Source: Candidatus Liptonbacteria bacterium
Lineage (GTDB): Bacteria > Patescibacteriota > Minisyncoccia > UBA6257 > 2-01-FULL-56-20
Length of the DNA: 36,125 nucleotides
Assembly: GCA_016204385.1 (NCBI GenBank)
Contig: JACQKW010000006.1
Coordinates: forward strand, 1-36,125
Direction of reading: 5' to 3'
Shown here: in pieces, positions 1-36,125 of the stretch
Layout: the number at the start of each line of letters is the position of its first letter
Position numbering within the stretch: position 1 is the first letter of the stretch
Made by a program: the position numbers and the translations under genes
Notes under the pieces: model-generated
The model's input: the letters and a program-made list of their open reading frames with translations, nothing else
Told to the model about the DNA's origin: nothing
Databases searched by the model: none

Positions 1-348
1 GCTCTTTCCGGCGGCGCGCTATCGGGATTTTTTGCCGGTATGTTCGGCATTGGCGGGGCAATCCGCAGTATGTTTTTGTCCGCGTTTGATTTACCGAAAG
101 CGGTATATATCGCTACTGCGGGAGCAATCGGAATTATGGTTGATTCAACCCGCATCATTACTTATTTCACCGGTGGCGCAACGCTTCCAAAAGAACTCTG
201 GTACGGACTGCTCCTCTTTATTCCGATCTCGTTTGCGGGAGCGCAAATTGCGAAGAAAATCGTAGACAAAATACCGCAAAACAAATTCCGTATGGTAGTG
301 GCTGTTTTTCTATTTGTTATCGGCGCAAAATTGGTCTTATTTCCATAA
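1..348 (+). CDS. Sulfite exporter TauE/SafE (TSUP) family membrane protein, 5'-truncated by the window
   Basis: Frame 1 is open from base 1 (ALSGGALSGFFAGMFGIGG), a G-rich TSUP-type motif; hydrophobic helices continue to stop 348. Confidence 0.75.
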   Translation, partial: ALSGGALSGFFAGMFGIGGAIRSMFLSAFDLPKAVYIATAGAIGIMVDSTRIITYFTGGATLPKELWYGLLLFIPISFAGAQIAKKIVDKIPQNKFRMVVAVFLFVIGAKLVLFP

Positions 349-372
349 ACTAAAAAAGTCGCAGTATTCTAT

Positions 373-618
373 ATGACCAAAAAAGGAGCGGTGCACAGCG
401 TGCCGGCCGACTTGCGGAGGGCACTTGTCTCCGCTAAAGCGGCGCGATCGGCATGGGAGGATATTACGCCGCTCGCGCGAAATGAGTGGATATGCTGGGT
501 TACTTCCGCGAAGAAGCCCGAGACGAGGAATCGCCGGATCGAGAGAACACGCGCGGAGTTGACGGAAGGAAAGCGCCGGCCCTGTTGTTGGGCAGGCTGT
601 ATTCATCGCCAAAAATAA
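373..618 (+). CDS. YdeI/OmpD-associated family protein
   Basis: VPADLRRAL...LARNEWICWVTSAKKPETRNRRIE...GKRRPCCWAGC matches the family pattern. Confidence 0.85.
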   Translation: MTKKGAVHSVPADLRRALVSAKAARSAWEDITPLARNEWICWVTSAKKPETRNRRIERTRAELTEGKRRPCCWAGCIHRQK

Positions 619-722
619 TCTGAATCGGCGCACAGCGTCGGTTGTTTCTATAAAACAGCGTCCATACCGCTGATACCCCCGATCTTGACGATGCGGGACA
701 GAGGAGTAGGAGGGTGGGGTAA

Positions 723-751
723 TTGCGTATCAAGGGCATATTTGCTATTAT
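723..751 (+). promoter_or_regulatory. Sigma-70 promoter upstream of the tRNA pair
   Basis: TTGCGT (723-728), 17-nt spacer, extended -10 TG-C-TATTAT (746-751). Confidence 0.6.
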
Positions 752-759
752 TACAAACA

Positions 760-789
760 ATGCAACTACAATCGTTTATTAGACAATAA
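760..789 (+). other. Candidate leader peptide MQLQSFIRQ
   Basis: ATG 8 nt after the -10 box; codons ATG CAA CTA CAA TCG TTT ATT AGA CAA TAA; the stop overlaps the terminator arm. Confidence 0.35.
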
Positions 790-834
790 ACCGCCAACAA
801 CAACCGCATAGCGCGGTCGTTTTGGCGGTTTTTT
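788..834 (+). terminator. Intrinsic terminator-like hairpin in the tRNA operon leader
   Basis: AAACCGCCAA (788-797) pairs with TTGGCGGTTT (822-831); inner CCGC/GCGG stem; followed by a T-run. Confidence 0.6.
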
Positions 835-840
835 ATTTCT

Positions 841-912
841 GCTGCGGTAGCTTAACGGCAGAGCATTCCTCTGATACGGGAAAGGCTGGGGGTTCGACTC
901 CTCCCCAAGGCA
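841..912 (+). tRNA. tRNA-Ile(GAT), atypical acceptor stem, no encoded CCA
   Basis: D arm GCTT/GAGC; anticodon stem TTCCT/GGGAA with loop CT-GAT-AC; T arm GGGGG-TTCGACT-CCTCC; acceptor GCTGCGG/CCAAGGC has two mismatches. Confidence 0.7.
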
Positions 913-915
913 CAC

Positions 916-988
916 GCCCTCGTAGCTCAATGGACAGAGCGGGACGCTTCTATCGTCAAGGTTGCAGGTTCAAATCTTGCCGAGGGTA
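916..988 (+). tRNA. tRNA-Arg(TCT), no encoded CCA
   Basis: Acceptor GCCCTCG/CGAGGGT; D loop with A20 (Arg identity element); loop CT-TCT-AT; T arm GCAGG-TTCAAAT-CTTGC. Confidence 0.9.
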
Positions 989-1009
989 TTTATTTGATAT
1001 AATGGGCTT

Positions 1010-1360
1010 ATGAACCGACGCGCAATAGTTTTTTGTAATTCTATCCTCGGTTTTCTTGTAGGATTAAATATCCTCGTTTTCACAGCACTTTTCAGCAGTG
1101 TCGACATGCCGATCATTCACTATTTTGGCGGCATAGTTCCGATGTTTAAATATTACCTCTTTATCTCAAATTTCGGCGGCGCAATCATAGTACACGCTCT
1201 TGGCACGCTGATTGTTATGACGGGTGTTCGTTTGCTGATAACTCGCAGAGAGGCAAGTAATCTGGGACTTACGTTGGTTGGCATGCCGATCTCTTTCCTT
1301 GTGGTATCCATTTTAGAGCACTGGGGCGTTATTCTTGCGGGTGCCCCTCTCGCTTCTTAA
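1010..1360 (+). CDS. Hypothetical membrane protein (3-4 TM)
   Basis: 116-aa hydrophobic ORF; TG-A-TATAAT 6 nt before the ATG. Confidence 0.65.
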   Translation: MNRRAIVFCNSILGFLVGLNILVFTALFSSVDMPIIHYFGGIVPMFKYYLFISNFGGAIIVHALGTLIVMTGVRLLITRREASNLGLTLVGMPISFLVVSILEHWGVILAGAPLAS

Positions 1361-1455
1361 CTCAAGCTCAAGCGAGGGATTTGCAGAAAACGCAATTCTT
1401 CCCCAACCTTTCTCCAATCTACTGTTCTAAACGCGTCCAGCAGGGAGAGCCACAT
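1357..1455 (-). other. Short ORF MWLSLLDAFRTVDWRKVGEELRFLQIP..., overlapping a degenerate tRNA-3'-end-like sequence; possible integrase/att relic
   Basis: Plus strand 1424-1452 reads GTTCTAA...TCCAGCAGGGAGAGCCA, resembling a T-loop, acceptor strand and CCA. Confidence 0.3.
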
Positions 1456-1488
1456 TTGATATCGAGCATTCGGAGCAGGAAATTCACA

Positions 1489-2205
1489 TTATTCTTCCGG
1501 CGCGAATCGCGTGATTCTGTTTTTTCCCGCTTGCTTCGATTGCCGGAGCGCCTCATCCGCGCGTTTGAGCGAATCCTCCACCGTCTCGCCCGGAGTGAAA
1601 CCCGTGAGGCCACCGCTTAAGGTGACCGGGATTTTTTTGCCCTCCACCTCCACTTCAAAACTAATCTTCGCTTCCTCCTCTCCCTCTGCGGTGAATTTGT
1701 GAATGACCATATCTTCTTCCGCATCATTGAACGCGATCAAAAATTCTTCCCCGCCCCAGCGTCCCACCACATCGCGGCCCCGGGTTTCCCGCCGCAAATG
1801 TTCCGCGACCGCCGTTAAGACTTTGTCGCCGACCGCATGCCCGTATCGTTCGTTTATATGTTTGAAATCATCAACGTCGAGGAGAAGGAAGCTTACCTTT
1901 CCCCGCGAATGACGGCGCTCCGGAATCTCATCTTCGGGGACGGGGAGAATTTTTTCGACTTCCTCCTCGAAGCCCCGGCGGTTCGCGATGCCGGTTAATG
2001 GATCTTTCGTGGATAGCTTGGCAAGGCGTTCGTTCTCGCGAGAGAGATATTGATTCTCAAGCGTGAGCAGTTCGTTCTGAAGCCGGAGCTTTTCCGCCTC
2101 GTCGGCGATTTCTTTGTCCAATCTCTGCGCAAGCTGTTCACGCGAGGCCTCGAAGTCATCGCTTTCCTCGGTGTGGATTTCGGGTGGCACGAACTCGAAC
2201 TTCAT
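1489..2205 (-). CDS. Diguanylate cyclase (GGDEF domain) with N-terminal coiled coil
   Basis: DPLTGIANRRGF, LLDVDDFKHINERYGHAVGD, RxxD I-site (RGRD) and GGEEF motif. Confidence 0.92.
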   Translation of the reverse strand: MKFEFVPPEIHTEESDDFEASREQLAQRLDKEIADEAEKLRLQNELLTLENQYLSRENERLAKLSTKDPLTGIANRRGFEEEVEKILPVPEDEIPERRHSRGKVSFLLLDVDDFKHINERYGHAVGDKVLTAVAEHLRRETRGRDVVGRWGGEEFLIAFNDAEEDMVIHKFTAEGEEEAKISFEVEVEGKKIPVTLSGGLTGFTPGETVEDSLKRADEALRQSKQAGKNRITRFAPEE

Positions 2206-2240
2206 CGTTTTCTTGATAGTACTACGGCGTGCGGAAAAAG

Positions 2241-2270
2241 AAAAACGCCCCGCAGTGCGGAGCGTTTTTT
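2241..2270 (-). terminator. Terminator of nrdJ; near-copy of the hairpin at 16224
   Basis: AAAAACGCCCCGC-AGT-GCGGAGCGTTTTTT; the single mismatch is a U-G pair on the minus strand. Confidence 0.7.
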
Positions 2271-2274
2271 CGTA

Positions 2275-2309
2275 TCTAATTTCTAAGTTCTAACTACTAA
2301 CAGCTATTT
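2275..2309. repeat. Period-7 degenerate tandem repeat (CTAA core)
   Basis: TCTAATT TCTAAGT TCTAACT ACTAACA GCTATTT. Confidence 0.8.
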
Positions 2310-2310
2310 T

Positions 2311-4767
2311 TCACATACACCGTGAGAACCCGCAGTTATTGCAGCTCATGCACCCTTCGCTCATTTGGAGTGCGCCCCCGCAGTCCGGGCAGCCCGGCAT
2401 GAAACCGAAATCAGCAATGGCTTTTTTCTTGTAGCGCAGATCGGAACCCGCCGCCGCATGCACTTCCGCCACTGCTTCGACCGGCGCACCCTCACGCACG
2501 GGGGTCTTGGGATTTCCGTTCGTCTTTACATGTTCTTCGAGCACTTGACCGATCGCGTCCGGGAGCGAGAGTATGGTTCCTTTGTTTGTCATGACCGGCA
2601 TCGGCCCCCGGATGCCCTTCAAATTCCCGATTACCTCCTCCACTTTTACGCCCGAGCGGAGGGAGAGCGAGACCAAACGGCAGATCCCCTCGCTCTGTTC
2701 CTGGAAATAGCCGCCGGTTTTCCCGATGGTGGCAAAGACCTCGAACGGCGCGCCGCGCTCGTCGTTGTTTACGGTCACATAGAGATTGCCGTATCCGGTT
2801 TTCACCTTATATGTCTTCCCGGCCATTACCTCGGGCCGCACGCGGGGCTCGATGCCGCCGCTCGATACCAAGACCTGCGCGGGGGCGGAGGACTCGGCGT
2901 CCTTCGATGTGAGCGTGCCGCCTTTCCCGATTTCCGAAGGCGCCACAAGGTTTTCTCCCGTGCCGATGTTCAAGATCTGCACGTTCCTGCTTCCGTCGCG
3001 GTAGACGGTCGTGCACTTGCATTTCATCTTCCAGCCAAGGACATAGCCCTGGAGCACGTCCTCTTTCGTGGCGGAATTCGGAAAATTGATGGTTTTCGAT
3101 ATCGAATTATCAACGTGTTTCTGGAAAGACGCCTGCATCAGGATGTGATCCTCTGCGGAGATGTCCATCGCAACCACGAAGGTTTTGCGCAGTTCCTCGG
3201 GGATGTCCTTCAAATGCTGGATGGTGCCCGTGCGGACCACCTCCTCTTTTATTTCCGATATTTTTTCTTCCGAAAGACCCGCGTGCGTGAGCGCGTGTTC
3301 GAAGTACCGGTTGAAGTAGCGGTATTGGTGGCCGTCCTTGTCCTGCTTCACGTAGGCGAGCGCGAAGTTCGGTTCCACCCCCGATGAACAGTCGAGCATC
3401 ATGGAAATTGAACCGGTGGGCGCGACAGTCGTGAGCGCCGCGTTGCGGTGCGGGTCGTCCATGTAAATGCTGAGTTTCAAGTTTGGAAAAGGCTCTTTTT
3501 CTTTTGCAAGCTCCCGCGACATTTCGTGCGCGGTGTCGGTTACGGTTTTCATGATGCGCTCCGCGAGCCGTCGGCCTTCTGCGGTGTTGTACCCGACTCC
3601 CAACTGATAGAGAAGGTCGGCAAACCCCATGATGCCAAGCCCGATCCGGCGATTCTTCCGCGCGAGATCGGTGACCGCCTTTACGGGGAAATCGAAAAGA
3701 TCGATGACGTTATCCATAAGGCGCACCGCGGTTTTGGTCGCAAATTTGAGGCGTGCCCAGCCTATTTTCCCGTCTTTCACGAACGCCGCGAGATTAAGGG
3801 ATCCAAGATTGCAGTTGTCGTAGTGGTGGAGAAATTGTTCGCCGCACGGGTTCGAACAATCAATCGCGCCCAATCCCGGAAGGGGATTCGTGCGGTTCAC
3901 TTCGTCAATGAACACGATGCCCGGTTCGCCGTTCAGCCACGCATAGGTGACGATCTCGTCGAAGAGTTCGCCGACCGTGATGTCGAGCTCCTCGACGCCC
4001 GTGACCGAACCGCTCGGGGCGCGGAGCACGCGGCGCGGCTTCATCTTTTTCCCATTCCATTCGCAGAGCCACGGTTCGTCCGGATGTTCGGTGAGCGCGC
4101 GCATGAATTCGTCCGTCACTTTGATTGAAATATTGAAATTGCGGATCTCGCCCTCGATTTCTTTTGCGCGTATGAAATCCAAAACGTCGGGGTGGTCAAT
4201 CTGCATCATCGCCATGTTCGCGCCGTGCCGCCCCTGCTGTTTGATCACGCCGAATGCTTCGTTGTACACCTTGAGGAATGATACGGGGCCCGAGGAAACG
4301 CCGCGGGATTTTTTTGTGGGGGTATACGCGGGGCGGAGATGCGAGAAATCGAATCCGAGTCCCGAACCTGCCTGCTGGAGAAGCGCGGCGTCCTTCAATG
4401 TTTGAAAAATGCTCTCCATCGAATCGAGGACGGGGAGCACAATGCAATTTGCAATAAGCGGCGTGGGCGCGCCGGCGTTCGTCATCGTGCGGCCCGCGGG
4501 CGTGTATTCTTTTTTCGAGAGGATTTCGAAGAAATCGCGCTCTACTTTGCGGACGAACTGGTCATCGAGGCCGTAATTTTTCTCGACTGACGCGAGCGCA
4601 TGGGCGACGCGCGCGAACATCTCGGCCGGAGTCTCTTGTGAGCCGTCGTCGCGGGTTACCAGATACCTCTTGCGCATCATTTTGAGCGCGTTTTCCGAAA
4701 ACGAGGCGTTGATTTTTTCGTACTCCGACGCTTTGCCGACCCCGCGAACTTGTTTTCTCTCTCCCAT
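2311..4767 (-). CDS. nrdJ: Class II (adenosylcobalamin-dependent) ribonucleotide reductase with C-terminal NrdJb-like domain and Zn ribbon
   Basis: TPAGRT, NCIVL, SNPCGE, NCNLGS, APTGSIS, TVYRDGSR; C-terminal CPDC...CNNC; no ATP cone. Start set at ATG 4767, downstream of the promoter, not at 5322. Confidence 0.92.
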   Translation of the reverse strand: MGERKQVRGVGKASEYEKINASFSENALKMMRKRYLVTRDDGSQETPAEMFARVAHALASVEKNYGLDDQFVRKVERDFFEILSKKEYTPAGRTMTNAGAPTPLIANCIVLPVLDSMESIFQTLKDAALLQQAGSGLGFDFSHLRPAYTPTKKSRGVSSGPVSFLKVYNEAFGVIKQQGRHGANMAMMQIDHPDVLDFIRAKEIEGEIRNFNISIKVTDEFMRALTEHPDEPWLCEWNGKKMKPRRVLRAPSGSVTGVEELDITVGELFDEIVTYAWLNGEPGIVFIDEVNRTNPLPGLGAIDCSNPCGEQFLHHYDNCNLGSLNLAAFVKDGKIGWARLKFATKTAVRLMDNVIDLFDFPVKAVTDLARKNRRIGLGIMGFADLLYQLGVGYNTAEGRRLAERIMKTVTDTAHEMSRELAKEKEPFPNLKLSIYMDDPHRNAALTTVAPTGSISMMLDCSSGVEPNFALAYVKQDKDGHQYRYFNRYFEHALTHAGLSEEKISEIKEEVVRTGTIQHLKDIPEELRKTFVVAMDISAEDHILMQASFQKHVDNSISKTINFPNSATKEDVLQGYVLGWKMKCKCTTVYRDGSRNVQILNIGTGENLVAPSEIGKGGTLTSKDAESSAPAQVLVSSGGIEPRVRPEVMAGKTYKVKTGYGNLYVTVNNDERGAPFEVFATIGKTGGYFQEQSEGICRLVSLSLRSGVKVEEVIGNLKGIRGPMPVMTNKGTILSLPDAIGQVLEEHVKTNGNPKTPVREGAPVEAVAEVHAAAGSDLRYKKKAIADFGFMPGCPDCGGALQMSEGCMSCNNCGFSRCM

Positions 4768-4810
4768 GCGATTTTTATTCTTTTGATGACCTTTTTTCTT
4801 GCGCAAGACA

Positions 4811-4819
4811 AGTATACCA
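4811..4819 (-). promoter_or_regulatory. Extended -10 promoter of nrdJ
   Basis: Minus strand TG-G-TATACT, 43 nt upstream of ATG 4767. Confidence 0.6.
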
Positions 4820-4837
4820 CCGCAGTTTTTTCTCAAA

Positions 4838-4846
4838 TGTGGATAA
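4838..4846. promoter_or_regulatory. Perfect DnaA box in the nrdJ promoter
   Basis: TGTGGATAA is the reverse complement of TTATCCACA and sits at about the -35 position. Confidence 0.55.
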
Positions 4847-4912
4847 AGACTTGTCAAAACGCAAAAACGTTTTGCTGTGGCTCTGCGCGGGCGGCTCACG
4901 GCGGTCGCAGGG

Positions 4913-5714
4913 CTAAAAACCTCGAACCCCCGGACTTCCATGACAGGGAAATATGAATTGTAACGAAAAAAACCGCGCCAAACGGCTTGACGCGGATTGG
5001 GGGAAGCCTCTTCGGCCGCCATTTTGCGAAACGAAGGGACAGCGAAGTTTCCATTCGGCTTTATTTTCGATCCTGCGCGCTTCTTCACGGGAGAAACCGG
5101 GCAAAACTCCGATTTCCATGAGTGTCTTGGGTTCGAAATGGGCCGCGCCGCCGTTTTTTCCGGGTGAAAAATCGAATTGAAGGCATATCGAGACATGCGC
5201 TTGAGGGTGAAGCGTCCCAGAGGGGTCTGGGAAGGCGCTTTGGCCGAGCTCCCGGAGCAACAAGGAGTTCTCCCTTCCCGGCGCGACACGCCGAAGCGAT
5301 TGCGGGCTGATTTTCGCGGCATCGCGTTCTCGATTTTTCGGCGCAGTTGTCGTACGCGGGAGAGAAACGCGCATGCGAGCGTTCATGGTTCATGCCGCAC
5401 GCTTCGATCTCCAAAAATACGTCTTAAAGGGTGCGCCGGGCGGCACACGTGGTGAGCGTGGCGCCCCGATCGGGTTGATGCCAGTCAATTGCCTCACGGA
5501 GCCCTTCGGCGCCCTCGTGTAAGCAGTTTCTGATATCGTCCCGCGAGAGGCACATTGTGCCGGCTCGTGTCGCCGCGAAGCGCATGCGGTGAAGGAGTGC
5601 GGCATTTCGAAGTCGCCGCGATTCCTCCCGTGCGATCCCGCGCGCGCTCATGCGGCGGAGAAGGATACGCATCTCTTCGCTCGGAAGCGGGGGCGGGCAG
5701 TGCGCACGCCGCAT
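4913..5714 (-). pseudogene. Decayed RpoD/sigma-70 family factor
   Basis: One frame has region 1.2-like PPLPSEEMRILLRR and region 2-like LHEGAEGLREAIDWHQPDRGATLTTCA, then TAA at 5424-5426. Another frame has region 4-like TLHPQAHVSICLQFDF...EPKTLMEIGVLPGFSREEARRIENKAEWKLRCP. Confidence 0.7.
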
Positions 5715-5877
5715 TGAGAGGCCGCGCACGCGACGGCGTTGCAAGTGCCCCGCGCGGACTTTTTTACCGCGAAGGTTTTGATGAGCGATACGGCCGCTCT
5801 CCTTTGGGATTTTTTGTCCTGCGGATGGCGGTTTGTGCAGTACGGGAGCGTTTGATAAAATAGAATTGATTTTTCCC

Positions 5878-7299
5878 ATGGATCGGCGCGAAGGATTTTT
5901 GTCGAAGCACCGGAGAGGCGGCGCGGCGTACCTGCCGTGGGTTCTTTTTGGGGGACTATGCGCCGTCGCGTTGATTGCGATTATCGGCGCGAAGAGCGCT
6001 TCGGTCCGAAATGCGCCGCAGATCGCGACGAAAAGTTTACGCGATGCCTTCCGCAGCGAAGACCGTTTCAAACTCGCTGCAGAAATTGATCTTGTGCGCG
6101 GAGACGAGCCGGATGCCGCGCGCTCGCTCGGGGGCAGTAGGGCGGCACACGGCGAAAAAAAGATTTCCGAAGGAGCGCCGGCGATTCAGAAAATAAAATC
6201 AGAACCCCCGGGTGTTCCCGATCCGGCGATCCGAGAATGCGACATTGGCGCGCCGTTCACTCCCACGGGCGGCGCGCGAATAAATGAAATTGCGTGGATG
6301 GGAACGTCCGCGAGCGCGCAGAACGAGTGGGTGGAAATTTATTCGCCGGGAAGCGAAATCGTACCGCTCTACGGCACGCGGCTCGTAGTTGTGGGCGGAG
6401 AAATTGATGTCCGCTTCGAAAAAGAAAACCCCGCGCCTTCAGGATACCTTCTTCTTGAACGGACGGACGATTCGAGCGTCCCCGGAATCACGGCAAACCT
6501 CATATATAAAGGAAACCTCTCAAATAGCGGCGCGTGGCTTCGGCTTTTTACTGCGGAGTGCGCATTGCTTGATGAAATTGACGCGAGTTCGGGATGGCCT
6601 GCCGGCGAAAACGCCTCGAAAAAGACGCTTGAACGGAATCAGGACGGCGTTGGGTGGCATACGAGCGCGTTCACCCACGGCACGCCCGGCGCGAAAAATT
6701 CCGAACCCGCCGCGGTTTCAGGGGAATCCCCTCAAAACAATCCTCCCGCGCCCAGCGCGGCAGAACCTCCTCCGCCCGCTCCCCCTCCTCCGCCATCTGG
6801 CGGACCAGCGCCGCCCGTAAACCCGTCTCCCCCCTCTCCGCCGTCCCCGGCGAGCGCACCTGCGGTGGTGATCCACGAAATTCTTGCGGGTATCGACGGC
6901 AACCCAGATTACGAATTCATCGAGCTCTACAACACAGGCGATGCGCCGGTAAATCTCTCGGGCTGGGAATTGCGGAAGCGATCTTCTTCCGGGAGCGAGA
7001 GCAATCTTGTGGACGACGCGAAATTCACGGGCACGATTCCCGGGAAAGGATATTTTCTCATCGCAAGTCCTTCGTACCTCGGCGCGCCTGCAGCAGATCT
7101 CGTATATTCCGCCGCGTCCGCGAACATTGCGTACACTGAAAACTCGCTCGTGCTCTACGGCGGAGATTATCGTGCAGGAGCTTTGATCGACGAAATTCAC
7201 TGGATGGAAATTCCGAAGGGCAAAAGCTATGAGCGCGAGGGAGAAAACGGCGCGTTTGCGGTCCGCGATGCGCCGACGCCGCGAAACTCCCAGAACTAA
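5878..7299 (+). CDS. Membrane-anchored protein with two lamin-tail domains and a Pro-rich linker
   Basis: N-terminal TM; INEIAWMG...NEWVEIY and IHEILAG...EFIELYN...VNLSGW motifs. Confidence 0.8.
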   Translation: MDRREGFLSKHRRGGAAYLPWVLFGGLCAVALIAIIGAKSASVRNAPQIATKSLRDAFRSEDRFKLAAEIDLVRGDEPDAARSLGGSRAAHGEKKISEGAPAIQKIKSEPPGVPDPAIRECDIGAPFTPTGGARINEIAWMGTSASAQNEWVEIYSPGSEIVPLYGTRLVVVGGEIDVRFEKENPAPSGYLLLERTDDSSVPGITANLIYKGNLSNSGAWLRLFTAECALLDEIDASSGWPAGENASKKTLERNQDGVGWHTSAFTHGTPGAKNSEPAAVSGESPQNNPPAPSAAEPPPPAPPPPPSGGPAPPVNPSPPSPPSPASAPAVVIHEILAGIDGNPDYEFIELYNTGDAPVNLSGWELRKRSSSGSESNLVDDAKFTGTIPGKGYFLIASPSYLGAPAADLVYSAASANIAYTENSLVLYGGDYRAGALIDEIHWMEIPKGKSYEREGENGAFAVRDAPTPRNSQN

Positions 7300-7809
7300 A
7301 TGCGCGACCTTGTCGTGATTCTCCACAACGTCCGGAGCATCCACAACGTGGGCTCGATTTTTCGAACTGCCGAGGCCGCAGGCGCGAAAAAAATTTATCT
7401 CGCCGGTTTCACGCCTTCGCCCGTCGACCGCGTGGGCGCGCTTCGTTCGCAATTTCGCAAAGTGTCGCTCGGCGCGGAGCGAACGCTCCCGTGGGAGAAA
7501 ATTTCGAATGTGAATGGGCTCATGCAGAAACTCCGCGAGAAACAAAACTACCGCGTCTACGCCGTTGAGCAAACGGATCGCTCGAAGCCGTATTACGAAC
7601 TGCGGCGGGTTCCGCGGCGATGCGCGCTCATTCTTGGAAATGAGGTGCGCGGCATTCCGCGATCGGTGTGGAAAAACGCGGACGAGGTAATGGATATTCC
7701 GCTCCAAGGGAAAAAGGAATCATTGAACGTGAGCGTTGCGGCGGGGATAGCGCTATTTCATTTTCTGCACGCAGGGGAAAGTGGAATACCCGCGCATCGC
7801 GGGGTATAA
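7300..7809 (+). CDS. TrmH/SpoU family RNA methyltransferase
   Basis: LHNVRSIHNVGSIFRTAEAAG; LILGNEVRGI; IPLQGKKESLNVSVAAGI. Confidence 0.9.
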   Translation: MRDLVVILHNVRSIHNVGSIFRTAEAAGAKKIYLAGFTPSPVDRVGALRSQFRKVSLGAERTLPWEKISNVNGLMQKLREKQNYRVYAVEQTDRSKPYYELRRVPRRCALILGNEVRGIPRSVWKNADEVMDIPLQGKKESLNVSVAAGIALFHFLHAGESGIPAHRGV

Positions 7810-7824
7810 TTACGGCTGTGCGCG

Positions 7825-9309
7825 ATGCGTAACAGAAAAGGAAAAAAAATACTTTTCGTCGCCACGGAGGCGGCGCCGTTCGTGAAGGTGGGAGGATTGG
7901 GAGAAGTGATGCGATCACTCCCGCGCGCCCTCGGGCGCGTCGGCTACGATGCGCGCGTCATGCTTCCGAAATACGCCTCAATGGACCTCGGGAAATTTCC
8001 GATGACGCGCATCGTCGAAAACCTCCGTTTCGTCCCGGACGCGGAAGATCCGCACGGGCTTTTTGTGTGCAACGTGCTTGCGTACGAGCATAAGAACGGA
8101 AACGGGGCGTATTTTCTCGAAAACCTGGAATATTTTGAAAAACGCGCGAATGTGTACGGCTATGCGGATGACCCGGTGCGATGGGTGCTCTTCTCGAAAG
8201 GAGTGCTCGAATTTCTGAAACAGTCATCGTGGCGGCCGGAAGTGATCGTGGCGAGCGACTGGCAGACGGGGTTCGTCCCCGATTTTCTGAAACGGCAGTA
8301 CGCGCACGACCCCGCGCTCTCCGGGGTGAAGACGGTGTTTGCCATCCACAACATCTATTATCAAGGCATGTTCGACCACCGGTTCGTGTCCGAGACCGCA
8401 TTCGACACGGGGCACAGTACTATCCCGGAGTTCTCGGATCCCCGGCTCTTGCAGTTGAACGGCATGCGGAGGGGGATTCTTCATGCGGATCTTATTACGA
8501 CCGTTTCTCCTTCGTATGCGAAAGAGATATTGAAGCCGGAATTCGGCGAGGGCCTTGAAGAATTGCTTCAGGAGAAACGTTCAAAACTGTTCGGGGTGCT
8601 GAACGGACTTGATTATGAAGAGTTTAATCCCGCAACCGATCCGCACATTCCGCATCCATTCAGCGAGAAAAATTTGCCCGAGCGGCAAAAAAATAAACCC
8701 AAGCTCCAGGAGCGATTTGGCCTTGCGCAGGATCCGAACGCGTTTACGATCGGCATCGTTTCGCGAATGGACGAACAGAAAGGCTTTGAATTGATCATGG
8801 AGATCGCTGACGCGCTTTTTGAGAACTTAGATTTCCAAATGGTGGCAGTGGGAGACGGCGACAACAAGTATCGGCTTTTTTTTCAGGAACTTGAGAAGAA
8901 ATATCCGGGCCGGTTCGGCGGGCACTATTTTTTTGATGCGGATCTTCCGCGGCTCGTCTTTGCGGGAGCGGACGCGGTGCTCATTCCGTCCCGTTTCGAG
9001 CCGTGCGGGTTGGTGCAGATGGAGGCGATGCGCTACGGCGCAATCCCGATCGCGCGGAGCACCGGAGGACTCGCTGATTCGATAGAGAACGTGAGCGGCG
9101 CGAATGGAGTTGGGTTCATGTTCGAGAAATTCAACGCCTACGCGCTACTCATCGCTGTCGTCCGCGCCCGCGAGGCGTTCAATAATAAGGATGAATGGGC
9201 GAAACTGGTTCGGCGCGCAATGAAAAAAGATTTTTCTTGGGAACACTCCGCAAAGGAATATGGGCGGCTTTTTGACCTCGCGCACGCGGAGCAGCCCGAA
9301 CGCACATGA
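7825..9309 (+). CDS. glgA: Glycogen synthase (GT5)
   Basis: EAAPFVKVGGLGEV, IHNIYYQG, SRMDEQKG, PSRFEPCGLVQMEAMRYG. Confidence 0.93.
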   Translation: MRNRKGKKILFVATEAAPFVKVGGLGEVMRSLPRALGRVGYDARVMLPKYASMDLGKFPMTRIVENLRFVPDAEDPHGLFVCNVLAYEHKNGNGAYFLENLEYFEKRANVYGYADDPVRWVLFSKGVLEFLKQSSWRPEVIVASDWQTGFVPDFLKRQYAHDPALSGVKTVFAIHNIYYQGMFDHRFVSETAFDTGHSTIPEFSDPRLLQLNGMRRGILHADLITTVSPSYAKEILKPEFGEGLEELLQEKRSKLFGVLNGLDYEEFNPATDPHIPHPFSEKNLPERQKNKPKLQERFGLAQDPNAFTIGIVSRMDEQKGFELIMEIADALFENLDFQMVAVGDGDNKYRLFFQELEKKYPGRFGGHYFFDADLPRLVFAGADAVLIPSRFEPCGLVQMEAMRYGAIPIARSTGGLADSIENVSGANGVGFMFEKFNAYALLIAVVRAREAFNNKDEWAKLVRRAMKKDFSWEHSAKEYGRLFDLAHAEQPERT

Positions 9310-10721
9310 TCTGGGCGAACTTCCTGCATTTTTATCAGCCGCCCACCCAGAAGCCCTACTGGATAAAACGCATCACCGATGAGGCGTACCGTCCGCTCGT
9401 GCGCGGACTAAAAAGCCGCCCGCACGCGAAACTTTCGCTGAACGTAAACGGCGTGCTTCTTGAGCAGTTTGAACGGTTCGATGCCCGTGACGTGATTGAT
9501 GACTTAGGCGCGCTCCTTCGGCGGGGACAGATCGAGCTTACCGGAAGCGCGAAGTATCATCCGCTTCTGCCGTTCCTCCCGAAAGAGGAGGCGGTGCGTC
9601 AGATAAAACTTCAGGAAGAGACGCTCAAAAAATTTTTTGGCGATGCATGGACCCGCCGCGGATTTTTTCCTCCCGAGATGGGTTTTGATATGAACGTCGC
9701 GCGGACGATTTCCGAACTCGGGTATGAATGGATTGTCGTAGACGAGCTTTCTCACCCCGGAGCAATGAAAAAAACCGCGCCGATCGACTACTCGAAGATC
9801 TATGCCGTCGAGGGGCTGGAGAATCTCAAAATTTTTTTCCGCGAGCGCTGGACAAGCTGGGTCATACTTTCGGGACAGGTGGGCACCGGCGCGCTTCTTC
9901 TCGCCGGTCTCGGGGACCGGCTCAAAAGGAACGAATATCTTTTAACGGCAATGGACGGGGAAACATTCGGACACCATCGCGCGGGCTTGGAGCAGCTTCT
10001 CTTTGAGATCTATGATTCGAAGATTCTCAAGAACGTTTTGATTTCGGACCTTTCCGAACTATTCAACGGGCGAGGGGCGGTGAACCCCGGGCCGTCAACC
10101 TGGGCGCTCATGGAAAAGGATTTGGAACGGAAGCGGCCATTTGCGCGGTGGCGGGACGAGGAAAACCCGATACATGCCATGCAGTGGCAGCTCACGGAGC
10201 TCGCGATTCAGACTGTCGCGGGCGCGCGTAAGGACGCGCGGGGATATGGCGAGGCGAGGAAAAAGCTTGACGAGGCGCTCCATTCGGATCAGTACTGGTG
10301 GGCATCCGCGCGGCCGTGGTGGAGCATCGAGATGATCGAGCGCGGCGCGAAGGAGCTTCACGATGCGGTGCATTCCGCGCCCGGCGTCTCAAGCAAAGCA
10401 ACACAAGGCGCGGACGAACTGTATAAATCGATACTCTTCACCGCATTCGACTGGCAGAGAGAAGGAGTCGTCGAAGCACTTGCGAGCACGGAGGACGAGG
10501 AGATACGCGAGCGCACGGACGCCGGCCTCCCCCGGCTTCCCAAGAAAGAGATAGACAAGATGGTTGCGAATCTGCGGAAGGAAATTTCGCTTTTGGTAAA
10601 GAAGGAAGAATACGAACGCGCGGCGCAGATTCGCGACCGGATCCGCGAACTCAAAAAATATGCGGCAGACGGCAAAGAGGCGCATTTTTCTGCGGAAGGC
10701 TCGCGTGCATGGAATCCGTAA
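9306..10721 (+). CDS. GH57 glycoside hydrolase (amylase/glucanotransferase type) with C-terminal UVR (UvrB/C) domain
   Basis: HFYQP, FFPPEMG (nucleophile Glu), MDGETFGHH (acid/base Asp); tail LRKEISLLVKKEEYERAAQIRDRIREL. Confidence 0.88.
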   Translation: MIWANFLHFYQPPTQKPYWIKRITDEAYRPLVRGLKSRPHAKLSLNVNGVLLEQFERFDARDVIDDLGALLRRGQIELTGSAKYHPLLPFLPKEEAVRQIKLQEETLKKFFGDAWTRRGFFPPEMGFDMNVARTISELGYEWIVVDELSHPGAMKKTAPIDYSKIYAVEGLENLKIFFRERWTSWVILSGQVGTGALLLAGLGDRLKRNEYLLTAMDGETFGHHRAGLEQLLFEIYDSKILKNVLISDLSELFNGRGAVNPGPSTWALMEKDLERKRPFARWRDEENPIHAMQWQLTELAIQTVAGARKDARGYGEARKKLDEALHSDQYWWASARPWWSIEMIERGAKELHDAVHSAPGVSSKATQGADELYKSILFTAFDWQREGVVEALASTEDEEIRERTDAGLPRLPKKEIDKMVANLRKEISLLVKKEEYERAAQIRDRIRELKKYAADGKEAHFSAEGSRAWNP

Positions 10722-12037
10722 CGCCAAAAATACTTTTTGCCGCGTCCGAAGTCGCTCCGTTCGCAAAAGTAGGAGGACTGGGCGACGTTATCGGATCATT
10801 GCCGAAGGCGGTGCATGCGTTGGGCGTGGAGACGGCAGTCGTGGCGCCCCGATACAAGACGGTGGACAAGAAAAAATATCGCCTTACGCTCGCGGGGCGC
10901 GATGCGGCACGTAACATCTTAATCTACCGCGCCCGTCTGCCCGGCTCGCGCGTCCCCGTATATTTTCTCGAGAACCAAAAACATCTCTCGGGAGGCGGCA
11001 TATATTTCTCGAAAACCGCCATAGCGAGCCATCGGAAAGAAATAGACCGCTTTACGTTCTTCTCCCGCGCCGTCGTCGAACTTCTCGCGCGCGGCGCGTT
11101 CCCTTACGTGCCGAACGTGCTCCACGCGCACGACTGGCATACCGCCCGCCTCGTGCGCGGGGTGAAGGAAAAGCGTCTTCCGGTCAAAACAATTTTTACC
11201 ATTCATAATCTCGCGAACCAGGGAATATGGGGAAAAGAAAATTTGATGGGCGAAGGAATACGGCACGCTGACCGCGTGACCACGGTTTCCCCGGCGTATG
11301 CCAAGGAAATCCAGACGCAAGAATTTGGATACGGCCTCGAAAAACTTCTTCGATCAAGAAAACCCCTCGGCATCATAAACGGATTCGATTACCGCGCGCT
11401 CGACACAAAATCTGCCGGGGATGCGGAAAAAGAAAAGCGGAAGCAATTATTTTTGGCGCGCGCGGGTTTGCGCCAAAACACGGGAGCGCCTTTGTTTTCA
11501 TTTGTTGCGCGGCTCGTGGAACAGAAGGGGATACAATGGATCATCCCCGCGATTCCCCGGATGATACAAGAGTGTCGCGCGCAGTTCGTGTGTTTGGGCG
11601 CCGGCGAGACATATTTTGAAAACGCGCTTCGCAAGCTCGCACATCGCTTTCGAGGAAACGTCCATGCAAAAATTGGATTCGATGAAGTGCTTGCAGAAAG
11701 AATATATGCCGCGAGCGATTTTTTCCTTATCCCCTCGCTCTTCGAGCCCTCGGGGCTCACGCAAATGATCTCAATGCATTACGGTACCGTCCCGATCGCG
11801 CGCGCGACCGGAGGCCTTAAAGACACGATTCGCGACGGCGATACCGGGATCCTTTTTGTAAAGAAAGAACAGGCGGCGTTCGAGCGTGCCCTCGAACGAG
11901 CGGCGGCACTCTATCGGGATCGCCGCGAATTTCTCCGGATGCGCGCACGGTGCCGCGCCGAGGATTTCAGCTGGAAGCAGTCCGCGCGCGAATACCTGAA
12001 CGCATATCGCCTGTTGCTCCGCTCAGGCGTAGAATGA
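10709..12037 (+). CDS. glgA: Second glycogen synthase (GT5)
   Basis: EVAPFAKVGGLGDV, HAHDWHT, IHNLANQG, RLVEQKG, PSLFEPSGLTQM. Confidence 0.9.
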   Translation: MESVTPKILFAASEVAPFAKVGGLGDVIGSLPKAVHALGVETAVVAPRYKTVDKKKYRLTLAGRDAARNILIYRARLPGSRVPVYFLENQKHLSGGGIYFSKTAIASHRKEIDRFTFFSRAVVELLARGAFPYVPNVLHAHDWHTARLVRGVKEKRLPVKTIFTIHNLANQGIWGKENLMGEGIRHADRVTTVSPAYAKEIQTQEFGYGLEKLLRSRKPLGIINGFDYRALDTKSAGDAEKEKRKQLFLARAGLRQNTGAPLFSFVARLVEQKGIQWIIPAIPRMIQECRAQFVCLGAGETYFENALRKLAHRFRGNVHAKIGFDEVLAERIYAASDFFLIPSLFEPSGLTQMISMHYGTVPIARATGGLKDTIRDGDTGILFVKKEQAAFERALERAAALYRDRREFLRMRARCRAEDFSWKQSAREYLNAYRLLLRSGVE

Positions 12038-12540
12038 GAATCCCGATGAAAAACCAGATTATTCTTTACGGTGCGCTCTTCGCTGTGCTTGCCGTTCTCG
12101 CGCTCGCGCTTGCGATCGCATCTTCATCAAAGAACCAAGAAGGAGACCTTCCTCGCGGGAAGTTCGTTATCTCACGAGAGGGGAACAATGCCGTGTTTGA
12201 CGTTGAAATTGCAGAACACGCTTTCTCGCTTATGCGCGGCCTCTCGGGGCGCGAGCGCATCGGGGAGAACAAGGGCATGCTTTTTCTCTTCGGCATGCAA
12301 GGCAGGCACGGCATTTGGATGAAGGAAATGAAGTTTCCCCTCGATATCATATGGATCCGGAACGATCGAATCGTGGGGGTAACGGAGAATGCGGTGCCCG
12401 AGCCGGGGAAGAGCCTTTTGGAACTCACCGTATACTATCCGCCGGAGGCGGTGGATAAAGTGCTCGAGGTAAACGCAGGGGTTGCACACGCGCGCGGCGT
12501 GCGTGCAGGGGACGCGGCTCTCTTGGAGCGCGCGAGGTAG
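12034..12540 (+). CDS. DUF192 family protein with N-terminal anchor
   Basis: VEIAE...RGLSGR...GMLFLF...IWMKEMKFPLDIIWI...VLEVNAG; ATGA overlap with the glgA stop. Confidence 0.88.
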   Translation: MRIPMKNQIILYGALFAVLAVLALALAIASSSKNQEGDLPRGKFVISREGNNAVFDVEIAEHAFSLMRGLSGRERIGENKGMLFLFGMQGRHGIWMKEMKFPLDIIWIRNDRIVGVTENAVPEPGKSLLELTVYYPPEAVDKVLEVNAGVAHARGVRAGDAALLERAR

Positions 12541-12571
12541 GCGTATATAATGTAAGAGAAGATTATTTTAT

Positions 12572-12664
12572 ATGGCAAATGCAACGCGCATCGCGATCAA
12601 TGGCTTTGGGCGGACCCCGCACCAAAGCAGAGCTTGGTACGGGGCAAGTCGGACTCAATTTTAA
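12572..12664 (+). pseudogene. Disrupted GAPDH 5' stub (MANATRIAINGFGR...) interrupted by a palindromic insert
   Basis: RIAINGFGR is followed by hairpin CCCCGCACCAA/TTGGTACGGGG (12615-12644); removing 12614-12647 restores RIAINGFGRVG. Confidence 0.7.
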
Positions 12665-12673
12665 CTTTTTATC

Positions 12674-13705
12674 ATGGCTCGAATTGCAATCAATGGTTTC
12701 GGGAGAATCGGAAGATTATTTTTCAGGGCCGCCTTCGGTCAACCTTCGGCGAGCCAAGCAGGCCTTGAAATTGTTGCCGTAAACGACCTAGGCAATCTTG
12801 AAAATCTTGCATACTTATTGAAGTACGACACGGTCTACGACGCGTATGAGAGAGAAGTGGAAGTGAAGGGGGGAAATCTGGTGGTTGCGGGGAAAGGCAT
12901 CAAGGTTTTGCAAATCAAAGACCCCGCACAACTTCCGTGGAAAAATTTAAAGATTGATATTGTAGTTGAGTCCACGGGAGTACTCGAGTCGTACGAGAAA
13001 GCGAAAGTGCACGTGGATGCAGGCGCGAAACGCGTGGTCTTGACCGCGCCCGCGAAGGACTCTGACGGCCACGAGGGAAAAACCGTTTTGATGGGAGTAA
13101 ATGAATATGCGCTAAGTTCTATCGTTCTAAGTTCTAATGGCTCATGCACCACAAACGCCGCCTCGCCGGTAATCCAGATAATGTCCGAGAATCCGGGCAT
13201 AGAGAAGGCGATCCTCTCCACGGTGCACGGCTACACGGCGACGCAATCAATCGTGGACGGTCCCGTGCGAGGGAAAGATTTCCGCCGCGGCCGCGCGGCG
13301 GCGCAGAATATCGTGCCCTCAACCACCGGTGCCGCGATCGCCGTCACCCGCGCAATTCCCTCGCTTGAAGGCAAATTCGACGGCGTCGCATTCCGCGTGC
13401 CGGTAGTTGCGGGTTCTATTGCTGATATCACATTTCTCTCAAAGAGGAACGTGACTGCGGATGAAATAAACGACATCTTCAAAAAGGCGGCGGCAAGCCC
13501 GCGATGGAAGGGGATATTGAAAGTGACGAGTGACCCTATTGTATCCTCGGATATAGTGGGAGAACCCTACGGCGCAATCGTGGACTTGAGTTTCACGAAA
13601 GTCGTGGACGGGAATCTCGTGAAAGTCCTTTCGTGGTACGACAATGAAGCGGGATACGTTTCAACATTACTGAAACACGTTCAGGCAGTCGCGAAGTTTT
13701 TATAA
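12674..13705 (+). CDS. gap: Type I glyceraldehyde-3-phosphate dehydrogenase
   Basis: RIAINGFGRIGR, SNGSCTTN (catalytic Cys), STVHGYT, PSTTGAA, FRVP, SWYDNE. Confidence 0.97.
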   Translation: MARIAINGFGRIGRLFFRAAFGQPSASQAGLEIVAVNDLGNLENLAYLLKYDTVYDAYEREVEVKGGNLVVAGKGIKVLQIKDPAQLPWKNLKIDIVVESTGVLESYEKAKVHVDAGAKRVVLTAPAKDSDGHEGKTVLMGVNEYALSSIVLSSNGSCTTNAASPVIQIMSENPGIEKAILSTVHGYTATQSIVDGPVRGKDFRRGRAAAQNIVPSTTGAAIAVTRAIPSLEGKFDGVAFRVPVVAGSIADITFLSKRNVTADEINDIFKKAAASPRWKGILKVTSDPIVSSDIVGEPYGAIVDLSFTKVVDGNLVKVLSWYDNEAGYVSTLLKHVQAVAKFL

Positions 13706-13733
13706 GTTGAAATGTATCCTGCGAAGGAGGGGT

Positions 13734-13850
13734 CCCGCCTTCGCTTCGCTACGGACGGGCAAGCGGGAGGAGAGTTTAAAGCCGACTTGTCCGCCGGTTC
13801 TCAAGGAGCGGTTTGCTGTATAGCGAACCGCGACGGGGTAAGTTTACCCC
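13734..13850. repeat. Cluster of GC-rich palindromes downstream of gap
   Basis: CCCGC...GCGGG (13734-13767); 10-bp stem 13808-13831; GGGGTA/TACCCC stem 13835-13850. Confidence 0.65.
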
Positions 13851-13920
13851 CACTATTTTCTTAATATGGTGTATAATGTAAATATATTAAAGGTCGTTGC
13901 TTACTCATATTTACAAGTAT

Positions 13921-14430
13921 ATGAAATTTGAAAAGCCGGAGGAACGGCTAAGCGAGGACGAGGCACACGATGAAGCAAATATGCTTCGTGCAAAGCTAGA
14001 GGTGTCCCCCGAGACTGGAGACATTGGAGTGGATATGCGGGGCAGGTTTAGGGAGAGCGGCGAGAGACCGACTGCGGAGGATTATGATAACGCCCTTGCG
14101 GCAATCGAAGAGCTAAGAAAGATAGCCTCCGAAGAACCAGGCGCCGAGAGGATTATTAACAAGCTTAAAGACCTTCCCCTTAAAGCAGCAGCGGGTATTG
14201 AACTTGCGTTCCGCGCACTGGGGATTGGCATAGAAACTTTTTCCATGGCCGGGGCGCTTGATCCCGGGAATAAGGAAGGTGAAACGCTCGGTGGAACGTT
14301 GAAGAGAAGATGGAAGAGAGAGAGGATCACACACGAAAACGAAAGTCTCGGTTTATTCCACGACGCGGAGAATAATCTAAGGGCACTGAAAACAAGAGCG
14401 GAGAGTTTTGGGAAAGAAGAATTGGAATAA
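13921..14430 (+). CDS. Hypothetical charged helical protein
   Basis: Open ORF after TATAAT (13872-13877); start set at MKFEKPEE. Confidence 0.7.
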   Translation: MKFEKPEERLSEDEAHDEANMLRAKLEVSPETGDIGVDMRGRFRESGERPTAEDYDNALAAIEELRKIASEEPGAERIINKLKDLPLKAAAGIELAFRALGIGIETFSMAGALDPGNKEGETLGGTLKRRWKRERITHENESLGLFHDAENNLRALKTRAESFGKEELE

Positions 14431-14635
14431 GGATTAGAAAATGTGCTCGGTCTTTCTAAAGCGCGAGATTGTTCGTCTGACGCCAAGAAAAGCTGATTGA
14501 ATAAGAAAAAAACGGGCGTAGAGCCTGCCTTTTTAACCCATGCGCCGATAGTAGTTATTCACACTACGATGCTATGAATACGTCTCACACAGTGCAATAC
14601 TGAATAGGAAATAACCAAGGTCAAAAAAAACAAAT

Positions 14636-16207
14636 ATGAGAAAAACATTTCTCTCGTTTCTGCTCGCCGGAGCCGTGCTCGTGGGCGGTTTCGGCGTCTC
14701 GCACGCACAGGCCGCAAGTGACCCGCAGATACGAGCGCTGCTTGAGCAGGTGAACTCACTCCAGTCGCTCGTCGAGTCGCTCCAAGCGCAGGTAAAGAGA
14801 GTGTCTCCGCCTCCGCCGCTTGAGCCGCCGACGCTCTACGCCGTCACGAGCACCGCGCCCGTGAGCCCCCCATTATTTATTAGTCCGGTTGCGCCTTCCA
14901 CGGATCCCGTGAGCGTTCCTATTTTTCCCGTGAAACAGCCGCGCGCGTGCGAATTGCCTCGCGCAGTCGCGAAGGGTTTAAAAGGGAATGAGATAAAAGT
15001 ACTGCAAGGATTTCTCGCAATCGATCCCACGGTCTATCCCGAGGGATTTGTCACGGGCTATTACGGAGATCTTACGGATGCGGCGCTCAAGCGGTTCCAG
15101 ATAAAGTACAAACTGCCAGTGACGGGGAAGCTCGATCCGGAAACGCGCGCGAAGCTCGAGGAACGCATTGAGGCGAACAAGTATCTGATTCCTGAATGCA
15201 ATGCGCCGAACGCGGGCGTGGTCGGCATATCTCCTCTCCCCCCGACTCTTACGCCTCCGCCTACGGCACTTGAACCAGTTGCGCCAATACTACGGCGACT
15301 CGAGCCGGTTATCCCAACGCCGCAACCGTTGCCGATTGAGATTACTCCGCTCGCGCCCACTATTACCGTGCTCTCGCCGAACGGAGGGGAGAAATATCTG
15401 ACGGGCAGCTCCATAACTGTTCGTTGGAGTCAGAACTATTCCGTGAGTTCGCTTGTCATCCGCATGTTCGGCGATAACGGCCTCATGTATTATTCGGGAC
15501 CGGCAAGCGGCTTGAATGGCAACAACGAGCGAACATTGCCCCCAGAAGCATCGAATGTGCCCGACGGACAATATCGCGTCAGGGTGTGCGACGAGCAGAC
15601 GCCGAGGAAAATCTGTGACGATAGCGATAACACTTTTACTATTGCTGGTTCTGTAAGGCCCGTGATTAATGTGCTCTCTCCGAACGGTGGCGAACAACTC
15701 CAAATTGGAAGCAACACCACGATAAATTGGAGAACCTCGAGCACGTTGCCCACGGGAAATAACGTCGTGTACCTTGCACTCGAGAAGCCTGGCGATTCTC
15801 CGTTCGTACCGGGCGCGGCTGGCGTGCTCCTTGGCGCGGGCGGACTGCCCACCACGGGTTCGTACACATGGAAAGCAGGGGATTATGTGGGAACGGGCGG
15901 CGTCGCGACCGCTCTGCCGGGAAGCCAGTATCGTATTGTTGCCGCGCTCTACTCCTTCACCACCAACCAAGTGCTTGCGAGGGATACAAGCGATTTACCT
16001 TTCTCACTCATTGCTCCTGCCCCGCTTCCAACAATCACGCCCCAGCCCCAGCCTGAACCGGTCTTTACTCCCACAACCGGCGGCACGCTTGATACGGGCA
16101 ACACAAGAGCGCTCATCCCAACCATCTCCGCAATCTACCAATCCCAGCTCAATGCGATTCGTACGCAACTCGAGGCGATTCTTGAGCAACTCCAGGGTTT
16201 GAGGTAG
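14636..16207 (+). CDS. Secreted peptidoglycan-binding protein with Pro/Thr-rich linkers and two Ig-like repeats
   Basis: Signal peptide ending in HAQA; PG-binding motif LKGNEIKVLQGFL...TGYYGDLTDAALKRFQ...TGKLDPET; repeats ITVLSPNGGE and INVLSPNGGE. Confidence 0.82.
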   Translation: MRKTFLSFLLAGAVLVGGFGVSHAQAASDPQIRALLEQVNSLQSLVESLQAQVKRVSPPPPLEPPTLYAVTSTAPVSPPLFISPVAPSTDPVSVPIFPVKQPRACELPRAVAKGLKGNEIKVLQGFLAIDPTVYPEGFVTGYYGDLTDAALKRFQIKYKLPVTGKLDPETRAKLEERIEANKYLIPECNAPNAGVVGISPLPPTLTPPPTALEPVAPILRRLEPVIPTPQPLPIEITPLAPTITVLSPNGGEKYLTGSSITVRWSQNYSVSSLVIRMFGDNGLMYYSGPASGLNGNNERTLPPEASNVPDGQYRVRVCDEQTPRKICDDSDNTFTIAGSVRPVINVLSPNGGEQLQIGSNTTINWRTSSTLPTGNNVVYLALEKPGDSPFVPGAAGVLLGAGGLPTTGSYTWKAGDYVGTGGVATALPGSQYRIVAALYSFTTNQVLARDTSDLPFSLIAPAPLPTITPQPQPEPVFTPTTGGTLDTGNTRALIPTISAIYQSQLNAIRTQLEAILEQLQGLR

Positions 16208-16223
16208 CGAAGGCGTCAGTTAG

Positions 16224-16253
16224 AAAACGCCCCCGCAGTGCGGGGGCGTTTTT
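16224..16253 (+). terminator. Intrinsic terminator
   Basis: AAAACGCCCCCGC-AGT-GCGGGGGCGTTTTT. Confidence 0.8.
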
Positions 16254-16285
16254 CGGTTTACGCGCGATGAGGTATAATATGAAAT

Positions 16286-16753
16286 GTGGTAATTTATTTC
16301 GGCGCAGACCATCGAGGGTTTGAAATGAAGGAATTCCTGAAAGGAGTGGTGCAGGAATTGGGGTACGAGGTATTCGACGCGGGAAACGCGGTCTATGACG
16401 AGAACGATGATTATCCGGATTTCGCTGCAGAAGCCGCGAAGCAGGTGAGCTTGGACTACGAAGGAAGCCGCGCGGTGCTCATCTGCGGCTCCGGCGCGGG
16501 CGTGAACATCGTGGCGAACAAATATCCGAACGTGCGTGCGACGCTCGGCCTCTCGACCGACCAAGTCTACGACGCGCGGCACGACGATGACGTGAACGTT
16601 CTCTGCCTTTCATCGGACTTCACCGCGAAACCCGACGCCCAGAAGATGGTGCAGGTGTTTATCACCACTCCTTTTGGAGGCGAAGCGCGCCACGAGCGGC
16701 GGCTTGAGAAGATCGCGCAGATTGAAAGCAAGGCGCCCTTCGCGCTAAAGTAA
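16286..16753 (+). CDS. rpiB: Ribose-5-phosphate isomerase B
   Basis: GADHRG, DYPDF, CGSGAG, ANKYPNVRA, FGGEARHERR; GTG start 7 nt after TATAAT. Confidence 0.93.
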   Translation: MVIYFGADHRGFEMKEFLKGVVQELGYEVFDAGNAVYDENDDYPDFAAEAAKQVSLDYEGSRAVLICGSGAGVNIVANKYPNVRATLGLSTDQVYDARHDDDVNVLCLSSDFTAKPDAQKMVQVFITTPFGGEARHERRLEKIAQIESKAPFALK

Positions 16754-16755
16754 CC

Positions 16756-17412
16756 ATGGCACACGCGGTTATCCCTGCGATAAATTGCGAAAACCTGGAG
16801 TGCGTGAAGGATACACTCGACCTCGCGCACGAGTTTCTGCCGGAGGGGGGATGGATACATCTTGATGTCGCGGACGCGCGGTTCACCTATAACCGCACGT
16901 GGGGAAATCCGGAAGAGTGGAAGGCATTACGTTGCGGCTATCGCCTCGAGGCGCATCTTATGGCGGAAGAACCGGAGAAGGTGATAGATTCGTGGCTCGA
17001 CGCGGGAGCGGAGCGGCTCATCGTCCATCTTGAGACACTCTCACTCAATCGCCCCGAAGCAATGGAGTACATCTTGCGCGAATGTAAAAAGCGGAATGCG
17101 GAGGCATTCCTCGCGATCAATCCGGAAACGCCAGTCGAGCGCCTCTACGCGTTTGCAAATAAATTCTCGGGATTCCAGACGCTCGCGGTGCATCCCGGCC
17201 TCGCGGGCCAGAAATTCTATCCGCTCGTGATAGATAAGATAAGAGCGCTTCGGGAAAAATATCCAAAAATGCAAATCGAGGCAGACGGGGGAATCAATGC
17301 AGAAACCGGAAAACGTGCGAAGGACGCCGGGGCGAATATCCTTGTCGCCGCATCGTATGTCTTTGGCGCGATGAATCCAAAAGGAGCGTACCAGGAACTG
17401 CTTCACTTGTGA
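16756..17412 (+). CDS. rpe: Ribulose-phosphate 3-epimerase
   Basis: IHLDVAD, EAHLM, VHPGLAGQKF, IEADGGIN, VAASYVF. Confidence 0.92.
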   Translation: MAHAVIPAINCENLECVKDTLDLAHEFLPEGGWIHLDVADARFTYNRTWGNPEEWKALRCGYRLEAHLMAEEPEKVIDSWLDAGAERLIVHLETLSLNRPEAMEYILRECKKRNAEAFLAINPETPVERLYAFANKFSGFQTLAVHPGLAGQKFYPLVIDKIRALREKYPKMQIEADGGINAETGKRAKDAGANILVAASYVFGAMNPKGAYQELLHL

Positions 17413-17427
17413 AACCGACGCCGATAT

Positions 17428-17464
17428 ACCTGCCCGACTTGCTTGAGAAGCAACTCAGGCGGGT
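17428..17464. repeat. GC-rich palindromic element (same family as the leuS insert)
   Basis: ACCTGCC/GGCGGGT outer stem and TTGCTT/AAGCAA inner stem; left half CCTGCCCGACTTGCTT is 14/16 identical to leuS CCCGCCCGCCTTGCTT. Confidence 0.65.
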
Positions 17465-17573
17465 GGGCAAATGCACGCGAATGACGCCAATAAAATGTCG
17501 TATGATAATGTGGTAGGGATGGTTCTCTATTCGCAACATTCGCGCGTATTCGCGTATTAGCGCCGCGTTGTCT

Positions 17574-18434
17574 ATGGAAGGCCTACACGAGGAGAAAACA
17601 AAATATCTTGAAGAAATGGGGAACGTCCTGCGTGAGGATGTGATTAAGATGCTCGTCGAAGCCGGTTCCGGCCATTCGGCGGGGCCCTTGGGCATGGCCG
17701 ATATTTTCGCGACTATGTATTTCCATATATTGAGCCACAATCCGAAGAAACCGGAGTGGCCGGAGCGCGATCGCCTCGTGCTCTCAAACGGGCATATCTG
17801 CCCCATCCAGTATGCGGCGCTTGCGCGCGCGGGGTACTTTAAGCTTGAGGAGTTGATGACGTTAAGGAAACTAAACTCGCGTCTCCAGGGGCACCCGCAC
17901 CGCAAATCGCTCCCGGGAGTCGAGACCACCTCGGGCCCGCTCGGCTCGGGCCTCTCGCAGGCAATCGGCATGGCGCTTGCCGCGAAGCTCGACCATGCGC
18001 GCAAGCGGATTTACTGCCTGATGTCGGACGGCGAGCATCAGGAAGGAAACACGTGGGAAGCGGTCATGTTCGCGGGGAAAAACCGGTTATCAAATCTCAC
18101 GGCGATCTTAGACCGCAATAATATCCAGATTGACGGCTACACCGAGGAAATAATGCCGCTTGAGCCACTCAAGGCGAAATACGAAGCATTCAACTGGCAC
18201 GTCTTGGAGATTGACGGGCACAACCCGGAGGAGCTTGTGGATGCGGTTGCGGAGGCGATTGCCATTTTTGAGAAGCCAACCATGATTATCGCGCACACGA
18301 TTCCCGGCAAGGGCGTGAGTTTTATGGAACGAAAGTACGAGTGGCACGGGAAACCGCCCAACAAGGAGGAGGCGGCGAAAGCACTAAGGGAACTAAGAAC
18401 ACTGGGGGATAGGATAAAGAGTGAGCACCAATAA
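17574..18434 (+). CDS. tkt: Transketolase, N-terminal (TPP-binding) subunit
   Basis: AGSGH, RDRLVLSNGH, LQGHP, GPLGSGL, SDGEHQEG, DRNNIQIDG, HTIPGKG. Confidence 0.95.
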   Translation: MEGLHEEKTKYLEEMGNVLREDVIKMLVEAGSGHSAGPLGMADIFATMYFHILSHNPKKPEWPERDRLVLSNGHICPIQYAALARAGYFKLEELMTLRKLNSRLQGHPHRKSLPGVETTSGPLGSGLSQAIGMALAAKLDHARKRIYCLMSDGEHQEGNTWEAVMFAGKNRLSNLTAILDRNNIQIDGYTEEIMPLEPLKAKYEAFNWHVLEIDGHNPEELVDAVAEAIAIFEKPTMIIAHTIPGKGVSFMERKYEWHGKPPNKEEAAKALRELRTLGDRIKSEHQ

Positions 18435-18466
18435 CTAGGAGTTAGCAGTTAGTTATTAGGACTTAG
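18435..18466. repeat. Period-7 repeat (CTAA core on the minus strand)
   Basis: CTAG at 18435, then TTAG at 18442, 18449, 18456 and 18463. Confidence 0.75.
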
Positions 18467-18498
18467 GGGGATAATTATAAATGGTACGATAGAGAATA

Positions 18499-19146
18499 AT
18501 GAAAAAAGCAATAATTTTATTGATCGTCGTCGTAGTGATAATAGTTGGTTGGATTTTTATCGCAGGAAGATTTTTTGGTTTTCCTGATAGTTTTCCTAAA
18601 AGGACATTGCCTCCACCGGGAGACATTGAGGTTTCATCAGAAATGGATACTTCTGACTGGAAAACCTACCGGAATGAGACGCATAGGTTCGAATTTAAAT
18701 ACCCGGCTGATTGGTCAGTTAAAGGTGATACTTTTAAGAATGCAAACGATCAAGTGGTGGCAAGTATTTCAGCCAGCAACTCCGCAAATATCGGCATTTC
18801 CTACTGTGCAGCACATAGTTTGTCCCAAGCACCCGATACACGATGCCAATTTCTTTCGGTGGATGGTAATGCGGTAGAAGTAGACTGGGGGGTTGGTAAT
18901 AACGTCGTAGTAAGGTTTGAAATTCAAGGTTCAATCTATTTTATCAATTTTTATAAGAGTTTTGTGGAAACAGAAACGATTCAACAGATCCTCTCCACCT
19001 TTAAATTCATTCAAGATACACCTCTTTTATTTCCACCCGAGCCAACTCAAGAAGAAATTGAGCGTGTAAAAAAATTACCCAAAGAACAATGTCCCTGTTG
19101 GGTAGAAGGTCAAAATGTTTGTCTCCCCCAACAATCGTGTATATAA
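18499..19146 (+). CDS. AT-rich membrane-anchored hypothetical protein (PsbP-like WKTY...FKYP motif, Cys-rich tail)
   Basis: N-terminal TM; DTSDWKTYRNETHRFEFKYPADW; CPCW...C...C tail. Confidence 0.75.
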   Translation: MKKAIILLIVVVVIIVGWIFIAGRFFGFPDSFPKRTLPPPGDIEVSSEMDTSDWKTYRNETHRFEFKYPADWSVKGDTFKNANDQVVASISASNSANIGISYCAAHSLSQAPDTRCQFLSVDGNAVEVDWGVGNNVVVRFEIQGSIYFINFYKSFVETETIQQILSTFKFIQDTPLLFPPEPTQEEIERVKKLPKEQCPCWVEGQNVCLPQQSCI

Positions 19147-19148
19147 AC

Positions 19149-20141
19149 ATGTTAAATCCAGATACAAAACCGAACCCAAAAATTTTTGAAGAGGATATAG
19201 AAATGGCACCCACGCGCGACGGGTATGGGTTGGGTTTGGTTGAGGCGGGAGAGAGGAATAAGAACGTCGTTGCGCTCTGCGCGGATTTGACGGAATCCAC
19301 GCGCGCGGAGTCGTTCGCGAAGAAATTTCCCGAGCGGTTCTTTGAGGTAGGCGTTGCCGAGCAGAATATGGCGACGATCGCCGCGGGCTTGGGCGTTTCG
19401 GGCAAGATCCCTTTCATTTCTTCTTACGCGACGTTTTCTCCCGGCAGGAACTGGGAGCAGATTCGCACGACGATTTCCTATAACGACTCGAACGTGAAGA
19501 TTGCGGGACACCACGCGGGAATCTCGGTGGGTCCGGACGGCGCGACGCATCAGGCGCTTGAAGACATTGCGACGATGCGCGTGATGGCAAACATGCAGGT
19601 ATGGGTGCCGTGCGATGCGATTGAGGCGAGGAAAGCCACGGTTGCGGCAGCAAAAATTTGGGGGCCGATCTATCTCCGATTCGGAAGGGAAAAAACCCCG
19701 GTCTTTACAACAGAGAAAACGCCCTTCTTGCCCGGAAAAGCGGAGGTGTTTTGGTCTCCCAAGGGGAAAGCGGACGTGCTCATCGCGGGATGCGGCTCGC
19801 TCCTTTATAACGCGCTCCTTGCCGCGCGCGAACTCGAAAAGGAAAAAATCCATGTATATGTCTTGAATTCCCATACGGTAAAACCGCTCGATGAGCACAG
19901 AATTCTTTTGCTTGCCAAAAAAGCCGGCGCGGTGGTTACGGTTGAAGAACATCAGATAACCGGGGGACTTGGCGGGGCGGTCGCGGAACTCCTCGCGCGC
20001 CGCGCGCCCATGCCAATGGAATTCGTGGGGATGGAGAACATGTTCGGCGAGTCCGGCTCGCCCAAAGAGCTCATTAAAAAATACAACATGGACGTGAGAG
20101 ACATCGTACACGCGGTGAAGAAAGTGATAAAGAGGAAATAA
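19149..20141 (+). CDS. tkt: Transketolase, C-terminal subunit
   Basis: ADLTES, GVAEQNM, GPDGATHQ, YLRFGRE, VEEH...GGLG. Confidence 0.95.
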   Translation: MLNPDTKPNPKIFEEDIEMAPTRDGYGLGLVEAGERNKNVVALCADLTESTRAESFAKKFPERFFEVGVAEQNMATIAAGLGVSGKIPFISSYATFSPGRNWEQIRTTISYNDSNVKIAGHHAGISVGPDGATHQALEDIATMRVMANMQVWVPCDAIEARKATVAAAKIWGPIYLRFGREKTPVFTTEKTPFLPGKAEVFWSPKGKADVLIAGCGSLLYNALLAARELEKEKIHVYVLNSHTVKPLDEHRILLLAKKAGAVVTVEEHQITGGLGGAVAELLARRAPMPMEFVGMENMFGESGSPKELIKKYNMDVRDIVHAVKKVIKRK

Positions 20142-20276
20142 TTCGCAATCAGAAATTTTGTCCGACCGATTCACTTTTTCTCTAAGGCTTGTTCTGGAGA
20201 AAGATTTCTGATACTCTTGTGGTAGTACGTTTTCGGAACCCAAAATCAGAGCGCCTCATGAGGCGAAGGAGGTGAC

Positions 20277-21218
20277 GTGATGACGGCTGATGTATTGAAG
20301 AGAGCCCTCGCCGCCGACCCCTCAAAGAGGATTGTCGTCGTCGCGGGGTCGGGGGTAGGCGCCATAGATGCTTTGCGCGGCAGGCCGCAAGTTCAGTACT
20401 GCGATGATTTCAAGCGGGGCAACCTTCCGCCGCTTGACGGAAAAACGGTCTTCGTGATGTTTGTGGGAGACGGCATCAATCCCTTGGCCTTTGGGCAAAT
20501 CAAGCGCGCGGCGGAGCAGCGGGGAATACAGGTCATGAATTATGGGAATGCCAACCTGAACATCGCCCTCTCGTTCCTGGGGAACGTCTTCCCGGACTTG
20601 CATCCAGAGGCCCCGCGAGGAGAAAGCACCCTCGGAACTTCCAAGGGAAATGGCCAGGGAAAGCTCAACGGACCTTCTCTCGAAACGGGCGAACCTTTAC
20701 CCCCTCCCCGCACACGTGGGAAAGCCGGCGTGCTCAAGCCGTTCGTGCTCGCACACGCGGACTTCAACGCCCGGAACGTGACAGAACACATCCGCGGACT
20801 CCTCGCCAAGGCGAACTCTCTCGGCATTCGGACCACGCAGGCGAGTCTCACGTGTACCTTCTACGCGTGCCGTAAAGCTCGGCGGACAGTTCCTGCCGAG
20901 GAACCGGCCCGGATGGTTCCTCTCGAGACGCCACGGCATGTGGTGTCGGGAAAGAAACCGGAAGCCGCGCCAAGGGCGAAGCCAGGGCGCGGGTCCCGAA
21001 CCGACGCGAGCGTCGGCGAGATGGCCATCTTAGTTCGCGCACTCAAGCGCGACTTCACTGGTTTCCTCTCGCTCACGCGGCGGCTCTCTGTGGCGGCTCT
21101 TCGGGCTTCGTCCCTCGTACGCAAGAACAAGGAACTCACGGAGGAGAACAGCGCTTTGAGAAAAGCCGTGCGAGCCGAAGCCAAGCGGTTCCGAAACATC
21201 GTGATGGGGAAGCGCTAA
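20277..21218 (+). CDS. Hypothetical protein; N-terminal alpha/beta domain (weakly DUF2325-like) and C-terminal coiled coil
   Basis: 313-aa ORF with perfect SD AAGGAGGTGA and its own terminator. Confidence 0.7.
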   Translation: MMTADVLKRALAADPSKRIVVVAGSGVGAIDALRGRPQVQYCDDFKRGNLPPLDGKTVFVMFVGDGINPLAFGQIKRAAEQRGIQVMNYGNANLNIALSFLGNVFPDLHPEAPRGESTLGTSKGNGQGKLNGPSLETGEPLPPPRTRGKAGVLKPFVLAHADFNARNVTEHIRGLLAKANSLGIRTTQASLTCTFYACRKARRTVPAEEPARMVPLETPRHVVSGKKPEAAPRAKPGRGSRTDASVGEMAILVRALKRDFTGFLSLTRRLSVAALRASSLVRKNKELTEENSALRKAVRAEAKRFRNIVMGKR

Positions 21219-21237
21219 TGGTGTTTTCCCGTCCTCC

Positions 21238-21269
21238 GCCCGTGTCACTAGGAACGACACGGGCTTTTT
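21238..21269 (+). terminator. Intrinsic terminator
   Basis: GCCCGTGTC/GACACGGGC stem followed by TTTTT. Confidence 0.85.
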
Positions 21270-21287
21270 ATTTGTTATAATAATGGA

Positions 21288-22277
21288 ATGTTTGATATGG
21301 TAGCGATCGGTTCGGCGACGCGGGACAATTTTCTGAAAAGGGATTATATGTTGATTGATTGGCCCGAAACGCCGCTTGGGAAAGCAATGGTTCTCCCGCT
21401 CGGGGAAAAACTCGGCGTTGAGGAGGCGTATTTTACGGTCGGCGGAAATGCGGTGAATGCTGCCATCACCTTCGCGAGACATGGGTTTAAAACCGCGTGC
21501 GCGGCGAAGGTAGGCATTGATCTCCCCGCGAAAGAGCTCCTCGCGCGGTTCAAAAAAGAAGGCGTATCCACAAAACATATTTCACAGACCGACGAGCGAC
21601 CGACTGCGTATTCCGTGCTTCTTCTCCGCGGAGGGGAGCGCACGATCTTGGGATATCATGGCGCGTCCGACACGTTTACGTTGCAAGATCTCAATTTGAA
21701 AAAATTGAAAGCAGGGTGGTGGTACGTGTCGCTTGCGGGCGAATCCGACAAGATGTATCTGGAACTCGTGCGATTTGCAAAAGAAAAAAATATCCAAGTC
21801 GCATTCAATCCGAGCGGCCACCACATCCATCATCGGAAAGATGAGATCCTCGCATCGCTCAAGGACATTGCGATTCTTGCGGTAAACGCCGGAGAGGCGG
21901 CGGAGCTCACGGGCATTTCCTTCCATGAGGAGGAAAAAGTATTTAAAAAGATAGATGAGCTCATGAGCCCCGGGATTGTGGTCGTGACCGACGCAGAAAA
22001 AGGCGTGACGGTCTCGGACGGAAAGAAGATCTACAAGGCAGGGATATTTAAGGAAAAGAAGGTTGCCGACCGGACGGGCGCGGGAGACAGCTTCGGGAGC
22101 GGATTTGTGGCGACGATTGCGCGCGGCGGAACTATTCCCGAGGCGATCCGCTTTGCCTCGGCGAACGCGACCTCGGTGATTGAACGCATTGGCGCAACCG
22201 AAGGGGTGCTCACAAGGGAAGCGTACGAAGGGGACGAGCGATGGAAAAATTTCAAAATAGGCGTGCGGGACTTATGA
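21288..22277 (+). CDS. PfkB/ribokinase-family carbohydrate kinase
   Basis: GGNAVNAAITFARHG; FNPS; DRTGAGDSFGSGF. Confidence 0.92.
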   Translation: MFDMVAIGSATRDNFLKRDYMLIDWPETPLGKAMVLPLGEKLGVEEAYFTVGGNAVNAAITFARHGFKTACAAKVGIDLPAKELLARFKKEGVSTKHISQTDERPTAYSVLLLRGGERTILGYHGASDTFTLQDLNLKKLKAGWWYVSLAGESDKMYLELVRFAKEKNIQVAFNPSGHHIHHRKDEILASLKDIAILAVNAGEAAELTGISFHEEEKVFKKIDELMSPGIVVVTDAEKGVTVSDGKKIYKAGIFKEKKVADRTGAGDSFGSGFVATIARGGTIPEAIRFASANATSVIERIGATEGVLTREAYEGDERWKNFKIGVRDL

Positions 22278-23500
22278 ACCCTTATGAAACACTCGGGAAG
22301 GTTTTGGGCGTCCCTGGCTCGATGCTCGAGGCGCTTGCGCGCGCCATGGCGCGCCGAACCGGCGTGTCGGGTGTCTTCGAGCGCATTGCCGGAGAGAACA
22401 AAGAAAATATCGGGCGCACGCTCGAGAAACTCAACGTCCGCGGGGCTCGCGCCGGAGACGTTCAAAAAGGTCTGCGAGCGGCAATCGAGAAGCACGAATC
22501 ACAGTTGCTCGCCTATGTGTCCAAACTCCCGGGTGCCACGGAATTTGAACGCGCCGCGATGCTTGCAAAGAACGTCGCGCGCGTGGGAGATGGATTTTTT
22601 CTGAAGCGGGAGTTTGCGAGGGATATTTTAAGGAAGCGGCCTCCGGAGAACCTCCTCGCACATTTGGGATATCGAGACGTGGAGGAGTTATTCAAACGAA
22701 GCGGCATTATGGAGGCGATGAGCGCCCTGCGGTTCATGGAATCCGACGAATGGATGCACGAGACGTTTGAGAAGGCATACAGTAATTTCACCGCCTCGGA
22801 TTTCGAGGAGCGGCCGATCGAGGTAAAAGTGCTCGGTCCCGAATGGAACGACGTGGCGGCAAAGTTCGTGGCAAAAAAACATCACAATGTGAGCCACCTC
22901 AAGGAATTCGGCGTGATATTCTTAAACCCGATTAAAGAAGATATCCCCGGGAAATTTCTGCGCGATTTTGCGCTCCTCCTCCACTATTTCCACGAGATCG
23001 AATTTTATTCAAAGATGTTCCTGCGCTATTCGAAGGAAAAGGACTTCACGTCCCGTTTCAAAGCGTTTCTCCGGGGGGACGTGCGGGAAGCGCATGCGCA
23101 GGGAGAAGGGGAATGGCTTATCGTGCAACGGTATCTTTTCAAAGAGAACCCTGAAGACCCGCGCCTCTTGCTCCCAAGGGTGAATCCCGAGTCGCTCCAC
23201 TGGGGCAGGGGCGAACGCGATCTTGTGGAATTTGCGGAACAAGAAGCATCGATCGAGCTTGAAATGTGGCGTGATCTTGATTGGGCCGCGGGATTTTTTG
23301 GGGATGGCGAGCTCGTGAGTTTTGACCTGGAAGACAACGCAATGTCCGCGGTGTCCCACCACGAACGAAAACCCCACGCATTCAATTACCACCAGCGCGA
23401 GGCGCTTTGGACGAAAATTTTCTCGGAGTATGCGGGCGGGGAGGCCGAGACGGAAAAACTTCTTATTCACAACTTCGGCGAAGGAGTCGTGAGATTTTAA
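22274..23500 (+). CDS. Conserved-looking hypothetical protein, translationally coupled to the kinase
   Basis: ATGA overlap with the kinase stop; His-rich motifs KKHHNVSHLKEFG and LLHYFHE. Confidence 0.8.
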   Translation: MNPYETLGKVLGVPGSMLEALARAMARRTGVSGVFERIAGENKENIGRTLEKLNVRGARAGDVQKGLRAAIEKHESQLLAYVSKLPGATEFERAAMLAKNVARVGDGFFLKREFARDILRKRPPENLLAHLGYRDVEELFKRSGIMEAMSALRFMESDEWMHETFEKAYSNFTASDFEERPIEVKVLGPEWNDVAAKFVAKKHHNVSHLKEFGVIFLNPIKEDIPGKFLRDFALLLHYFHEIEFYSKMFLRYSKEKDFTSRFKAFLRGDVREAHAQGEGEWLIVQRYLFKENPEDPRLLLPRVNPESLHWGRGERDLVEFAEQEASIELEMWRDLDWAAGFFGDGELVSFDLEDNAMSAVSHHERKPHAFNYHQREALWTKIFSEYAGGEAETEKLLIHNFGEGVVRF

Positions 23501-23516
23501 GGTATCATTGATACGA

Positions 23517-24392
23517 ATGAAGCCGCAGGCGCTTGAGAAGATTTTAAAGGATGCCCGGGAGAAAAAAATCGCCGTGGGCCACTTTAACATATCCGATTTT
23601 GCGGGGCTCAAGGCGATATTTGAAGCGGCAAAGGAGCTCGCGGTTCCCGTGGTCATCGGGACGTCGGAAGGAGAGCGGAGTTTTCTTGGGGCCCGGCAAG
23701 CCGCCGCAGCCGTACGAAGTTTGCGCGAGGAGCACGAGTTTCCGATTTTCTTGAATGCCGACCATACGCATTCCTTCGAAAAAGTGAAGGAAGCGGTCGC
23801 GGCGGGCTACGATGCAATACTTTTTGACGGCGGGAAACTCCCGCTTGAGGAAAATATCCGCGAGACAAAAAAAGTTGTTGAATATGTGAAATCAAAGAAC
23901 CCCACTATCCTTGTCGAGGGTGAAATAGGATATATCGGTTCATCATCCGAGGTGTTTAAGGAAATTCCCGAAGGGGCGGCGATCCGGCCGGAGGATTTGA
24001 CGACGGCCGAGCAGGCAAAGGAATTTGTTGAGAAAACCGGCGTTGATCTCCTTGCGCCCGCAGTCGGGAATATTCACGGCATGTTCGCGAACGCCCCGAA
24101 TCCCCGCCTCGATATAGCGCGCATCGCGGAGATTAGGGTTGCGGCCGGCGTGCCGCTCGTGCTCCACGGCGGTTCCGGCATCCTCGACGAGGATTTCTTG
24201 GGTGCGATCAATGCGGGCATATCGCTCGTTCATATCAACACCGAGATCCGCGTCGCGTGGAGAAAAGGATTGGAAGAAGGGCTCAAACGCCATCCCGATG
24301 AAATTTCGCCGCATAAAGTGCTGCCTTCGGCGGTTGACGCAGTAAAAAAAGTGGTCAAGGCAAGACTTGCTCTTTTTAACCGGATTTCCTGA
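23517..24392 (+). CDS. fba: Class II fructose-bisphosphate aldolase
   Basis: GHFN, NADH, VEGEIG, VGNIHG, VLHGGSG, HINTE. Confidence 0.94.
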   Translation: MKPQALEKILKDAREKKIAVGHFNISDFAGLKAIFEAAKELAVPVVIGTSEGERSFLGARQAAAAVRSLREEHEFPIFLNADHTHSFEKVKEAVAAGYDAILFDGGKLPLEENIRETKKVVEYVKSKNPTILVEGEIGYIGSSSEVFKEIPEGAAIRPEDLTTAEQAKEFVEKTGVDLLAPAVGNIHGMFANAPNPRLDIARIAEIRVAAGVPLVLHGGSGILDEDFLGAINAGISLVHINTEIRVAWRKGLEEGLKRHPDEISPHKVLPSAVDAVKKVVKARLALFNRIS

Positions 24393-24410
24393 TTGCCCCT
24401 CCCGCACGGC

Positions 24411-24439
24411 TTGTAAAGCGCGCGGCTTTTTGCTAAGCT
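24411..24439 (+). promoter_or_regulatory. Sigma-70 promoter; likely leaderless rplY transcript
   Basis: TTGTAA, 17-nt spacer, TG-C-TAAGCT, then 6 nt to the ATG. Confidence 0.55.
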
Positions 24440-24445
24440 CTCCGA

Positions 24446-25111
24446 ATGGAATTACGGGCAGCGGAACGAACCGCATTCGGAAAATCAACGGGTGCCCTAA
24501 GGAAGAGCGGAGTAATTCCCGCGGAGCTTTACGGGCATGGCGTAAAGAACCTCCACCTCTCGGTGGAGGGGAAAGCGTTCTTGAGGGTGTTTCGCGACGC
24601 AGGAGAGAATACCCTGATACATCTCTCAATTGAAGGTACAATACGTCCGGTGCTTGTCCACGATATCCAAAGGGACTCCCTGAGCGGCGATATCTCACAT
24701 GTGGATTTTTATGAGGTGCGAATGGACGAGAAACTAAAAGCGCACGTACCCGTTCACTTGAGCGGGGAAGCTCCGGCGGTAAAGGAGAAAGGCGGCTTTT
24801 TGAATAAAGCGCTCGACGCGGTGGAAGTCGAGTCTCTCCCCGGCGATCTCCCGCACAATTTTGAGGTGGAGCTTGGCGGGCTCATCGATTTGGATAGAAG
24901 CATTTATGTAAAAGACCTTGCCGCGCCGCGCGGGGTAAAAATCCTCACGGATCCGGAAAGCGTGATTGTCACCGTCACGCCGCCGCAGAAGGAGGAAGAG
25001 GTGCCTGCGCCGGAAGTTGCCGTTGCGGAGGTCAAAGTGGAAAGCGAAGAAAAGAAGGCGGAACGGGACGCGGAGAAAGCAAAAACGAAGGAGACGGAAA
25101 AAGAAGGATAG
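24446..25111 (+). CDS. rplY: 50S ribosomal protein L25/CTC
   Basis: LRKSGVIPAELYGHG; VHDIQRD...HVDFYEV; CTC C-terminal domain and charged tail. Confidence 0.95.
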   Translation: MELRAAERTAFGKSTGALRKSGVIPAELYGHGVKNLHLSVEGKAFLRVFRDAGENTLIHLSIEGTIRPVLVHDIQRDSLSGDISHVDFYEVRMDEKLKAHVPVHLSGEAPAVKEKGGFLNKALDAVEVESLPGDLPHNFEVELGGLIDLDRSIYVKDLAAPRGVKILTDPESVIVTVTPPQKEEEVPAPEVAVAEVKVESEEKKAERDAEKAKTKETEKEG

Positions 25112-25177
25112 GAATAAATCAGCGGGCATTGCAGAGTGCACATTCGGCAATAGTGTCCGTATCATTTATACTGTGGA

Positions 25178-26650
25178 ATGGCGGTGTACGCAGCCGCGGA
25201 CGTTCTTCTGATCCTCATGCGCACGAACGTGAATAAGAAGCCGAATACCGTCGTGGACATCCTCCCTTCACAAAGGCGGATGTGTTCGAAGGTATTCGGA
25301 CGGGTATCTCTTTATCCGTCATCTCGGCCGGCGCCCTGCATCGCGTCTCTTTTCCGATGGGGGGTGATCGTAGTTTCGACCCTCGTGTTTACGGGGAGTC
25401 CCGTGCGCGCGCCGGATCTCTTTCACGTTGCGTCCGCGTCCCCTGCGGCGACCGAGGAGGAGCGCAAAGCGCTCGAAGTGGAATTGCAGAACCTTGAGCA
25501 GCAGATTGATCGGTACGAAGACCAGATCGTGAGCTATCAAAAGCAAGGGAACACGCTCAAGGGACAGATCAACCAGTTAAATGACAAGGTTTCGAAGTTG
25601 AACCTCCAGATTCGCGCGGTAAATTTAAGCTTGACGCAACTCGATCAAAAGATTGATGAGACGGAAACGAATATCACGACTACCGAGGAGAAGATACAGC
25701 TGAACCGCGGCGCCATGAGGGATCTTTTGAGGAATATCCACCAAAACGAGCAATTAAGTCTTCTCGAAATCTTTTTTCGCCAGCCGAAGCTTTCAGATTT
25801 CTTTGACGATTTGAATAGCATTGATCTTCTCCAGGACCGCCTCCGCACGTCGCTTATTGACGCGAAGAATTTGCATGAGCAGCTTTCCGAGCAGAAAACC
25901 CAGCTCTCGCTCTCGCGCGCCGACGCAGCGACGCTCAAGCGTTATCAAGAGTCGCAGAAGAGCGAGACGGAGCAGGCGAAGCGGACAAAAAACACCTTGC
26001 TTACCGAGACGAAAGGCCAGGAGTCGAAGTACCAGGATCTCCTCAAAGAAACAAAAAAATCCGCTTCCGAGATCCGGAGCAGATTGTTCCGGCTTTTGGG
26101 GGGAGGAGAGCTTACGTTTGAAGAAGCGTATAACTATGCCAAGCTCGCATCGGGTGCAACCGGAGTTCGCGCCGCGCTTGTCCTCGCGGTGCTTGACAGG
26201 GAGTCGGCGCTGGGACAGAACGTGGGCAGATGCAAATATACGACGGCGATGAGCCCGAAGAACCAGCCAATTTTCCTTGAGATCACGCGGGAATTGGGAA
26301 TCAACCCCGAGAGCATGCTGGTGTCGTGTCCGAATGCGGACGGGGTCTATGGAGGCGCAATGGGTCCGGCGCAGTTTGTTCCGTCGACGTGGATATTGTA
26401 CAAGGACAAGATATCCGCCGTGACCGGAAACTCCCCGGCTTCTCCGTGGAATAACGCGGACGCGTTCGCGGCGACCGCGCTGTACCTGAAAGACGCGGGC
26501 GCAGCAAACGCGCCGACCTCGAAGGAACGGGAAGCGGCGGCGCGGTACTATGCGGGGAGCCGGTGGAGCAGATATCTCTGGACATACGGGGAAGCGGTGA
26601 TAAGCCGCGCAATCAAGTTTCAGGACGATATCAACACGATTGCAGGCTGA
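25178..26650 (+). CDS. Coiled-coil protein with C-terminal lytic murein transglycosylase domain
   Basis: Long heptad coil; DRESALG, GGAMGPAQFVPSTW, SPWNNADAFAATALYL. Start codon uncertain. Confidence 0.85.
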   Translation: MAVYAAADVLLILMRTNVNKKPNTVVDILPSQRRMCSKVFGRVSLYPSSRPAPCIASLFRWGVIVVSTLVFTGSPVRAPDLFHVASASPAATEEERKALEVELQNLEQQIDRYEDQIVSYQKQGNTLKGQINQLNDKVSKLNLQIRAVNLSLTQLDQKIDETETNITTTEEKIQLNRGAMRDLLRNIHQNEQLSLLEIFFRQPKLSDFFDDLNSIDLLQDRLRTSLIDAKNLHEQLSEQKTQLSLSRADAATLKRYQESQKSETEQAKRTKNTLLTETKGQESKYQDLLKETKKSASEIRSRLFRLLGGGELTFEEAYNYAKLASGATGVRAALVLAVLDRESALGQNVGRCKYTTAMSPKNQPIFLEITRELGINPESMLVSCPNADGVYGGAMGPAQFVPSTWILYKDKISAVTGNSPASPWNNADAFAATALYLKDAGAANAPTSKEREAAARYYAGSRWSRYLWTYGEAVISRAIKFQDDINTIAG

Positions 26651-26730
26651 TTCGGGAACGGATACAATACAAGTGTCGTCTTGCGGTGCGTGTGCCGCGC
26701 GCTTCTTTTCGGGAGCGCAACAGTTCATCC

Positions 26731-27999
26731 ATGGTGCGGAAGGTAGTGCTCACAAACGGATTGCGGATCATTCTTGTGCCAGAGCCCTCGAGCGTGGCGA
26801 GTACGGTGCTTATTTTGGTTGAGGCGGGATCCGAATACGAGACGAAGCGAACGAACGGACTCTCGCATTTCCTTGAGCACATGACGTTTAAGGGCACGAA
26901 GAACCGTCCGAAGCCCGGCATGATTTCCCACGAACTTGACAGCCTGGGCGCGCAATCGAACGCGTTTACGAACCAGGAATATACCGGCTATTGGGCGAAG
27001 GTGCAAAGCGGCAAGTTCGGGAAGATTTTAGAAATCGTCTCCGACCTGTATCTACATCCCCTATTCAATACAGATGAGATCGAGAAAGAGCGCGGCGTCA
27101 TTATCGAAGAGATCAATATGTACGAGGACACGCCCATGCGCAGGGTGCAGGAAATATTTACGACCCTGCTTTACGGAGACCAGCCCGCGGGATGGGATAT
27201 CGCGGGGCGCAAGGAGGTGATCCGAAACTTGAGCCGCGAAGATTTTGTGGACTACCGCAACGAGCATTATGTGGCGCCAAAAACGGTTGTGGTGGCGGCG
27301 GGAAATTTTAAGGAAGGCAAAATGCTCCGAGAGATCAAGACTATTTTTGCGCATTTGCCCAGACGCCCGCGCGTGCACAAGGCAAAAACAAAGATCCTGC
27401 GCATGCGAGGGCCCGCGGTGCTCTTGAAGCATAAGACGTCCGACCAATCGCACTTAGTGCTTGGCGTTCGCGCGTTTCACATCTTCGACAAACGGAGGTT
27501 TGCGCTCGATGTGCTCGCGGACGTGCTGGGAGGCGGAATGAGCTCCCGGCTCTTTCGGAAGATACGCGAAGAATTAGGCGCCGCCTACTACATCCGCGCC
27601 GGCGCCGACCTCTATCTCGATCACGGGTATTTCGAGGTTTCAAGCGGAGTGGACCATCTGAAGATCGAAAAGGTGATCGACGCGATACTTGGGGAATTTC
27701 GCCGGGTGTGCGACGAGCCCGTGGGCCGCGAGGAACTTCAAAAATCAAAAGATCACCTCGCGGGCAACCTCCTGCTTTCGCTCGAGAGCGCCGACGAACT
27801 TGCAAGTTTCTATGGAGGCCAGGAAATTCTTACGCGCGCGATGCGCACCCCGAAACAGGTCATCCAAAAGATACAGCGCGTGACTTCCGGGGAAGTGCAG
27901 AGGGTGGCGCGCGCGCTTTTTCGCCCCCGCGAGCTCAACCTCGCGATCATCGGTCCTTACAAGCACGCAGGCCACTTCAAAAAACGCCTTACACTCTGA
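26731..27999 (+). CDS. M16 (pitrilysin) family metallopeptidase
   Basis: GLSHFLEHMTFKGT (HxxEH), SNAFT, EEINMYED, GGGMSSRLF. Confidence 0.93.
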   Translation: MVRKVVLTNGLRIILVPEPSSVASTVLILVEAGSEYETKRTNGLSHFLEHMTFKGTKNRPKPGMISHELDSLGAQSNAFTNQEYTGYWAKVQSGKFGKILEIVSDLYLHPLFNTDEIEKERGVIIEEINMYEDTPMRRVQEIFTTLLYGDQPAGWDIAGRKEVIRNLSREDFVDYRNEHYVAPKTVVVAAGNFKEGKMLREIKTIFAHLPRRPRVHKAKTKILRMRGPAVLLKHKTSDQSHLVLGVRAFHIFDKRRFALDVLADVLGGGMSSRLFRKIREELGAAYYIRAGADLYLDHGYFEVSSGVDHLKIEKVIDAILGEFRRVCDEPVGREELQKSKDHLAGNLLLSLESADELASFYGGQEILTRAMRTPKQVIQKIQRVTSGEVQRVARALFRPRELNLAIIGPYKHAGHFKKRLTL

Positions 28000-29018
28000 T
28001 GCAGAAGGTTACCCTCGAAGTTTCATGGGGGGCCCTGTGGAGGGTGCTCTTCTTCGTGCTGTTTGTGGCGGTGATGTTTTTGGGAAGGAACATACTCCTG
28101 GGGCTTTTCTTGGCGCTTGTCATATCCTCGGGGCTCGACCGATTCATCACCTACCTCGAAAATCGCGGCTTGCCGAGGACGCTTGCGGTGATCGTGATAT
28201 TTCTCATCGGAATATTTTTCATGTTCGTGCTCCTTTATTCCATCGTGCCGGTGGTGATCGCGGACATCATCAACCTTGCGTTGGGACTCCGCGCCTCGGT
28301 GCAGACGCTCGGGCTTGAGCAGGTCGTGAATCCGGAGGCGATTGAACAGATAAACAGGCTTATTGCGCAGGCGACGGAAACGTTTTTGAGAATACTCGAA
28401 GCATCCCCAATTCGAATCGTAACCGAATTCCTCGGGGGAATAGGGCTCGCGCTCTCGGTATTCATCAGCTCATTTTATTTGAGCATTACGCGCGACGGGG
28501 TGCCGCGGTTCATTCGCGCGGTCTTCCCCGCGGATCACGAGGAGCTCGCGATCCGGATCCACGACCGTTCGCGCAAGCAGATCGGGCTTTGGTTCCAGAA
28601 CCAGATCGTATTGAGTTTTATTATCGGGTTCCTTGTCTGGCTCGCGCTTACCATATTGGGCGTGAAGCATGCGTTTCTGCTCGCCCTTCTTGCCGCGGCA
28701 TTCGAGATAGTGCCCTACATTGGCCCAATACTCTCGGGCGCGGCGGCATTCCTCGTGGCGCTCACGAGTTCGTTGCCCCTTGCCGTCTACACGCTCATTG
28801 CATTCCTCGTGATCCAACAGCTTGAAAACCACGTCCTTCTGCCGCTTCTTACCAAGCGCGTGGTGGGGCTCCATCCCGTAATCGTGATCACCGCGCTCTT
28901 GATTGGCGCGGAAGTGGGGGGTTTCCTCGGGCTTGTGATCGCCGTGCCTGCGGCGGCAGTGTTTCAGGAGGTGATTGACGAGTGGGCAAGCCGCCGGAAG
29001 GTGCGCACCGCCGCATAA
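27999..29018 (+). CDS. AI-2E family transporter
   Basis: Multi-TM; IVPYIGP, IQQLENHVLLP, VGLHP; the ATG overlaps the upstream TGA. Confidence 0.9.
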   Translation: MQKVTLEVSWGALWRVLFFVLFVAVMFLGRNILLGLFLALVISSGLDRFITYLENRGLPRTLAVIVIFLIGIFFMFVLLYSIVPVVIADIINLALGLRASVQTLGLEQVVNPEAIEQINRLIAQATETFLRILEASPIRIVTEFLGGIGLALSVFISSFYLSITRDGVPRFIRAVFPADHEELAIRIHDRSRKQIGLWFQNQIVLSFIIGFLVWLALTILGVKHAFLLALLAAAFEIVPYIGPILSGAAAFLVALTSSLPLAVYTLIAFLVIQQLENHVLLPLLTKRVVGLHPVIVITALLIGAEVGGFLGLVIAVPAAAVFQEVIDEWASRRKVRTAA

Positions 29019-29024
29019 TGGGCC

Positions 29025-29261
29025 ATGAAGGACTGGTCGGAAAAGGCGAGAAAACTGCAGGCAGGGATTTACGAGCATTTTAGAGGGAATAGATATGAAC
29101 TGATCGGCGTTGCGAGGCACAGCGAAACCCTCGAAGAAATGGTCGTCTATCGTGCTCTTTATGGAGCACACGAGTTGTGGGTGCGGCCGCTCAGTATGTT
29201 TTTGGAAGAAGTGGAACGGAACGGGGAGCGTGTGCCGCGCTTTCGGTACGTTGGTAAATAA
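29025..29261 (+). CDS. DUF1653 domain protein
   Basis: YEHFRGNRY...ARHSETLEEMVVYRALYG...WVRPLSMF...PRF. Confidence 0.9.
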   Translation: MKDWSEKARKLQAGIYEHFRGNRYELIGVARHSETLEEMVVYRALYGAHELWVRPLSMFLEEVERNGERVPRFRYVGK

Positions 29262-29286
29262 CTCCTGAAGTAACTATAATCCTCGA

Positions 29287-30762
29287 ATGGGAAAGTTTTA
29301 TATTACGACGGCGATCGACTATGTAAACGCCGTGCCGCACATCGGCCATGCGCTGGAGAAGCTGCAAGCCGACGTGCTCGCGCGGTACCACCGTTCACGC
29401 GGCGATGAAACATGGTTTTTGACCGGTACCGATGAGCACGGCGCGAAAATCGCGCGTGCGGCGGAGGCGGCGGAGAAAAAGCCGGAAGTCTTTACAAATG
29501 AAACATCGGAGAAATTCGCCGCGCTCAAGGAGGTGCTTAATCTCTCCTTCGACGATTTTATTCGGACGACGGACGAAAAACGCCACTTTCCCGGCGTGGA
29601 ACTTATGTGGAAGAAGCTCGTGGCGTCCGGCGACATCTATAAGAAGAAATATCGCGGGCTCTACTGCGTGGGACACGAAGCGTTCGTGACACAGAAGGAT
29701 CTTGTGGACGGGAAATGCGCCGATCATGAGAAAGAGCCGGAAGTGGTGGAGGAGGAAAATTATTTTTTCAAGCTCTCGAAGTATTCGGAGGAAATAGGCA
29801 AAAGGATTCGGAGCGGAGAATTCCAAATTGTGCCTGAAGGCCGCAAGAACGAAATTCTCTCACTCATAAGAAGCGGGCTTGAGGATGTGAGTTTTTCGAG
29901 GCCGCGAAAGGATCTCTCGTGGGGGATTCCGGTTCCGAGAGATCCGGAGCACACGATCTATGTGTGGGCTGATGCGCTCACGAACTATCTCTCTGCGATC
30001 GGATACGGCAGAAATGAAGAATATGCGAAATGGTGGCCGGCGGATGTGCAGGTGGTCGGCAAGGATATTTTGCGTTTTCACGCGGCGATCTGGCCGGGAA
30101 TGCTTCTCTCGGCGAGGCTCCCGCTCCCAAAGACGCTTTTTGTGCACGGCTTTATCACTGCCGACGGCCGCAAGATGTCGAAAACAATCGGGAACGTCGT
30201 TGATCCGGCGGCGCTGGTCGAAAAATACGGCACGGATGCGGTGCGCTACTATCTTCTCCGCGAGATTCCCTCGGGCGAAGACGGCGATTATTCCGAGAAA
30301 AAATTCAAGGAGCGATATAATACGGACCTTGCAAACGGAATCGGCAATTTCATCTCGCGAACTTATCAACTTGCACATATGTTTCAAGCCGGAAGTGATG
30401 AAAAGATTATAGAAAAAGATGTTCAGTTCAAAGCCGAGGCCACTGCGCATTTGGTTGATGAAAAAATACAAGAATTCAAGCTTAATGAGGCATTGGAAGC
30501 TATTATGGATTTCATCCGTTTCGGAGATGGTTATGTGAACAAAACAGAACCATGGAAACTTCCGCTTTCAGATGCCAGTAAAGTAACGTGGAACCTAATC
30601 TTTATTGCTGAAAAAGTATCAGAATTGCTTATGCCGTTCCTCCCGGGTACCGCAGATGAAATTGCTAAAAAAGTTGAAACAATGAAAAATCCGACCTATG
30701 CAGATGGCAAATTTGGCAACCCCAAAATACCACCTAAGCCCCTGTTCCCGCGGCTTCTCTAA
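29287..30762 (+). CDS. metG: Methionine--tRNA ligase (short monomeric form)
   Basis: YVNAVPHIGH, TGTDEHG, SWGIPVP, GKDILRFH, KMSKT. Confidence 0.96.
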   Translation: MGKFYITTAIDYVNAVPHIGHALEKLQADVLARYHRSRGDETWFLTGTDEHGAKIARAAEAAEKKPEVFTNETSEKFAALKEVLNLSFDDFIRTTDEKRHFPGVELMWKKLVASGDIYKKKYRGLYCVGHEAFVTQKDLVDGKCADHEKEPEVVEEENYFFKLSKYSEEIGKRIRSGEFQIVPEGRKNEILSLIRSGLEDVSFSRPRKDLSWGIPVPRDPEHTIYVWADALTNYLSAIGYGRNEEYAKWWPADVQVVGKDILRFHAAIWPGMLLSARLPLPKTLFVHGFITADGRKMSKTIGNVVDPAALVEKYGTDAVRYYLLREIPSGEDGDYSEKKFKERYNTDLANGIGNFISRTYQLAHMFQAGSDEKIIEKDVQFKAEATAHLVDEKIQEFKLNEALEAIMDFIRFGDGYVNKTEPWKLPLSDASKVTWNLIFIAEKVSELLMPFLPGTADEIAKKVETMKNPTYADGKFGNPKIPPKPLFPRLL

Positions 30763-30790
30763 GTGCTAACCACTAAGTCCTAATGGCTAA
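30759..30790. repeat. Period-7 repeat spanning the metG stop and tatD start
   Basis: CTAA at 30759, 30766, 30773, 30780 and 30787. Confidence 0.8.
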
Positions 30791-31619
30791 ATTCTTTGAT
30801 GCCCATACGCACGCCCAGTTTGCGGCCTTTGAACATGACTGGAAAGAGGTAATTGACCGTGCCCTGCGTGAGCACGTGTGGATGATAAACGTGGGGACGC
30901 AAAAGGATACTTCCGAGAAAGCGATTGAAGTCGCTCACAAGTACGAGGAGGGCGTCTACGCCACGGTAGGGCTCCATCCGATTCATACCGAGAAGTCGTA
31001 TCACGATGTGAAAGAACTGGGAATGGACGACAAGGCGCGTGAATTTACGAGTCGCGGAGAGGACTTCGATTACGACGTTTATAAAAAGCTTGCACAGGAT
31101 CCGAAAGTCGTCGCGATAGGGGAATGCGGGCTCGATTATTACCGATTGGGCGAGGAGACAAAGAAAAAGCAGAAAGAAGTTTTTCTAAAGCACATTGAAC
31201 TTGCTCACGAGGTGGCGAAACCACTCATGATCCATTGTAGAAATGCCTTTCCTGATCTCATTGAAATTCTCACCTCTAATATCCAACGGCTCACATCTAA
31301 CTCTCCAGGTGTAGTTCACTTCTTCACCGGCGCGCCCGATGACGCGAAAAAGTTATTGGCGCTTGGATTTTCGTTCACCTTCGGCGGAGTGATCACTTTC
31401 GCCCGCAATTATGACGAGGCGATTAAAATGATCCCGCTCGACCGAATTCTTTCGGAGACCGACGCGCCCTACGTCGCCCCCGTGCCCTACCGCGGGAAAC
31501 GCAACGAACCGGCGTACGTGATTGAAGTAGTCAAAAAACTCGCGGAGCTTAAAGATGTTCCAGTAGAAAAAATGGAACGTCAGATATTTACAAACGCGAA
31601 AAATATCTTTAACATATAG
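30783..31619 (+). CDS. tatD: TatD family deoxyribonuclease
   Basis: DAHTH, VGLHP, IGECGLDY, IHCR, VHFF, SETDAPY, NEP. Confidence 0.94.
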   Translation: MAKFFDAHTHAQFAAFEHDWKEVIDRALREHVWMINVGTQKDTSEKAIEVAHKYEEGVYATVGLHPIHTEKSYHDVKELGMDDKAREFTSRGEDFDYDVYKKLAQDPKVVAIGECGLDYYRLGEETKKKQKEVFLKHIELAHEVAKPLMIHCRNAFPDLIEILTSNIQRLTSNSPGVVHFFTGAPDDAKKLLALGFSFTFGGVITFARNYDEAIKMIPLDRILSETDAPYVAPVPYRGKRNEPAYVIEVVKKLAELKDVPVEKMERQIFTNAKNIFNI

Positions 31620-31648
31620 GCAGTAAATTTGATAGGAGGATTGCGGTT

Positions 31649-32206
31649 ATGGGCTCGGCAAGAAGGATTTGTGTGTTTTGCGCTTCGGCAAGCAGCACCC
31701 CATCTGAATACATCACCCTTGCAGAACAATTCGGTTCGGAACTCGTGGCACAGGGTTTTGATTTGGTTTGGGGCGGCTGCAAATCTGCAGCAATGGGAGC
31801 TCTTGCACAAGGAGTACGAGCTCGCGGCGGTAGGGCCGTCGGGATCATTCCGGGTTACATGCGGGAAGAGGGTCTCGCGTACGAAGAGGCCGACGAGCTT
31901 ATTGTGGTGAGCAACCTTTTAGAACGGAAGCTCAGGATGAAGGAGCTCTCCCATGCATTTGTTGCTCTCCCTGGGGGCATAGGTACGCTTGACGAGCTCA
32001 TTGCGCAGTTGGCAGATGCCGTCGTTGATTCGAGGCGCGGTGTTGTTCCCGCGAAAATCGCGATTTTGAACTGGGAGGGTTTTTACGCGAATCTCGAGCA
32101 ACTTCTTGAGGGTCTCTACGCCCGGGGCCTCGCTCACGGTTCCTACCGCACGCTCTACCGAATTTTGCCCACCATAGAGAACGTCTTTTCCTACCTGAAG
32201 CAATAG
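31649..32206 (+). CDS. LOG-family nucleotide monophosphate phosphoribohydrolase
   Basis: ICVFCAS, LVWGG, ERKLRM, LPGGIGTLDEL. Confidence 0.9.
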   Translation: MGSARRICVFCASASSTPSEYITLAEQFGSELVAQGFDLVWGGCKSAAMGALAQGVRARGGRAVGIIPGYMREEGLAYEEADELIVVSNLLERKLRMKELSHAFVALPGGIGTLDELIAQLADAVVDSRRGVVPAKIAILNWEGFYANLEQLLEGLYARGLAHGSYRTLYRILPTIENVFSYLKQ

Positions 32207-32238
32207 CAAGCGCTCTCCGGAACACGTTTCTGTAGTAT

Positions 32239-32264
32239 GTCCCGCTCATGCGCGGGACTTTTTT
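32239..32264 (+). terminator. Intrinsic terminator
   Basis: GTCCCGC/GCGGGAC stem followed by T6. Confidence 0.8.
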
Positions 32265-32344
32265 ATGAAGCAAAGCGAGACAGATTTTCGAAAACGCAAG
32301 AAAAGTTTTTCAGATATCATAATCATTCCTTTACTATGCTATAC

Positions 32345-32378
32345 TAAAGTTAAACTGACGATCGTTAATCTGACTTTA
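32345..32378. repeat. 34-bp palindrome, copy 1, directly after an extended -10
   Basis: TAAAGTTAAACTGACGATCGTTAATCTGACTTTA; TGCTATACT at 32337-32345. Confidence 0.85.
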
Positions 32379-32391
32379 TGAACGGACCCTC

Positions 32392-32979
32392 ATGATCATC
32401 GAGAAGGTTTTAGAGATTCTCCAAGCGGGCGCCGAAACAGCCGCTGATCTCCTGGATATCATGGCTTCCGATTATGCAACCTCGTATCGGAAAATGAGGC
32501 GCTCCATTCGCAGCGGCCCGCGGTCGTTTCAATCAAATTGGGCGGATAATTATCGGGAAGCACAGCGATTTTATTCGCTCCTGCAGTATTTAAAGCAGCA
32601 AGGTTTTATCGAGAAGACGGGTGCGAGCCGGTCGTCCGTCTGGCACATTACGAGGAAAGGGCTAAAGAAATTTTCTATTCTGAAAAAGAAGAACCAGCTT
32701 CAAAGAAGCGTTGCGCATTACGAAGGGAAGGAAGACGACAAACTTCGTATCATTGTCTTTGACGTTCCCGAGGATGAACGCGTGAAGAGAATCTGGCTTC
32801 GCTCGGCGCTTTTGTCTCTCGGTTTCACTCTGCTTCAGAAGAGCGTGTGGGCGGGAGCGCGAAAAATTCCCCAAGATTTTTTGGAGGATCTTCAAGAGAA
32901 GAGAATGATGCCGTATGTTCATATCTTTGAAGTCAGTCGCCTGGGCACTGTGAAAGGAAATCTAACGAGACCGGTTTGA
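32392..32979 (+). CDS. PaaX-like protein: winged HTH plus Cas2/VapD-like ferredoxin domain
   Basis: FYSLLQYLKQQGFIEK...WHITRKG; IIVFDVPE...RIWLRSALLSLGFTLLQKSVW. Confidence 0.82.
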   Translation: MIIEKVLEILQAGAETAADLLDIMASDYATSYRKMRRSIRSGPRSFQSNWADNYREAQRFYSLLQYLKQQGFIEKTGASRSSVWHITRKGLKKFSILKKKNQLQRSVAHYEGKEDDKLRIIVFDVPEDERVKRIWLRSALLSLGFTLLQKSVWAGARKIPQDFLEDLQEKRMMPYVHIFEVSRLGTVKGNLTRPV

Positions 32980-32996
32980 ACTTGCATAAAGCGCCT

Positions 32997-33036
32997 ACCT
33001 AAAGTTATCTTAACGATCGTTAAGATGACTTTAGGT
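32997..33036. repeat. Palindrome copy 2 (40 bp; 34-bp core 33000-33033)
   Basis: ACCTAAAGTTATCTTAACGATCGTTAAGATGACTTTAGGT, one mismatched pair; 28/34 identical to copy 1. Confidence 0.9.
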
Positions 33037-33201
33037 TGTCGGGAGGGTCAGGTGCTTGAGAAACTGCCTTTCTGAACACCCGGTTCGCTCCCTCAATGCG
33101 TGAGGGGCAAGCCAGCGCGGTCTTCTTTCATTTGGCATTGTAATGGAAATGAACTACAATTTTCTCCAGTACAGACCGGGCTTCTTATTTGGGGGTGATG
33201 C

Positions 33202-33441
33202 GTGGGTATCCACACTGCGGAAGAACGACGTCGGCGGCGGAAAGAGAAGCTTACAAACAGAATCCTGAAATTGATGTTTCGGATTGAGGCAGAGAGCGGA
33301 AGAATTAACGGCATCATGGACCGCGGCGAACCGCCGACCGTAAGCGACATAGACACAGTACAAGAAGGCAAGGAACGAATCCGGCGACTCGGGGATCAGA
33401 TGCTAAATCTCCTTAACGAGTTCAAGGGGCTCGGAAATTAA
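33202..33441 (+). CDS. Small helical hypothetical protein
   Basis: 79-aa charged ORF ending at a bidirectional terminator; start uncertain. Confidence 0.5.
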   Translation: MGIHTAEERRRRRKEKLTNRILKLMFRIEAESGRINGIMDRGEPPTVSDIDTVQEGKERIRRLGDQMLNLLNEFKGLGN

Positions 33442-33473
33442 ATTGCGCAGGCAACGTGCTCTGCGCAATTTTT
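33440..33473. terminator. Bidirectional terminator between convergent genes
   Basis: AAATTGCGCAG/CTGCGCAATTT stem. Confidence 0.75.
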
Positions 33474-33873
33474 ATAGCTCCCGTATTACCTCATCAATGT
33501 TCTGTCGTCGGTTCACAGTAGGATGAAAGTAAAACATTGAACGATTAAGATGTTTGCCAACAACATAGATTTCCGGTTTTCCATAGGCAATTTTTTGAGC
33601 CATTGCTGCGCCAAGCTCAATATACATACCCGTTCCTGCTTCACTACTCAGTAGGATGAACACGTCACAGTTTGCGGCCGCTTCGATATCTTCAATCGCA
33701 TATTCTCTTGCAAGTTCTCCGTGTTCCTGGTATGGCTTGATAGGTTTATGGTTTGTCCAATCACCCACAACGCGGTGCCCCTTCTCAGTAAACCGTTCGT
33801 ATATCTCTCTCACGTTGTCTTTTTCCCCAAAACGCGCAGCTATATAAATCGTTTTCTGTCTCGTTGTTTTCAT
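33472..33873 (-). CDS. Nucleoside 2-deoxyribosyltransferase-like / dNMP N-glycosidase
   Basis: IYIAARF, DIEAAANCDVFILL, GTGMYIELGAA (catalytic Glu position). Confidence 0.8.
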   Translation of the reverse strand: MKTTRQKTIYIAARFGEKDNVREIYERFTEKGHRVVGDWTNHKPIKPYQEHGELAREYAIEDIEAAANCDVFILLSSEAGTGMYIELGAAMAQKIAYGKPEIYVVGKHLNRSMFYFHPTVNRRQNIDEVIREL

Positions 33874-33914
33874 AATTTCCTTGCGGTAAAATTCTACTAC
33901 AACCCGATATCTAA

Positions 33915-36125
33915 ATGAAATACAACCCCAAGAAGATTGAGCCGAGGTGGCAAAAAAAATGGCTTGAAGAGAAAATCTACGAGCCCGATTTAGAAAAGGC
34001 CGAGAGACCTTTTTACAACCTCATGATGTTCCCGTACCCCTCGGCCGAGGGGCTCCATGTCGGGAACATGTATGCGTTTACGGGCTCGGACATTTACGGA
34101 AGGTTTAAGCGGATGCAGGGGTATGACGTATTTGAGCCCATTGGCTTGGACGGCTTCGGCATTCACGCGGAAAATTATGCGCTTAAGATCAAAAAAAATC
34201 CGGCCGAGCAGGCGAAAATCTCGGAAAAAAATTTCTACCGCCAGCTTCGGGCGTTAGGGAATGGCTTTGCGTGGGACGAAAAGCTCGAGACCTACGACCC
34301 CGACTATTACAAATGGACGCAGTGGATTTTTACAGAAATGTTCAGGCGCGGGCTCGCGTACCGAAAAAAGCAGGCGGTCAATTGGTGCCCTTCATGCAAA
34401 ACCGTACTTGCAGATGAGCAAGTGGTACAGAAGCAAATAGCAAATAGCAAAGGGCAAATAGCAAAAACCGGAGTATGTGAACGATGCGAAACACCAGTTG
34501 TGAAAAGAGAACTCGAACAATGGTTTTTTAGGATTACCGACTACGCCGAGCGCCTCCTCAAAGATTTAGGCGGACTTGACTGGTCGGAAAAAGTGAAAGT
34601 TGCCCAGCGGAATTGGATAGGAAAATCGGAGGGGGCGTTGATTAAGTTTGAAGTTAGATGTCAGAAGTTGGACGTGAGAAGCGGCATGCATATCGAAGTG
34701 TTTACCACGCGGCCGGACACGTTGTTTGGCGCGGCGTACGTGGTGCTCGCTCCCGAGAATCCGCTGATTACCGCATTAGAACTTGAAATTAAAAACTTTC
34801 CGGAAGTCATCCGCTACATTAAAAAAGCGCGGGCAAAAAAGGGTGACGAACGACTCGCGCTTGGCAAAGTGAAAACCGGCGTTGAGCTGAAGGGTATAAA
34901 AGCGATAAATCCCGCGAGCAAAGAAGAAATTCCGATTTGGGTTGCGGATTATGTATTGGGTAACGTGGGTACGGGGGCGATTATGGCAGTCCCCGCGCAC
35001 GACGAGAGGGATTTTGAGTTTGCGAAAAGGCATGCATTGCCGATCCGCCAGGTTATTGCTCCAAAATTTTCCGAACCGGGTAATCCTCCTCGCCCGGGCA
35101 AACGAACAATTCGTCGCCGGACGGTTCACTCGATCGTGAGGAGGGTAAAAGACAATAAGATTCTTATGTTGCAGTGGAAGGGCAAAATGTGGGGGAAAAA
35201 TCCGCCTCGCACTTTTATCATTGGCGGCATTGAAGAGGGGGAAGACGTCGTGAAATCCGCCAGGAGAGAAATATACGAAGAAACCGGGTATAAAAACCTG
35301 CGATTCGTGAGACGATTAGATCTCGAAGTTCATACAGAATATTTTGCCGCGCACAAAGATGAAAATCGTTATGCAGAAATTAATGTCCTTTATTTTGAAT
35401 TAGGTTCTGATGAGCATGATAAGGTTTCGCCTGAAGAACTGCAGAAGCACGAACCGATTTGGATAGACGAGGGGAAAGTCGGTTCATTCGTGAATGTCGT
35501 TGACGGACCGTTCATTTGGAATTGGTTCAAATCCGGCGGCGGCGCGTATGCGGGAAACGGCGTATTGATAAACTCGGAAAAGTTCAGCGGACAGGACTCT
35601 GAAAACGCCACATTGGAAATCACGAAATTCGTGAAGGGCGAGCGGAAGGTGCAGTACCGTCTGCGGGATTGGCTGATTTCGCGGCAGAGATATTGGGGTC
35701 CTCCGATCCCGATGATTTTCTGCGAAGCGTGCTTCGCGGCGAAAAAAGGAGAACGAAAGGAAATGCCCGGCTGGTATGCGGTTCCGGAGAAGGGTCTGCC
35801 CGTCGCGCTCCCGAAAATAAAAGATTTCCGGCCGAAAGGAAAAGGGGTGTCGCCGCTTGCGACGGAGAAATCGTTCTACGAAGTGAAATGCCCTTCGTGC
35901 GGCGGGAAGGCGCGGCGTGAGACGGACGTCTCAGACACCTTTTTGGATTCGGCGTGGTACTACATCGCCTATCTGGCGCAAATCGCAAATCGCCCGCCCG
36001 CCTTGCTTCGCAACGCGAAGCGGGCAGGCAAATCGCAAATCGCAAATCCATTTTCTAATCCGCGGATTAGAAAATGGCTACCCATTGATATGTATATCGG
36101 CGGCGCGGAGCACTCCGTACTGCAC
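33915..36125 (+). CDS. leuS: Leucine--tRNA ligase with inserted Nudix domain, 3'-truncated by the window (absent from the ORF track)
   Basis: Hand translation: MFPYPS...GLHVGN, YKWTQW, WCPSC, FTTRPDT, GTGAIMAVPAHDERD, DWLISRQRYWG, DTFLDSAWY, YIGGAEH; Nudix box at 35223-35291. Confidence 0.96.
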   Translation, partial: MKYNPKKIEPRWQKKWLEEKIYEPDLEKAERPFYNLMMFPYPSAEGLHVGNMYAFTGSDIYGRFKRMQGYDVFEPIGLDGFGIHAENYALKIKKNPAEQAKISEKNFYRQLRALGNGFAWDEKLETYDPDYYKWTQWIFTEMFRRGLAYRKKQAVNWCPSCKTVLADEQVVQKQIANSKGQIAKTGVCERCETPVVKRELEQWFFRITDYAERLLKDLGGLDWSEKVKVAQRNWIGKSEGALIKFEVRCQKLDVRSGMHIEVFTTRPDTLFGAAYVVLAPENPLITALELEIKNFPEVIRYIKKARAKKGDERLALGKVKTGVELKGIKAINPASKEEIPIWVADYVLGNVGTGAIMAVPAHDERDFEFAKRHALPIRQVIAPKFSEPGNPPRPGKRTIRRRTVHSIVRRVKDNKILMLQWKGKMWGKNPPRTFIIGGIEEGEDVVKSARREIYEETGYKNLRFVRRLDLEVHTEYFAAHKDENRYAEINVLYFELGSDEHDKVSPEELQKHEPIWIDEGKVGSFVNVVDGPFIWNWFKSGGGAYAGNGVLINSEKFSGQDSENATLEITKFVKGERKVQYRLRDWLISRQRYWGPPIPMIFCEACFAAKKGERKEMPGWYAVPEKGLPVALPKIKDFRPKGKGVSPLATEKSFYEVKCPSCGGKARRETDVSDTFLDSAWYYIAYLAQIANRPPALLRNAKRAGKSQIANPFSNPRIRKWLPIDMYIGGAEHSVLH
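34432..34466. repeat. In-frame period-7 repeat inside the leuS Zn knuckle
   Basis: AGCAAAT AGCAAAT AGCAAAG GGCAAAT AGCAAAA. Confidence 0.85.
35978..36048. repeat. GCAAATC heptamer array interrupted by a 36-bp hairpin element, in frame in leuS
   Basis: (GCAAATC)x2, insert 35992-36027 with GCTTCGC/GCGAAGC stem, (GCAAATC)x3. Confidence 0.9.

Follow-up and report, generated by a model that had tools for sequence, protein, structure and literature searches.

A mini-ORF leader with cognate codons and a predicted terminator suggests ribosome-mediated attenuation of a bacterial tRNA-Ile-tRNA-Arg operon

Control of bacterial tRNA genes is generally thought to be exerted at promoters (by growth rate and the stringent response), in processing and in turnover. 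We know of no mechanism that measures the supply of one tRNA to adjust transcription of the gene for that same tRNA. The locus described here raises the question of whether a tRNA operon could do so. Between its promoter and its two genes, tRNA-Ile(GAU) and tRNA-Arg(UCU), lie a very short open reading frame (mini-ORF) and a terminator-like hairpin, and the proposed regulatory codons in this leader are cognate to the downstream tRNAs.

The window, which is the whole stretch of DNA analyzed here (36,125 nt), is contig C10 of genome G000. The genome has 605 kb and is roughly 80% complete; genomes of its family have 0.5–1 Mb. The features of the leader and the operon are listed in order.

709–719, + strand: G-rich motif GGAGGGTGGGG, immediately 5′ of the −35 hexamer; candidate UP-like element or factor site.
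723–728, + strand: −35 hexamer TTGCGT, read from the sequence, with a 17-nt spacer to the extended −10.
743–751, + strand: extended −10 element TGcTATTAT, read from the sequence; the promoter type that precedes leaderless genes genome-wide.
760–789, + strand: mini-ORF ATG CAA CTA CAA TCG TTT ATT AGA CAA TAA (MQLQSFIRQ*), the sole ATG ORF in the leader.
778–783, + strand: proposed regulatory codons ATT (778–780) and AGA (781–783), cognate to tRNA-Ile GAU and tRNA-Arg UCU.
788–831, + strand: terminator hairpin of 18 pairs, with an outer stem (788–797/822–831), a middle stem (799–801/819–821), an inner stem (803–807/813–817) and a loop (808–812).
829–838, + strand: T-tract TTTTTTATTT of the predicted intrinsic terminator, with the T-run at 829–834, whose first three T pair with AAA 788–790.
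841–913, + strand: tRNA-Ile(GAT), first gene of the operon, 6 nt after the T-run (ARAGORN; Rfam 52.4 bits).
916–988, + strand: tRNA-Arg(TCT), second gene of the operon, 2 nt after tRNA-Ile (ARAGORN; Rfam 60.8 bits).

The mini-ORF has nine sense codons, starts 8 nt after the −10 element and has no Shine-Dalgarno sequence. The stem of the terminator begins at the second base of its stop codon, and the hairpin folds with −25.5 kcal/mol (z = −4.9), which none of 200 shuffled sequences equaled. A sequence-only reading of this DNA had described a promoter followed after 8 nt by a 9-codon ORF at 760–789, and every one of these coordinates is correct. Its other observations on the layout hold as well, namely an ORF ending in ATT-AGA-CAA, cognate to tRNA-Ile(GAT) and tRNA-Arg(TCT), and a stop codon overlapping a hairpin with T-run (788–834) that ends 6 nt before the first tRNA. 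A consensus promoter and terminator scan missed both the promoter and the hairpin, because the −35 hexamer shares only three of its six bases with the consensus and the stem is bulged. No Rfam family was found in the leader, either in the window at E ≤ 10 or in a homologous leader, L032 (described below), at the gathering score.

Could the tRNA genes have a hidden promoter of their own, 3′ of the terminator? The T-run is separated from tRNA-Ile by 6 nt only, and neither this leader nor its homologues L035 and L032 have a −10-like hexamer in the space available, so a promoter there was rejected. With no room for a promoter in the gap, the tRNAs can only come from polymerases that pass the hairpin. 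This is the sole tRNA-Ile(GAT) copy found in G000, and in the related genome G036 a search for a second close tRNA-Ile match found none.

Such a layout is rare among tRNA genes. A strong terminator-like hairpin stands directly upstream of this operon only, when all 27 tRNA genes of G000 are compared. The other 25 have either a promoter 10–20 nt upstream or a terminator distant enough to leave space for a promoter. Among 131 tRNAs in loci of relatives, a terminator is directly upstream only at homologues of this operon (0 of the ~124 others). No further copies of the module were found in G000.

Homologues were sought with a 29-nt pattern from the anticodon arm of tRNA-Ile, which retrieved one contig of a metagenome-assembled genome (MAG), G036, and four metagenome contigs. 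One of the four, L035 (Ga0209515_10001537), has a TTGACA-16-TATACT promoter, 10 nt, and the mini-ORF ATG AAA TAC TTT AGC ATT AGA TAA (MKYFSIR*). The hairpin AACCGCCAAAAC...GTTTTGGCGGTT comes next, then TTTTGTTTC and tRNA-Ile-tRNA-Arg. The other three, L032, L033 and L034, are near-identical contigs from different samples and are represented here by L032. They have TTGCAC-16-TGcTATTAT, 9 nt, and ATG CAA CGC TTC AGA ATT ATT TAG (MQRFRII*). Their hairpin, AGCCATTCAGAAGACCGCA...TGCGGCTCTTCTGGGTGGCT, differs in sequence from that of the window, and is followed by TTTTGATTT and again by tRNA-Ile-tRNA-Arg. The G036 contig (CAYHEU010000104.1) ends inside the hairpin, and its 3′ arm, T-run and spacing match the window; its operon is Ile-Phe(GAA)-Arg. 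By sequence comparison, two independent metagenome lineages have the module, as does one MAG in which a contig end cuts it, and the complete homologues all carry the same pair, Ile and Arg.

The three complete leaders share a promoter, an ATG 8–10 nt after the −10 element and one in-frame ORF of 7–9 sense codons. In all three, pairing of the stem starts at the second stop-codon base. L032 has TAG in place of TAA, and this change is paired with a U-to-C change in the 3′ arm. The hairpins have z scores of −4.9, −4.8 and −6.5, with energies from −25 to −33 kcal/mol. The T-run has 6, 6, 6 and 5 T in the window, L035, G036 and L032, respectively, and is 5–6 nt from the tRNA. Between the hairpins of L035 and L032, the first 12 pairs contain five two-sided and two one-sided changes, and none is broken. 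An AGAGGG(T/G)G sequence is found at the site equivalent to the G-rich motif in L032 (TAGAGGGTGAAG) and L035 (AAGAGGGGGGAT), within flanks that cannot be aligned.

What varies among the leaders is ORF length, the first codons, the order of the last codons and the sequence of the outer stem. The length differences are multiples of three, so the frame is held despite indels. All four lineages conserve the sequence of the inner stem, ACCGCA...GCGG followed by an unpaired base, and the terminator 3′ arm is ~88% identical between the window and L035. The genes flanking the window leader, L035 and L032 form three different contexts with no synteny, which indicates that the module itself is what is conserved. 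The sequence-only reading had proposed an alignment across relatives as a check, and this check bore it out for the most part: the upstream ORF, the Ile and Arg(AGA) codons, the terminator and the overlap of stop and stem are all kept in two further lineages.

Not all of these leaders carry equal weight. The window is the discovery case, and L032, with its rebuilt hairpin and reordered codons, is the cleanest independent replicate. L035 is only partly independent, because ATTAGA is common to it and the window, possibly by descent. The complete examples are three and phylogenetically related, with G036 as one cut example in addition.

Other members of the family have Val(GAC)-Ile(GAT) operons, and Arg(TCT) divergent from Pro(TGG), both without the leader. 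A junction pattern (T-run and tRNA-Ile start) matched only G000 itself among 400 genomes of the class. Because the rest of the family has operons without the leader and no class-wide match was found, the module is, as judged from its distribution, an innovation that arose within a narrow clade. Further searches gave nothing more. A pattern of six T followed by a tRNA start was matched in 400 genomes of the order about as often by controls, and the 30 loci that it returned held no module of terminator and tRNA. The 5′ half of the G036 leader is absent from the other contigs of that genome, and the neighboring protein was found on the same 1.6-kb contig only. Spurious ORFs translated across the tRNA operon had no matches, and the downstream 116-aa protein led only to a Logan contig from the same organism that begins within tRNA-Arg. 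A pattern scan of viral contigs and a phage blastn search gave no matches.

The leading edge of the ribosome was assumed, on the basis of the classical +15/+16 toeprint, to lie 11 nt past the first A-site base. Under this assumption, it is precisely the last three sense codons that place this edge 2, 5 and 8 nt into the 5′ arm of the terminator. Here ‘occlusion zone’ refers to these three codons, which are as follows.

Window: ATT at 2 nt, AGA at 5 nt, CAA at 8 nt.
L035: AGC at 2 nt, ATT at 5 nt, AGA at 8 nt.
L032: AGA at 2 nt, ATT at 5 nt, ATT at 8 nt.

In the three leaders together, codons read by the tRNAs of the operon fill 7 of the 9 positions in the zone and none of the 11 before it (hypergeometric p = 4.6e-4, computed by hand on sequences that are not phylogenetically independent). 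The exceptions in the zone are CAA at 8 nt in the window and AGC at 2 nt in L035. Ile is encoded four times in the leaders, each time by ATT and never by ATA. A further Arg codon in L032, CGC, is not read by the anticodon UCU and falls outside the zone. Among the Arg codons of G000, AGA is the least used, at 6.4 per 1000 codons or ~9% of Arg codons. Just 5′ of the zone, one Phe codon is found in all three leaders; tRNA-Phe is present only in the G036 operon.

The sequence-only reading had cautioned that codons and hairpin might co-occur by chance in a short AT-rich ORF. The leaders are indeed 72–81% A+T before the hairpin, and the chance of the full pattern was estimated with composition-preserving shuffles. 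For the window, where an ORF of at least 6 codons ending at the hairpin with Ile(ATY) and AGA in its last three codons was counted, the frequency was 1.2e-4. Per leader, the frequencies were 1.2e-4, 4.9e-4 and 2.1e-4. Given an ORF, they were 0.006, 0.019 and 0.009 across the three leaders. Real hairpins give a similar picture. ATY and AGA in any frame stand just upstream of 3 of the 581 other terminator-like hairpins of G000, and the full layout (a −10 element, an ATG 5–11 nt on, and an ORF of 4–30 codons whose stop lies at the base of the stem) belongs to 1 of 582. The layout therefore exceeds chance.

Is the mini-ORF likely to be translated? When TGnTAWWMT motifs in G000 were examined, the starts opening ORFs of at least 80 aa peaked 6–7 nt downstream; of the 34 start codons at that spacing, 22 open such an ORF. 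The gene at 1010 has this arrangement (TGATATAAT, 6 nt, ATG), like the leaderless arrangement of the downstream genes in G036 and L035. Judged by this spacing, leaderless starts are widely used in G000. The mini-ORFs are 8–10 nt from the −10 element, in comparison with the mode of 6–7 nt for leaderless genes. This spacing makes a short 5′ untranslated region of 1–4 nt likely, from which initiation may be poor.

From this layout we infer the start site, translation of the mini-ORF, termination and the direction of regulation, and the following course would result. First, transcription would begin 0–4 nt before AUG, giving a near-leaderless transcript. Second, the mini-ORF of 7–9 codons would be translated while the terminator, whose 5′ arm starts inside the stop codon, is being transcribed. 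Third, the ribosome would reach the last three sense codons, which are almost all ATT or AGA and cognate to both downstream tRNAs. Fourth, when either aminoacyl-tRNA is scarce, the ribosome would wait with ATT or AGA in its A site and its edge 2–8 nt in the stem. The hairpin would then be unable to close against the U-tract, and polymerase would read into the tRNA genes. Fifth, when decoding is fast, the ribosome would terminate and leave, the hairpin would form, and transcription would end at ~832–836. Sixth, the occlusion would be direct, as in pyrE and pyrBI, with ‘hungry’ cognate codons added, as in trpL and hisL.

Occlusion is taken to be direct because no conserved antiterminator was found. 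The sequence-only reading had noticed a competing 7-bp hairpin (774–780/785–791). It is present in the window, but it is insignificant (−3.1 kcal/mol, z = −1.5; 20 of 200 shuffled sequences fold as well) and not conserved. Elsewhere, the best alternative hairpins reach 0 kcal/mol (L035) and −6.0 kcal/mol (L032, z = −1.5); they are likewise insignificant and not homologous to it. An antiterminator or trp-type switch was rejected on these grounds, which leaves direct occlusion of the terminator by the ribosome as the preferred model.

Two features of the geometry weigh against this model. With ATT in the A site in the window, the ribosome would reach 2 nt into the stem, both in A:U pairs. Moreover, a ribosome that has not stalled would, on arriving at the stop codon, occupy 11 nt of the stem as well, so that discrimination between stalled and unstalled ribosomes would have to be kinetic, needing polymerase pausing or fast release. 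In addition, the A-rich end of the ORF can pair weakly with the U-rich spacer 3′ of the terminator, which may partly explain the A/U-rich triplets at that end without reference to coding.

That some form of regulated termination takes place in this leader seems likely to us. With moderate confidence we go further and read it as a ribosome-mediated, codon-specific attenuator. Because the layout is kept in three diverged relatives, tRNA-responsive control is probable, and the cell probably makes more of both tRNAs when ribosomes wait for them.

How does the leader compare with known systems? The attenuators of amino-acid operons and of pheST (trpL, hisL, pheL, leuL, thrL, ilvL and pheM) likewise have a promoter-proximal short ORF, cognate codons and an intrinsic terminator, and in trpL two regulatory codons suffice. 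Unlike them, the leader here has no alternative 1:2, 2:3 and 3:4 hairpins, its predicted start is leaderless rather than led by a Shine-Dalgarno sequence, and its ORF has just 7–9 codons. The genes that would be regulated also differ, as they are tRNAs themselves, and the loop would thus sense tRNA supply and not amino-acid supply alone.

The geometry is shared with Escherichia coli pyrE (rph-pyrE) and pyrBI, in which the ribosome physically blocks the hairpin without an antiterminator. These systems, on the other hand, sense UTP via polymerase pausing at U-runs, have no cognate-codon logic and have pyrimidine biosynthesis as the target; the mini-ORF contains no U-runs. In tnaC-tnaA, a ribosome at the 3′ end of the leader ORF masks a termination signal, as proposed here. 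However, tnaC works by nascent-peptide arrest with free Trp and blocks Rho loading, whereas the terminator here is predicted to be intrinsic. The peptides here are too short and variable for arrest of the tnaC type.

T-box riboswitches also link the state of a particular tRNA to antitermination upstream of genes in the same decoding pathway. They do so by binding uncharged tRNA with a leader of ~200 nt containing a specifier loop and a T-box bulge, in contrast to the ~80 nt of this leader. T-boxes are described for aminoacyl-tRNA synthetase, biosynthesis and transporter genes, and we know of none that controls tRNA genes. An Rfam cmscan found no T-box Stem I specifier loop or antiterminator in the window (E ≤ 10) or in L032 (gathering score). 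A T-box or other known RNA family was rejected, as there is no Rfam match. In sum, as read from its sequence, the leader has cognate codons, a predicted intrinsic terminator, a promoter-near ORF and pyrE-type geometry, and lacks the alternative structures of the trp type.

Rather than a ribosome, a factor could act on the hairpin, or nothing could. The mini-ORF would then be untranslated. The hairpin would be a terminator that is leaky or depends on a factor, or an element for processing or stability, recognized by a NusA-like protein, an RNase or another RNA-binding factor; or it would stop a constant share of the transcripts and in this way fix tRNA output. Sequence conservation of the inner stem in four lineages and the ~88% identity of the 3′ arm between the window and L035 fit this reading, and so does an ATG off the optimal leaderless spacing. 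For leaders such as that of rimP, in which the terminator stem is conserved but no antiterminator accompanies it, Naville and Gautheret took this as a hint of control by a protein (PMC2965389). We nevertheless consider it unlikely, since it leaves unexplained the ATG, the frame kept across indels, the overlap of stop and stem with its compensating change, and the concentration of cognate codons. It also leaves unexplained that the outer stem was free to change in L032.

If the ribosome does act, the codons could still be incidental. A general attenuator coupled to translation, of the pyrE/pyrBI type, would make tRNA transcription follow the overall capacity for translation or the number of ribosomes available. 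Several features would suit such a device: the ORF runs into the terminator base, no antiterminator was found, a ribosome at the stop codon would cover the whole outer 5′ arm, and the leader is A/T-rich (72–81% A+T). The codons argue against it. ATY with AGA occurs in 0.6–1.9% of shuffled ORFs and at 0.5% of real terminators, as compared with three of three leaders. Moreover, no cognate codon stands outside the occlusion zone (7/9 versus 0/11), and ATA is never used. Incidental codons are thus a quite improbable account.

It is very improbable that the promoter, ORF and terminator, although they form a complete unit of ~75–80 nt and although attenuator RNAs such as rnTrpL/peTrpL of Sinorhizobium can act in trans, are an independent small transcript (a gene for a small RNA or micro-peptide) before tRNAs that are reached by residual read-through, the codon match being coincidental, since the peptides of 7–9 residues are not conserved in sequence, the unit always stands 5–6 nt before the same tRNA pair in three unrelated contexts, and it has neither other copies in the genome nor an Rfam match.

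Two other ideas were considered and rejected. The RFR of the L032 peptide resembles the macrolide arrest motif ‘+x+’, yet it is not shared by the other peptides, and all of them have only 7–9 residues. The idea that these bacteria lack a stringent response and need another control fails because 11 of 13 relatives have RelA/SpoT; the two without it are G000, which is 80% complete, and G038.

The preferred reading, codon-specific attenuation by a waiting ribosome, has no precedent that we could find. The sequence-only reading had remarked that attenuation was unfamiliar for tRNA genes, and a full-text literature search agreed, finding no description of leader-peptide attenuation of tRNA genes. 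Such genes are not among the targets listed in a genome-wide survey of attenuators (PMC2965389). The leader would accordingly be a known kind of mechanism, leader-peptide attenuation, with a new class of target, tRNA genes, in a cellular genome. For the fullest form of the proposal, that a cellular tRNA operon controls its own transcription through a waiting ribosome that blocks the terminator, in a closed loop for each tRNA species, we see the chances as even.

If true, this would be the simplest possible sensor, in which the codon read by the ribosome sets transcription of its decoder. Leader-peptide attenuation would be extended from enzymes and synthetases to tRNAs. The part is compact, with promoter, mini-ORF and terminator in ~110 nt, and would be testable in cell-free systems with defined tRNA pools. 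It would also mean regulatory sophistication in uncultivated, minimal-genome CPR bacteria.

The tRNA order is Ile-Phe-Arg in the related metagenome-assembled genome G036 (locus L002, 43-266), whereas it is Ile-Arg elsewhere (window 841-988). Because the spacers between operon tRNAs are always 2 nt, in the Ile-Phe-Arg operon and the Ile-Arg operons alike, the difference amounts to the exact gain or loss of one entire tRNA. Incidentally, each of the three complete leaders (window, L032 and L035, the latter two from metagenome lineages) contains one Phe codon, and their operons are without tRNA-Phe.

In both metagenome lineages the flanks are non-syntenic and Y1 transposase genes are present near the tRNA operon, at the following positions.

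L035 10724-11407: IS200/IS605-like (Y1) transposase gene, ~1 kb or less downstream of the tRNA operon
L034 (near-identical to L032) 33-464: IS200/IS605-like (Y1) transposase gene, ~1 kb or less downstream of the tRNA operon

The operon and its leader may constitute one mobile unit. Upstream of the leader promoter, a G-rich motif, AGAGGG(T/G)G (window 709-719), is kept 4-7 nt from the -35 element in all three lineages, and the sequence around it is unalignable among them. It is possibly a binding site for a factor, or else a UP-like element.

Two of the tRNAs are themselves unusual. The acceptor stem of the window tRNA-Ile(GAT) (841-913) contains two neighbouring non-standard pairs, G4.A69 and C5.A68, and the gene scores 52.4 bits versus 68 bits for the L032 homologue; the stem is perfect in the L035, L032 and G036 homologues. 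The odd pairs could be true divergence or an assembly error, and no other tRNA-Ile(GAT) was found in the 80% complete assembly of the window's genome. The L032 lineage has a tRNA-Arg(TCT) (L032 294-366, minus strand) whose anticodon loop reads CCUCUAC in the Rfam alignment; position 33 is C, where U is near-universal.

Other oddities surround tRNA genes on further contigs (C7, C8, C13) of the window's genome, G000, several of which are bordered on each side by sequence resembling one half (5′ or 3′) of another tRNA, as in a tRNA-Glu example with GGCGCATTCGTCTAGTGGCTAGGA... upstream and ...GGGTTCGATTCCCGTATGCG downstream. Judged by sequence, these genes look like a tRNA nested in a tRNA. In addition, three genomes share a motif, GGT(Y)CGCTCGTTGAAAATAAA, that precedes different tRNA genes by 10-40 nt. 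It could represent a conserved leader or mark where an intron or mobile element ends.

G000 C7:53465-53540, C13:13142-13213 and C8:10952-11023 (outside the window): tRNA genes flanked by tRNA-half-like sequence
G000 C13, upstream of 13142: GGT(Y)CGCTCGTTGAAAATAAA
L046 and L049 (loci in other genomes), upstream of tRNA-Ile(GAT): GGT(Y)CGCTCGTTGAAAATAAA

Directly after the tRNA operon, the first gene starts 6-8 nt past an extended -10 element (window 995-1012; L002 ~307-321; L035 ~9773-9794), and its mRNA is therefore leaderless.

Window 995-1012: extended -10 and gene start, TGATATAAT, 6 nt, ATG at 1010

Genome-wide, long-ORF start codons peak 6-7 nt after TGnTAWWMT, indicating that leaderless expression is common in the window's lineage.

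Follow-up and report, generated by a model that had tools for sequence, protein, structure and literature searches.

Cas2 is a dimer that holds duplex DNA within the Cas1-Cas2 complex, and RNase activity has been reported for members of the Cas2 and VapD families. REP elements and their RAYT (TnpA_REP) genes, reportedly the subject of work by Nunvar in 2010 and by Bertels and Rainey in 2011, form a second system that has to be considered here. PadR proteins are small, self-regulating dimers that act on palindromes. PaaX, known from E. coli and Pseudomonas, is a repressor that responds to phenylacetyl-CoA. At its own promoter it represses transcription through steric hindrance, which blocks RNA polymerase, and its operator in E. 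coli is TGATTC-N27-GAATCA (PMC9493321).

The gene discussed in this communication, to which we refer as mini-PaaX, lies in a window of 36,125 nucleotides (the whole stretch of DNA analysed, from an ultra-small bacterium of the CPR), and its features are listed in Table 1 together with related features elsewhere in the same genome. Its neighbours are metG, tatD, a LOG-family gene (ORF 31649-32206, identified through Pfam PF03641), a deoxyribosyltransferase-like gene and leuS; paa catabolic genes are not found among them. The intrinsic terminator of the LOG-family gene marks the upstream limit of what we regard as the gene-palindrome unit.

Table 1. Features of the mini-PaaX locus (window coordinates) and related features on contigs C7 and C8 of the same genome
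Feature	Position	Strand	Description
Intrinsic terminator of upstream LOG-family gene	32239-32264	+	GTCCCGC-loop-GCGGGAC, then TTTTTT (terminator scan)
Extended -10-like element TGCTATACT	32337-32345	+	copy 1 begins with its final T
Palindrome copy 1	32345-32378	.	TAAAGTTAAACTGACGATCGTTAATCTGACTTTA; degenerate dyad, 13/17 pairs, CGATCG at centre
Mini-PaaX gene	32392-32979	+	195 aa; ATG at 32392, TGA stop 32977-32979
Cas2-like PaaX_M domain, residues 114-185	32731-32946	+	contains D124, E127, R130 and K150
Codon D124	32761-32763	+	
Codon E127	32770-32772	+	
Codon R130	32779-32781	+	
Codon K150	32839-32841	+	
Palindrome copy 2	33000-33033	.	TAAAGTTATCTTAACGATCGTTAAGATGACTTTA; near-perfect dyad
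Solo palindrome copy	C7:7123-7156		intergenic; follows the stop of a PEBP-family gene by 38 nt and precedes an alpha/beta-hydrolase gene by 77 nt
Solo palindrome copy	C7:53299-53332		intergenic, perfect palindrome; follows a tRNA-like fragment by ~75 nt and precedes a small membrane-protein ORF by ~340 nt
Second, distant paralog	C8:50573-51148		PaaX_M 66.3 bits (profile search of the genome)

Two copies of a 34-bp palindrome flank the gene, one on each side. They are identical at 28 of their 34 positions, the differences falling at positions 9, 10, 11, 13, 25 and 26, so that the outer arms (TAAAGTTA and TGACTTTA) and the core (ACGATCGTTAA) are unchanged between them. Copy 1 leaves a gap of 13 nt to the initiation codon, and copy 2 sets in 20 nt past the stop. 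Copy 2 is self-complementary at 16 of 17 pairs, and its dyad reaches outward to 32995-33038 (20 pairs, 2 mismatches). A preliminary description of this DNA had given the positions, spacing and 28/34 identity of both copies, and every coordinate proved to be right. A degenerate form of the palindrome pattern found no match in 100 dinucleotide-preserving shuffles of the window. The status of TGCTATACT as a -10 element is ambiguous, the same bases also forming part of the outer motif (TTACTA/TAGTAA) that is common to the family. Judging by its position, copy 1 is proposed to be the promoter-proximal operator of the mini-PaaX gene.

The encoded protein is laid out as a PadR-like winged helix with a linker helix (residues 1-105), followed by a Cas2-like domain of the PaaX_M type (residues 108-185). 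The PaaX_M model (PF20803) matches residues 114-185 with 52.5 bits against a cut-off of 24. The cas2 model TIGR01573 gives 24.9 bits against a cut-off of 24.5, with only positions 1-40 of its 96 matched, and PF09827 (Cas2) scores 16.5, under its cut-off of 23.8. No match to the Pfam PaaX N-terminal domain was obtained; the nearest sequence matches of the winged-helix part are Mrr_N, which is below its cut-off, and PadR proteins (4esb, E = 0.003). Used by itself in a sequence search of the PDB, the Cas2-like domain yielded nothing useful. In the AlphaFold2 model, whose mean pLDDT is 79, helices 2-12, 17-25 and 50-69 together with a wing at 73-86 make up the winged helix; residues 88-105 follow as the linker helix, and residues 113-181 fold into the Cas2-like domain in the order β-α-β-β-α-β. 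When this model was submitted to Foldseek the best PDB match was E. coli PaaX (8a39, E = 2.4e-4), after which came the PaaX-like structures 3l09 and 3kfw and then several Cas2 structures. The initial reading of the protein, as a winged helix joined to a Cas2-like, PaaX-related domain, is borne out.

We take the protein to be related to PaaX, yet not to be PaaX, because it fails the equivalog model (TIGR02277, 22.9 bits against a cut-off of 264.55), is without the PaaX_C ligand domain (no match, the protein ending ~10 residues past the Cas2-like domain) and has no paa neighbours. Like PaaX (8a39, 3l09; PF20803), it carries in its model an N-terminal winged helix and then a Cas2-like middle domain. 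It differs from PaaX in length (195 residues, with no PaaX_C, versus ~305-316), in that the whole 34-44 bp of its site is symmetric and paralog-specific rather than just the outer hexamers, in an apparent reading of the central bases by its Cas2-like domain, and in that its sites bracket the gene. Moreover, paa genes do not lie nearby, and the family has grown large in CPR bacteria, where a 1-Mb genome may carry as many as 14 paralogs.

With Cas2 (TIGR01573, PF09827) the protein shares a ferredoxin-like fold, an Asp ending the first strand and a Q-x-S-V-F/W strand. Unlike Cas2, mini-PaaX has a winged helix joined to this domain; the match with the Cas2 models covers no more than their first 40 positions, and mini-PaaX, in contrast to Cas2, seems to recognise sequence. 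Cas1 (PF01867) is absent from the 605-kb, 80%-complete assembly, control genomes being positive in the same search, and there is no tandem CRISPR array within the window. The preliminary description, which had called the gene an orphan and had found neither cas1 nor an array in the window, was correct as far as CRISPR is concerned. Members of the family are labelled "hypothetical protein" or "Cas2" in the databases; the latter label is wrong. As in PadR, with whose members the winged helix aligns best, a small self-regulating dimer acting on a palindrome is proposed for mini-PaaX. Unlike in PadR, which dimerises through its C-terminal helix, dimerisation would use the Cas2-like domain, and the sites are twice as long.

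The homologues came from metagenomes and from genomes within the same family and order. A profile search (E ≤ 0.001) put the size of the family at 5,385 clusters when grouped at 50% identity. Of the 401 genomes of the order, 156 contain strict matches (E ≤ 1e-20), and the loci that bear organism names are nearly all from Patescibacteria (CPR). The closest relative is 56% identical; the window genome is the sole genome of its genus. No relatives were found in 2.9 million viral contigs, nor did searches of a library of papers for PaaX, Cas2-like proteins and palindromes in CPR bacteria turn up a description of this family.

A palindrome was counted if it had no loop, arms of at least 15 bp and at most 2 mismatches, and lay within 250 bp of the gene. 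Such a palindrome accompanies 100 of 128 distinct homologues (upstream in 65, downstream in 75, on both sides in 40). The distance from the end of the upstream palindrome to the start codon is 0-60 nt in most loci (range 0-152), and the downstream palindrome sets in between -3 and +90 nt from the stop in most loci (range -37 to +203). The median length is 40 bp. In the first 105 loci the gene flanks contain 2.04 such palindromes per kb, as against 0.126 per kb in the rest of the same loci, a 16-fold enrichment beside the genes of the family. Several of the palindromes found elsewhere are extra copies of the same class as the flanking ones. Copies at the same locus share a median of 31 of their 34 central bases, whereas copies from different loci share a mean of 15 (95th percentile 23). 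For instance, of the 14 paralogs in one 1-Mb genome (G034), 12 have distinct palindromes, each private to its gene.

One explanation of the window palindromes would be that they have nothing to do with the gene, copy 2 being an ordinary terminator or both copies being sites for some other factor. Copy 2 does lie at the end of the gene, and 42 long palindromes of several classes are present in the genome. The terminator scan, however, made no call at 32995-33045, and copy 2 is not followed by a T-run, the bases after the dyad being GGTTGTCGGG. The 16-fold enrichment and the fact that the palindrome sequence changes along with the protein also speak against this explanation, which the family-wide association contradicts and which we regard as extremely improbable. 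The preliminary description had named, as something that would refute it, that copy 2 is just a common terminator; this is excluded, copy 2 being neither called as one nor followed by a T-run, and the feature recurring throughout the family.

The palindromes of the family follow the plan TTACTA-N26-TAGTAA. Reading outward from the dyad, the half-site consists of TCG(T/C), 9-12 variable bases and (T)AGTA(A). Like the operator of PaaX, this is a palindrome of long span with its outer hexamers ~33 bp apart, and since N26 in TTACTA-N26-TAGTAA stands against N27 in TGATTC-N27-GAATCA, the sites of mini-PaaX and PaaX have the same span. The window site falls in the CTTTAGTA(T/G) outer subgroup, which accounts for the TATAC that precedes three of its four copies.

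Columns of the protein alignment were compared with half-site positions in an unbiased scan, and the residues picked out by it lie in the Cas2-like domain. Residue 150, which in the window protein is the K of LQKSVW, is K or R in all 74 loci with CGATCG, CAATTG or CATATG at the centre, and Q, E or G in all 10 loci with CGGCCG (Fisher p = 3.6e-13, a statistic that ignores phylogeny). On the tree, centre and residue 150 each change eight times, and all of these changes are concordant; among independent pairs on well-supported branches five of five go in the same direction, for which p = 0.06 is the minimum attainable. Residue 130 (R/K) follows position 4 of the half-site (T/C), with five pairs going the same way and none the opposite way, and residue 127 (the E of FDVPE) follows position 2, a correspondence that rests essentially on one clade. 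The window protein, with E127, R130 and K150, is consistent with its own ACGATCGT centre.

A reasonable reading is that Lys/Arg150 enters the minor groove, which is narrow at a central A·T step, and is replaced when the centre is G·C; the Cas2-like domain, to judge from these correlations, appears to read the central bases. Co-variation at the dyad is also compatible with recognition of a hairpin loop. The preliminary description had predicted gene-specific palindrome pairs that co-vary with the recognition helix of the winged-helix domain. Homologues do carry such gene-specific pairs, and these co-vary with the protein, but the clearest co-varying residues lie in the Cas2-like domain and not in the recognition helix.

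The 34-bp palindrome is not private to the window locus. A scan of the genome for further copies, which had been suggested along with the initial claims, found two, both on contig C7 (Table 1). Copy 1 and the two C7 solos share an asymmetry in that (T/C)ATAC precedes the palindrome and TGA or GCA follows it. The TATACT side of all three points away from the next gene, and the (T/C)ATAC 5' of both C7 solos has the same orientation relative to the next gene as at copy 1. With Rfam at gathering and at relaxed thresholds, nothing beyond tRNAs and a weakly matched tmRNA 3' end was detected beside the palindromes. The distant paralog on contig C8 has a different palindrome, of 44 bp, which is present at three places. 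The first copy overlaps the start region of the gene, with TATAAT in its right arm 11 nt before the ATG; the second is found 15 nt past the stop; and the third is a solo upstream of lemA.

We consider it probable that mini-PaaX acts as a dimer, represses its own gene and recognises its private palindromes in duplex DNA. The evidence in favour, comparative throughout, consists of the recurrence and privacy of the palindromes, the PaaX-like fold and site geometry, the co-variation, the closeness of upstream palindromes to promoters and the lack of an RNA-hairpin signature. A two-fold symmetric dimer would form through the Cas2-like domain and would bind a palindrome of ~34-44 bp in duplex form. 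Its two winged helices would touch the outer (T)TACTA and TAGTA(A) motifs, ~32 bp apart, and the Cas2-like pair, sitting on the dyad, would read the central ACGATCGT. Binding at copy 1 may then repress transcription of the gene itself, since copy 1 abuts or overlaps the core promoter. Copy 2 and the two C7 solos are candidate further binding sites of the same protein. They might act as auxiliary sites, whether as a local sink, as a loop anchor or as a transcriptional roadblock insulating the gene, and those solos that adjoin promoters may serve as operators for the neighbouring genes. The autoregulatory operator pair is the best supported of the alternatives offered in the preliminary description, although the spacing of the two copies (629-846 bp) has no helical phasing of the kind that would be a signature of looping. 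Mini-PaaX is without a recognizable ligand domain through which repression might be relieved.

The proposed repressor would act on DNA, but the same arrangement could be read at the level of RNA, the palindromes then being 5' and 3' UTR hairpins which the Cas2/VapD-like domain binds or cleaves, thereby setting the stability or translation of the mRNA. The RNase activity reported for Cas2 and VapD proteins fits this reading, as does the location of both sites just outside the coding region; and if TATACT (32340-32345) is the -10, transcription would start inside copy 1 and both copies would be transcribed. A first, smaller set of downstream palindromes also had an excess of G·T over A·C among its sense-strand mismatches (20 versus 8, p = 0.036). 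This excess is gone in the larger set (downstream 22 versus 17, p = 0.52; upstream 23 versus 14), where transversion mismatches are as common. In addition, separate copies are kept identical to one another, whereas a hairpin needs only internal complementarity. At several loci the palindrome contains the -10 or precedes it (in several upstream palindromes TGnTATAAT follows directly) and hence is untranscribed, and both the fold and the geometry of the site match those of the DNA-binding repressor PaaX. We therefore favour duplex DNA, because the copies are kept identical, a G·T excess is lacking and the -10 lies inside or after the palindrome; control through RNA hairpins seems to us very unlikely.

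Several observations sit less easily with a plain repressor. A simple operator role does not account for the downstream copy, since it is equally frequent when the next gene is convergent (22 loci, as against 26 with a co-directional next gene). The solo copies do not form a conserved regulon, as orthologues of the alpha/beta-hydrolase gene in 20 other genomes have no such palindrome upstream. Two other genomes carry solos that lie between convergent genes or at gene 3' ends, beside intrinsic terminators, where no promoter is at hand to be controlled: a Harrisonbacteria genome has a single solo between convergent genes, just past an intrinsic terminator, and the genome of the syntenic orthologue has three, mostly at gene 3' ends. 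Point mutation cannot create such a 34-bp palindrome at another site; some way of copying it is needed, which a plain repressor does not provide. The near-invariance of Asp124 among the homologues leaves room for a catalytic role.

These features bring to mind the REP/RAYT systems, in which, as here, a gene is flanked by a cognate palindrome of ~35 bp whose sequence is specific to the gene lineage and which has extra intergenic copies, often at gene 3' ends. In a selfish or domesticated system of this type the Cas2-like domain, through Asp124, would nick or recombine its own palindromes as cruciforms or single-stranded hairpins; solo copies would have spread, and the palindrome-gene-palindrome cassette would have been moved or reshuffled. 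Near-identical solos do occur at unrelated intergenic sites in three genomes, from which it follows that the palindrome itself has been copied; they are without conserved targets and often lie, like REPs, at gene 3' ends. One metagenomic locus (L050) holds seven palindrome copies and a truncated 5' fragment of the gene, and another locus (L115) is a recombinant mosaic that received its upstream palindrome and N-terminus from a different lineage. Gene neighbourhoods are unlike between most homologues; the only conserved neighbours found were metG-tatD, in three lineages, and a Xer-like recombinase, at three loci. Lastly, the residues flanking the near-invariant D124 face the dyad by co-variation.

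Against such mobility, the order metG-tatD-gene is kept in a Liptonbacteria relative (48% identity) and in another lineage (39%), and in any one genome all paralogs differ and are of old origin, with no recent identical copies. The palindrome is present in 3-5 copies per genome (four in G000, three in G101 and five in G041), whereas REPs number tens to hundreds. Scans with Pfam and NCBIfam detected neither a transposase nor an HUH domain in the mini-PaaX protein, the winged helix and Cas2-like fold standing here in place of an HUH-Y1 transposase, and the viral contigs, 2.9 million in number, hold no relative. The palindromes differ from REPs also in being perfect dyads with zero loop. The D-x-P-E sequence, for its part, would also serve as a plain helix-capping motif. 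A REP/RAYT-like explanation of the whole is, in our estimation, unlikely. For the window locus, the mobile cassette envisaged in the preliminary description is not upheld, given the conserved synteny, the ancient divergence of the paralogs and the lack of relatives in viral contigs. The palindromes show REP-like evolutionary behaviour, even though the gene looks like a resident regulator.

The Asp124 face of the Cas2-like domain would lie directly on the dyad, as the co-variation of residues 127, 130 and 150 with the central bases suggests. That this face belongs to a site-specific nuclease or strand-transfer enzyme, which acts at the centre of its own palindrome, copies it to new intergenic sites and reshuffles the segments bounded by palindromes, is conceivable, though we would give it little credence. 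If it were true, mini-PaaX would represent a REP/RAYT-like system built on the Cas2 fold and might connect, in evolutionary terms, the Cas2 that serves CRISPR adaptation with the sequence-specific handling of DNA.

Returning to the self-regulating repressor, if the Cas2-like domain does read bases, the Cas2 fold would be used for sequence reading. Single residues track single base pairs, K/R150 going with a central A·T and Q/E/G with G·C, and since each paralog has a private site of ~40 bp the family offers a natural set of orthogonal protein-DNA pairs. The bracketing of the gene by two sites, together with dispersed solos that have no conserved targets, is the puzzle of the mini-PaaX family. 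Very few regulators are recognizable in CPR bacteria, and mini-PaaX may be one of the main families of DNA-binding proteins in these organisms.

Zero-loop palindromes with arms of at least 13 bp number 42 across the whole genome from which the window derives, and none occurs in a shuffled 191-kb contig. Six further palindromes are centred on ACGATCGT or ACGGCCGT but carry other arms, two of the six falling within long ORFs. The assembly, which is 80% complete, yielded no matching mini-PaaX gene, i.e. one for a winged helix plus Cas2-like domain protein, for any of the six. These sites may be orphans whose paralogs have been lost or lie unassembled. Another class, for which no cognate gene was identified, has a TTCGCGCGAA core and variable arms, a design principle shared with the ACGATCGT class. 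A site of the TTCGCGCGAA class also forms the centre of a perfect 142-bp palindrome (71-bp arms) at the extreme start of contig C6, which could be either an assembly fold-back or a genuine hairpin end.

The second mini-PaaX paralog of this genome has a private 44-bp palindrome, both arms of which contain TATAAT. A solo copy of it is situated 43 nt upstream of a long LemA ORF and approximately 76 nt upstream of its likely ATG. On contig C7, the solo palindrome at 53299-53332 is located approximately 75 nt downstream of a tRNA/tmRNA-like fragment, which an intact tRNA-Glu(CUC) adjoins, and is separated from a small ORF for a two-helix membrane protein by a G+C-rich stretch of approximately 340 nt with several strong hairpins, for which Rfam returned no match. 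In the window, the putative 79-aa ORF beyond the second palindrome copy is rich in Arg and Lys, and has no Pfam match.

Among the homologue loci, the mini-PaaX gene of L050 is surrounded by seven copies of one CAATTG-centred palindrome, and a truncated copy of approximately the first 60 nt of the gene ends 7 nt before one of these. Four related loci (L100, L113, L115 and L042) carry a DnaA-box-like TTATCCACA directly after the downstream palindrome, with a TGCTATAAT promoter element approximately 30 nt beyond it. At L022, L025 and L032 the mini-PaaX gene is preceded by a gene for a Xer-like tyrosine recombinase, which ends 52-192 nt before it.

Coordinates of palindromes and associated features (C, contigs of the source genome; L, loci)
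Feature	Location	Strand
Zero-loop palindromes (examples)	C6:69888-69917, C7:109795-109836, C8:4663-4694, C14:13115-13156, C14:30480-30509	
ACGATCGT-/ACGGCCGT-centred palindromes, other arms	C7:8223-8256, C7:25608-25639, C7:27660-27695, C8:98118-98151, C8:183228-183259, C12:16909-16948	
142-bp palindrome	C6:1-142	
Second paralog with 44-bp palindrome	C8:50526-51207	
Solo 44-bp copy	C8:79526-79569	
G+C-rich hairpin stretch	C7:52960-53298	minus
tRNA/tmRNA-like T-arm and acceptor fragment	C7:53400-53450 (L002 1612-1629)	minus
Good promoter-like site (TTGGCA-17-TACAAT), upstream of 79-aa ORF	window 33132-33160	
Putative 79-aa ORF	window 33202-33441	
mini-PaaX gene with CAATTG-centred palindromes	L050 931-2668	
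Truncated gene copy	L050 1164-1220	
AACATTC(T/C)NACATTCT-N2-4-AGAATGTNAGAATGTT palindrome	C5:2007-2042, C5:2327-2370, C6:3632-3663, C6:60872-60903, C8:42874-42911; L007, L009, L016, L071, L134, L159	

The palindrome AACATTC(T/C)NACATTCT-N2-4-AGAATGTNAGAATGTT is of a different kind. It recurs with little variation both in the source genome and in several other genera, and looks like a conserved operator of another factor.

Follow-up and report, generated by a model that had tools for sequence, protein, structure and literature searches.

The closest analogues of the repeats considered here, judged by likeness alone, are the small dispersed repeats that lie within tandem arrays of cyanobacteria (SDR-in-STRR) and the palindromic elements of Rickettsia. 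In the Nostocaceae cyanobacteria, the repeats SDR4-6 are said to be nested in heptameric STRR arrays (a description attributed to Elhai et al. 2008, Genome Res 18:1484); these SDRs are reportedly hairpin-forming, 21-27 nt in length, free of target duplication and present or absent among orthologous sites. The Rickettsia palindromic elements (RPE), attributed to Ogata et al. 2000, are reportedly ~100-150 bp in length, restricted to Rickettsia and classified into the families RPE-1 to RPE-8. Mobile GC clusters, or double-hairpin elements, occur in fungal mitochondrial genomes; to our knowledge, no association of these clusters with heptamer arrays has been described. The REP/REPIN elements are mobilised by RAYT transposases (PMC3116915), and the REPs are extragenic, with a conserved GTAG head, hundreds of copies and a RAYT gene alongside. 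Heptanucleotide SSRs are over-represented in bacteria (PMC4692102) and drive phase variation in some pathogens (PMC8262952). A full-text literature search found no published description of heptamer or hairpin in-frame repeats in the CPR bacteria.

The window analysed here is a 36,125-nt stretch of DNA that makes up the whole of contig C10 of a Patescibacteria (CPR) assembly (G000). The host is an ultra-small groundwater bacterium, with a genome of 605 kb that is 80% complete. The leucyl-tRNA synthetase gene (leuS) occupies positions 33915..36125 of the forward strand as an ORF of 737 codons that is open at its 3' end; the gene runs off the end of the contig and is, thus, truncated, and none of the contigs of the assembly was found to hold the 3' half. 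The ORF aligns with the LeuRS of Thermus thermophilus (1H3N, E = 1.5e-152), includes the precomputed Pfam domains PF00133, PF09334, PF13603 and PF00293, and has a NUDIX domain inserted at ~aa 395-545. Near the end of the contig, on the forward strand, two heptamer units, (GCAAATC)x2 (35978..35991), are followed by a GC-rich hairpin of 36 nt (35992..36027) and three further units, (GCAAATC)x3 (36028..36048), to form a five-unit patch that is split between units 2 and 3. This anatomy, at 35978-36048, is exactly as described in the sequence-only reading, with TRF and the repeat finder in agreement (100% for both heptamer tracts). The evidence for the hairpin comprises its fold, the family census, its exact copies and collinearity with the orthologue L116. 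As the G at the hairpin boundary is ambiguous, 35992-36027 is equivalent to 35993-36028; the latter is the family register (CCCGCCCGCCTTGCTTCGCAACGCGAAGCGGGCAGG), and the predicted translation of the hairpin is (R)PPALLRNAKRAG.

As DNA, the leuS hairpin has a folding energy of -13.4 kcal/mol (z = -3.2), a value reached by 0 of 200 shuffles, and Rfam covariance models have no match to 35700-36125 at E <= 1. Its 36 nt correspond to 12 added codons and are a multiple of three, as had been claimed, with leuS in frame; the length of the composite as a whole, 71 nt, is not divisible by three. The ORF translates across the repeats as ...DSAWYYIAYLAQIANRPPALLRNAKRAGKSQIANPFSNPRIRKWLPIDMYIGGAEHSVLH, in agreement with the peptide that had been read between the DSAWYY and YIGGAEH motifs, and the peptides predicted across the insert are AGKSQIANPFSNPR and IANRPPALLR. 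The frame is intact on both sides of the repeats and continues into the conserved LPIDMYIGGAEHSVLH, and the contig ends 48 nt past the repeats. A second heptamer patch of leuS, (AGCAAAT)x4.9 (34432..34465, forward strand), encodes KQIANSKGQIAK inside the zinc-binding hairpin and forms an alignment gap with the T. thermophilus enzyme, between E173 and G174.

Comparison of the DSxWYY...YIGG loop among LeuRS orthologues delimits the insert. Of 70 orthologue loci, 49 have a loop of 36 aa and 10 have one of 40-41 aa; of 120 protein homologues, 48 have the 36-aa length and 23 the 41-aa length, and the tail of the distribution reaches 61 aa. The loop of the present enzyme is 53 aa (41 + 12), with a net extra length of 51 nt versus the 36-aa class and 36 nt versus the 41-aa class. 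The LeuRS subfamily with the 41-aa loop carries a five-unit heptamer patch at the same spot (L116, L034, L024, L014 and L026), and decayed, non-repetitive versions of the patch keep the same length (L035 and L041); the loop sequences are wholly different between lineages. When exactly 36 nt are removed from the present loop, (GCAAATC)x5 is restored and the loop is gap-free with L116, the best comparator (123/123 nt collinear), with the core AAATC retained in every unit. The orthologue alignment suggested by the sequence-only reading, thus, delimits the insert as exactly 36 nt versus five-heptamer-only loops. No target duplication was detected at the leuS hairpin, the loop having the patch-only length plus exactly 36 nt. 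The alignments support the hairpin as an insert relative to the patch-only orthologues. In the closest relative (G016/L031), the loop is built in the same way around a different family member, in the order CAAAAAT x2, a 39-nt hairpin and then heptamers.

Against the T. thermophilus LeuRS, the leuS insert is an alignment gap between R518 and L519. In the AlphaFold model the insert has a pLDDT below 50; the low pLDDT spans the whole truncated C-terminal end, however, and so the mapping is weakly informative and the structural argument weak. No close relative of the host was found among the GTDB representatives, 5.8 billion proteins and metagenome contigs, where the best LeuRS match is 66-72% identical; the 'empty site' of the comparator is, therefore, that of an orthologue from another genus and not an allele. 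Similarly, no strain-level empty site was found among 40 GTDB relatives (which include no same-genus genome), the 5.8 billion proteins and the metagenome contigs, and a further search with the RNase HII that hosts one exact copy of the hairpin (L105) found no match above 67% identity.

Directly after the heptamer array is a perfect, loop-less palindrome of 30 nt, CCATTTTCTAATCCG/CGGATTAGAAAATGG (36048..36077, forward strand; located by the repeat finder, with a folding z of -6.1), that is absent from the sequence-only reading. The palindrome encodes the native motif PFSNPRIRKW, and the motif PFSNP..(K/R)KW is conserved in the LeuRS subfamily. The L116 counterpart has the same arms (11 nt) separated by an 8-nt loop and is identical at 27/30 nt. 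A third inserted element was considered at this position and rejected, as the sequence is of native length and near identical to L116. The palindrome instead appears to be an older hairpin made perfect.

Heptamer arrays are the dominant tandem repeat of the genome. Arrays of GCAAATN with at least two units number 12 versus ~0.6 in shuffles, and there are 31 period-7 arrays with 3.5 copies or more, versus 0.2 in shuffles. The arrays are capped in length at ~26-37 nt (about five units), the patches are found in many essential genes, and arrays that are free of a hairpin far outnumber those that bear one. Since an identical 36-mer sits in differing units and the hairpin-less arrays are far more numerous, the sequences support the hairpin as a repeat family separate from the heptamers.

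The hairpin family, CCCGCCYGCC...CGGGCAGG, is represented by 12 loci in the 605-kb genome (family census) and has conserved ends, variable inner stems and a size range of 27-54 nt. Another member in the window is a 39-nt copy, CCCACCCGCC...CGGGCAGG, on the reverse strand (17429..17467). Most family copies are in long ORFs; the hosts in the genome include LeuRS, IleRS, AlaRS, Fmt, UvrC, MurC and TrmD, in which different frames are read. The 5' flanks are AAATCG, AATTCG, ACGTTG and similar, and many copies have AT-rich, heptamer-like flanks. The search for heptamer-flanked hairpins that had been proposed for this genome places 5 of the 12 family loci in period-7 tracts that score higher than 99% of random positions. 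The family is carried by 7 of 41 related genomes (own genome counted); the identical 36-mer recurs in G018, where the locus is an unrelated one, and the GpmI copy of G014 differs from the MurC copy of G000 at 1 nt.

The exact 36-mer is found at 19 loci in 13 other genomes, 12 of which are labelled Patescibacteria and one of which is a bin labelled Gammaproteobacteria, and is absent from viral contigs. Its hosts elsewhere include TsaD, RNase HII, ThrRS, IleRS, AspRS and GDH, with the host ORFs in frame, and it is read in three frames (PARLASQREAGR, PPALLRNAKRAG and RPPCFATRSGQ). About 10 of 20 exact copies are within period-7 tracts, with array units of CAAATTC, AGAATTA or AATAACC elsewhere and GCAAATC in leuS. 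The heptamer-flanked copies have two left units in 7 of 10 cases and one to three right units (mostly two or three). Exact copies without any heptamers are also noted (L098, L099, L108, L113 and L110), and some exact copies lie within a second GC stem, in its loop. A conserved function, and not recent movement, could also account for the 36/36 identity between deeply separated lineages.

The repeats of leuS and the SDR-in-STRR repeats are alike in that both are very small dispersed hairpin repeats inside 7-nt tandem arrays, without target duplication, and both vary in presence among orthologous sites. By contrast, the element here is 36 nt (family 27-54 nt) and presumably unrelated in sequence to the SDRs, which are reportedly 21-27 nt; its host is of the Patescibacteria and not the cyanobacteria; its copies are mostly in frame in essential protein genes, at a fixed offset in a capped five-unit patch; and the exact 36-mer is common to distantly related lineages. 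The parallel to the RPEs that was drawn in the sequence-only reading is apt for in-frame insertion into protein genes, as both are palindromic repeats of housekeeping protein genes that are predicted to add tolerated surface segments. It does not extend to family membership: the 36-nt element of a CPR host is three to four times smaller than an RPE and has no sequence relationship to one, and the RPEs are not known to be tied to heptamer arrays. The hairpin is, thus, not an RPE family member, and the Rickettsia comparison is an analogy only. REP/REPIN elements are likewise short (20-40 nt), imperfect, GC-rich palindromes that are dispersed, sometimes in doublets, and presumed non-autonomous, whereas the copies here are mostly intragenic, lack GTAG in the 5' flanks, number ~12 per genome and are accompanied by no PF01797 match. 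The elements of fungal mitochondria share the features of tiny GC-rich hairpins in AT-richer contexts that are in frame in coding sequence and nest mutually, but are organellar and differ in sequence. As in the heptanucleotide SSRs of bacteria, 7-nt tandem repeats are in excess over other unit sizes; here, however, these are capped at about five units, mostly intragenic and the host site of a second repeat. A MITE, which would have terminal inverted repeats, a target-site duplication and a parent IS element, was also considered and rejected, as there is no duplication, the element consists entirely of one hairpin and a parent was not found in the genome.

The locus is probably a set of layered DNA repeats in a variable LeuRS loop, in which the hairpin acts like a tiny mobile or copy-pasted element that is non-autonomous. 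An unlikely alternative is that the hairpin and heptamers are one composite element, in which the heptamers are terminal repeats or repeated 7-bp target duplications or footprints. The fixed place of the hairpin (two left units and two to three right), its constant position at unit boundaries and the AT-rich, heptamer-like flanks of many family copies are consistent with such a composite, yet four different heptamer units flank the identical 36-mer, some exact copies have no heptamers, and orthologous LeuRS loops have five-unit patches with no hairpin. In addition, the 31 arrays of at least 3.5 copies compare with only ~5 hairpin loci in period-7 tracts, and a 7-nt duplication could not be fitted into a loop that exceeds the patch-only length by exactly 36 nt. 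It is very unlikely that the extra peptide is a selected extension of the LeuRS loop to which the DNA repeats are incidental: although the loop exceeds 36 aa in over half of the 120 CPR homologues and the frame is kept in every case, different proteins use three different frames of the same DNA, the DNA is 36/36 identical while the host proteins are at most 72% identical, the loop sequences differ completely among lineages and the segment is of low confidence in the AlphaFold model.

An assembly or binning artefact close to the contig end is extremely unlikely. The contig stops 48 nt after the repeats with the remainder of leuS missing, and another contig of the assembly begins with a 142-nt perfect palindrome that is typical of a fold-back artefact; against this, the reading frame is intact on both flanks into conserved sequence, the same architecture recurs in L002 and L031, which are independent records of the closest relative, and the identical hairpin is found in 13 independently assembled genomes from several studies. 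It is also extremely unlikely that the heptamer tract is a contingency (phase-variation) switch in which 7-nt slippage toggles leuS and the hairpin modulates the slippage. A 7-nt unit is not a multiple of three, five perfect units are slippage-prone, and heptanucleotide SSRs drive phase variation in some pathogens (PMC8262952); however, leuS is single-copy and essential, many essential genes bear patches, whose size has a ceiling of about five units across genera instead of varying, and decayed, non-repetitive versions persist at the same length.

In the layered reading, which is preferred here, the first layer would be the five-unit heptamer patch of 35 nt, (GCAAATC)x5, a local version of the patch of the 41-aa class of CPR LeuRS. 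The second layer would be the 36-nt family hairpin, placed precisely between units 2 and 3 without target-site duplication, and the third would be an ancestral neighbour hairpin over the PFSNP..RKW codons that became the 30-nt perfect palindrome. Within heptamer tracts, which it appears to favour, the hairpin keeps a constant distance of two units from the left border, and its forward strand coincides with the A-rich strand; it may also land in the loops of other GC stems. The favoured route is that a hairpin in single-stranded form enters a heptamer tract that has slipped or unwound, with a putative trans-acting enzyme, or replication or repair, as the agent. Inferred in this reading are the mobility, the direction of the event (an insertion and not a deletion), the agent and the translation of the insert. 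The claim that one repeat family serves as the landing pad of another stands for the nesting of two families (a 36-nt insert and differing units), while the mobility that 'parasite' and 'landing pad' imply is read from the distribution of copies; the heptamers are a preferred but not exclusive landing context, with about half of the exact copies elsewhere. The claim of tolerance in essential genes is borne out more widely than in leuS, with LeuRS, IleRS, AlaRS, ThrRS, AspRS, Fmt, TrmD, TsaD, RNase HII, UvrC and MurC as hosts. Copies may persist in such genes because they are stop-free in all six frames, have lengths that are a multiple of three, reside in tolerant loops and encode polar or small residues on the sense strand.

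A RAYT/Y1 transposase gene (PF01797) has no match in the 80% complete G000, where controls responded, and no parent element of the hairpin was found in the genome. Small GIY-YIG nuclease genes were considered as partners and rejected on the evidence so far; five are present, none with a family hairpin within 600 nt. A broader and tentative proposal, somewhat less than evenly probable, is that Patescibacteria possess a previously undescribed class of ultra-small (27-54 nt) mobile hairpins that putative trans-acting machinery places, without target duplication, into five-unit heptamer patches (at a fixed offset) and hairpin loops. The same system, or one linked to it, would write or maintain the patches, and the two repeats together would contribute greatly to how loop lengths evolve in essential CPR proteins. 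Either continued horizontal spread or strict recognition by the machinery would underlie the 36/36 identity between classes.

If truly mobile, the hairpin would be among the smallest mobile DNA elements known. Its target rule, a fixed offset in a 7-nt patch with no target duplication, would be one unseen in the compared families and would point to a new mode of insertion in a large section of the bacterial tree that is little understood. Layered repeats of this type would account for CPR housekeeping proteins (e.g., aminoacyl-tRNA synthetases) that have varied loop lengths and odd low-complexity peptides, such as QIANRKSQIAN, PARL...GR and RPPAL...RAG, and such peptides can confuse annotation, alignment and phylogeny. 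The exact 36-mer provides a simple searchable marker with which to trace the family in metagenomes and seek a co-occurring enzyme.

The leuS gene of the window is a single ORF on the + strand (33915..36125) that is open at the contig end; the window is the complete contig C10 of a genome of 605 kb in 15 contigs (roughly 80% complete). The ORF encodes leucyl-tRNA synthetase (LeuRS; match to T. thermophilus LeuRS 1H3N, E = 1.5e-152), and the 3' half of the gene is absent from every contig of the assembly; the host gene is thus truncated. At 35978-36048 (+ strand) lies a composite of GCAAATC GCAAATC, then GCCCGCCCGCCTTGCTTCGCAACGCGAAGCGGGCAG, then GCAAATC GCAAATC GCAAATC, which encodes AQIANRPPALLRNAKRAGKSQIAN flanked by DSAWYYIAYL and PFSNPRIRKWLPIDMYIGGAEH. 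Sequence and translation agree exactly with the sequence-only reading, which had placed a 36-nt GC hairpin between (GCAAATC)x2 and (GCAAATC)x3, coding between the DSAWYY and YIGG motifs. As single-stranded DNA, the 36-nt segment folds at -13.4 kcal/mol (z = -3.2), and none of 200 shuffles folds equally well. After the editing domain, LeuRS also carries a complete NUDIX hydrolase domain (35097-35549, about aa 395-545; box GGIEEGEDVVKSARREIYEETGY), with pLDDT above 95 in the AlphaFold model of the fragment; many of the CPR homologues of LeuRS also contain PF00293, and in others alpha/beta-hydrolase domains (PF00561, PF12146, PF06821) take its place.

The insert was delimited on the DSxWYY...YIGG segment, gathered from 40 related genomes, 54 metagenome loci and 120 protein homologues. 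Of 70 loci, 49 have a segment of 36 aa and 10 have one of 40-41 aa; of the 120 proteins, 48 have 36 aa and 23 have 41 aa, and the tail of the distribution reaches 61 aa. The 40-41-aa class has about five 7-nt units in place of six codons of the 36-aa class, with units that vary among loci: (CAATTTC)x4-5 in L024, AAATTCN x5 in L014, GGAATTN x4 in L032 and AAACTCG-type units in L034. The window loop is 53 aa, i.e., 41 + 12. The best comparator, locus L116 (protein P0046; 72% identity over 521 aligned residues), has the loop DSAWYYIAYLA-KILNPKPEILN-PFSNPLVRKW; once exactly 36 nt are removed from the window, 123 nt of loop align with it gap-free and the core AAATC is kept in every heptamer unit. 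That the same deletion restores both this alignment and the 41-aa patch class argues that the heptamer patch is old and orthologous, and that the hairpin was probably added later, as 36 nt, where unit 2 meets unit 3; there is no target-site duplication. Reading the event as a gain, not a loss, rests on parsimony across orthologues; no strain-level empty site was found among the genomes, metagenome loci and homologues searched, nor for the RNase HII gene of L105, another host of the exact 36-mer. In the closest LeuRS relative (genome G016; metagenome locus L031 is identical), the layout at this site is shared but the hairpin is a different member of the family: CAAAAAT x2, then CCCGCCTTCTCCGCCAGCTGGCGGATTCGGACGGGCAGG, then degenerate heptamers. 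The extra residues fall within an alignment gap relative to T. thermophilus LeuRS (R518/L519). In the AlphaFold model of the 737-residue fragment, the insert region (residues 689-710) has pLDDT <50, a mapping that lends the insertion little weight, as the entire truncated C-terminal end is poorly modelled.

Directly 3' of the array is a perfect loop-less 30-nt palindrome (CCATTTTCTAATCCG/CGGATTAGAAAATGG, 36048-36077; z = -6.1), 48 nt beyond which the contig ends. The sequence-only reading overlooked both the palindrome and the truncation of leuS at this contig end. The palindrome spans the codons of PFSNPRIRKW, which are homologous to the conserved PFSNP(L/S)(V/I)(K/R)KW of the subfamily; thus, it is ruled out as an insertion. 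The same 30 nt of L116 form 11-nt arms (CCATTTTCTAA / TTAGAAAATGG) with an 8-nt loop; the two genomes agree at 27 of these 30 nt, compared with 65% DNA identity over the preceding 180 nt. The window's version is perfect owing to three base changes (TTGG to CGGA), which cost L-to-R and V-to-I substitutions. The palindrome is read here as a probable old DNA-level hairpin, since perfected, the kind of change that template switching at quasi-palindromes would make. Elsewhere, the genome has about 20 perfect palindromes that lack a loop and have arms of at least 13 nt, compared to 0 in three shuffles. These include a family of 28-42 nt with AT-rich arms and a AATTCGCGCGAATT-type center (e.g., C6:69888, C8:4663, C14:13119, C14:30480, C7:109726 and C7:109795); TGTTTCCATTATAAA is common to two 44-nt palindromes. 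Contig C6 opens with a perfect 142-nt palindrome (C6:1-142), probably an assembler fold-back at a palindrome; half of it matches the end of C7 (C7:109795-109991), which implies that C7 and C6 are neighbors.

Among the tandem repeats of this genome, heptamer arrays predominate. Tandem Repeats Finder (TRF) detects 69 period-7 arrays, 31 of at least 3.5 copies compared to 0.2 in composition-matched shuffles; no other period exceeds 5. The 31 arrays cluster at 26-37 nt (two outliers, 47-48 nt), and 17 lie well within long ORFs, including ValRS (three), IleRS (two), Fmt (two), LeuRS, UvrC and TrmD. A second leuS patch of five units (34432-34465, (AGCAAAT)x4.9, encoding KQIANSKGQIAK) lies in the zinc-binding hairpin, at an alignment gap of T. 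thermophilus LeuRS; neither that enzyme nor the consensus of 60 homologues has it.

The hairpin is likewise dispersed. Twelve loci of the genome match CC[CT][GA]CC[CT]G[CA]C...[CT]GGGC[AG]GG; single hairpins among them measure 27-54 nt (commonest 39 nt), and the copies have conserved ends and differing inner stems. The spanning ORFs are, by inspection, LeuRS, IleRS, AlaRS, Fmt, UvrC, MurC and TrmD; further sites lie just upstream of GatB and of a membrane protein. The DNA is translated in several frames (PARL...KSGR, RPPA...RAG, ARPTG), which is the signature expected of a DNA-level repeat rather than a protein module. Against 20,000 random positions, the tracts around five of the 12 score above the 99th percentile for period-7 self-identity; among these is the AlaRS copy, embedded in GAYGTTG units, not GCAAATC. 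For single hairpins, every coding copy examined has a length divisible by 3, as do 22 of 23 family members overall, counted across this and related genomes. IleRS holds a longer composite (C8:150715-150817, - strand): GCAAATA GCAAATG precede a 54-nt member of the family, whose right end is then partly repeated over 21 nt (TCGCAACGCGAAGCGGGCAGG) ahead of GCAAATG GCAAATC; a comparable composite is noted in Fmt (C9:1749-1880).

The strict pattern occurs in 7 of 41 related genomes (source included), with 0 matches for a backwards-read control. In genome G018, the identical 36-mer lies at an unrelated locus, within a terminator-like stem 3' of a TsaD-like ORF, and the GpmI gene of G014 has a 42-nt copy one base different from the MurC copy of the source genome. 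G018 also has a tandem array in which a 39-nt member of the family (CCCGCCTGCCATCGCTACGTTCAGGCGTTAGCGGGCAGG) is repeated head to tail at least three times without spacers (L090, G018:C26:17447-17560). When one genome per GTDB species was scanned, the exact 36-mer turned up at 19 loci in 13 genomes, labeled by depositors as Paceibacterota, Jacksonbacteria, Komeilibacteria, Parcubacteria, Saccharibacteria and unclassified Patescibacteria, with one bin labeled Gammaproteobacteria; the viral contigs searched gave 0 matches. Recognizable hosts are TsaD, RNase HII, ThrRS, IleRS, AspRS and glutamate dehydrogenase. Roughly half of the 36-mer copies sit within heptamer arrays, whose units differ: CAAATTC (L102, L103, L105, L111), AGAATTA (L109) and AATAACC-type (four Jacksonbacteria copies). 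Of 10 copies flanked by heptamers, 7 have two units before the hairpin; after it come 1-3 units, mostly 2-3. In the copies inspected, its forward strand is the A-rich strand of the array. In L098, L099, L108 and L113, the 36-mer sits inside the loop of a different GC stem. The L105 RNase HII (MAG H43-bin210_1), whose gene carries the exact 36-mer among CAAATTC units, has an ANRKSQIANRS stretch near its N-terminus as well, the peptide that a GCAAATC-type patch encodes; by this peptide match, different heptamer patches may coexist in one small gene.

Cyanobacteria reportedly have small dispersed repeats lodged within STRR heptamers (Elhai 2008, cited in PMC3116915 as reference 43), and Rickettsia palindromic elements insert in frame. 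The leuS hairpin resembles the former in its nesting and the latter in its in-frame insertion but belongs to neither group, from which it differs in size, sequence and host. It also falls outside the definitions of REP/RAYT and MITE elements, Rfam has no match at the locus, and full-text literature searches gave no description of such heptamer and hairpin repeats in CPR bacteria. As to an agent, no Y1/RAYT transposase was found in the genome (roughly 80% complete), and the small GIY-YIG genes were rejected since no family hairpin adjoins any of them. In-frame TGA codons number 5 in the LeuRS match of a genome placed in the same order (G030:C20:5038-5460) and 3 in a second aaRS match, which points to either a genetic code with TGA recoded or misplacement of the genome.

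The nested-repeat reading of the leuS locus is supported: the proposal that a heptamer array hosts a second repeat family is borne out by the 36-nt indel at a unit boundary and by identical hairpins dispersed among unrelated genes, frames and heptamer contexts. The hairpin offset within the patch is fixed, and the hairpin also nests in other hairpins. The hairpin may be copied into heptamer tracts and hairpin loops as sites prone to single-strandedness or slippage, by a trans-acting activity or by replication and repair. The 36-mer has no stop codon in six frames by direct translation, and GCAAATC is likewise stop-free; selection would retain only stop-free, polar-coding copies of 3n length in tolerant loops, where the insert is predicted to be translated.
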